Below are positions 1 to 64,000 of a stretch of 64,000 nt of DNA, piece by piece. Source of the stretch: Eledone cirrhosa. Its lineage: Eukaryota. The notes below the pieces were generated by a model that worked only from the letters and a program-made list of their open reading frames with translations, had not been told where the DNA came from and made no database searches. Position 1 is the stretch's first letter, and every line of letters starts with the position of its first letter. Where the stretch lies: positions 21,638,001-21,702,000 of the forward strand of contig OZ024748.1 of the NCBI GenBank assembly GCA_964016885.1, written 5' to 3'. The translations under genes and the position numbers were made by a program.

Positions 1-85
1 TCTGTCCTCTGGGGCATTTTTGCCCATCGCCATCTCTGACAGCATTTGGCTATTTTGCTAGCTTTTCTAGCGATGAGTTTTTCAT

Positions 86-188
86 TTTTGTATATATGTG
101 TGTGTATATATATACATATATGTATATATATATACATATATGTATATATATATACCTATATATATATATACCTATATGTATATACATT

Positions 189-228
<40 letters not shown>

Positions 229-245
229 ATGTATGTATTGTATGT
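86..245. repeat. Compound (TA)n/(TG)n microsatellite
   Basis: Direct reading; one of many (TA)n tracts in the first 34 kb. Confidence 0.9.
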
Positions 246-563
246 AAGTTTAAAGATGACAACCCATTTTTTCCTGTATAGCTGTGATTGGTTGTTGTCG
301 TTATTGTGTTGGTGGTGGAGGGAAGAAGAGGTGAGTCACTATTGGTTTGCATAGAGAGAGCAGAAGGACATGTGGGAGGGGTCCAGACTAATGAGGCGGC
401 GTAGCTAAGATATTTTGATTACTGTTGGGGGGGGGGGGGGGACTTAAATAAAAAAAAATAATGTGAATAAGGTTTAGAAAGAAAAGGGGGTGTGATTAAT
501 GTGTGTGGGTGGGATGAAGTGAGAGTGCAGGTGAAGACTTGTCAATAAATCTGTGAAGAAATA

Positions 564-823
564 TAATCATCATCATCACTATAATTGTCATTATCCTCAT
601 CAGTATCATCATCATCATCATCATCATCACTATAACTCATCATCATCATTATCACCATAATTGTCATCGCCATCACCACCACCATTATTACTATTATCAT
701 TGTTTCTATCACCATCAACATCATCGCCATCACCATCATCGCTATCATCATCATCATCATCGCTATCACCACCATCATCATCATCATCATCTCCATCACT
801 ATCACCATCATCATAATCATCCA
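564..823. repeat. Degenerate (CAT)n trinucleotide microsatellite
   Basis: Direct reading; explains the poly-Met and poly-Asp ORFs. Confidence 0.9.
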
Positions 824-1179
824 TAGTAGCTGACCAAGTCAGAAGCTGAATTTCTTGACTGTCGAAGTCAAGTCTCTTATTAAAGCTTGTTTTATTATTT
901 AATCATTTGAACGAGACGTGTGACGCCTCTCATTTGCATCGCAATATCATCTTTATATTCTGGCAGCTTTAAACTACAATTAAGAAAGCACCCGCACCTC
1001 CATACTCCACCACCTAATCTAAGACGATTAAAGACATTTATTTGACAAGTGTGACACAGGACAGGCCTATCCAAAGACTTGCTTTTTGGTAATTTAACAC
1101 AGTGAATAAGAAATAAAATGGTAATGGTTTTAATGATGAAGATGATGATGATGTTTTCTAATTTTGACAGCAGTTTTGA

Positions 1180-1315
1180 GGGGAGTGCAAAATCGATTAA
1201 ATTAATTTCTCAGTACTTGATTGGTATTTTATTTTATTGAACTTAGGAAAGATGACAATCAAACTTGGCCTCAGCAAGATTTGAACTCAGAACGTAAAAA
1301 GGCGTAACTTTATAC
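1180..1315 (-). mobile_element. Old diverged tRNA-derived SINE fragment
   Basis: gatttgaactcagaacgtaaa (B-box reverse complement) and similarity to the 29436 copy; ends approximate. Confidence 0.5.
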
Positions 1316-3132
1316 TATATGGTGACATTGGAAAAAGTAATTACCTCGGCTGGAGATGGAACCTGACACTTACTGGTTTATAAGAACATGATACCATGTT
1401 ACATGGGATTCTTCTCTAGATCTATAGATTATACAGGACAAATCTTCGGTACCTGTTGTACTTATAGTGATGTTTATACCTCCAACTGCTACATGTTTCG
1501 TTGTTAGGCTTTCTAGATATGCTAAAAAATAGATGGAATGGTCACGGCTGAAACCTCTCTGATCATAGTTATGTTTAGTTAGATCTGACCTAGGGCTAAA
1601 TAACAGCTAGTAGATCACAAATCACGCCCCATCAAATTTTGAATAAATTAGACGTAGTGGGTAATGTAGTATTTTATATACAGCCTGAAGAAAAGACTGG
1701 ATGGTCATGGATGGAATGTGTTTGATGACGTATTTGTTTTATCTCGATTGATATAATGCTGAAAAAAAATTGATAGAATTGTGATCATTTTCGTAAGAAT
1801 GCCATGAGAGTTATGTCCCTTATCTGAAAATTAATGCTGGTTCAAGGGAAATAACTCTAAATTTAATTTTTTTAAATATCAAGGGGGGGTAATCAGCTTG
1901 GAATGTCTATATTTTATGTTCAGGATTTTTTACCTTTTTTTTTTTTTTTTGGTTAACGTAAACATCGATATTGTTGTTTGTTTAAAAAATGTTGAATTAA
2001 ATCATGAACCGGTGACTTTGCAGCTCAACCTCTGAAAATACAAGTTACTGAACCCGAAGTTCTTGTTTAGATTCTGGGGGGGGGGGGGGGTCTGACTTCT
2101 AGGGAGATAGGAACTGAGACGAAGTTATGAGCAGTGTGGTCATTCTCACCAAGAAATGACTTGAAGTGGGGTGGAGAGAGGTCTGTCTCTGCAAGGTTAA
2201 ATTGATGTGGTTAATGTATATATCATCTCGGTTATTTATTACCACCTGGCCATTGTGCTATGTCCCAGAGTTCATCTGATCATTGACCTGGGGTAGCTGA
2301 TCACACATTTGTATACTGTGTATACCATCATTATTTTTTATGTAAACCCTCAAGCTCTGTAGGTTCTCCATGTAATGTTCTCTCATTTGTCGTCCTTGTT
2401 GCAATAATAAAGAAGTGATTAATATGAGGTAGTTACCACAGAAATAGTTACAACCATCAGATTGTACTCTTTACTATTTACTTTTAATCTGCTGACATCC
2501 CAGTTCAATTACTTCTGTATTGAATTTGTGTCTTTGATCCCAGACAAATACAGGAATCGATTAAAATGATCTCAGCCAGCCCTCTAAAATTGTGTGTATG
2601 TTAGATCTCATCAATGTTGTTATGAAAGGGTCAAGGTGGCATTAACACGTCTGATAGAATATGTGGCAGTATCTGAACTCGGAGATCAAATCCCACTCAA
2701 GTCAACAAATTGCCGGTCTAGAACTGGGGCTGATTCTTCCTTAGGGCAATGGATTGGCATAATCATTAGAGCACTGAACAAAATGCTTGGTTACATCTCC
2801 TTAATTGAAATCCCACCAAGGCCAACTTGTCTTTCATCATTTTAAGGTCGATAAATATAGAACCAGTCTACTACTGGCATCAATTTAATTGACTTTCTCT
2901 TCTCCGTAATTGCTGGCCTTCTTCTGAGGATCAATTGGCAGAACATTTGGTAAATACCATAAATCTCTTATGGTATTTACTATTATCATCATCATTGTCA
3001 TCATTCTAACACTGTTTTCCCTGATAGCAAGGTTTGCTGAGTTCAATTATTGTTAAGATCAAGTTTACTTTTTATCCTTCTAAGGTTAATACGAAAACTA
3101 GTTGCTGCTCAGTATTCTATGTGATCATTCAG

Positions 3133-3213
<81 letters not shown>

Positions 3214-3329
3214 ATAGACAGGCGAAACTCCAGAGTGACAAGACTCATTATTTAGCCTTAATAAAATGAGTATATATATATATAGATAGATATACGTGTA
3301 TGTGTGTGTATATATATATAGTAGGAGAT

Positions 3330-3625
3330 GCACATTGAATGATGTTATGTTAGACCTTCGTCCATTCTGAGAAGGAGTGTTCCAGTTTTAGCATTCCACA
3401 AACTTTCATATTTTTTATGTAGTTCTCAGAATGATTCAACATGACACTGTGTACCAAGACTGTCCCTTTGAATTACTAGTAGTACTCATTTTATGGAGAG
3501 CTGAATGGACTGAGGAAACATGAAATAAAGTGTCTTGCTGAAGGACACATCACATTGCCAGGAGTTGAACTGATGGCCTTATGGTCGTGAGTCGAACACT
3601 CTAACCATGGAGCCACATACCTTCA
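3330..3625 (-). mobile_element. tRNA-derived CORE-type SINE
   Basis: aagtgtcttgctgaaggacac and ggagttgaac are reverse complements of the core and B-box seen in the 28551 and 58125 copies; ends approximate. Confidence 0.6.
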
Positions 3626-3763
3626 CAACTCTCAGCAGTATAAATTTACTGGTCACCAGATAGAAACCAAACATGTGTATGTTGTATATATATCAGGATA
3701 TAATATACTTGAAATGCATGTAATATATGTGTGAATATTCATTCCTCTATAGCCGTGTGTGTA

Positions 3764-3804
<41 letters not shown>

Positions 3805-3825
3805 AAGGGAAAGCTGATAGTGACT

Positions 3826-3888
3826 TCGAAGTTTCAGCTTTGTTGCTTTATCTGGAAGCCAGATAAAGCAACAAAGCCAGAACTTCGA
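3826..3888. repeat. Hairpin with perfect 19-bp core; probable hammerhead 3'-half remnant
   Basis: gctttgttgctttatctgg-aag-ccagataaagcaacaaagc; on the minus strand it is followed by T-GAAAC-TTCGAA-GTC, but there is no CUGANGA box. Confidence 0.55.
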
Positions 3889-3990
3889 TGCCATTGCCAC
3901 TTTTCACTTCAGAGAATAAAATTTACTTTTATTGAGTAATTATTCTGTTAGTGTTTGGATGTGTTAAGTACTATATTATTTGAAGCACCC

Positions 3991-4022
<32 letters not shown>

Positions 4023-4095
4023 ATGTATGTATGTATGTATGTAATCATGAAGTACAAGTCAACGGCTTAGAATTTACTTCATTTATTCATAATCC

Positions 4096-4152
4096 CTGTT
4101 ATATATATTTCGGCCATAACTGTTATGCCACAGTTATGACGTCATCAGACAG
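4096..4152 (-). ncRNA. Type I hammerhead ribozyme motif (family 1)
   Basis: Minus strand: CTGT-CTGATGA-C-GTCATAACTGT ggcata ACAGTTATGGC-C-GAAA-TATATA-TA^ACAG; helix I CTGT/ACAG, 11-bp helix II, palindromic helix III. Confidence 0.8.
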
Positions 4153-4427
4153 CAATTTTGAATAAATGAAGTAAATTCTAATCTGTTGACATGTACATCA
4201 TGATAATATATATACTCTGGAGTAAACTTGTGTACTTGATGGAGTGCTCTGTCCTGCATACAATAGTGTCAGTGATTAACTAACACATACTTCACCAAAT
4301 ATATATATATATATGTGTGTATGTGTATATATATTTATATGAGTGAGTGAGTATCTATATAAATATATTTATGGAGACACACAGATATGTATATGTATAT
4401 ATGAGTGTGTTTGTGTATCTATGTAAA

Positions 4428-4460
<33 letters not shown>

Positions 4461-4461
4461 T

Positions 4462-4872
4462 AGTTTTGCGAGGTTTTTTATATGAAATCGTGTGTCGAAA
4501 CAGATATTGTTATATTTGGGGAGGGTCATATTTGCGTAATATTGCCAGAATTAATAACAGAAAAAAATGGCGTAGACATACAACACAACAGGAGGAACAA
4601 TGAATATAACACCACTGACGATGTTGCAGATGTGCAACGAAAGATTTATGTAAATTATGTAAACTATATATATATGTGTTTGTCTATATTGTATCTGTAT
4701 TATTTTTGACCGCCGGTCAGTCAATGGCAACATTGAGGACCGAGTAAGTTAGATCGCAGATATATATATATAAAAGACAGCGAGAAGCGAAAACCAACCA
4801 AACAGTGAGTGTGTTCTGTTATTAATTCTGGCAATATTACGCAAATATGACCCTCCCCAAATATAACAATAT
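4462..4872. mobile_element. (TA)n-bounded Penelope-like non-autonomous insert with 59-bp inverted arms
   Basis: 4504-4562 is the reverse complement of 4814-4872; related copies near 10490-10560 and 12185-12345; degenerate CTGACGA..GAAA near 4615. Confidence 0.6.
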
Positions 4873-5162
4873 ATATATATATATACATATATACAGAGTG
4901 ATGTATGTATACCCACAGAAATGTGTTTGAAATATTAAAAGATTTGTACAGTTTTATTTTTTATTCTGCCATTCCCATTTCCCTTTGTAAATATTTCACA
5001 ACCCTCCCTCTACACTCGGTGTTCCAGGCATTCAACTAACATGCATATATCTACACACATCCTGTCATATGCTCACACGCATACACACACACGTATTACT
5101 ATATATATATATATATATATATTCACAAATACTCATCCACTATCAGGCACATTCACTTGTAT

Positions 5163-5193
<31 letters not shown>

Positions 5194-5914
5194 CACACAC
5201 ACACACACACATATATATAATATACACACATATTCACATATACAGAAACACATGCAAATACAGTCATCTTCTTTCTCTCTCTGGCTATCTCTTGTACTCC
5301 CCCTCTTTCTCTTTCACTAACACCACTTTTTTTCCTACCAATTCCATCAAGCCCACCGACTCACCCTACAACATACCCCTCCTTAACACTCCCCCCACCT
5401 TCCCATCCCTTCCCAGAAATGTCCTTCATGTCCTCCTCCTCCCTACCACCACCACCACCACCACCCACAAAAAATTCTATTTTTTAACATGTCTAACAGT
5501 CTTCCATTGCTGGTTTGATATTACGTGAAACAGATGATTAAAACGAAAAGAAAGGAACGAAGAAGTAAACCGAAAGACTTATGATAAAACTAACAAAAGA
5601 TTGAATAAATAAATAATTGAATGAATTTTAAAGAAAGAAAACGAATAAAATAAAAAGTTTTATTGAAATGTCTTGATGAAAATAAACTCGAAATTAAATA
5701 AAATCTAAATAAACATTTAATGAGTCTGAAGAGTTTTCTATCCTAATATTTGTGTCTGCTGATTGAGAATAGTGAGGTGAAAACAAATGATGCTTGCTTG
5801 CATGAAGAACGGTCTAGAAAAAGATCTGTGAGGTTATATATATATATAGAGAGAGAGAGAGACACACACACATATGTTTATATATATACATATATATACA
5901 CACTTGCACACATA

Positions 5915-6816
5915 CATCATCATTATCATCGTCACAGTTTAATGTCCATTTTTCCACACTGGCATGGGTTAGACGAGTTGTTCTGTTGTGGTCAATGTTA
6001 GTTGAGGTGACCATGTCTTGCTCATACAGAATTGATTTTGGCTTGGTTTCTATATCTGGATGTCCTTCCTAATCCCAACCTCATTTACAGTGAGTACTGG
6101 GTGCTTTTTGTCATGTCACCTCCATGACCATTTTATAGTGTGGACTGGCTGCTTTTTACCGTTTCACCATCACGACCACTTTACAGTGTTTCGGCCTGTC
6201 CTCATGAGAGATGTAAGGGAGGGCGGGATGGGGTGGTGCATACAGTATATAGGCTTCAGCTTCAGCCTGTGCCTATGGGAAGGCGGGTCTTTTGTATTGC
6301 TGCATAACACCAGAGATTTTGGTCCTGTGTCTTTGAGAGGTGCAACTGAGCAAGGTCAGCTTTTATCACCTCGTCACAAGTCTTCCTGGGTCTCCCAACT
6401 CCAAGGCTTCCATCGACTTTGAGCACTCTGCACCTTTTTATACAGCTGTCATCCTTTATACACATTACATGTCCATACCAACGCAATCTCCTCTCCTACA
6501 CATTGCTTCTGATTCCTCTTATGCCTAGTTTCTCTCTCAGTTCATTTAAGCTTTGCCGTTCACGTATATTACTATTACAAATCCATCGGAGCATGCAAGC
6601 TTCATTTCTTTCCAATCTACACAAGTCTTCTGCACATAGTGCCCATGTCTCACTACCATGCAGCATTGCTAATTTAGTCACCCAGGTAGCAGCTGTCTAC
6701 TGAACCTTCTCGGAATTTGATAGCGCTTATTTACTGTGGTTGTTTGCTGCTTACTGCCCCGGTGCAGTGGCTACATGAAAAACCTACATTCTTAGCTAAA
6801 CTTCCCAAGATCCCAC
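5915..6816 (-). mobile_element. Degraded 5'-truncated RTE-clade LINE with internal deletion
   Basis: ORF pieces AMLHGSETWALCAEDLCRLERNE and RWYGHVM..GRPRKT; (GAT)n tail at about 5915. Confidence 0.85.
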
Positions 6817-6839
6817 ATATGTATATATGTATATATATA

Positions 6840-7660
6840 GCATTAAAAAAATATAAACATCAGCGAGAAAGGAGACCAGGAATTTATTTGTTTTAACATA
6901 TGTTTCTGTGTCTATTATAATTGTCTACATATGCTGACTATAATATATATATTGTTCAATCATATGTAATACTTAATTATTTATCACACTTCATCAGAAA
7001 GCCTATAATTGTGGAAGTGACTATTCACTATTCCGTAGAATTCAGGAATGGGATTTTCATTCAAGAAAATATAAATAAGTCAAAATAACAATAAAAATAG
7101 AATAAAATACAGATAGTGTGATATTAGAGCAAGTTGGGGTAAAGAGTTTCACACTATCAATCTGTGTGCTGTGATGTGGAAAAATTATTCTTTGACTCAA
7201 TAGATGAAGGTTTTGATATTTGCCATATATGGTTGAAAGGGTAGAGAAGGACTGAAAAGGAGAGAAGATAGAAATTAAGAGTAGGCGGGAGTGGGAGGGA
7301 GGAAAATGAGATTGTTTTGAATATTATTGAATTCTTTGGGTAGGTGTGAAAAGTTCAAATGTTACAGGAAAAGTACTAAATAGGGTGTAGTAAAACCTAG
7401 GTATTAGGGATCGAATCTTGTTCTAGTCTAGTTTGTATGTAGCGAAGGTTTTTAGAACTTTGTATTTGCAATTAAATACTCTATCATGTAAGGGATTTAG
7501 TAGGTCCTTTCCAGTGGCTATTTCAATTATGTCTGCCAGACATAATTCACAGGGGCATCTTTTATTCTGGTATGGATGGGCGAATTTCAACACACACCAT
7601 TGTAGTGTGTATTCAATATTAGTGCACTTCATATATTTATTTATACATACATAAAATTGC
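6840..7660 (-). mobile_element. Penelope-like element 3' fragment (endonuclease C-terminus plus pLTR)
   Basis: ORF 7423-7632 NIEYTLQWCVLKFAHPYQNKRCPCELCLAD..DLLN..CK fits the I-x-W-x-IL..A-x-PY..C-x-LCL-x-E..LLN..C tail of PLE GIY-YIG ORFs (recalled motif); a hammerhead lies downstream on the same strand. Confidence 0.7.
6890..7002 (-). ncRNA. Type I hammerhead ribozyme motif with long helix II (family 2)
   Basis: Minus strand: GCTTT-CTGATGA-A-GTGT..(about 80-nt imperfect rod incl. TACATATG/CATATGTA)..ACAC-A-GAAAC-ATAT-GTT^AAAAC; helix I is weak. Confidence 0.65.
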
Positions 7661-7874
7661 TATATATACTCATGTATCTGTCACACATCTTTTCCACAAA
7701 TATACAATATAAAGCACCAGTCTTTAACTCATCTACCTTACCTACATCCTACAACACATCAATTCAAGATATGAGGTATATTGTAAATATAGTACAGAAA
7801 ATGGTAATGTCAATTCCCTACCAGTGTAACTTCACATGCACTCCTACAAGTATATATATTTGTATATTACAATC

Positions 7875-8487
7875 CTAAATGAATTGAGAGAGAGACTAAG
7901 CACAAGAGGTATCAAATGTTGTGTGCAGGAGAGGAGATTGCATTGGTATGGCCATGTGGTGCATATGAAGGACAACAGCTGTATAAAAAAGTGCAGAGTG
8001 ATCAAAATCGATGGAAGCTACGGAGTGGGTAGACCAAGAAAAACCTGGGACGAGGTGATAAAAACTGACCTTGCTCACTTATACCTCTCTAATGTCACTG
8101 GATCGAGATCTTTGGCACTAGGCAGTTATACAGAACTGCCTTCCCATGCATACAAACTTAAACCTACAATCAATAAGCACTTCTTAACCCAATATACACC
8201 CCACTCCAAGCACCCTACTCCATCCTCCCACTTCTGTAGACTGTAGACACAACAAAAACAACCCAGTCCACACTGTAAAGTAGTCGTGTAGGAGACACGG
8301 TAAAAAGGCTCCCAGTCCACACTGTAAATGTGGTTGGTGTTAGGAAGGGCATCCAACTAGAAAACCGGCCAGGAACTGTTTTGTATGAGCGAGACACAGT
8401 CTCCCAACCAATCTCGCCTCAAGTGGGACAAAACCGTCCAACCCATGCTAGCGTGGAAGATGGACATTAAACGATGATGATAATGAT
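7875..8487 (+). mobile_element. 5'-truncated RTE-clade LINE 3' end
   Basis: NELRERLSTRGIKCCVQERRLHWYGHVVHM..GRPRKTW; 3' UTR and (GAT)n tail. Confidence 0.9.
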
Positions 8488-8659
8488 GTGTGTGTGATAA
8501 TTGGTGTGTAGATGTGAAGGGATTGTATGGTTATGAGTTAAAATTTTCTGCTGATGTAAAATCAACACAAATTTAATATCCTCACACTTGGTGAATAATG
8601 GTGTTGTTGGCTCAACAGGTTTTTTATAAGCCAAACTCTGGTTCACTCCATTTTCTAGA

Positions 8660-9170
8660 CCAGTGGTCTCCAACCTTTTTTATACCACAGACCGGCTTCA
8701 TGCCGGACAATCTTTCCCAGACCAATAGTTGCACATATGTGTTATTGAAAATATACATTGATCATAAAATTATACATTAATTATAAAATGTACTTACAGT
8801 TATGATAGATAGTATTGAGTAGATGAATATTGAATATTTAACCCTTTAGCATTTAAACCAACCATATCCGGCCAGAATTCTCTCACCTCTTTCTTTTCAA
8901 ACCAGCCGTAACTGACTGCTTATACTGACATTAAGGTAATGTTCTCAAAATAAATAACATCAAAATCTTATAGATTCAATATTATGTGAGATAAAGCCTT
9001 TACCACAAAAATACAATAGTATATATAGAGTAATGTAAATGCTAAAGGGTTAAACAAATCTTTCTAAATTAAAGTCCAATATTCAATTTATCTATTATAT
9101 AATTTTAAACAAGTTAATTATTTCTTTGCGGCCCAGTAGCAAATGATCCACGGGCCGGTACCAGTCCACA
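8660..9170. mobile_element. hAT/Charlie-like MITE remnant interrupted by a piggyBac-type MITE
   Basis: Starts CAGTGGTCTCCAACCTTTTT (hAT-type TIR); GC-rich subterminal motif at about 9128-9170; right TIR missing. Confidence 0.5.
8842..9049. mobile_element. piggyBac-type MITE family A (orientation A)
   Basis: TTAA|CCCTTTAGCATTTA...TAAATGCTAAAGGG|TTAA. Confidence 0.85.
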
Positions 9171-9200
9171 ATTGCCCTAAAGTCACTGACAGATACATAC

Positions 9201-9328
9201 TTGTTTCTACTTTAGGCACAAGGCCAGCAAATACCCAGTGCATTACTGGTACTTTATTTTATCGACCCCGTAAGGATGAAAGGCAAAGTCAACCTCGGCG
9301 GGATTTGAACTCAGATCGTAAAGGGACA
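9201..9328 (-). mobile_element. tRNA-derived SINE (Deu/Nin-like domain), truncated
   Basis: Reverse complement of the 3' part of the 29436 copy. Confidence 0.8.
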
Positions 9329-9564
9329 ATAGATGTTTTTTAACTTTTCTCTGTTGCAATGGCTTCTGTTCCTCAGAGGTGGCTAGCTTCATGCCAGCAC
9401 CACTCAAGCACTCCCACCTTACTCATCTCTCTTCTTCCCATCACCTGTACTGTGTACAACTACCCCAGGGTCATGCACAAACAACTACTCCAAAAATATT
9501 GTCCCTCGGAATTCTCTCCTTACACATATCTCTTTGCTAAAGGAGTCAACATGCAATAATTTAA

Positions 9565-9785
9565 CCCTTTAATATTTATATTACTTTACAGATACTATTG
9601 TGTTTTTATGGTAAAGGCTTTATCTTACATAATTATCTCACATAATATTGAATATACGAGATTTTGATGTTATTTATTTTGAGAACAATACCTTAACATC
9701 AGTATCAGAGGCCAGTTATGGACAGTTTAAACAGAAAGAGGTGAGAGAATTCTGGCCAGATATGGCCGGTTTAAATGCTAAAATG
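9565..9785. mobile_element. piggyBac-type MITE family A (orientation B)
   Basis: TTAA TSD, CCCTTT terminus, internal match to 8842. Confidence 0.8.
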
Positions 9786-9865
9786 TTAAACATCAACAGC
9801 ATTAATCTCATTGGTAGGGACCCTGAAAATATCATAGGAACAATATCATATATTCATTAAATATG

Positions 9866-9897
<32 letters not shown>

Positions 9898-10034
9898 TAT
9901 GCATCATGTATATATTTAATAATATCAGAAGAACCGATGTATCTCCAATCATTTTGTCACTCACTCAATGCTTTAAGCCAGCATCACTAAGATACCAACC
10001 AAAAAGGAAAGCAGAGTGTACACTTATACGTTAA

Positions 10035-10241
10035 CCCTTTAATGTTCAAACTGGCCAAAACTGGCCAGAATTCTCTACTTTTTTCTGTTGAAAGTGGCTG
10101 TAACTGGTCACTCAAACTGATGTTAAGGTATTGTTTTCAAAATAAATACTTTCAAAATCTCATAGATTCGATATTATGTCAGATAAAGCATTTACCATGA
10201 AAATATAATAGTATATATAGAGTAATGTGAATGCTAAAGGA
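10035..10241. mobile_element. piggyBac-type MITE family A (orientation A)
   Basis: TTAA TSD and TIRs. Confidence 0.8.
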
Positions 10242-10739
10242 TTAATAGTGAGAGAAAGTCAAGATAAATAACATCCACCCATGAGCCGCCATCAGTGATC
10301 CGAGTAATGTCTTCAAGAAACTTCATGAGTCGAACACAGCAGCTGGAGTTAGGGATAAATCCAAATTGCGAGGGCCATATTAGGCTGTGAGAGTTCCAGA
10401 ATTTCAGGACTCCATTAGTTTGGCAATGCAGCTAGTAAGACTGACTGGGCAATAGTTGGACGCTGTCGGACGGCATAGGTTTGCCCTTAGATATGACCCT
10501 CCCAAAGTACAACAATATCTGTTTCAACACACATTTTCAGATAAGAAATCTCGCAAAACAAATTCAAAAACGAATTATATATATATATAATAAGGAGTTG
10601 ACGGACCCAGCATATTTATCAATGCCAGGACCTGTTCTATCTCAGCGTACTCAATAGGTAATGTAGGATACATTCCCAGAGTATAGACATAGTTATTCGC
10701 TTCAATACAACACACGTAAAACGGGTGCCTATAATAATT

Positions 10740-10850
10740 CCCGGACTCGAGTTTCGGCCACACTTAATGCAGCAGTAGGGTGCACTGCACCCTCTGTCTG
10801 CATATATTATGCAACAATGCATAATCGGCGTATGTGGCTTCATCAGCGGG
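10740..10850 (-). ncRNA. Type I hammerhead ribozyme motif with branched helix II (family 3)
   Basis: Minus strand: CCCG-CTGATGA-A-GCCACA..[ATTATGCA/TGCATAAT hairpin][TGCAG..AGGGTGC/GCACCCT..CTGCA hairpin]..TGTGGC-C-GAAAC-TCGA-GTC^CGGG; within a (TA)n-bounded insert at about 10590-11155. Confidence 0.85.
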
Positions 10851-11250
10851 TATCGACTAATCAATAACCAATCAATTGACAGAATCCAAACCGCAGCCCA
10901 TGCCGGCTATGACTGTTTGTGACGGCCGACACAGTAAAGTGATTAGCAACTGGAATCTAATACAATTCTGTCCCCCGACATACTTTACGTGGTGGCAGGA
11001 GAATAGAAAACAAATATTTTCGTTCTCGTCAAAAGATCCCGGCCAACCTGTCTCAAACACAAATTAATAAGAAGTGAAAAGATGGTTATTAGAAATAGCA
11101 GTCCCACATCGATGTATAATAGAATGGTAGCATTCGGCTCATGTCTCCAAGTCCCATATATATATATATATTTATTAAAATAACAGATTAAAGTTTAAGC
11201 AAAGAATCGCTGCTTTCACCCTTAACGGGATCTTTCCATTTGTTAATATC

Positions 11251-11301
<51 letters not shown>

Positions 11302-11308
<7 letters not shown>

Positions 11309-11950
11309 CATAGGTTAATTATAACGTTCGAGAAAGTGAAAGTCATTTTTCTGACAAGTGAATGTGTTTGTTTTGTTTTTTTACATTGAAATTTACGATA
11401 CAGTTTGTTTATTTACAACAGGTCTCTATAGTGATATGGTGTTAATTAGTATTGCGTGTGTGATTATTTTCTCTTATATATATATGTGTGGGTGTGTATA
11501 TGTGTGTAGATATATGTGTGTCTGTATGTATATATATATGTGTTTGTGTCATCATCATCGTTTAGATGTTTTTACCCAAATCCCTTATCATTCTCTGTCC
11601 TTCTTATGACCCGGCCTTAATTTGTTTATAGTTGGTGCCAACTTTGGCAAGATATTACAAAAACATCTAAACGATGATGATGACACAAACACATATATAT
11701 ATACAAACACACATATATATATACATACAGACACACATATATATACACACATATACACACCCACACATATATATATAAGAGAAAATAATCACACACGCAA
11801 TACTAGTTAACACCATATCACTATAGAGACCTGTTGTAAATAAACAAACTGTATCGTAAATTTCAATGTAAAAAAAACAAACAAACACATTCACTTGTCA
11901 GAAAAATGACTTTCACTTTCTCGAACGTTATAATTAACCTATGCCATATA
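11302..11950. repeat. Long inverted repeat (about 270-290-bp arms, 85-bp spacer) starting at a (TA)n tract
   Basis: 11302-11573 is a near-perfect reverse complement of 11659-11950; ORFs 11358+ and 11667- translate almost identically. Confidence 0.9.
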
Positions 11951-12655
11951 AGGGACAACAAAATATCGTTATAGGTAATCCAGTTAGAGGTTGTGAATAC
12001 TTCTTATTATCGATAGTTTTAGCGTACGGCGTTGCTTGACTCAACAAGAGGTTTACGTAGATGGCGAGTTTATGATTTAACTTGTGTTCCTATGTAAGTT
12101 TATCTTGGAGTAATAACATTGAAAAAGTGAAGAATAACATGGTCAACAGTACAAAAAAGACTATATACATGTTTTTATATCTATATTATATCTGTATTTT
12201 TGACCATTGGTCAGTCAATGGTAAACATTGAGGACCGAATGAATTAACTGATATAAAAGATACAGAAGCGAAAACCAACCAAACACTGAGTGTGTTCTGT
12301 TATTAATTCTAGCAATATTATGACAACAATATGACCCTCCCCAAGTATATATATATATATATATTAGTGTATATGTGTGTGTCTGTGTGTATTGCATATC
12401 AGTATAAATACGCACACACACACACACATATATATACACACACACACACACTAGTACATACATATAGAAACTAAGTACGTTTCGTCGTTTGTGTTTACAC
12501 TCCGGTTTTTAGTTGTCTGTTTTCAAAGTCTACTTTCACTTTTTTTTTTCTTTTTGTATACAAAAATAGAAAACAAAACGAGAGGAATACATTTAACGAA
12601 GCACATAGATAGATTACAGTCATATATATAGAGAGATGTACGCAGTGTATTATAT

Positions 12656-12723
<68 letters not shown>

Positions 12724-12764
12724 CGAAACATAAGTCAATTGCATGAACTCATAATCCTTTATTT

Positions 12765-12820
12765 ACTGCTATATATATTTCGATGATAGCCATTGAATGG
12801 CTATGACCTCATCAGGCAGT
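12765..12820 (-). ncRNA. Type I hammerhead ribozyme motif, canonical core (family 4)
   Basis: Minus strand: ACTGC-CTGATGA-GGTCATAGCCAT tca ATGGCTATCATC-GAAA-TATATA-TA^GCAGT; G10.1-C11.1 pair, palindromic helix III. Confidence 0.85.
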
Positions 12821-12922
12821 TAGTCAGTTCTTAGATATGCCAGCTCTGTGTTTAATGTGTTGATGGTATCAGAGCCTTGGGACATATATATATACACACA
12901 CACACACACATATATATATATA

Positions 12923-12963
<41 letters not shown>

Positions 12964-12977
12964 AAATATATATATAT

Positions 12978-13052
12978 TGGGTCGTCAAGTATGAAATTTG
13001 TAGAAATATGTAGGGAAAACAAATTTCTACAAATTTCATTCTTGACGACCCA
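12978..13052. repeat. Short hairpin insert between (TA)n tracts
   Basis: tgggtcgtcaag-t-atgaaatttgtagaaat / atttctacaaatttcat-t-cttgacgaccca. Confidence 0.8.
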
Positions 13053-13059
13053 GTATATG

Positions 13060-13104
<45 letters not shown>

Positions 13105-13383
13105 TCTTTTACTCTTTTACCTGTTGCAACCATCCGGATGAGGCCATGCTGGGGCACATAATATATGTATCTATATATATATATATATATAGATAATTTA
13201 ATATATCAGCTAACATAGGCGCACAGATGCACGTCCATGCCAGCAAATACACAGGTTATGTCATAATACCTAGGTGGTTCAATGCAGGAGGGTGCAGAAC
13301 AATAATATAAAAGACGTAAGATAAGAAAATATTTTTTTAAAAAAATTTAAAAAAATTTTTTTTACTTACTTACTTAAATTTTC

Positions 13384-13465
13384 ACTCCAACTAATTAGTT
13401 TCTGCAATGGGATAAAGACAGTTACGTAATCCAACTGTCGAGAATTCATTGCGTCATCAGGGAGT
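13384..13465 (-). ncRNA. Type I hammerhead ribozyme (family 5, inverted copy)
   Basis: Reverse complement of 14378-14459. Confidence 0.85.
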
Positions 13466-13819
13466 CTATTCTCAGCTGAGTCTCCAGGCAATGCGCGGAC
13501 ACTGGCGGCTCATATAAAAATAATAATAATTCGGTAGAAAGAACAGCTTGCGAGGACTGGATTCTAGCAAACCTGCCAAAACCACTTCTAAATTTTTTTT
13601 GGGGTGTTAGTAGGCGTCAGTCATCTTACCATCCCATTCCTTCTAACTAGCCTCTGTGTCACGTGATTGATTCTTTAGAATCGGCCATTTGACTAGAAGC
13701 AGTGAGAATTTCAGTACATAGAATCCAGTCCTCGCAAGCTGTTCTTTCTACCGAATTATTATTATTTTTATATGAGCCGCCAGTGTCCGCGCATTGCCTG
13801 GAGACTCAGCTGAGAATAG

Positions 13820-13901
13820 ACTCCCTGATGACGCAATGAATTCTCGACAGTTGGATTATGTAACTGTCTTTATCCCATTGCAGAAACTAATTAGTTGGAG
13901 T
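13820..13901 (+). ncRNA. Type I hammerhead ribozyme (family 5, unit 1)
   Basis: ACTCC-CTGATGA-C-GCAATG aattctc GACAGTT ggattatgt AACTGTC tttatcc CATTGC-A-GAAAC-TAATTA-GTT^GGAGT; predicted cleavage after 13896. Confidence 0.85.
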
Positions 13902-14377
13902 GAAAATTTAAGTAAGTAAGTAAAAAAAATTTTTTTTAATTTTTTTAAAAAAATATTTTCTTATCTTACGTCTTTTATATTATTGTTCTGCACCCTCCTG
14001 CATTGAACCACCTAGGTATTATGACATAACCTGTGTATTTGCTGGCATGGACGTGCATCTGTGCGCCTATGTTAGCTGATATATTAAATTATCTATATTT
14101 ATCTCCAAATCACTGATTTGTCGAGCAAACCTGCCAAAACCACTTCTAAATTTTTTTTGGGGTGTTAGTAGGCGTCAGTCATCTTACCATCCCATTCCTT
14201 CTAACTAGCCTCTGTGTCACGTGATTGATTCTTTAGAATCGGCCATTTGACTAGAAGCAGTGAGAATTTCAGTACATAGAATCCAGTCCTCGCAAGCTGT
14301 TCTTTCTACCGAATTATTATTATTTTTATATGAGCCGCCAGTGTCCGCGCATTGCCTGGAGACTCAGCTGAGAATAG

Positions 14378-14459
14378 ACTCCCTGATGACGCAATGAATT
14401 CTCGACAGTTGGATTACGTAACTGTCTTTATCCCATTGCAGAAACTAATTAGTTGGAGT
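14378..14459 (+). ncRNA. Type I hammerhead ribozyme (family 5, unit 2)
   Basis: Same motif 558 bp downstream; predicted cleavage after 14454. Confidence 0.85.
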
Positions 14460-14528
14460 GAAAATTTAAGTAAGTAAGTAAAAAAAAATTTTTTAAATTT
14501 TTTTAAAAAAATATTTTCTTATCTTACG

Positions 14529-14583
<55 letters not shown>

Positions 14584-14733
14584 GGTTTGTTGGTTCATCA
14601 CTGGATAGAATTGGTCATTCCGTATGGTCAATCTTGATGTAATATTATGGAGAGTACTCAACGTAGTGCAGTTCACCCGTCTTCGTTTGTGTAGTTGGTG
14701 GTGCTAATACGGAGTTAATTATTATGAATAAAA

Positions 14734-14917
14734 GGTCGGTGGATTGGCAGTATCGGTAGAGGGTCGGACTCCATGCTTTCCAGCATAGTTACGTCCCTTT
14801 GCGGTCTGAGTTCAAATCCCGCCGAGGTTAACTTTGCCTTTCATCCTTACGGGGTCGAGAAAATAAAGTACCTGTAATGTACTGGTTAATTGCTGGCCTT
14901 GTGCCAAAAGTAGAAAC
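14734..14917 (+). mobile_element. tRNA-derived SINE (Deu/Nin-like domain) with TSD
   Basis: A-box-like tggcagtatcgg, B-box gagttcaaatccc, gcctttcatccttacggggtcga; TSD aattattat(g/a)aataaaa. Confidence 0.85.
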
Positions 14918-14921
14918 AATT

Positions 14922-15168
14922 ATTATAAATAAAATAACAGGAGGCTGGACTGGTGTAAATCCTTGAAAAGTTTATTATACTATGATCATTTCAATGACCG
15001 GGTTCCGTATGAATCCGGTGATATCATCAGGTATTCGAAATATAACAAAGGAATATCACCGGATGATATCATCGGATTTATACGGAACCCGGTCATTGAA
15101 ATGATCATAGTATAATAAACTTTTCAAGGATTTACACCAGTCCAGCCTCCTGTTATTTTATTTATAAT
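14922..15168. mobile_element. Inverted-arm Penelope-like insert (about 110-bp arms)
   Basis: 14922-15032 versus 15058-15168 reverse complement; ends in (TA)n. Confidence 0.75.
14977..15034 (-). ncRNA. Type I hammerhead ribozyme motif (family 6)
   Basis: Minus strand: ATAC-CTGATGA-T-ATCACCGG attcatacggaac CCGGTCAT-T-GAAA-TGATCA-TA^GTAT; the + strand mirror copy has a mutated core (CGGATGA). Confidence 0.8.
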
Positions 15169-15175
15169 TATATAA

Positions 15176-15214
<39 letters not shown>

Positions 15215-15260
15215 TGGCTTCTACAGGACTAGAACTGTTTCATTCGCGAGAAATCATCAG

Positions 15261-15311
15261 GGCTTCCTGATGATTTCTCCCGAATGAAACAGTTCTAGTC
15301 CTGTAGAAGCC
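15261..15311 (+). ncRNA. Type I hammerhead ribozyme motif (family 7) inside a ~105-bp palindrome (about 15210-15317)
   Basis: GGCTTC-CTGATGA-T-TTC tccc GAA-T-GAAACAG ttctagtc CTGTA^GAAGCC; 6-bp helix I, 4-bp helix III. Confidence 0.8.
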
Positions 15312-15393
15312 ATTTCTATATTAAATATTTATACTCTGCTTTGTATTGAGTACCTTATTTACTGTGGTTACCTCCGATTGAACCCGAGATAAA

Positions 15394-15440
<47 letters not shown>

Positions 15441-15444
<4 letters not shown>

Positions 15445-15591
15445 GTTTCTACTTTAGGCACAAGGCCAGCAATTACTCAGTGCATTACTGGTACTTTATT
15501 TTATCGACCCCGTAAGGATGAAAGGCAAAGTCAACCTCGGCGGGATTTGAACTCAGATCGTAAAGGGACGTAACTATGCTGGAAAGCATGG
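15441..15591 (-). mobile_element. tRNA-derived SINE (Deu/Nin-like), 5'-truncated, within (TA)n
   Basis: Reverse complement of the 29436 family. Confidence 0.85.
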
Positions 15592-15821
15592 ATATATATA
15601 TATATATATATTGTCTGTGTGTGTGTATATATTGGATATATTACACTGCGTGCATGCCCCCCCCCCTCTCCGCCTTCTCCCAAATATTATTCACTTATAG
15701 GTTTTTTAGGTTTTAGTTTTATAAGATCCTGTTGCATTGTAAAGCTGACAAGTTCATAGGTTTCTACGACCACATTCGATTTTTTTTCCTAAGACGTATT
15801 TAATCCTACATCTATACTGTG

Positions 15822-15872
<51 letters not shown>

Positions 15873-16002
15873 CTTTAAGCATTTCCGTAGAAAAGGTAAA
15901 GGTAAAGGAAAGAAGAGTACTCTATGTATCGAACAGAGCTATTTAATTAGGTAATAAACAACACAATATAATTACTCCATTACCTATATATATATATGTG
16001 TA

Positions 16003-16059
<57 letters not shown>

Positions 16060-16078
16060 TGTATATATATATATACTG

Positions 16079-18777
<2,699 letters not shown>

Positions 18778-18852
18778 GAAGGAAATGTGGTAAGGAACCA
18801 GGTGGACCATAACGCACCAAAGTACTCAATACTTAGGGTAGTAGAGTGGGTA

Positions 18853-19068
<216 letters not shown>

Positions 19069-19314
19069 CAACAGCAGTGTGAGGTAAGCAGATTGTAAAA
19101 GCGACTTAGATGGTTTATTACGTGTAGTAGAAAAGTTATGTGATATGTAAGGTGATGTAGTTAGCTTGTTTATCTTCTTATGATTCACAGTTGTATAAAT
19201 AACATTACCAATTGTCTATAATTCTTACAGAATATAAACACATATGATAAATACAATTAGTTGTTGCTAGGAACCTCACAAATATGTAGTTAATTATTGT
19301 AAAAGTGGCTGGGC

Positions 19315-19685
19315 TGTTGAGTGAGAGTGTGAGATGTTATGATTAGTTGTGGAGTGAGAATGATATGTGTTAATTAGTTGTGGAGTGAGATGTGCTAATT
19401 AGTTGTCGAATGTGAGTGTGACGTGTTAATTAGTTAAGTGTGAGTGAGATGTGATCTGTTGTGGAGTGTGAGTAAGATGTATTAATTAATTGTGGAATGT
19501 GAGTGTAAGATATGATCTGTTGTGGAGTGTGAGTGAGACATGATAATTAGCCGTGGAGTGTAAGTGTGATGTGATCTGGTGTGGAGTATGAGTGAGATGT
19601 GTTAATTAGTAGTGGAGTGTGAGTGAAATATGTTAATTAGTTGTGGAGTGTGAGATGTGATCTGGTGTGGAGTATGAGTGAAATG
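19315..19685. repeat. Degenerate ~30-bp GT-rich minisatellite upstream of the USP start codon
   Basis: Repeated ttaattagttgtggagtgtgagtgagatgtg-like units. Confidence 0.75.
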
Positions 19686-20005
19686 TCTTTCAATGTGGCC
19701 AGGTGAAAACGAGGCTTTGACCCCAATGACACTGTTTGTAAAATGGAGTTGACGGTATTCGGTAAGAATTTCTTTTCACAGCCAAGTACTCCTGTGTTTG
19801 TTTTTAGTTACACGTCTGTTAGCAAAACATAAACATTCGTTTCAACATCAAATACAGTAATGTTAGTTTTACATATATTTCTTTAAATATTATGATTTTT
19901 AAATGCATTGTTGGTCGACTGAGTTCTGTTTGTGAGTTTAAATATTTATTGATGAAGATAACAACAGAATGTCTAGTAATTATAGACTGAAGTGTTCTCG
20001 TCAGA

Positions 20006-21028
20006 ATGTCAGCTAAAGTTTCTGCGAGTAATAAAAACCACAATAGCTGTATGGATGATAACCAACATAAAATTCAAAAATACAATATTGATTCTAACCA
20101 TCCTGTCGACACAATCAACAAACCTAACAAGAAAACAACAACTTCAAACGGTAAAAAGATACACCGCAAAACATCTTTTAAATATGTAAAAGAATTTGTG
20201 AGTCGTATTATGATGCGGCAAATTCAACTGTCGTCAACAACACCATTACAACCTTATGATAGAGATGAGATTGATTATAGTTGCGACACAAATCACAACC
20301 AGGAACACAAAAGATACTTTTCAAACTTAAATAGTAATAACGAGGAAGATAGTGCGATTCTTTCAGTTGCTGCTCTGACACAAGAAGAGATAAATACTTC
20401 TAGTATGCCAGCTTCTAAGTCTAACTATAGTAGTTCAACTGTTTCTAACAATGACCTATTATGTAATAATCCTACTACAATTATACCTATTACCGTAGCA
20501 GGAGATAGCAATAAGTATAATAATGAAAGCAGTTACTGTGAATCAACAATCCGCCCATTGGTTACTCACAGTGTAAATACCGATTTAAATATTCGCTATA
20601 TTAGACAGAATAGTAAACCTAAGATGCCTGTTTGGGATGATATAACACCTGGAACTGAAGGACTCAATAACCACGGCAACACCTGTTTTATGAATGCAGT
20701 ACTACAATGCATTAGCAATGCAAGTTTTCTTTCTGGCTATTTTGTTATGGGACATTACAAAGAAGAATTAAAAAACAACAAAAATAGTTGTAAAAAGTTC
20801 GGATCCAGCGGGGAAGTGACTGAACAATTAGGTATTTTATTACGAAGTATCTGGTCAGGTAAATACAACCCTGATGTTTCTTATGAATTTAAAACTGTTG
20901 TAGGGAAATATAATTCTCAATTCAAAGGATTTAATCAGCATGATGCACAAGAGTTTTTACTTTGGTTGTTGGATCAAGTACACGAAGATCTAAATTTACC
21001 TATTAAAAGGACTAAAACAAATCAACAG
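20006..21028 (+). CDS. USP31: Ubiquitin carboxyl-terminal hydrolase USP31/USP43-like, coding exon 1
   Basis: ATG at 20006; Cys box GLNNHGNTCFMNAVLQC; GEVTEQL; QHDAQEFLLWLLD; donor CAG|GTTAGT, phase 0 (341 codons). Confidence 0.9.
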
Positions 21029-21379
21029 GTTAGTAATATTTTTTTATTTATTTGCCTTTTTTAGTTTTATTAAATTTAACTGAGGTAATTACTGCCATTC
21101 TTATTTATATTATGTGTTTTTGATGTATTTTTGGTGAGTGCGTGTTTTATTTGTGTGGAGGTTCGGATGATAATGAACGGAAGTGACAGGTACTTAAAAG
21201 AAATCCACGATGATGGCTAAGACTTATTATCTTCCGGTATATATATTAATATTTACGTCTCTTTAAAATTAACATGTTTAATACATCGAAATAGAGAAAT
21301 ATTATAGCTAATTATTATATATTGCCAGTTAATAAATGATTTATATATATATAATATGGTGACTAATAAAGTAATTTAT

Positions 21380-21426
<47 letters not shown>

Positions 21427-21429
<3 letters not shown>

Positions 21430-21500
21430 GGTGTCCCAAAAAATGTATACACACTTCAACAGCATTCTCATAAATGTGTATATAATTTTTGGTCACCTTG
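21427..21500. mobile_element. Tiny Tc1/mariner-type MITE remnant
   Basis: Imperfect TIRs cacggtgtcccaaaaaatgtatacaca / tgtgtatataatttttggtcaccttg followed by TA. Confidence 0.5.
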
Positions 21501-23704
21501 TATATATATATAAATCACTAAATTACTTTAACGGTTACCATATTTTATTTATAATTAAAAGATGAAAAATTTGCTAAAGTATATAATTTATTTGTTTGTT
21601 GCTGAACATTTTATTCCAGTTAAATTTTGTAAAAATATATTTGCATAAGTATATTTATAAATTTACATAAGCAACTGAACAACAACAACAATAAATCAGT
21701 GAACACTAGCATTTCTTTCTAAAAGCAGAAACCTATTTATACAACCCCCTAAAAACACGAAAGGGGACGATAGCAACTTTGTTATTTATTCTACTTTTGG
21801 GGTCAAACAGTTCCCTCGAAATATGTAGATATTTCGGATACGTTTGAGATTTTGTTTATTTATTAAACAAACAACAAACATTGTGTGTTAAATTATAAAA
21901 ATATATACATAATATATAAAATTTTATTCACAGTTGTATAAACATTACAAATTGTTCATAAATCTTTCAGAATAACACATAATAAATGCAATTAACTGTT
22001 GCTAGGAACCTCACAAATATAACGCACCATTATAAAATGTTTAGTATTATTTACAAAAGAAACAAATCAAATGTTTAATAAAATAGTCAGAAAGAAGAAG
22101 GAGGGGGGAATAAAAAGAGATAAGATTTTGTTGTTTCTCAACATACTTTCATTATTATAGGTTTTAAAATTGTTTATTTTCGACTGTAAAATAAGAAAGC
22201 ACCTGCAATTCCTGCATTGCAGTGTTTAATTCACTCATACGTCTTATCTACTTTTATATTTTTTTATCTTAATATATTTGTTTTCTTTCTTAATATTATT
22301 GATTTGTCTCTTTTCACAGATCAATAAATATTATATAATTTAATTGGGGATATTTTTTTATAATTTATTTTTGTAAATATAAATCCAAAATACAATTTCA
22401 GTTTTATTCTGACAGTCGATATAAAATGTTACACTGTAGGAAATATTACAAAAAGCCTAAGTTTATTTCAATAGAATACCTAGACATATACACAATTTAA
22501 TAAATATAATACCTCTGCCCCCCCCCCCCCTCTCTATATATATATGTGTGTGTGTCTATGTATATTACACACTACGACACAGAATGCTTATATATAAAGA
22601 TAAAAACAATTTTAATATACTAAATCGTTCCAACGCAGTTATATCATTGTTATAGTTTTTCTTGATTAAGTCACCCCTGTGTCAAGAAGATTATTTTACT
22701 ATTTAATAAACAACATAGTTGTAGTTGTTTATTTAGTTTTAGGATTAATAACATTCCTGCCGAGACCATCTATATATTTCTGTATCTAGGACTGCATTAT
22801 TAAATTATTTGAAGGGGATATGAGGGTGGAGGATTTGACTGCTATTTCTAACAGATCGAGTGATTGCGTACAGATTCCCTCGTTGGTGTAAATTAGTATT
22901 TACCCCTCGGTCAGTCCTGATTGATTAGACCAGTGATCGAAGGTATTTCTAACATGACCATCTCGGCTTTTTTTATGTATTTTTTAATGTATTTAGGACT
23001 ACATTGTCCTTCTAATTTGTCTTCTCCCCCGCCACCTTTTTTAAAGCTAGTAGAATGATTAAAAAACGATTTGACTGCTACTTCTAGCAATTGCTGCGGC
23101 CTGTAACTTGCGGTTGTCTTTACAACCGGCAAACAGTGGTGCGATAAATCTTAAATATGGAAGGATATCGGAATTATAATCAAATAATTTCCTTATGTTG
23201 AAATGTGTAGATGGATTTAGGATATATATATTTTTTTTATTTTTTCATCTAGTTCCGTTCTTTAGATATCATAATTATTGAAATATAATCGATATTGTAA
23301 ATTCTTTCAGCTATCACCTCCGTCATTCCTCTTTGACACACAGTTAAGGCGCTGGCGATGCAAAAATAACCCGCATTGAATGGAAAAAAAATCTGTTGTG
23401 CATCACTAAAGTTGCTGATGTGTCGCATTGCTTTAAATATTTATCTGTCGTCTTCAATATATAAAGTTTTATTAAGAGAACGAAAATATTCTTTGAAAAA
23501 CAGAAATCTTCCATATTGAAAGTATTTATAATCGCAATTATTTTTTTTAACTCAAAATATGCATATAAGGAATAATTATACAGTAATAAACAACAAGAAA
23601 GAAAAAAATGGAGTGGGGGATAATTAGGAAGAGAAAGGTGAGAGATCGATCTGCACACTTAATCGCACACCTCAGTAAAAGTCGACGGAGCTTCCCTCTA
23701 ATAA

Positions 23705-24160
23705 TGTATTAAGGAAACCAAACACTCTTGCAGCATTGCTGCAAGTGATAGCGAGGCTAAGACACTGAAATAACTAAGCACCCTCACAGGCATCACCTGA
23801 TACTCCAGTAAGGTGAGCCGCTAATGACGACGAGAATTTTGTTGTCTGCAGCCCAGCTCTCCCAAACGTCTTAAACGCCACAGGCTGGAAAATATGGTTT
23901 ACCAATAATTCCTGGTATTTTAGAATTTTAATCTGTTTGGCCATGGTGGCAGTGACCCTCAAATTTGCTGCAGCATCCAGGATGTGGAAAGGAGAAAAAG
24001 GGTTGTTAACTGTGGCATCCCAAATGAGACATCTACTTCTTACCTAGGGGAAGAGGGTAAAACCATCTGGCCTCTTACCATCAACCCTGGACAATCCAGC
24101 TGGCTTCAGAATTAAGGGGATATTTACTGGGGTCAGGACTCATTTGATAATTAGATTTAG
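23705..24160 (-). pseudogene. Decayed restriction-like endonuclease domain of a CRE-like non-LTR retrotransposon
   Basis: LNLIIK*VL..IPLILKPAGLSRVDGKRPDGFTLFP*..LIWDAT..KY..FQPVAFKTFG..SGD..LSLAI..NAA with in-frame stops. Confidence 0.75.
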
Positions 24161-24411
24161 TTTGATCTAACAGGCATGAGTTGTAGTTGTACCCCTAATT
24201 CAAAGGGTTAGCTGGGGTCAAGACTCGCTTGATAATTAGGTTTAGTTTGATCTGACAGACATGAGTTGTAGTTTATCGACCCCATAAGAATGAAAGGTGT
24301 TTTTGATGGTGATAAAGACAGAGCATCTTATATCACAATGTCACTGATCTGTATTTCTCCTTAGCCACTTACTACTTACTGCAAGTTAAACATGATAAGA
24401 CAGTAAGCATG

Positions 24412-24920
24412 CACATACACGTACACCAGGTTCAAACACAGAGGAGCCAAACTCCCACTGTCATCGCCTCCATCTCCCTCCTCATCACATACACGTACAC
24501 CAGGTTCAAACACAGAGGAGCCAAACTCCCACTGTCATCGCCTCCATCTCCCTCCTCATCACATACACGTACACCAGGTTCAAACACAGAGGAGCCAAAT
24601 TCCCACTGTCATCGCCTCCATCTCCCTCCTCATCACATACACGTACACCAGGTTCAAACACAGAGGAGCCAAACTCCCACTGTCATCGCCTCCATCTCCC
24701 TCCTCATCACATACACGTACACCAGGTTCAAACACAGAGGAGCCAAACTCCCACTGTCATCGCCTCCATCTCCCTCCTCATCACATACACGTACACCAGG
24801 TTCAAACACAGAGGAGCCAAACTCCCACTGTCATCGCCTCCATCTCCCTCCTCATCACATACACGTACACCAGGTTCAAACACAGAGGAGCCAAACTCCC
24901 ACTGTCATCGCCTCCATCTC
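24412..24920. repeat. 74-bp tandem repeat, about 6.9 near-identical copies
   Basis: gtacaccagg recurs at 24421, 24495 and onward. Confidence 0.95.
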
Positions 24921-25463
24921 TCTCACCCTCCCCATCTCTCACTATTATGAGCAAGGGTCAGCCTTGTCAAAGACTGTCTTGTTGAATCTCACAGATACAG
25001 CCTGCTCAGTTCAATTATTGTGCAAGTGGCTAAGTATTCCATAGACACATGTACTCTTAGCCCTATTTCAATTTATTAATGAAGAATTTTGAGGGATTTA
25101 CTAAAATTATTATTTCATTACTCAGATAATGACTTAATGTAAGATTCTTATATAAAATTATGTTGCAAGATTCTAATTTGAATTGGAAACCTTTAAAATG
25201 GATGGATTTATTTCATAGAACTAGAGCTGGTTTGGTAACAAAAGGGTTAATGTAGTTCCCCAGTGAGATTCAACATGACCCAGTGTTTGACTAGACTGAC
25301 CCTTTGAACTCGAGGTACAACTACAACTCATCAGAGCCGACAGAAGTCCTGTGTATATATAGTGTTGTCATTGTGTTGGTCTATTCTGCTCATGTTCACA
25401 CATTGGCCAGATGGCCAAAGTAGTGATTCTAGACTACCTGGAGGTAGTATGAAATCAATTTAA

Positions 25464-25642
25464 CCCTTTAGTATTTACATTATTCTATATTTACTATTAT
25501 ATTTTCACGGTAAAGGCTTTATCTCACATAATATCGAAGCTATGAGATGAGAACAATACCTTAACATCAGTATGAGTGACGGTTACAGCTGGTTTGAATA
25601 GAAAGAGGTTAGAGAATTCCGGCCAGTTTAAATGCTAAAAGG
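25464..25642. mobile_element. piggyBac-type MITE family A (orientation B)
   Basis: TTAA TSD and TIRs. Confidence 0.8.
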
Positions 25643-26489
25643 TTAATGTCTGAAGAAAAACTGCCTCAAATAATGGGTGTATGTTAATCTGAAGTGTCTC
25701 TTGTCATTTCTTTGAAAGTGTTTCTAATTAACCCTTTCATTGCTATATTTCTAATGAAAAACACTGCTTATGGTTTTGAAAATTGTTGGGAATTTAGTGA
25801 GATTTAGTAATATAACTGTTTCATTATTAAACTGTTTTTCTTTTTTGGAGCATAACTTCATAAAGGTTCTTTTATGATGGAAGATTTTAATTAAAATATG
25901 AGCACTTAAAAAAAAGCAGTTTTGTGTCCTAAAACCACAGTCAGATTCGAGAGGGTTAGTATCAAATGGGTTACCTTTAAACCTCCATTATAATTTTAGG
26001 TAAGAGTCTTTGTTTGAATCACCAGTTTAATAATGAGAAAGTTAGATATATTTATAATTTGATTGTTATCAAAATAAATTGCAAAATAAATCATAGGGAG
26101 TATGTTTTGTGTATGTAAGGACACATAACTCCTGATGGATTTGTAGGGTCGTTGTAATGACATATGACATGTTTTGGGCATATTAAACCTGGCAGGACTC
26201 ATCCCCTCTCCAGGTCTGAACACAACTGATTTCTTCCAGAGAAGCGCAGAGAAAAGAAAGAATCTACCCCAGTACTGGGCTGGAACCTTTTTATTGCCCT
26301 CGAAATGATGACAGGCAAGGTTGACCTCAGGGAATGAAGAGCCCAAACAAAAAACGCAAAGCATTCCATCAGACATTCTAATGACTTTGCCAATGCGCTG
26401 TTTCATCTTTCATGTGGAAAGTGTTATAGTGTGATTTTTGCATGAATTCAACCTTAACAAAGGTTGTGCAATAACATTATTAAAATCAC

Positions 26490-26610
26490 AGCCCTTTATG
26501 TTCTGAATTCAAACCCCACCGAGGTTAACTTTGCCTTTCATCCTTACGGGGTCGATAAAATAAAGTACCAGTACATTTGCTGGCCTTGTGCCAAAAGTAG
26601 AAACAATTAT
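26490..26610 (+). mobile_element. tRNA-derived SINE (Deu/Nin-like), truncated
   Basis: gcctttcatccttacggggtcgataaaataaagtacc..agtagaaacaattatt. Confidence 0.8.
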
Positions 26611-26706
26611 TAAAGTAAACTACATATTTCTCCAAATGATATAGAGTTCTCTCACCATTTGTTGAATATTAAACTATACGATATATATATATATATATAT
26701 ATATAT

Positions 26707-28353
26707 CATCATCATCATCATCATCATCATCATCGTTTAACGTCCCTGTTCCACGCTTGCATGGGTTTGGACGGGGGTATTTCCCACTTGAGGCAAGAGT
26801 GGTTGTCTTGCTCGCATAGGACTGTCTGGCAGGTTTTCTACAGTTGGATGCCCTTCCTAACACCAACCACATTTACAGTGTGGGACTGGGAGGTTTTTAC
26901 CGTGTTGCCTACACGGTCACATTACAGCGTGGACTGTGTGTTTTTTTGTCGTGACACCTACACGATCTCGTTTGTTTCGGCCTGGATGTTGTGGCACCAA
27001 CATAACTTTGCATTGAAGGGGGCGGTGTGGATGGGGTGGGACGGGGGTGTATTTTGTTAGAGATGCCTACTGACTAGTAGGTTTTACTTTGTATTTAGGT
27101 AAGGCGGGTCTTCTCTGTTACTGAGTACCGCCAAAGGTCTCGGTCCAGTGACATTGTCTTGGAGAGGTGTAAGTGTGTGAGGTCGGAATTTATCAGCTTG
27201 TCACAGGTTTTCCTGGGTCTGCCTACTCCGTGGCTACCATCTATCTTTATTGCCCTGCACTTTGTTATACAGCTGTCGTCTTTCATGCGCATCACGTGAC
27301 CATACCAACGTAGCCTTCTCTCGAGTAAACAACATCTGATCCCTCTTATTTCTAATTTTTTCCTTAGTTCGTTTATGCTTTGCCGTTCACGTATATTACT
27401 ATTACACATCCAGCGGAGCATGCAAGCTTCGTTCCTCTCTAGTCTGCGTATATCCTCTGCACACAATGCCCAAGTCTGTACTGCCATGCAACATTGCTGT
27501 TCGTATGCAGGCATCATACAACCTGCCTTTCATTTTTAGGGAGAACCCTTTAGCGGCTAATAGTGGTATAAGCTCTCTGAACTTTTTCCATCCAGTTCTG
27601 ACTCTAGCTACTGTACTTTCAGAGCACCCTCCCCCACTGCTGATTTTGTCACCCAGGTAACGGAAGCTGTCCACTATTTCTATAGAACCCTCTGCGCAAT
27701 TGAAAGAGTTAGTATTTTGTGGGCACTTGCTGCTACTTATTGCACCAGAGCACCGGCCACATGTAAAATCTGTGTTCTTAGTTAGCTTACCTGTGATCCC
27801 ACTACATCTTTTATGCACCCATACTTTGCATTTGGGACATAAAATGGAGTTTCTACCTACGCCTTTCCTACACACTGAGCATGGCCATTTCCCGGAGGGG
27901 ACCGGCGCCTTATTTTCTTCCCTACAAACTAGAACTTTAGTCTTAGCCAGGTTAATTTTAAGGCCTTTTGATTCTAGGCCGTGCTTCCATGTTTGGAATT
28001 TCTTCTCTAGATCGGCCATTGATTCAGGTATGAGCGTTAGATCATCTGCGTATAGGAGTTCCCATGGGCAGCCGGTCTTGAACTCCTCTGTTATAGCCTG
28101 AAGGGCAATAATAAATAGTAGGGGGCTAAGAACAGAGCCCTGAATGACACCAACTTTTACGCTAAACTCTTCACTATATTCGTTGTTAATTCTAACCTTG
28201 CTGACTGTTTCTTTATACATGGCTTGTATGGCTCTAACAAGCCATTCGTCAACACCTAGTTTTCTAAGAGCCCACCAGATAATGGAACGGGGGACTCTGT
28301 CGAAGGCTTTCTCCAAGTCGACAAAAGCTAAGTATAGGGGTTTACTTTTAGCT

Positions 28354-28356
<3 letters not shown>
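26707..28356 (-). mobile_element. 5'-truncated RTE-clade LINE (one frameshift near 27475) within (TA)n
   Basis: ORFs 27402-28427 and 27095-27517 give RT, PHD finger and C-terminus; (GAT)n tail. Confidence 0.93.
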
Positions 28357-28406
<50 letters not shown>

Positions 28407-28509
28407 CATCATCATTTTTATGTCCACATTTCCATGGGTTGGACAGTATGTTATTATACAACATTTTACAGCTGGATGTTGGATATATATAAATGTATTT
28501 ATCTCTCTC

Positions 28510-28550
<41 letters not shown>

Positions 28551-28551
<1 letters not shown>

Positions 28552-28850
28552 AAGGCACATGACTTAGAGGTGAGAGCGTTGGGCTTGCAATCGTGAAGTT
28601 GTGAGTTCGATTCCTGGATCGGGTGATACATTGTCTTTGAGCAAGACACTTTATTTTACGTTGCTCAAGTTCACTCAGCTGTAGAAATGAGTTGCGATGT
28701 CACTAGTGCCAAGCTATATCGGCCATTGCCTTTCCTTTGAATAACAACTGTGACATGGAGAGAGGAGGCTGGTATGCATGGTTGACTGCTGGTCTTCCAC
28801 AAAAAACACCTTGCCCAGACTTGTACCTCAGACGGTCTTTACCCTGTGTG
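28551..28850 (+). mobile_element. tRNA-derived CORE-type SINE
   Basis: gagttcgattcc B-box; ttgtctttgagcaagacactt core; 3' end approximate. Confidence 0.7.
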
Positions 28851-29083
28851 TATTTATATATATATACATATATGTACATGTATTACTTTGTTATTTTTCT
28901 AAATTTCCTCAAAATTTGAGGTTATTTTCAAAATTATTTTTAAATATGTTTGTTTTGTTTGTGGTAATTCAAAGGTTAATCATTAATGTATAAAAAAAAT
29001 TAAAATTAAAATAATTTGCTTCTTTTTTTTTTCAGACATATATATGTATAATATTACAAATTGTAATTATTCTTTTATTTCAG

Positions 29084-29413
29084 AAATTTTCCTCTGAGAA
29101 AAAATCAATCCCCACTGAATTATCGGTGACTAACCAAACAATAATCTATAAATTGTTCCGAGGGTTGTACCAATCATCTTTAACGTGTTTAAGATGTAGA
29201 AGACAAAGCAACACATATGATCCATATTTGTGTCTCTCTCTACCCTTACCTCAGATTCGTAACAGAGCAATATATATTACCATTGTATATTTAGATCCTA
29301 ATGTGACTTTTAAAAGAATCGGAATTCTAATGAAAAATACTGAAAGTTTGGGGGATTTAAGGCAATATTTGTCCGAGTTACCATCACATTATCCAGCCAT
29401 TCCCAGAACAAAA
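29084..29413 (+). CDS. USP31: USP31/USP43-like coding exon 2
   Basis: tttcag acceptor; KFSSEK..LFRGLYQSSLTCLRCRRQSNTYDPYLCLSLPLPQ..; GTAAGT donor; 330 nt, phase 0-0. Confidence 0.9.
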
Positions 29414-29435
29414 GTAAGTATTATTTCATTTTAAC

Positions 29436-29624
29436 GGCAGGGCGGTGGATTGGCAGTATCGGTAGAGAGTCGGACGCCATGCTTTCCAGCATAGTTACGT
29501 CCCTTTACGATCTGAGTTCAAATCCCGCCGTGGTTGACTTTGCCTTTCATCCTTACGGGGTCGATAAAATAAAGTACAAGTAATGTACTGGGTAATTGCT
29601 GGCGTTATGCCTAAAGTAGAAACA
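29436..29624 (+). mobile_element. Full-length tRNA-derived SINE (Deu/Nin-like domain) with 16-bp TSD
   Basis: ATTATTTCATTTTAAC at 29420-29435 and 29625-29640; A and B boxes. Confidence 0.9.
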
Positions 29625-29879
29625 ATTATTTCATTTTAACCCTTTTCATATGAAACTGTCTGAAACCACATCTAGTTCTATCATACAGAACTGTTTATTT
29701 AAAACTGTTTATCATCATTATCATTTTTACATCTACTTCCTACGCTGGTATGGGCTGGACATGTTGTCACAGTCCAAGACCAGACATGTTGGATAGACCA
29801 GTTCCTACTTATATATTCCATATTTGGTGTGACTTCTATGACTGGACACCTATCCTAACATCAATTACCATACGGGCTG

Positions 29880-30203
29880 TACTGGTGTGTTTTATCATAG
29901 CACTAGTACTACCACTTACAGTGTGTACTTGGTGCATTTTATTGTAGCATCAGTACTACCACTTTACAGAGTGTACTGGGTGTGTTTTATTGTAACACCT
30001 GTACTACCACTACAGAGTGTACTGGGTGTATTTTATTGTGACACCAGTATGGCCACTTTCCAGAGTGTACTGGGTGCATCTTATTGTGACACCAGTACTA
30101 CCACTTTACTGAGTGTACTGGGTGTATTGTATTGTAGCACCAGTACTACTACTTTACTGAATGTACTTTATTGTAGCACCAGTACTACCACTTTACAGTG
30201 TAC
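29880..30203. repeat. 48-bp minisatellite derived from an RTE 3' UTR
   Basis: gtactaccactttacagagtgtactgggtg.. units; preceded by an RTE-like 3' terminus at about 29710. Confidence 0.8.
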
Positions 30204-31159
30204 TAGAGAGATTTGTTACTTACCCTCATCCAGATTGAAGGGTCTTCTCAAACCCTATACCATCTCTGTTTATTTGCCAACATTGTACCCTCCAGTACCT
30301 ACATTTACATTTTGTGTCATAGTACTTGTACTATCTAAAACACCATTTATCATAATTTTATGTAAGACCTTTTGCTAAGTGATGTTTAAAACATTACAAT
30401 TCAATGGTTATTATTAGTACTTAATTGATAATTAAGCAATCAACTTCAAGTATTGTGTGACCAGCATATATCTCTCTCAAGGACAATAATGACTTACTGA
30501 CCTAAATATCATGTATTTTATGGTTATCGCAAATAACTTCCCAAACCAGATATCAAATTGTGTTGATTATTATATATAATCTATTAATTCTGATTTATAT
30601 ATTAACTCTTTTTGTTAATTTGAATAGCAATAAACCATTGCCATCACCGTCATCATCAACGTCAGTTATTTTCCCTGCTAGCAAGAGTTGGAGGTGCCAT
30701 CATATATCAAATCAGTATTTAATCAGTGTTATTGACTTCTTAGACAGGCTGGGTCCCACATCTCGTTTACATATGTTCCAACACTACACTATACACCAGA
30801 TACATTTTATTATGGCACCAACATTAGGGAAGTTGTCAGGTCTTTGACACAATTGAAGGGTCCTCTCTACTAACTGACTTACAGAGTGTATCTGGTACAT
30901 TTTATCATGTTACCAACATTATTTTCCATGATTATTTTTTAAATTCCTCAAAAAGTATTAAAAGTAGAAGAATAGAAGGAATATTTACCTTTTCTTCAAA
31001 TGTTTTCGATCAATTCACCTTTTAACAAATTTGTTGTTGTTATTCTTCTAAGAATATGTTTTTGTACAAATATGTCTTCTGTTCTGTTAATTTATATTTA
31101 GGCCAATATGCTTTCAACAGATATAAGGTGATTGTGCTGGTGTCACAATATGAAACCAC

Positions 31160-31682
31160 CTAGTCCACCCTGTGAGGTGGCCATGCTAGTGACATGACAA
31201 AAAGTACCCACTTCACCCTGTTAAATGGTAGTGTTCGTGCCATGACAAAAAGCACCCAGTCCACCCTGTAAAGTGGTAATGTTGGTGCCATGACAAAAAG
31301 CACCTAGTCCACCCTGTAAAGTGGTTTTGTTGGTGCCATGTCAAACAACACCCAGTCCACTCTGTAAAATGGTTGTGTTGGTGCCATAACAAACAACACT
31401 CAGTCCACCCTGTAAAGTGGTTGTGCTGGTTTCATGACAAACAACACCCAGTCCACCCTGTAAAGTGGTAGTGTTGGTGCCATGACAAACAATACCCAGT
31501 CCACTCTGTAAAGTGGTAGTCTTGGTGCCATGACAAACAACACCCAGTCCACCCTGTAAAGTGGTAGTGTTGGTGCCATGACAAACAACACCCAGTCCAC
31601 TCTGTAAAGTGGTAGTGTTGGTGCCATGACAATCAACATCTGGTCCACTCTGTAAAGTGGTTGTGTTGGTGCCATGACAAAA
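31160..31682. repeat. 48-bp minisatellite, about 11 copies, inverted relative to the 29880 array
   Basis: atgacaaacaacacccagtccaccctgtaaagtggtagtgttggtgcc units; 16-aa periodic ORFs. Confidence 0.9.
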
Positions 31683-31898
31683 AAAACATCCTGTGGTCAC
31701 CTCACCAGTAAAACTTGACACATATTTGTATATTGAAAACAAGATCGTTAAGGAATGTTGACTATAGACTATGGAATGTCTATAGACATTGTTACAAAGG
31801 AATGTTTGATGCATTACACAGCAGACATACATGTGGATAAACTCTGAGCAGCATGGCTGTATAAGGTTACAGTCAATGGATTACAGATAGATGCTTAA

Positions 31899-32133
31899 CA
31901 CTTTCATGACCGTATTTCTAATTTTAATTAATTAATGAAGTATTTTCAAGAATTTACAAAAATTATTAATTATTTCATTACTAAGATGTAATGTAAGATT
32001 CTTATATTACTTAATGTAAAACTCTTATATAAAATTATGTTGAAAGATTTTAATCTAAATTGGAAACCTTTAAAATGGGTGATTTTGTTTCATAGAACCA
32101 GAGTTGGTTTTGGCTGGATTGGTAACTAAAGGG
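31899..32133. mobile_element. piggyBac-type MITE family B
   Basis: TTAA..actttc / aaaggg-TTAA; related copies at about 25060-25246 and 25731-25955. Confidence 0.55.
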
Positions 32134-32218
32134 TTAAATAATTGTTCAAGAAATTGGGTGTCAACCATGATAATAGACTGAGTATCAGACTTTGTAACCT
32201 AATTGTTTGATGTATGTA

Positions 32219-32252
<34 letters not shown>

Positions 32253-32600
32253 ATCATCATCATCATGATATATATATATATATACTTGCAAGCAGGGAAA
32301 AGCGGGCGTAAAATGAAATGAAATGAAATGATGTATATGTGTGTGTGATATATATATCCATTGATTTAGAATTTACTATCAACCATAAAAATAGGCTGAG
32401 TGTCAAATTTTATATCCTGTTTACGTTTGCTGACATAAAAAAGATGATGATATATATATATTTAAATAAATATATGATCTATTTCTTTGGAAACTCTTGG
32501 CACAATATACATATATATATAAATAGTTGTGGTGGATATGTGGATATAGGTGTGGTGGGTGTATATATATATAGGTGTGGAGGGTATATATATATATATA

Positions 32601-33374
32601 TCATCATCATCATCATCATCAACGTTTAACGTCCGTGTTCCATGCTTGCATGGGTTTGGATGGGGGTAGTCCCACTTGAGGCAAGAGTGATTGTCTTGCT
32701 CGCATAGGACTGACTGGCAGGTTTTCTACAGTTGGATGCCCTTCCTAACACCAACCACATTTACAGTGTGGGTCTGGGAGGTTTTTACCGTGTTGCCTAC
32801 ACGGCCACATTACAGCGTGGACTGTGTGTTTTTTTGTCGTGACACCTACACGATCTCATTTGTTTCGGCCTGGATGGTGTGGCACCAACATAACTTTACA
32901 TAGAACGGGGGGGGGGGGGGTATTTTGTTAGAGATGCCTACTGGCTGTAGTAGGTTTTACTATGTATTTAGGTAAGGCGGGTCTTCTCTGTTACTGAGTA
33001 CCGCCAAAGGTCTCGGTCCAGTGACATTGTCTTGGAGAGGTGTAAGTGTGTGAGGTCGGAGTTTATCAGCTCGTCCCAGGTTTTTCTAGGTCTGCCTATT
33101 CCGTGGCTACTGTCTATCTTTATTGCCCTGCACTTTGTTATACAGCTATCGACTTTCATGCGCATCACGTGTCCATACCAGTGTAGCCTTCTCTCGAGTA
33201 AACAACATCTGATCCCTCTTATTTCTAATTTTGTCCTTAGTTCGTTTATGCTTTGCCGTTCACGTATATTACTATTACACATCCAGCGGAGCATGCAAGC
33301 TTCGTTCCTCTCTAGTCTGCGTATATCCTCTGCACACAATGCCCAGGTCTCACTGCCATGCAACATTGCTGTTC

Positions 33375-33376
<2 letters not shown>
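32601..33376 (-). mobile_element. 5'-truncated RTE-clade LINE within (TA)n, same subfamily as the 26707 copy
   Basis: IRTAMLHGSETW..RYSVTEKTRLT nearly identical to the 27095 ORF; (GAT)n tail. Confidence 0.92.
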
Positions 33377-33413
<37 letters not shown>

Positions 33414-33663
33414 TGTGTCCAAACAAAAGGAGAGAGCAATCGTCACACAATGTGGAATTTGAGAGTATGTATATTAACAGTTTGACATTTGAGAAAGAAA
33501 GTAAAATAAGAAATGTGGTAGAAAGATTGGATTGATAGATATAGAGTGTTAGAGAGAGTGAGAGAGTGATTGACAGATAGATAGGGAGAGAGATTGATAG
33601 GGTGAGATTTAGAGAGTGAAAGAGATAGATTGATAGGTTGTGTTAAGAGTGGTAGACTGATAG

Positions 33664-34405
33664 ATATCTTTCTTTATTTACCACAGGGGCGTACAAAAAT
33701 GGGACATTACAAGACGTGACGGCGGGGTTTTACATAAAAATAACTTTAACATTAATAAATAACAATAAACTATATATAATAAAATAACAATTGAAATCCC
33801 CAATAGGGGGGAACGTTGCTGCAGGGTTGTTTTACACCCCCGTGGATAGAACAACCCTCAACAGCAGGAACACGTTTTGTAGGTCTTCCTGTCTTCCCTC
33901 TGTTTGACTTCCTCAACCAACAGGTTTATATACAGAGAAGGCCCATTCACTCGGGCCATTTTCACCACATTCACCCACCTTTCAGTGAATTTACTGGGGT
34001 GTAGCACCTCTCTCTCTCCATGCTCACCTTTCTTCTGAAGTGGTACTTAAAGAAGGGGATAAGTTGTTGTCCGGAGAGAAAGGTGTTTGCCCTCAGTCCT
34101 TTTAACCTCGTCCACCATATTACCTCTTTCGCCATAGCCACCAGACAGAGGAAAACCGCTTCTCCTTCGTTCTTAAATGAAGGCGGCGGGGTGATCTTCA
34201 CGATGTACTCGGCTGACAACTGGATGCGTCCCACACGTGACAGCAGCTGTTCGACATAATTCCACAGGTTGGTCACCCCTGGGCACTGAACAATTGTGTG
34301 CAGAACGGTTTTGATGTCCTGCTCGCATCTTGGACAGGTCTTCTGGCAGGATCTCTGCCAGGGCGTCCATGCCTGTAGATTTTGTCTCGAACTGGTAGAG
34401 CTCCT
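33664..34405 (-). mobile_element. Tx1/L1-clade LINE 3' fragment in a GA/GATA-rich tract
   Basis: Minus-strand KTCPRCEQDIKTVLHTIVQCP (C-x2-C-x8-H-x4-C) then LW..AKEVIWWTR; AATAAA near the 3' end; frameshifted. Confidence 0.7.
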
Positions 34406-34847
34406 CAGATAGGGAGAAAGAGGGTATCTGGTAAGGAGAGAGAGAGATTGATAGATAGAGTGAGAGAGAGGGGGCTCAGTTTGACATGCCTGTTGTAAGA
34501 AGTGACTAAAAGGGTTAATAGCAGGAAGGGCATCTTGCTGTAAAACTTTGCCTCAGAAAGTCTCACCCAACCCAAGCCAGCATGGGAAAAGTCAATGTAA
34601 AAAAATTGATAGTGATGACGATGATGGTGATAGTTTGAAATAAACAAGTTGGTGTGATTGAGGGAGGAGCGGTGGTTTTAAATGGGTTGTTAATGAAAGG
34701 GTTAAAATTAAATTATTTTCAGATTGTTCATCAATGTTTAGAAAGAGTTTAGTGTATGTATTATACTGTCAGTGAGGTTGGGGAGAACAAATCAATGTTC
34801 AGTGGTGTAGGAAATGTCATTCAAAGCAGCTTTTCTCTAGCAGCTTT

Positions 34848-37800
34848 GTCACAGATATAGATATATACACACATACACACACACTATCACAGATATATAT
34901 AGATATATACACATATATACACACACACTATCACAGATATATATAGATATATACACATATATACACACACACTATCACAGATATATATAGATATATACAC
35001 ACACACTATCACAGATATATATAGATATATACACATATATACACACACACTATCACAGATATATATATATACACATATATACACACACGCTATCACAGAT
35101 ATAGATATATACACAACACATACACACACACACTATCACAGATATATATATACACATATACACACACACTATCACAGATATATATAGATATATACACACA
35201 TACACACACACACTATCACAGATATATATAGATATATACACACACACTATTACAGATATATATAGATATATACACATACACTATTACAGATATATACACA
35301 CACTATCACAGTTACATACACACTATCACAGTTACATACACACACTATCACAGTTACATACACACTATCACAGTTACATACACACAGTATCACAGTTACA
35401 TACACACTATCACAGTTACATACACACTATCACAGTTACATACACACTATCACAGTTATATACACACGCTATCACAGTTACATACAAACAGTATCACATT
35501 TACATACACACACTATCACAGTTACATACACACACTATCACAGTTACATACACACTATCACAGTTACATACACACTATGACAGTTACATACACACTATCA
35601 CAGTTACATACACACTATCACAGTTACATACACACACTATCACAGTTACATATACACTATCACAGTTACATACACACACTATCACAGTTACATACACACA
35701 CTATCACAGTTATATACACACACTATCACAGTTACATACACACACTATCAGAGTTACATACACACACTATCACAGTTATATACACACTATCACAGTTACA
35801 TACACACACTATCACAGTTATATACACACAGTATCACAGTTACATACACACACTATCACAGTTACATACACACACTATCACAGTTATATACACACAGTAT
35901 CACAGTTACATACACACTATCACAGTTACATACACACTATCACAGTTACATACACACACTATCACAGTTACATACACACTATCACAGTTACATACACACA
36001 CTATCACAGTTACATACACACTATCACAGTTACATACACACTATCACAGTTACATACACACACTATCACAGTTACATACACACAGTATCACAGTTACATA
36101 CACACTATCACAGTTACATACACACACTATCACAGTTACATACACACAGTATCACAGTTACATACACACTATCACAGTTACATACACACTATCACAGTTA
36201 CATACACACACTATCACAGTTACATACACACAGTATCACAGTTACATACACACTATCACAGTTACATACACACTATCACAGTTACATACACACACTATCA
36301 CAGTTACATACACACTATCACAGTTACATACACACACTATCACAGTTACATACACACTATCACAGTTACATACACACACTATCACAGTTACATACACACA
36401 GTATCACAGTTACATACACACTATCACAGTTACATACACACACTATCACAGTTACATACACACACTATCACAGTTACATACACACTATCACAGTTACATA
36501 CACACACTATCACAGTTACATACACACTATCACAGTTACATACACACACTATCACAGTTACATACACACAGTATCACAGTTACATACACACTATCACAGT
36601 TACATACACACTATCACAGTTACATACACACACTATCACAGTTACATACACACTATCACAGTTACATACACACTATCACAGTTACATACACACACTATCA
36701 CAGTTACATACACACTATCACAGTTACATACACACACTATCACAGTTACATACACACTATCACAGTTACATACACACACTATCACAGTTACATACACACT
36801 ATCACAGTTACATACACACACTATCACAGTTATATACACACAGTATCACAGTTACATACACACTATCACAGTTACATACACACTATCACAGTTACATACA
36901 CACTATCACAGTTATATACACATGCTATCACAGTTACATACAAACAGTATCACATTTACATACACACACTATCACAGTTACATACACACTATCACAGTTA
37001 CATACACACTATCACAGTTACATACACACTATCACAGTTACATACACACTATCACAGTTACATACACACACTATCACAGTTACATACACACTATCACAGT
37101 TATATACACACACTATCACAGTTACATACAAACAGTATCACATTTACATACTCACACTATCACAGTTACATACACACTATCACAGTTACATACACACTAT
37201 CACAGTTACATACACACTATCACAGTTACATACACACTATCACAGTTACATATACACTATCACAGTTACATACACACACTATCACAGTTACATACACACA
37301 CTATCACAGTTATATACACACACTATCACAGTTACATACACACACTATCAGAGTTACATACACACACTATCACAGTTATATACACACTATCACAGTTACA
37401 TACACACACTATCACAGTTATATACACACAGTATCACAGTTACATACACACACTATCACAGTTACATACACACACTATCACAGTTATATACACACAGTAT
37501 CACAGTTACATACACACTATCACAGTTACATACACACACTATCACAGTTACATACACACACTATCACAGTTACATACACACTATCACAGTTACATACACA
37601 CACTATCACAGTTATATACACACAGTATCACAGTTATATACACACACTATCACAGTTACATACACACTATCACAGTTACATACACACACTATCACAGTTA
37701 CATACACACTATCACAGTTACATACACACTATCACAGTTACATACACACTATCACAGTTACATACACACACTATCACAGTTACATACACACTATCACAGT

Positions 37801-40800
37801 TTCATACACACTATCACAGTTACATACACACACTATCACAGTTACACACACACTATCAGAGTTACATACACACACTATCACAGTTACATACACACACTAT
37901 CACAGTTACATACACACACTATCACAGTTACATACACACACTATCACAGTTACATACACACACTATCACAGTTACATACACACACTATCACAGTTACATA
38001 CACACACTATCACAGTTACATACACACACTATCACAGTTACATACACACTATCACAGTTACATACACACTATCACAGTTACATACACACACTATCACAGT
38101 TACATACACACACTATCACAGTTACATACACACAGTATCACAGTTACATACACACTATCACAGTTACATACACACACTATCACAGTTACATACACACTAT
38201 CACAGTTACATACACACACTATCACAGTTACATACACACTATCACAGTTACATACACACACTATCACAGTTACATACACACACTATCACAGTTATATACA
38301 CACACTATCACAGTTACATACACACACTATCACAGTTATATACACACACTATCACAGTTACATATACACACTATCACAGTTACATACACACACTATCACA
38401 GTTATATACACACACTATCACAGTTACATACACACACTATCACGGTTATATACACACTATCACAGTTACATACACACACTATGACAGTTATATACACACA
38501 GTATCACAGTTACATACACACACTATCACAGTTACATACACACTATCACAGTTACATACACACTATCACAGTTACATACACACACTATCACAGTTACATA
38601 CACACTATCACAGTTACATACACACTATCACAGTTACATACACACACTATCACAGTTACATACACACTATCACAGTTACATACACACACTATCACAGTTA
38701 CATACACACTATCACAGTTACATACACACTATCACAGTTACATACACACACTATCACAGTTACATACACACACTATCACAGTTACATACACACTATCACA
38801 GTTACATACACACTATCACAGTTACATACACACTATCACAGTTACATACACACTATCACAGTTACATACACACACTATCACAGTTACATACACACTATCA
38901 CAGTTACATACACACTATCACAGTTACATACACACACTATCACAGTTACATACACACTATCACAGTTACATACACACTATCACAGTTACATACACACACT
39001 ATCACAGTTACATACACACACTATCACAGTTACATACACACACTATCACAGTTACATACACACTATCACAGTTACATACACACTATCACAGTTACATACA
39101 CACACTATCACAGTTACATACACACTATCACAGTTACATACACACACTATCACAGTTACATACACACACTATCACAGTTACATACACACACTATCACAGT
39201 TACATACACACTATCACAGTTACATACACACTATCACAGTTACATACACACACTATCACAGTTACATACACACACTATCACAGTTACATACACACTATCA
39301 CAGTTACATACACACACTATCACAGTTACATACACACACTATCACAGTTACATACACACACTATCACAGTTACATACACACTATCACAGTTACATACACA
39401 CACTATCACAGTTACATACACACACTATCACAGTTACATACACACTATCACAGTTACATACACACTATCACAGTTACATACACACTATCACAGTTACATA
39501 CACACACTATCACAGTTACATACACACAGTATCACAGTTACATACACACTATCACAGTTACATACACACTATCACAGTTACATACACACACTATCACAGT
39601 TACATACACACTATCACAGTTACATACACACACTATCACAGTTACATACACACTATCACAGTTACATACACACACTATCACAGTTACATACACACAGTAT
39701 CACAGTTACATACACACTATCACAGTTACATACACACACTATCACAGTTACATACACACACTATCACAGTTACATACACACTATCACAGTTACATACACA
39801 CACTATCACAGTTACATACACACTATCACAGTTACATACACACAGTATCACAGTTACATACACACTATCACAGTTACATACACACTATCACAGTTACATA
39901 CACACACTATCACAGTTACATACACACTATCACAGTTACATACACACACTATCACAGTTACATACACACTATCACAGTTACATACACACACTATCACAGT
40001 TACATACACACTATCACAGTTACATACACACACTATCACAGTTATATACACACAGTATCACAGTTACATACACACTATCACAGTTACATACACACTATCA
40101 CAGTTACATACACACTATCACAGTTATATACACACGCTATCACAGTTACATACAAACAGTATCACATTTACATACACACACTATCACAGTTACATACACA
40201 CTATCACAGTTACATACACACTATCACAGTTACATACACACTATCACAGTTACATACACACTATCACAGTTACATACACACACTATCACAGTTACATACA
40301 CACTATCACAGTTATATACACACACTATCACAGTTACATACAAACAGTATCACATTTACATACTCACACTATCACAGTTACATACACACTATCACAGTTA
40401 CATACACACTATCACAGTTACATACACACTATCACAGTTACATACACACTATCACAGTTACATACACACTATCACAGTTACATACACACACTATCACAGT
40501 TACATACACACACTATCACAGTTATATACACACACTATCACAGTTACATACACACACTATCAGAGTTACATACACACACTATCACAGTTATATACACACT
40601 ATCACAGTTACATACACACACTATCACAGTTATATACACACAGTATCACAGTTACATACACACACTATCACAGTTACATACACACACTATCACAGTTATA
40701 TACACACAGTATCACAGTTACATACACACTATCACAGTTACATACACACACTATCACAGTTACATACACACACTATCACAGTTACATACACACTATCACA

Positions 40801-43800
40801 GTTACATACACACACTATCACAGTTATATACACACAGTATCACAGTTATATACACACACTATCACAGTTACATACACACTATCACAGTTACATACACACA
40901 CTATCACAGTTACATACACACTATCACAGTTACATACACACTATCACAGTTACATACACACTATCACAGTTACATACACACACTATCACAGTTACATACA
41001 CACTATCACAGTTTCATACACACTATCACAGTTACATACACACACTATCACAGTTACACACACACTATCAGAGTTACATACACACACTATCACAGTTACA
41101 TACACACACTATCACAGTTACATACACACACTATCACAGTTACATACACACACTATCACAGTTACATACACACACTATCACAGTTACATACACACACTAT
41201 CACAGTTACATACACACAGTATCACAGTTACATACACACACTATCACAGTTACATACACACTATCACAGTTACATACACACTATCACAGTTACATACACA
41301 CACTATCACAGTTACATACACACACTATCACAGTTACATACACACACTATCACAGTTACATACACACAGTATCACAGTTACATACACACTATCACAGTTA
41401 CATACACACACTATCACAGTTACATACACACTATCACAGTTACATACACACACTATCACAGTTACATACACACTATCACAGTTACATACACACACTATCA
41501 CAGTTACATACACACACTATCACAGTTATATACACACACTATCACAGTTACATACACACACTATCACAGTTATATACACACACTATCACAGTTACATACA
41601 CACACTATCACAGTTACATACACACACTATCACAGTTATATACACACACTATCACAGTTACATACAGACACTATCACGGTTATATACACACTATCACAGT
41701 TACATACACACACTATGACAGTTATATACACACAGTATCACAGTTACATACACACACTATCACAGTTACATACACACTATCACAGTTACATACACACTAT
41801 CACAGTTACATACACACACTATCACAGTTACATACACACTATCACAGTTACATACACACTATCACAGTTACATACACACACTATCACAGTTACATACACA
41901 CTATCACAGTTACATACACACACTATCACAGTTACATACACACTATCACAGTTACATACACACTATCACAGTTACATACACACACTATCACAGTTACATA
42001 CACACACTATCACAGTTACATACACACTATCACAGTTACATACACACTATCACAGTTACATACACACTATCACAGTTACATACACACTATCACAGTTACA
42101 TACACACACTATCACAGTTACATACACACTATCACAGTTACATACACACTATCACAGTTACATACACACACTATCACAGTTACATACACACTATCACAGT
42201 TACATACACACTATCACAGTTACATACACACACTATCACAGTTACATACACACACTATCACAGTTACATACACACTATCACAGTTACATACACACTATCA
42301 CAGTTACATACACACACTATCACAGTTACATACACACTATCACAGTTACATACACACACTATCACAGTTACATATACACACTATCACAGTTACATACACA
42401 CACTATCACAGTTACATACACACTATCACAGTTACATACACACTATCACAGTTACATACACACACTATCACAGTTACATACACACACTATCACAGTTACA
42501 TACACACTATCACAGTTACATACACACACTATCACAGTTACATACACACACTATCACAGTTACATACACACACTATCACAGTTACATACACACTATCACA
42601 GTTACATACACACACTATCACAGTTACATACACACACTATCACAGTTACATACACACTATCACAGTTACATACACACTATCACAGTTACATACACACTAT
42701 CACAGTTACATACACACACTATCACAGTTACATACACACACTATCACAGTTACATACACACTATCACAGTTACATACACACTATCACAGTTACATACACA
42801 CTATGACAGTTACATATACACTATCACAGTTACATACACACACTATCACAGTTACATACACACTATCACAGTTACATACACACACTATCACAGTTACATA
42901 CACACACTATCACAGTTACATACACACTATCACAGTTACATACACACACTATCACAGTTCCATACACACACTATCACAGTTACATACACACTATCACAGT
43001 TACATACACACACTATCACAGTTACATACACACACTATCACAGTTACATACACACACTATCACAGTTACATACACACTATCACAGTTACATACACACACT
43101 ATCACAGTTACATACACACACTATCACAGTTACATACACACTATCACAGTTACATACACACACTATCACAGTTACATACACACACTATCACAGTTACATA
43201 CACACACTATCACAGTTACATACACACACTATCACAGTTACATACACACACTATCACAGTTACATACACACACTATCACAGTTACATACACACTATCACA
43301 GTTACATACAAACACTATCACAGTTACATACAAACACTATCACAGTTACATACACACTATCACAGTTACATACACACACTATCACAGTTACATACACACA
43401 CTATCACAGTTACATACACACACTATCACAGTTACATACACACAGTATCACAGTTACATACACACTATCACAGTTACATACACACTATCACAGTTACATA
43501 CACACACTATCACAGTTACATACACACTATCACAGTTACATACACACACTATCACAGTTACATACACACAGTATCACAGTTACATACACACTATCACAGT
43601 TACATACACACACTATCACAGTTACATACACACACTATCACAGTTACATACACACTATCACAGTTACATACACACACTATCACAGTTACATACACACTAT
43701 CACAGTTACATACACACACTATCACAGTTACATACACACAGTATCACAGTTACATACACACTATCACAGTTACATACACACTATCACAGTTACATACACA

Positions 43801-46800
43801 CACTATCACAGTTACATACACACTATCACAGTTACATACACACTATCACAGTTACATACACACTATCACAGTTACATACACACACTATCACAGTTACATA
43901 CACACTATCACAGTTACATACACACACTATCACAGTTACATACACACACTATCACAGTTACATACACACACTATCACAGTTACATACACACTATCACAGT
44001 TACATACACACACTATCACAGTTACATACACACTATCACAGTTACATACACACACTATCACAGTTATATACACACAGTATCACAGTTACATACACACTAT
44101 CACAGTTACATACACACTATCACAGTTACATACACACTATCACAGTTATATACACACACTATCACAGTTACATACAAACAGTATCACATTTACATACACA
44201 CACTATCACAGTTACATACACACACTATCACAGTTACATACACACTATCACAGTTACATACACACTATCACAGTTACATACACACTATCACAGTTACATA
44301 CACACTATCACAGTTACATACACACTATCACAGTTACATACACACACTATCACAGTTACATACACACTATCACAGTTATATACACACACTATCACAGTTA
44401 CATACAAACAGTATCACATTTACATACACACACTATCACAGTTACATACACACTATCACAGTTACATACACACTATCACAGTTACATACACACTATCACA
44501 GTTACATACACACTATCACAGTTACATACACACTATCACAGTTACATACACACTATCACAGTTACATATACACTATCAGAGTTACATACACACACTATCA
44601 CAGTTACATACACACACTATCACAGTTATATACACACACTATCACAGTTACATACACACAGTATCACAGTTACATACACACACTATCACAGTTACATACA
44701 CACACTATCACAGTTACATACACACACTATCACAGTTACATACACACTATCACAGTTACATACACACACTATCACAGTTACATACACACTATCACAGTTA
44801 CATACACACACTATCACAGTTACATACACACACTATCACAGTTATATACACACACTATCACAGTTACATACACACACTATCACAGTTATATACACACACT
44901 ATCACAGTTACATACACACACTATCACAGTTACATACACACACTATCACAGTTATATACACACACTATCACAGTTACATACACACACTATCACGGTTATA
45001 TACACACTATCACAGTGACATACACGCACTATCACAGTTATATACACACAGTATCACAGTTACATACACACACTATCACAGTTACATACACACACTATCA
45101 CAGTTATATACACACTATCACAGTTACATACACACACTATCACAGTTATATACACACAGTATCACAGTTACATACACACACTATCACAGTTACATACACA
45201 CACTATCACAGTTATATACACACAGTATCACAGTTACATACACACTATCACAGTTACATACACACACTATCACAGTTACATACACACACTATCACAGTTA
45301 CATACACACTATCACAGTTACATACACACACTATCACAGTTATATACACACAGTATCACAGTTATATACACACACTATCACAGTTACATACACACTATCA
45401 CAGTTACATACACACACTATCACAGTTACATACACACTATCACAGTTACATACACACTATCACAGTTACATACACACACTATCACAGTTACATACACACA
45501 CTATCACAGTTACATACACACACTATCACAGTTACATACACACACTATCACAGTTACATACACACAGTATCACAGTTACATACACACTATCACAGTTACA
45601 TACACACACTATCACAGTTACATACACACTATCACAGTTACATACACACACTATCACAGTTACATACACACACTATCACAGTTACATACACACACTATCA
45701 CAGTTATATACACACACTATCACAGTTACATACACACACTATCACAGTTATATACACACACTATCACAGTTACATACACACACTATCACAGTTACATACA
45801 CACTATCACAGTTACATACACACTATGACAGTTACATATACACTATCACAGTTACATACACACTATCACAGTTACATACACACACTATCACAGTTACATA
45901 CACACACTATCACAGTTACATACACACTATCACAGTTACATACACACTATCACAGTTACATACACACACTATCACAGTTACATACACACACTATCACAGT
46001 TACATACACACACTATCACAGTTACATACACACACTATCACAGTTACATACACACAGTATCACAGTTACATACACACTATCACAGTTACATACACACACT
46101 ATCACAGTTACATACACACTATCACAGTTACATACACACACTATCACAGTTACATACACACTATCACAGTTACATACACACACTATCACAGTTACATACA
46201 CACTATCACAGTTACATACACACACTATCACAGTTATATACACACAGTATCACAGTTACATACACACTATCACAGTTACATACACACTATCACAGTTACA
46301 TACACACTATCACAGTTATATACACACACTATCACAGTTACATACAAACAGTATCACATTTACATACACACACTATCACAGTTACATACACACACTATCA
46401 CAGTTACATACACACTATCACAGTTACATACACACTATCACAGTTACATACACACTATCACAGTTACATACACACTATCACAGTTACATACACACACTAT
46501 CACAGTTACATACACACTATCACAGTTATATACACACACTATCACAGTTACATACAAACAGTATCACATTTACATACACACACTATCACAGTTACATACA
46601 CACTATCACAGTTACATACACACTATCACAGTTACATACACACTATCACAGTTACATACACACTATCACAGTTACATACACACTATCACAGTTACATACA
46701 CACTATCACAGTTACATATACACTATCAGAGTTACATACACACACTATCACAGTTACATACACACACTATCACAGTTATATACACACACTATCACAGTTA

Positions 46801-49800
46801 CATACACACAGTATCACAGTTACATACACACACTATCACAGTTACATACACACACTATCACAGTTACATACACACACTATCACAGTTACATACACACTAT
46901 CACAGTTACATACACACACTATCACAGTTACATACACACTATCACAGTTACATACACACACTATCACAGTTACATACACACACTATCACAGTTATATACA
47001 CACACTATCACAGTTACATACACACACTATCACAGTTATATACACACACTATCACAGTTACATACACACACTATCACAGTTACATACACACACTATCACA
47101 GTTATATACACACACTATCACAGTTACATACACACACTATCACGGTTATATACACACTATCACAGTGACATACACGCACTATCACAGTTATATACACACA
47201 GTATCACAGTTACATACACACACTATCACAGTTACATACACACACTATCACAGTTATATACACACTATCACAGTTACATACACACACTATCACAGTTATA
47301 TACACACAGTATCACAGTTACATACACACACTATCACAGTTACATACACACACTATCACAGTTATATACACACAGTATCACAGTTACATACACACTATCA
47401 CAGTTACATACACACACTATCACAGTTACATACACACACTATCACAGTTACATACACACTATCACAGTTACATACACACACTATCACAGTTATATACACA
47501 CAGTATCACAGTTATATACACACACTATCACAGTTACATACACACTATCACAGTTACATACACACACTATCACAGTTACATACACACTATCACAGTTACA
47601 TACACACTATCACAGTTACATACACACACTATCACAGTTACATACACACACTATCACAGTTACATACACACACTATCACAGTTACATACACACACTATCA
47701 CAGTTACATACACACAGTATCACAGTTACATACACACTATCACAGTTACATACACACACTATCACAGTTACATACACACTATCACAGTTACATACACACA
47801 CTATCACAGTTACATACACACACTATCACAGTTACATACACACACTATCACAGTTATATACACACACTATCACAGTTACATACACACACTATCACAGTTA
47901 TATACACACACTATCACAGTTACATACACACACTATCACAGTTACATACACACTATCACAGTTACATACACACTATGACAGTTACATATACACTATCACA
48001 GTTACATACACACTATCACAGTTACATACACACACTATCACAGTTACATACACACACTATCACAGTTACATACACACTATCACAGTTACATACACACTAT
48101 CACAGTTACATACACACACTATCACAGTTACATACACACACTATCACAGTTACATACACACACTATCACAGTTACATACACACACTATCACAGTTACATA
48201 CACACAGTATCACAGTTACATACACACTATCACAGTTACATACACACACTATCACAGTTACATACACACTATCACAGTTACATACACACACTATCACAGT
48301 TACATACACACTATCACAGTTACATACACACACTATCACAGTTACATACACACTATCACAGTTACATACACACACTATCACAGTTACATACACACACTAT
48401 CACAGTTACATACACACTATCACAGTTACATACACACTATCACAGTTACATACACACTATCACAGTTACATACACACACTATCACAGTTACATACACACA
48501 CTATCACAGTTACATACACACACTATCACAGTTACATACACACACTATCACAGTTACATACACACTATCACAGTTACATACACACTATCACAGTTACATA
48601 CACACACTATCACAGTTACATACACACAGTATCACAGTTACATACACACACTATCACAGTTACATACACACACTATCACAGTTACATACACACTATCACA
48701 GTTACATACACACACTATCACAGTTACATACACACTATCACAGTTACATACACACACTATCACAGTTACATACACACTATCACAGTTACATACACACACT
48801 ATCACAGTTACATACACACACTATCACAGTTACATACACACACTATCACAGTTACATACACACTATCACAGTTACATACACACACTATCACAGTTACATA
48901 CACACTATCACAGTTACATACACACACTATCACAGTTATATACACACAGTATCACAGTTACATACACACTATCACAGTTACATACACACTATCACAGTTA
49001 CATACACACTATCACAGTTATATACACACACTATCACAGTTACATACAAACAGTATCACATTTACATACACACACTATCACAGTTACATACACACACTAT
49101 CACAGTTACATACACACTATCACAGTTACATACACACTATCACAGTTACATACACACTATCACAGTTACATACACACTATCACAGTTACATACACACTAT
49201 CACAGTTACATACACACACTATCACAGTTACATACACACTATCACAGTTATATACACACACTATCACAGTTACATACAAACAGTATCACATTTACATACA
49301 CACACTATCACAGTTACATACACACTATCACAGTTACATACACACTATCACAGTTACATACACACTATCACAGTTACATACACACTATCACAGTTACATA
49401 CACACTATCACAGTTACATACACACTATCACAGTTACATATACACTATCAGAGTTACATACACACACTATCACAGTTACATACACACACTATCACAGTTA
49501 TATACACACACTATCACAGTTACATACACACAGTATCACAGTTACATACACACACTATCACAATTACACACACACTATCACAGTTACATACACACACTAT
49601 CACAGTTACATACACACTATCACAGTTACATACACACACTATCACAGTTACATACACACACTATCACAGTTATATACACACACTATCACAGTTACATACA
49701 CACACTATCACAGTTATATACACACACTATCACAGTTACATACACACACTATCACAGTTACATACACACACTGTCACAGTTATATACACACACTATCACA

Positions 49801-51982
49801 GTTATATACACACTATCACAGTGACATACACACACTATCACAGTTATATACACACAGTATCACAGTTACATACACACACTATCACAGTTACATACACACA
49901 CTATCACAGTTATATACACACTATCACAGTTACATACACACACTATCACAGTTATATACACACAGTATCACAGTTACATACACACACTATCACAGTTACA
50001 TACACACTCTATCACAGTTATATACACACAGTATCACAGTTACATACACACTATCACAGTTACATACACACACTATCACAGTTACATACACACACTATCA
50101 CAGTTACATACACACTATCACAGTTACATACACACACTATCACAGTTATATACACACAGTATCACAGTTATATACACACACTATCACAGTTACATACACA
50201 CTATCACAGTTACATACACACACTATCACAGTTACATACACACTATCACAGTTACATACACACTATCACAGTTACATACACACTATCACAGTTACATACA
50301 CACACTATCACAGTTACATACACACACTATCACAGTTACATACACACACTATCACAGTTACATACACACACTATCACAGTTACATACACACTATCACAGT
50401 TACATACACACTATCACAGTTACATACACACACTATCACAGTTATATACACACAGTATCACAGTTACATACACACTATCACAGTTACATACACACACTAT
50501 CACAGTTACATACACACACTATCACAGTTACATACACACACTATCACAGTTACATACACACTATCACAGTTATATACACACACTATCACAGTTACATACA
50601 AACAGTATCACATTTACATACACACACTATCACAGTTACATACACACTATCACAGTCACATACACACTATCACAGTTACATACACACTATCACAGTTGCA
50701 TACACACTATCACAGTTACATACACACTATCACAGTTACATATACACTATCAGAGTTACATACACACACTATCACAGTTACATACACACACTATCACAGT
50801 TATATACACACACTATCACAGTTACATACACACACTATCACAGTTACATACACACACTATCACAGTTACATACACACTATCACAGTTACATACACACACT
50901 ATCACAGTTACATACACACTATCACAGTTACATACACACACTATCACAGTTACATACACACACTATCACAGTTATATACACACACTATCACAGTTACATA
51001 CACACACTATCACAGTTATATACACACACTATCACAGTTACATACACACACTATCACAGTTACATACACACACTATCACAGTTATATACACACACTATCA
51101 CAGTTACATACACACACTATCACAGTTATATACACACTATCACAGTTACATACACACACTATCACAGTTATATACACACAGTATCACAGTTATATACACA
51201 CAGTATCACAGTTACATACACACACTATCACAGTTACATACACACACTATCACAGTTATATACACACAGTATCACAGTTACATACACACTATCACAGTTA
51301 CATACACGCTATCACAGTTACATACACACACTATCACAGTTACATACACACACTATCACAGTTACATACACACACTATCACAGTTACATACACACTATCA
51401 CGGTTACATACACACTATCACAGTTACATACACACTATCACAGTTACATACACACACTATCACAGTTACATACGCACACTATCACAGTTACATACACACA
51501 CTATCACAGTTACATACACACACTATCACAGTTACATACACACACTATCACAGTTACATATACACACTATCACAGTTACATACACACTATCACAGTTACA
51601 TACACACTATCACAGTTATATACACGCACTATCACAGTTACATACACACACTATCACAGTTACATACACACTATCACAGTTACATACACACACTATCACA
51701 GTTACATACACACACTAATCACAGTTACATACACACACTATCACAGTTACATACACACTATCACAGTTACATACACACTATCACAGTTACATACACACAC
51801 TATCACAGTTACATACACACTATCACAGTTACATACACACTATCACAGTTACATACACACACTATCACAGTTACATACACACTATCACAGTTACATACAC
51901 ACACTATCACAGTTACATACACACACTATCACAGTTACATACACACACACTGCTCAGTTACATACACACACACTGCTCAGTT
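34848..51982. repeat. ~17 kb intronic satellite of 20/22-bp units CTATCACAGTTACATACACA(CA)
   Basis: Direct reading; roughly 790 units by length/21; AT-richer proto-units at 34848-35300. Confidence 0.98.
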
Positions 51983-53410
51983 GTTCCCTAAAGAAAACTT
52001 GTAAAAAGAGGACTTTTTTTTTCTGTTATTATTTATTATTGATTTTTCCTCTAGTGTTTCTAAAATATTCACATTTGCCCCTCACCCCACCCTGTAGATT
52101 GTTGGGTAGGGTGAAGTGGGACAATGACTGTGTTGTCACTTAATCCATTATTCGAGTCCCCCCTCCCCCGTTTCTTTTAGGTTGTGTGTGAGAAGGGGGG
52201 GGGGTAACAGTGTTGTCACTTAATTGAATTATTCAAGCAGTTCTTGAGTTTCTTCAGAATATAATTTACTTTCAGAATATTTTATTTTTATTTGGTTAAA
52301 CATGCAGAAAAAGAAAGCAGCATTGGAAATGACTATAAATGTTATAAATGAGAGGAAAGGGAGATGTTTGCTTTCTTATATAATTTAAATTTAAAAAACT
52401 GTTGTAGTTTAAGGAGGTGAGCTAAGAGATGTGTGAATGTAATTTACCTTCAAAAGTCGCTGCAATCTTTACAGCACAGGATGCAGGATTGGCCTATTTC
52501 TCAAGCATGAAGAAGCTGCTTTCAGTTAAAATTAGGTTTATGCTACAAAAATATTAGTGTGATTGTTTTTTAGTGTTGTTTTAGTGTTTTTCTAAGTGTG
52601 TTTTACTGTTTTTTAAGTGTGTTTTAGTGGGGTTTTTTGGTGTGTTTTAGTATGTTTTAGTGGGGTTTTTTGGTGTGTTTTAGCTAGTGAACTGGTGCCA
52701 TTAATTGTTTTTTTATATTAATTAAAAAGTAACTTGATGTTTCATATGATTGTGAGGAAATGACATCTTTTATAACTGACAGTACAGTTTGTAATCATCA
52801 TCATCATTATCTAATGTCTATTTTTCCCTGTTAGCTAGGGTTGGACAGGTCGTCATCAACCGAGCTATTATTTAATTAGAGATACTGATTTCTTGGGTAT
52901 ACTAGAAGCCTACATCTCATTTACATAAGTTCCCACACTGTACAGGTGTGCTCAAGTATATTACACCTAACTTGATAATTCAGGTTGAAGATTGAGATTA
53001 AAGATCAAAAATTATGTATTTGAGTCAGGACTTTCTGACTTTCTGTTCACCAACTCAACAACTTGTCTAATGACATACATCTCACCCATTTTTTTTAAAT
53101 TTCTGTTATTTTTAAATACTATTCGTTTGTCAATTTTGTTATTGTAATTACATGATGCACAGTGTAATGTCTATTGAAGCAAATAAAATGTGTCAGCAAT
53201 GAAAATCATGAGGTTTTATTGGAAGACATCTTACTAAAAAGTAAAACAACAAAACAACTATGCCTTTTATGTAATAGTACTCTTTTGAATGAAGCTTTAA
53301 CACTGATTTAACAATGATTTAGTTTGTTAATTCAAATGTTTATAGTATCTTTACTGGCAGACAGATTATTTTGGAAATTTGCAGTATTAGCATAAAGACT
53401 TTAGTTATTA

Positions 53411-53595
53411 ATTGTTTCTACTTTTGGCACAAGGCCAGCAATTACCCCAGTGCATTACTAGTACTTTATTTTATCGACCCTGTAAGGATGAAAGGCAAAG
53501 TTAACCGGGATTTGAACTCAAATCATAAAGGGCCGTAACTCTATGCTGCAAAACATGGTGTCCGACCTTCTACCGATACTGCCAATCCACCACCA
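53411..53595 (-). mobile_element. tRNA-derived SINE (Deu/Nin-like) with TSD
   Basis: Reverse complement of the 29436 family; ttagttattaat on both sides. Confidence 0.85.
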
Positions 53596-55028
53596 TTAGT
53601 TATTAATGTGATGTAGTAACTGTTATAATGCTGTTTTGTACTTTTCAAGAATGTTTTGCTGATGTAATTTCATGTGGTACAGAATGTTAAGAGTTAAAAA
53701 ATGAATGCTTCTTCATCTATATATAAATTTGAGTGACTACTGTCCATCTGTCACAATGTGTGTGTTTGTGTGAATGTATGTCTTAGTGTGTATTTTTGTA
53801 AGTGTGTCTGTGTTTGCATGTTTATATTTATATACTCATACATATAAATGTATGCATATGCTTATACATATACACATACATGTCAGCATGTTGAAAAAGA
53901 TCCTAGTCATTTAAAAAGGAAGCATCTAGATAATGAAAATAAAACTGTTGACTATTTGAAAAAAATTTTGATCTGTACCCTAACTTTATTTCATTTTTCT
54001 CCCTATCGGAACATTGGATAAAGAGAGATCCCATTCCATATAGTTGTAAGCTTTGTCATGGGCCTGCTCCCTAATCAGGTCTGCCAGATCTTCTTTCATA
54101 GACCTCAACCAGGCTTGATGCCTCTGCCTTGTCTCCCATCTAGCTTCCATTACAGATTTTGTAGAAAAAGAAAATAGATATCGATGGGATTGCAGAAATT
54201 GTTGCCAAAAAATGACTAAAGTCCTACTGAGAAGTTAAAGCTTATGTTAGAAACTAGGTGGTGACTTGGCAGAGTCGTTAGAATGTTGGATAGAATGGTA
54301 TTCATTCTGGCTCTCTGCTTTTGGAGTTCAAATCCCACTGAGGTCAGCTGTACCAGTCTAGTACTGGGGTCGATTCTTCCCCTCTCTGAAAGAAATTTGC
54401 TGTACTCAGGCCTAGAGAGGGGTGGGCTCTGCCAGGCTTAAAATGCCTAAGAAATGATGTATGTCAATACAATGCCAGGTGGTGCTATTAAGTTAGATAT
54501 GGCCTGGGCCAATACTGGCCGAAACCTATCAAAGTTATCAAAGTACCCCTACGACTCTATCAGGAGTTACAGGACCATACCATGCCTACAGACATATTAG
54601 AAACTGTTATTTCATGTGATACGTGAAGATTCTTCAAGTATCTTTTAAAATTTACCTTTGATTAACAATTCAATTTAAAGACAAATTGATGAAATGTTTG
54701 AATATCACAGAAACAAATAAAATACTACAATCTTGTAGTATAGTGGTGTTAAATTATAGTTGTAGATACTGACTGAACATACCACAAGTTGGACTAAACT
54801 TGAAATGATGTGGTTGCATAACAAATTCCTTAGTTACACAACCATACCTGTGTTTTTGTATATACATATTTATTTATTTTAATGATCAGAGAGTGTAGTT
54901 TGCATTGATAGTTTACATTGTGTAAAGTGCAAAATAATGTTTCGTTTAAAAGCTACCACAATGTAAATTGGACAGTAAATGTTAAAAATAACAATGATGT
55001 TGGAATATTACCTTGTAGTTCTTTATAG

Positions 55029-56205
55029 AAGGCCTTCAATTCTGTGCCGCACAAAAGGCTTATTGTAAAACTCTCTGCAATGGGTGTGAAGGATGATCTT
55101 TTTAACTGGTTGAAGTCCTTCATTCTCAGTCGAAGAGAGGTAGTCACGGTTCTGGGACAGCACTCCTCACCATATGAGATGTCATCTGGTGTACCTCAGG
55201 GATCTGTTCTTGGCCCCCTTTTGTTTGTGGCACATATTAATGACATAGATGCCAACTTAAGGAATGCCACAGTACTAAAGTACGCAGACGACATCAAGCT
55301 GTACCTTGAGATAAAAAGGACAGATCCTGAACACTATAGATCTTGCTTGCAGTCAGACCTGGACACAATGCAACAGTGGATCTCAGACTGGCAACTCAAG
55401 CTAGCTGTGGACAAGTGCACCACCATGCATTTTGGGAGTAAAAACCCAGCGTCCACATACTCCCTCCACAGCACTAATATCAAGAAGTCTTCCTGTGAAC
55501 GTGACCTGGGCATTACGGTCAGCAGCGATTTGCGTTGGACGAGGCACGTCTCTAAAATTGTCAAGAGGGCCGAGGGTGTCTTAGCATCACTCAGCAAGAC
55601 CTTTGTCAGCCGCTCTCCAGATATCTATTTAAGGCTGTATACAGCTATGGTGCGACCACACTTAGAATTTGCATCACCAGTCTGGAACCCCTATCTTGCT
55701 CAGGACATTGACCGCCTGGAAACTGTTCAGAGACGTGCAACCAAGCGAATACCCTCCATCAGGCATCTACCATACTCTGAGCGCCTTGCTTCCCTGGGCA
55801 TGGATTCATTGAAGCTCCGACGCCTGGCAACTGACTTGGTAAACACCCACAAAATTGTTAACCATGTTGCCAACAACAACCCTGAGTGCCTTTTCGATTT
55901 CCATGTGTCTAACACACGTGGACATGCCCACAAAGTAAGAAAACAGCACAGTTCCCATGACTTTCGGAAACATTTTTTCACGCTCAGAGTTGCTGAAGCA
56001 TGGAACAAACTACCTGCATCAGTTGTTAGCTGTCGAGACACTGCATCCTTTAAGGCCTCCATGCTTCCCGAGATCCGCCAACACTACAGCTAACACATAC
56101 AAACATGTACTTCCCTGGCATTTGTGTATTATTCTATGTACTATATTGACGAGTTGTAGTGCACCTGAGCACTTTACACAATAATTTCATTATTATCATT
56201 ATTAT
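55029..56205 (+). mobile_element. 5'-truncated CR1-clade LINE with open RT C-terminal frame
   Basis: KAFNSVPH, SGVPQGSVLGP, YADD, ERDLG, VRPHLEFASPVWNP, VQRRATK, RGH, FFTLRVAEAWNKLP; (ATT)n-like tail. Confidence 0.9.
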
Positions 56206-56408
56206 AGGTCCTTTATATTTTTCTAGATAATTTTGAAAATTTTCAGAAAATGGCAGTTTAAAACTAGTTTCGTCAAGGACCTATCAAGAACAACATATTT
56301 TTAACATTCACCATCCAAATTACATTGTGGTAGTTTTCAAACAAAACATTATTTTAATGAATTTGTTTACATAAACGTTACTTATAATTGCTGTAACATT
56401 CATTTCAG

Positions 56409-56659
56409 TACCTCCTATGCCAAATTGATGATAACGGTTACTGCAATTCTTACAGTGATTCTAAGTTGTTGTCTGATGTATCTGAATCTGAAGATATTTA
56501 CCTGTTTGAACTACCAAGCCCAGTACATCAACCAGAACTATCTCTTACTTCACATTATCATGACCAACAACACAGAAGACTGTCTTACCAAATGTCTGTG
56601 ATAAATATCTTACTTGTTCATGTTGAACATATAAATGGTACAACAGTTGCTGGAAGATG
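56409..56659 (+). CDS. USP31: USP31/USP43-like coding exon 3
   Basis: tttcag|YLLCQIDDNGYCNSYSDSKLLSDVSESEDIYLFELP..INILLVH..; donor TG|GTTAGT; 251 nt, phase 0-2. Confidence 0.82.
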
Positions 56660-57596
56660 GTTAGTAAATTATAATTTTTGTAAAAATTAAAAAAATTTTT
56701 TGTGAAAATATGTGGTTAAAATTGCTTTGGGAAAGCTGGTACAATGCAAGTAAGAAATAGAGGAGTGGAAACTAGTGAAGAGTGAAGCAAGTTAGGTTAT
56801 GTAGGTCTTGCCATATTATAGGGGCATATGACTGGAAAAGGTATGTTTTTCAATAAAAAAGAAAATGGAGATGTCAGTAACCCCTCTTGAGTACTGACTC
56901 AATTTATGAAGACCTGTCAAACCCTTACTAGCTGGGAAAATGGATGTTGTTGATGATGATGATGATTCCTTTTTAACTCGGCCTCTCTTTATGTCTTTTC
57001 TTTTTTCTATCTTTCTTAAACAACATTCTCTCCTTCCTTTCTAGTTCTCTTTCCAATCTCTCTCAGAGATTGTTGTTGTTCATCATCATCATCACCGATA
57101 TATGCCTATTTTCTATGTTAGCATGGGTTCAACACATTGTCCACATACTGAGGCTAGATAGGCAACTCAGACAACTGTATCTTGCTCATATGTTGCATTT
57201 TCACATAATTTTTATAGCTGGATACCCTTCCTAATATCACCCACTTAACAGTGTGAGCCAGATTCATTTTCTTGTGGCACCACCAATACTACTTGATAGG
57301 GTGGACTGTTTTTTTTTTATTGTGGCACCAGCACTACCACTTTACAGTATGGGCTAAGTGCTGAGAGCATGTGTATATCTGGTTTACCATAGGTATACCA
57401 TATCCCTGTGTTGTAAGGAGTGGCTAAAGATTTTGCACCAGAAAGTCATGCAGTTGTAAAACACTGCCTCAAAAAGGACCTCATGGCATGAGGCACTCAG
57501 GGCTAACCCCTGCTTTAGCAGGGAAAATTACCTTAAAACATTTGTTCCTATATATGCACCTATGCCAAAACCCTTTTTTTTTTGTTCTTTTATTAA

Positions 57597-57811
57597 CTCT
57601 TTAACATTACTCTATATTTACTATTATATTTCCACAGTAAAGGCTTTACCTCTTATAATTATCTCACATAATATCGAACCTATGAGATTTTGATATTATT
57701 TATTTTGAGAACAATACCTTAACATCAGTATGAGCGGCTGGTTACTGGTAGTTTGAACAGAAGGAGGAGAGAGAATTTTGGCTGGATACGGCCGGTTTAA
57801 ATGCTAAGCGG
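57597..57811. mobile_element. piggyBac-type MITE family A (orientation B)
   Basis: TTAA flanks and family match. Confidence 0.78.
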
Positions 57812-57894
57812 TTAAACATCTTATAAATGTTAAAACAAAATCAAGTCGGTACATGATATGACATCAGATTCTTCAAGTTTTATTTTATTTTCAG

Positions 57895-58012
57895 CATCAA
57901 GTTCTGTTGTCCACAAATCATCTCCGTTCTTCGAGATATTAGTTACCCAGAATTACAAAACAGGATATTACAAAGTTTGGGACAAACCATGAAAGAAAAT
58001 TTATCAAATCAT
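57895..58012 (+). CDS. USP31: USP31/USP43-like coding exon 4
   Basis: ttttcag|(C)IKFCCPQIISVLRDISYPELQNRILQSLGQTMKENLSNH|GTAAGG; 118 nt, phase 2-0. Confidence 0.82.
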
Positions 58013-58124
58013 GTAAGGATAACATTTCATATCTATTATTGTTCTTTAAATGTTTTATTTTTTAGAGTTTATTCATTGGAAACCCTGTACAAACATATTT
58101 CCTATGAACACAAGTAAAGACATC

Positions 58125-58480
58125 TGGCTTAGTATTTAACTGTGTTCAGCTAACAATACTAAGGTCGTGAGTTCAATTCCTAGCAGTGCATTGTGTCCTT
58201 GAGAAAGACACTTTTTTACACATTGCTACAGTTCACTCAGTTGGCAAAACTGAGTTATACCTGTAATTCAGAGTCAACCTTCTCACATACTGTGTCATGC
58301 TAAATCTCCCTGAGAACTACGTTAAGGAGACATGTGCCTGTGGAATGCTCAGCCACTTAGAACTACGTTAAGGGGACACGTGTCTATGGAATGCTCAGCC
58401 ACCTATATGTTAATTTCACAAAGAGCTTCTGTTGTTCAAACAACTAGAACACTCGTAGTTGGAACCAATGGAAGTACAAC
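58125..58480 (+). mobile_element. tRNA-derived CORE-type SINE with internal ~43-bp duplication
   Basis: tggcttagt A-box, gagttcaattcc B-box, tgtgtccttgagaaagacactt core; ends approximate. Confidence 0.7.
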
Positions 58481-59044
58481 AATAACTACAATAACTCCAG
58501 TGATTATGTTTTTGAAAAAACCCAACAGACTGTGATGAAGGGCAGTTTAGATGGGAGAAGGGTGTTAAGAGTCTTGCTTTAGAAGGAAGTTAAATCTGTA
58601 TGTGTTTGAAACACAGTTTCATGGTTTATCTTATACTTAACATGACTAGCTACAACAGGAATTTAAAATAGGGAGGTTAGGCTTGCCTTGGCAGCACCAC
58701 CATGGTTTATACCTTGGTTATTTGTGTTAAATGTTGTGTCAGTAATTAATCCTTGGGTATATAGTTTTTGTTCCCTTCACAAATATAATCAGCATCATCA
58801 TCATCATCATCACAGTTTAACATCTATTTTCCATGCTTGCATGGGTTAGACAAGCAGGTTGTCACGTATTGAGGCTAGACTGCTCAAGTGATCATATGTT
58901 ACTTGTATAGTTCGTTTTTGGCTTGGCTTCTGTGGCTGGATACTCTACCTAACATCACCCACAATACAGTGTGTACTTGGAACATTCTATCATGTCTCTG
59001 GCACAACCATCTTATAAAGTAGACTGGATACTTTTGGTCTTTAA

Positions 59045-59252
59045 CCCTTTAGCATTTACATTACTCTATATTTACTATTGTATTTTCATGTTAAAGCTTT
59101 ACCTCTCATAATATCAAGTCTTCGAGATTTTGATGATGTTATTGTTTATTTTAAGAACGATATCTTAATGTTGATATGAGCTGCTGGTTACGGCCAATTT
59201 CAAAAAGGGGAAAGAATTCTGGCTGGATACAGTCAGTTTAAATGCTAAAGGG
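59045..59252. mobile_element. piggyBac-type MITE family A (orientation B)
   Basis: Perfect TTAA TSD and 14-bp TIRs. Confidence 0.87.
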
Positions 59253-59472
59253 TTAATCTAGAAGAAAGGGGTACTTTAGATAATGAAATGTCTCATAGGG
59301 TAGGATCAGTGAAAATCTAAAAGAAAGGGTACTTTAGATAATGGAATACAATAAATTCTATGTAACACTTCAAAGGCTTTCAAATGTTGTGTTATATGCC
59401 AGGCCATCTTGAATTTATGTAAAATATTTGAATTTTCAAAAAAGGGTTGTTGGGTATGTTTCTACAGTTTAA

Positions 59473-59684
59473 GCCTTTATTATTTATATTACTCTATATT
59501 TACTATTGTATTTTGGTGGTAAAGGCTTTATCTTACATAATTATCTTACATAATATCGAGATTTTGATATTATTTATTTTGAGAACCATACCTTAACATC
59601 AGTATGAGCAGCCGGTTTCAGCTGGTTTGAACAGAAAGAGATGAGAGAATCCTGGCCGGCTATGGCCGATGTAATTCTAAAGAG
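59473..59684. mobile_element. piggyBac-type MITE family A (orientation B)
   Basis: Degenerate TIRs, TTAA flanks. Confidence 0.75.
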
Positions 59685-59840
59685 TTAAAGAACTCTGTTC
59701 TGACTCCCCTATTACACTTCCCAAGGTATACATTGCGTGGTTTTACAGGGGCAGGGGTGATAAGAGGAGAGGCAAATACATTGGGTGAGCTTAAAGTCAA
59801 GAACATTGCCACTCTTCCTCTTCATCCCATGTTACTATGC

Positions 59841-61632
59841 TTACATGGGTTGAACAAATCTTCTCTAACACCACTTTCTACTACATGGGTTGAACAAGTC
59901 TTCTCTAGCACCACTTTCTACTACATGTGTTGAACAAGTCTTCTCTAACACCACTTTCTACTACATGTGTTGAACAAGTCTTCTCTAGCACCACTTTCTA
60001 CTACATGGGTTGAACAAGTCTTCTCTAACACCACTTTCTACTACATGGGTTGAACAAGTCTTCTCTAGCACCACTTTCTACTACATGTGTTGAACAAGTC
60101 TTCTCTAGCACCACTTTCTACTACATGGGTTGAACAAGTCTTCTCTAGCACCACTTTCTACTACATGTGTTGAACAAGTCTTCTCTAGCACCACTTTCTA
60201 CTACATGTGTTGAACAAGTCTTCTCTAGCACCACTTTCTACTACATGTGTTGAACAAGTCTTCTCTAACACCACTTTCTACTACATGGGTTGAACAAGTC
60301 TTCTCTAGCACCACTTTCTACTACATGTGTTGAACAAATCTCTAACACCACTTTCTGCTACATGGGTTGAACAAGTCTTCTCTAACACCACTTTCTACTA
60401 CATGTGTTGAACAAATCTCTAACACCACTTTCTGCTACATGGGTTGAACAAGTCTTCTCTAGCACCACTTTCTACTACATGTGTTGAACAAATCTCTAAC
60501 ACCACTTTCTGCTACATGGGTTGAACAAGTCTTCTCTAACACCACTTTCTACTACATGTGTTGAACAAGTCTTCTCTAACACCACTTTCTACTACATGGG
60601 TTGAACAAATCTTCTCTAACACCACTTTCTACTACATGTGTTGAACAGGTCTTCTCTAACACCACTTTCTGCTACATGGGTTGAACAGGTCTTCTCTAAC
60701 ACCACTTTCTGCTACATGGGTTGAACAGGTCTTCTCTAACACCACTTTCTACTACATGTGTTGAACAGGTCTTCTCTAGCACCACTTTCTGCTACATGGG
60801 TTGAACAGGTCTTCTCTAACACCACTTTCTACTACATGGGTTGAACAGGTCTTCTCTAACACCACTTTCTACTACATGTGTTGAACAGGTCTACTCTAAC
60901 ACCACTTTCTGCTACATGGATTGAACAGGTCTTCTCTAACACCACTTTCTACTACATGGGTTGAACAGGTCTACTCTAACACCACTTTCTGCTACATGGG
61001 TTGAACAGGTCTTCTCTAACACCACTTTCTGCTACATGGGTTGAACAGGTCTTCTCTAACACCACTTTCTACTACATGTGTTGAACAGGTCTACTCTAAC
61101 ACCACTTTCTACTACATGGGTTGAACAAGTCTTCTCTAGCACCACTTTCTACTACATGGGTTGAACAGGTCTTCTCTAACACCACTTTCTGCTACATGGG
61201 TTGAACAGGTCTTCTCTAGCACCATTTTCTACTACATGGGTTGAACAAGTCTTCTCTAACACCACTTTCTGCTACATGGGTTGAACAGGTCTTCTCTAAC
61301 ACCACTTTCTGCTACATGGGTTGAACAGGTCTTCTCTAACACCACTTTCTGCTACATGGGTTGAACAGGTCTTCTCTAACACCACTTTCTGCTACATGGG
61401 TTGAACAGGTCTTCTCTAACACCACTTTCTGCTACATGGGTTGAACAGGTATTCTCTAACACCACTTTCTGCTACATGGGTTGAACAGGCCTTCTCTAAC
61501 ACCACTTTCTGCTACATGGGTTGAACAGGTCTTCTCTAACACCACTTTCTGCTACATGGGTTGAACAGGTCTTCTCTAACACCACTTTCTGCTACATGGG
61601 TTGAACAGGTCTTCTCTAACACCATTTTCTGC
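59841..61632. repeat. 40-bp minisatellite, about 45 copies
   Basis: ctacatgggttgaacaagtcttctctaacaccactttcta units, a few 37-bp variants. Confidence 0.96.
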
Positions 61633-62043
61633 TTGTCATGTTCCTTCATCATCTACTCTGTCAGTTTCTGCCCAGGTCTCCCTTTAGCTTCTTCTACCAC
61701 CTGTTGTCTTCTTTAGTCATCTCCTCTGTTAAGTTCAGCATCTTCAGCATCCTAAGATCAGCTTTTACCTCTTCTCTTGAGGTATTCCATCTTCTGTCTT
61801 CCTCATCTGCAGCTAACTTCTATACTTGGGGCTCTTCCCGCCCAATGTTCACCATCCATATGCATCACATGTTGATACTAGTTCTATCTATTCTCTCTCT
61901 CTCTCTCTCTCTCTCTTACACACTGCATGTTTCCACTTATACTCAGTATTTTTCCTTCAACATGTCTCTATTTTGTCGTTTATACATACTAACATTATAC
62001 ATCCAGTGATGATATTTTAAACAATGTATGTTTTCTTTTTTAG

Positions 62044-62156
62044 AGTATTACTAAGAGAAAAATGCTAATGAGATTGCATGTTATGGATAAGGATTGCCAA
62101 CACAATTATCTTCCAAATGACGTTGATATGCCACTCTATATGCCTGTTATAGATAA
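62044..62156 (+). CDS. USP31: USP31/USP43-like coding exon 5
   Basis: ttttag|SITKRKMLMRLHVMDKDCQHNYLPNDVDMPLYMPVID(K)|GTAAGT; 113 nt, phase 0-2; absent from the ORF track. Confidence 0.8.
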
Positions 62157-63379
62157 GTAAGTTTTAATTCTACAGCTTTCAATTTTTGCTTTCTTGCCAA
62201 AATGTAGTAATATATTACATTTTAGGTGGTAAGTTGGCAGAGTCATTGAGGCGTTGGATAGAATGCTTTGCAGTATTTTTTTACACTCTCTCTCTCGGCT
62301 GCTTTTGCTGTTTATTCTTTTGGGGTCAATAAATAAAGTTCCTGTCCAATACTGACGTCAACTCTTCTTCATTCTCTCTCTTCTTTCTCTCCATTTTCTA
62401 CTCTCTCTCCTCTCTTTCTCTCCCTGCCTATCACTGCAAGAAATCAACTGAGATTAAACATGGTGAGGGATGAGTGCCATCAGGTTTAAGATGCCCAAGA
62501 CATTTTAATAATGGTGCCCCTACAACTCCATTAGGAGTTAAGGGATCAATGAGTGAGTCTTTAATTAATTTATGTTAACTATTTCTATATTTTCAGAAAT
62601 GCTAGAGACTCACAAGAAATACCCTTTGGTATTGATTCTATTTCTTTGCATTCGGAATTCAAAACTTTCATCCTTTTGAGGTTGATAAAGAACCAATCAA
62701 GTGGCAGGAATGATTCTCTCTCTTTCTTTCTATCTATCTCTCTCTCTATATATATATATAGGGAGAGAGAGAAGTAGATACATCAGGATTTTACCAGTTT
62801 AAAACTAGTTAGTTCATTATTCAGCAGAATACTCAATACTTGGGATAATAGAGTATAAAAATATTAGAAAGTCAGGGCCCGACAGCTTGCCATTTTGACA
62901 GCAAATTCTAGAATTTGTTGATGAAACAAATATATATATATATCAGGGTTCTGTGATAAAATATATTTAAGGACATCTGGGCTAAAGTGTTATAATGAAA
63001 GATTGAAGGATAGGTGGAAAATAAGAACTATTTGAGGTTATTGGTCACTTTATATTGCAATGTGGAAATGAAAACATAATAGGTAGGGTTTGTTTTTGTT
63101 TTTTATCTAGAGTGCTGCAGATAGTTTTAGGCGGTGGGGTCTATTGTTGCTGGTGTCAGTTATCCATTTAACTATCTCTAATGAATCAGTGCACATTTTA
63201 TTGGCAATAGTGAGCAAAGACCTAGTGAAGGTCTAACCAGTTAGTTGACATGAATTACAAGAGGGCTGAGGGTTATAGGTTTTTTTTATACAGTATGTGA
63301 AGATCTAGCCAGTTAGTTAGAGGGCTGAAAGTTACAGGTTTTTTTATACAGCAGGAATATGTGAGAAAGGTTGCCATAA

Positions 63380-63598
63380 TCCTTTAGCATTTAAACTGGC
63401 CATATCCAGCCAGAATTCTCTCACCACTTTCTGTTCAAACCAGCTGTAACCAGCCACTCATACTAATGTTAAGGTATTGTTCTCAAAATAAATAATATCA
63501 AAATCTCATAGATTTGATATTATGAGATAATTATGTGAGATAAAGCATTTAACACGAAAATATAACAGTAAATATAGAGTAATGTAAATGCTAAAGGG
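63380..63598. mobile_element. piggyBac-type MITE family A (orientation A)
   Basis: TIRs and right TTAA. Confidence 0.83.
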
Positions 63599-63790
63599 TT
63601 AATCAATAAGTGATCAAACTGATGGATCAAGAAGTGAAGCCAGCAAATGGTTAAAAAAACAAAACAATTTCCACCCCAGAAAATAAATATGCTTTATAGC
63701 AATTAACCTGTGTCTGGGGATATTTTTATTGATGATGATGATGATTTAATGTTGTTTTAAATTTATTTTATTTTATTTTGTGTTTTTTAG

Positions 63791-63871
63791 GGTTCTGGGT
63801 GTTCAAGATAGAAACTTTGAACAGTTACCTTTAAGAATACTTGTGGAATGGGATTCTTATTTATGGGAAAT
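63791..63871 (+). CDS. USP31: USP31/USP43-like coding exon 6 (gene continues beyond the window)
   Basis: ttttag|(K)VLGVQDRNFEQLPLRILVEWDSYLWE|GTAAGT; resembles the recalled USP31 HVKLVVEWD motif; 81 nt, phase 2-2. Confidence 0.8.
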
Positions 63872-63899
63872 GTAAGTCATTTTAATTAAGGATTATTAA

Positions 63900-64000
63900 C
63901 CCTTTAGCATTTAAACCGGCCATATCTGGCCAGAATTCTCTCATCCCGTTCTGTTCAAACCTGCTGTAACTCAAAATAAATAATATCAAAATCTCATAGA
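63900..64000. mobile_element. piggyBac-type MITE family A (orientation A), cut by the window end
   Basis: TTAA|CCCTTTAGCATTTAAACCGGCC. Confidence 0.8.

Follow-up and report, generated by a model that had tools for sequence, protein, structure and literature searches.

A non-coding hammerhead repeat that lies in the genome as a tandem joined to an inverted copy of itself raises the question of which enzyme inserted it and from what kind of RNA it was copied. Such an element is found in a 64,000-nucleotide stretch of Eledone cirrhosa DNA (contig OZ024748.1, positions 21,638,001 to 21,702,000; hereafter the window). A sequence-only reading had described about 1.7 head-to-tail units of 558 bp, an inverted copy of about 380 bp, near-identical copies with one hammerhead each, predicted cuts after 13896 and 14454, no open reading frame (ORF) and (TA)n at both ends, and every part of this description held up in the analysis reported here. 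Published work is cited throughout from the available portions of each source.

The element in the window

With the unit numbered U1-558 from 13563, the inverted arm (13183-13566, minus strand) comprises U157-540, is 384 nt long, faces outward and is 99% complementary to 13719-14102. The direct arm (13566-14538, plus strand; 973 nt, or 1.74 units at a spacing of 558) is made up of a first unit (13566-14120, positions 4-558 of the 558-nt unit 13563-14120) and a second, partial one (14121-14538, positions 1-418). Both arms are 5'-truncated and meet at 13563-13566 with an exact overlap of 1 nt, or of 4 nt with one mismatch. Their 3' ends are named site A in the direct arm and site B in the inverted arm. 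TA runs span 13161-13206 and 14534-14580 on either side: the left microsatellite target (13161-13190) merges with the end of the inverted arm, the right one (14534-14580) is a (TA)23, and because the flanks are (TA)n a target-site duplication is unreadable.

The C/T difference quoted in the sequence-only reading (T at 13859, C at 14417) is the sole substitution among the three copies, the junction and A/T-run shift aside. Over 418 nt the tandem copies show four differences, namely the inversion junction, this substitution and two register shifts in A/T runs. Since only a single substitution separates the three copies, the insertion is very young. The unit has a GC content of 37% and no match to proteins of Penelope-like elements (PLEs), and the longest ATG frame in its circularised form is 27 codons.

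Three type I hammerhead motifs are present, with cores at 13825 (+), 14383 (+) and 13460 (-). The first (13820-13901, plus strand) has its predicted cut after 13896 (U334) and the second (14378-14459, plus strand) after 14454; these cuts lie exactly 558 nt apart and bound a predicted 558-nt monomer (13897-14454, plus strand). The copy within the inverted arm (13384-13465, minus strand) would be cut between 13389 and 13388. The parts of the first hammerhead are helix I (13820-24/13897-901), the core (13825-31), an extra C (13832), helix II (13833-38/13876-81) with an internal loop and a distal stem, an extra A (13882) and the palindromic helix III (13885-96). Each copy has a 5-bp helix I, a 6-bp helix II opening with G-C, a helix III formed by a 12-nt palindrome, and the cleavage triplet GUU, with one extra A preceding G12. 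The traits given for PLE hammerheads in the available text of PMC4209133 are a base between 9 and 10.1, G10.1-C11.1, a long helix II, a helix I of 4-5 bp and a palindromic helix III. All of these are found in the window motif, and the unpaired A before G12 is additional to them. Rfam gave no hammerhead match over the whole window at gathering score, nor at E<=5 over 12500-15600, where its matches were hairpin and microsatellite noise.

The predicted structure was evaluated in 30 distinct copies, picked from 66 distinct sequences to span subfamilies of the genome-wide family described below. For the whole hammerhead 95.3% of cells were paired, as against 37-49% in slid controls, and 46 double-change cells were counted versus 17.0 in shuffled sets, with 0 of 500 shuffles reaching that number, although related sequences can exceed such shuffles without structure. 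Helix II had 97.8% of cells paired and double changes in two of its six pairs; the motif by which the copies were collected includes helix III and the 3' side of helix I, which for that reason do not vary. In a subfamily of up to 652 matches helix I is lengthened to 6 bp by one more G following the cut. By eye, a GUA triplet occurs in both arms of seven insertions and a GUC triplet in both arms of one, and none of the 98 matches with a variant at the essential U16.1 has it on both arms. The GUA variant is probably a single lineage, and its evidence is suggestive only because the examined GUA copies (L205, L206) share one subfamily.

Folded locally (13795-13915) the region is no better than its shuffles (z -0.95), and the hammerhead is not the minimum but costs 2.5 kcal/mol. 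Folded as a circle, the 558-nt monomer reaches -133.4 kcal/mol with the hammerhead formed, compared with -108.2 +/- 5.5 for 40 shuffles (z -4.6), none of which was as low. A dimer, which the palindrome had been taken to imply, is plausible in that the 12-nt palindrome forms a duplex with itself at -10.8 kcal/mol, but folding does not require it because a 3-bp helix III forms in the monomer.

Other hammerhead-like repeats lie close by. An unrelated two-armed hammerhead mini-element at 15213-15395 (cores 15267 + and 15260 -) has some 80 nt of extra tail on its right arm before (TA)n, giving it a one-end-tail look, and relatives of it are found in L099, L102, L106 and L115. At 14919-15171 and 12720-12880 are an inverted pair with a third hammerhead-like motif (core 15030 -) and a fourth motif (core 12815 -), both with a palindromic helix III. 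A repeat bearing A- and B-box-like motifs is present in two inverted copies, at 14700-14923 and 15439-15592, each ending in TA, and we take this repeat to be tRNA-SINE-like. By their motifs, the long minus-strand frame at 16383-18911 is presumably of an RTE-type LINE, and the plus-strand exons at 19991-21064 and 29015-29434, about 5.5 kb downstream of the element, presumably belong to a ubiquitin-specific protease. The window further holds a strongly strand-skewed satellite of 17 kb (34874-51971) with a repeat unit of 22 nt, and tandems of 74 nt (x7, at 24412) and 40 nt (x45, at 59842).

A dispersed family with two fixed ends

The monomer is not single-copy. The core 22-mer of the ribozyme occurs 9,169 times in the 3.0-Gb genome and its reversed control 0 times, and 199 matches to the unit were obtained, lying in 37 scored places out of 1,566 candidates. 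Subfamilies are 67-99% alike, identity to the window unit being 67-97% among the first-listed loci of contig 1, and the unit measures 513-573 nt and closes on itself in all of them. The family is thus a large, ORF-free, dispersed multi-copy repeat. Given these core counts, and since the same architecture recurs in 56 other insertions, the window element is neither a product of chance nor an oddity of the assembly.

Insertions were compared at 99 loci, comprising the window, 35 top-scoring loci, 59 first-listed pattern loci and four variant loci; L044 (a duplicate of L043), overlapping windows and the double insertion L139 were dropped, and the sample is by its design enriched for long arms. 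A PLE-protein match was present at 12 of these loci, always at least 738 nt from the insertion, and no ORF for reverse transcriptase (RT) and GIY-YIG was found inside or within 738 nt of any of the 99. The family is therefore not the pLTR of an adjoining PLE ORF, the ordinary situation that the sequence-only reading had set against a retrozyme.

The most informative feature of these insertions is their pair of fixed ends, one site for the tandem and another for the inverted copy. Arms stop in (TA)n either at U418 (site A), 84 nt past the predicted cut, or at about U532-540 (site B), some 120 nt further on. Under calls that required a TA-like flank, both ends are visible at 57 of the 99 loci, as 30 A-B and 27 B-A pairs and not a single A-A or B-B. 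The other 42 show B alone (23), A alone (13) or neither (6), and some single arms fuse straight to (TA)n at their 5' end. The strict A+B rule implies that the two primings are coupled in one asymmetric complex. That the element is non-autonomous, multi-copy and recently active, with the insertion anatomy of a PLE, had been proposed from the window by the sequence-only reading, and all of these points held.

The segment of about 120 nt between the two sites, here called the tail, folds as two hairpins. In the window it is read through in the first unit (13981-14102, plus strand), from site A (13980) to site B (about 14094-14102), with hairpins at about 13985-14008 and 14034-14083. The long hairpin shows 97.4% pairing in 26 of 40 representative copies, largely via G-U changes; 13 of its 22 pairs vary on one side, mostly to G-U, and two on both sides. 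Two more tandem hammerhead families, with units of 459 nt and about 490 nt, were encountered at L098:6710-7619 and L107:8168-9653, and a hairpin of the 459-nt family closely resembles the first of the two tail hairpins described here.

The probable enzyme and its candidate templates

A PLE enzyme very probably mobilises the family, to judge from its sequence signature, since the A/B tail at one end is the published mark of two internal RT starts and is common to the ORF-bearing PLEs of this genome. PLE insertions are reported to comprise partial tandems, an inverted 5' copy and a tail of 30-40 bp that is often at one end only (PMC8557442). The PLE protein of Anolis, Poseidon PAc, nicks each of the two strands and extends it, and its two internal start sites delimit the tail (PMC11167929). 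In that source one start lies at +111-118 and the hammerhead cut at +26, a distance of 85-92 nt, which compares with the 84 nt from cut to site A in the window family.

Candidate enzymes are abundant. GIY-YIG candidates number 10,597 in the genome, and the examined loci encode an RT with a C-terminal GIY-YIG and a cysteine linker of the Neptune/Nematis kind described in PMC8557442. The frame of L099 is open over 1,025 codons and 29 further copies of its family differ on average at 1.4 positions in 286 nt at the 3' end, so that active-looking enzymes are present. Like the window family, the ORF-bearing RT/GIY-YIG families sit in (TA)n with a one-end tail, which measures 34 nt in the L099 family (in all three visible pairs among 30 loci, plus L099), 54 nt in L112 and 61 nt in L102. 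A short motif of the same spacing is common to the window family and the L099 family at site A. No pLTR homologous to the unit was found in 70 GIY-YIG loci (69 distinct places) of the 10,597 candidates, and the family copies near three GIY-YIG loci (L084, L105, L252) look like separate TA insertions.

Two apparent chimeras were considered as evidence for a partner and rejected, as L145 has an L099-type end and L050 an L097-type end, thus from different families, and a later insertion explains them equally well. In both (L145:1307-1430, L050:2834-3244) family arms are fused in the same orientation to PLE 3' ends, by template switch or later insertion. The L097, L103 and L114 PLE families display near their 3' ends only a hammerhead-like half resembling a GAAA palindrome, a full core not being found there by script, and in the L097 family a possible intron follows this half.

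As to the template, we lean slightly towards the view that a non-coding hammerhead retrozyme is copied in trans by a PLE RT-endonuclease from a predicted self-cleaved, likely circular 558-nt RNA. For the circularity of the template taken by itself our confidence is likewise just above even. A tandem copy would be transcribed, both predicted hammerheads would cut out the monomer, and this would be ligated. The PLE protein, probably as a dimer, would bind the two-hairpin tail and nick both (TA)n strands, whereupon one nicked strand would prime at A and the other at B, each aided by a TA-like stretch of the RNA. Each cDNA would then circle the template for anything between a fraction of a unit and about ten units, the cDNA ends would be joined via 0-7 nt of microhomology to give the inversion, and a few insertions would later be enlarged by duplication in place to satellite arrays tens of kb long. 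The complete version of this scheme, with the insertion as a fossil of rolling-circle twin priming in which an asymmetric PLE dimer holds one circular RNA, the nicked strands prime at both ends of the tail and both polymerases circle the template with strand displacement, is advanced tentatively and falls short of an even chance.

Junctions were mapped in 54 arm pairs, that is 108 arms, three of the 57 pairs having been dropped, and the overlap at the junction is 0-7 nt in 41 of the 54 insertions. Because 90 of the 108 arms read through the predicted cut, the template cannot have been just a cleaved linear monomer: without jumps such a monomer allows arms of 84 nt from site A and about 200 nt from site B, and most arms are longer. 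At least two crossings are made by 39 arms, and in 38 of the 54 insertions both arms cross. The circle is favoured by the circular fold, by the precedent of retrozymes (PMC7229834) and by arrays such as L063. The nine units of L063 are 0-2 substitutions apart and share three variants that are fixed in all of them and occur elsewhere in L066 only, one of them also in L060, a pattern predicted by a monomer bottleneck.

Other observations are neutral towards a circle or count against it, namely the GUU triplet, the extra A before G12 and an excess of stops near the cut. Of 80 long arms, 12 stop 0-29 nt 3' of the predicted cut (p 0.001 under a uniform model, 0.01-0.04 when microhomology-weighted and 0.03 for any window), and one arm, in L163, stops exactly at it. 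Such stops are equally compatible with the 5' ends of cleaved linear RNA and with a polymerase that stalls where the RNA would have been ligated. It has also been reported that PLE-type hammerheads cleave weakly (PMC4209133) and that eight of nine Xenopus retrozyme dimers did not cleave (bioRxiv 10.64898/2026.07.22.740005).

The same two-site priming by a PLE could have taken place on an uncleaved or partly cleaved linear multimer transcribed from a genomic array, with no circle involved and with length restored by local duplication. We regard this as unlikely, yet it is the alternative that survives best. Cleavage is dispensable in vitro for the Anolis PLE, where hammerhead mutants inserted unimpaired and uncleaved RNA was the main substrate (PMC11167929), and the surplus of arms whose 5' ends fall shortly 3' of the cut, that of L163 lying exactly there, agrees with a linear template. 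So does the higher-order structure of the giant and some of the mid-sized arrays. Four giant arrays (L187-L202, on contigs C2, C5, C12 and C28), their continuity inferred from pattern matches, show higher-order repeats; the shortest spans at least 67 kb and the longest at least 127 kb, and L052 and L058 show such structure at small scale. These longest arrays gained their size through duplication in place after insertion. As arrays also grow by local duplication, array length alone is no proof of rolling-circle copying. Against a linear multimer, a unit-specific variant pattern repeated between independent loci was not seen by eye in 36 young loci, 68 of the 80 long arms end elsewhere than near the cut, and no pile of 5' ends marks a transcription start. 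Moreover, the ribozyme has been kept with compensatory changes over about 30% divergence.

It is improbable, though conceivable for a telomerase-related RT, that a cleaved linear monomer was copied by repeated jumps from its 5' end to the 3' end of the same or another monomer. The arm stops just 3' of the cut would suit such jumps, as would arm-specific variants in L059 and L052; in L059 two variants are in both covering units of one arm and absent from the other arm. By eye, T>C at U16.1 is about twice as frequent as in its same-context control. The jumping would, however, have to be nearly error-free given 9,169 exact cores, and of the first 100 of 652 matches in a search for insertions, 97 belonged to a single inherited subfamily with a G insertion. 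A candidate RT scar at the ligation site found no support: variants numbered 98 at U16.1, 81 at H17 and 181 at G1.1, while three control Ts had 34, 55 and 89. The same-context control (89) is nearly as high as U16.1 (98), and there was no G control.

It is very improbable, and already largely refuted, that the family is no more than a satellite formed at the DNA level, an artefact of assembly or the pLTR of an autonomous PLE that has gone unrecognised. Such readings are favoured by the lack of a partner in the 70 GIY-YIG loci and by the satellite-like behaviour of arrays measuring from 67 kb to over 127 kb. Against them, every subfamily has a self-closing unit, which continues into an ORF at none of the 99 loci, the dispersed insertions have fixed ends with random 5' truncation, and three of the four giant arrays still terminate at site B in (TA)n, that of C2 having kept a short inverted arm together with its end at site B.

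Twin priming is familiar from L1, in which each of the two nicked target strands primes synthesis on the RNA and an inversion arises when microhomology unites the cDNAs. In L1 the position of the second site varies and the two parts cover separate stretches, whereas in the family described here neither site varies and the arms are copies of one and the same sequence.

Relation to known elements and significance

Judged on its sequence, the family would be a non-LTR retrozyme by the operational definition given in the available text of the 2026 preprint of Li et al. (bioRxiv 10.64898/2026.07.22.740005), and its insertions show the complete Penelope anatomy. Lacking an RT/GIY-YIG ORF between pLTRs, the family cannot be counted as an autonomous PLE. 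With the metazoan non-LTR retrozymes of Cervera and de la Pena 2020 (PMC7229834) and of Li et al. it shares ORF-free tandems with one type I hammerhead per unit and a GC content below 50%, thousands of copies, a range from dimers to very long arrays, co-occurring PLEs and a strongly folded predicted circle. Its unit of 513-573 nt is longer than the retrozyme RNAs of 170-400 nt in PMC7229834 and exceeds the published 150-450 bp, but lies inside the 51-972 bp of the preprint. The window hammerhead differs from those of metazoan retrozymes in being PLE-type with a long helix II, and the family is known here from DNA alone. Inverted arms, fixed 3' ends and a tail are undescribed for retrozymes in the available portions of these sources, the word 'inverted' being absent from that of PMC7229834 and 'tail' from the text of the preprint. 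Nor did the accessible literature yield a retrozyme with inverted arms, fixed A/B ends and a tail, or a count of A+B coupling; supplements, subscription papers and repeat databases may hold cases.

EN+ PLEs such as Poseidon PAc (PMC11167929) and Neptune/Naiad (PMC8557442) resemble the family in their partial tandems, inverted 5'-truncated copy, one-end tail, AT-rich or (TA)n targets and a hammerhead about 85 nt upstream of the RT start. Unlike them, the family has no ORF, both of its arms can be multimeric and no match to a pLTR sequence was found in the 70 GIY-YIG loci. Its tail of about 120 nt is also longer than the 30-40 nt published and the 34-61 nt of the ORF-bearing PLE families in this genome. 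A further likeness is to the non-autonomous Chlamys elements, e.g. MRC1 (PMC8557442), which are non-coding dependants of PLEs with pLTR-like and multicopy head-to-tail insertions. In the available account that clade is without canonical hammerheads and usually resembles the 3' end of its autonomous partner, whereas the window family has a conserved hammerhead and no partner match in those 70 loci.

The mobilisation of animal retrozymes by PLEs and the origin of PLE tandems from circular RNA are published hypotheses (PMC4209133, PMC7229834, bioRxiv 10.64898/2026.07.22.740005) that rest, in the portions available, on co-occurrence and pLTR similarity, and the formation of tandem and inverted PLE insertions has been stated to be an open question (PMC8557442). 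The two-site, one-end-tail footprint on an ORF-free retrozyme adds a different type of evidence, and the strict A+B coupling is unreported in the available text of the published in vitro work (PMC11167929). Furthermore, the element offers a 558-nt non-coding substrate with two mapped priming sites, by which a circular versus a linear template, and one versus two templates, become testable in the existing cell-free assay. If rolling-circle twin priming is true, the family would provide thousands of natural read-outs of how tandem and inverted PLE insertions arise and direct genomic evidence for PLEs moving retrozyme circles, and the route by which one insertion becomes a satellite exceeding 100 kb would have been traced.
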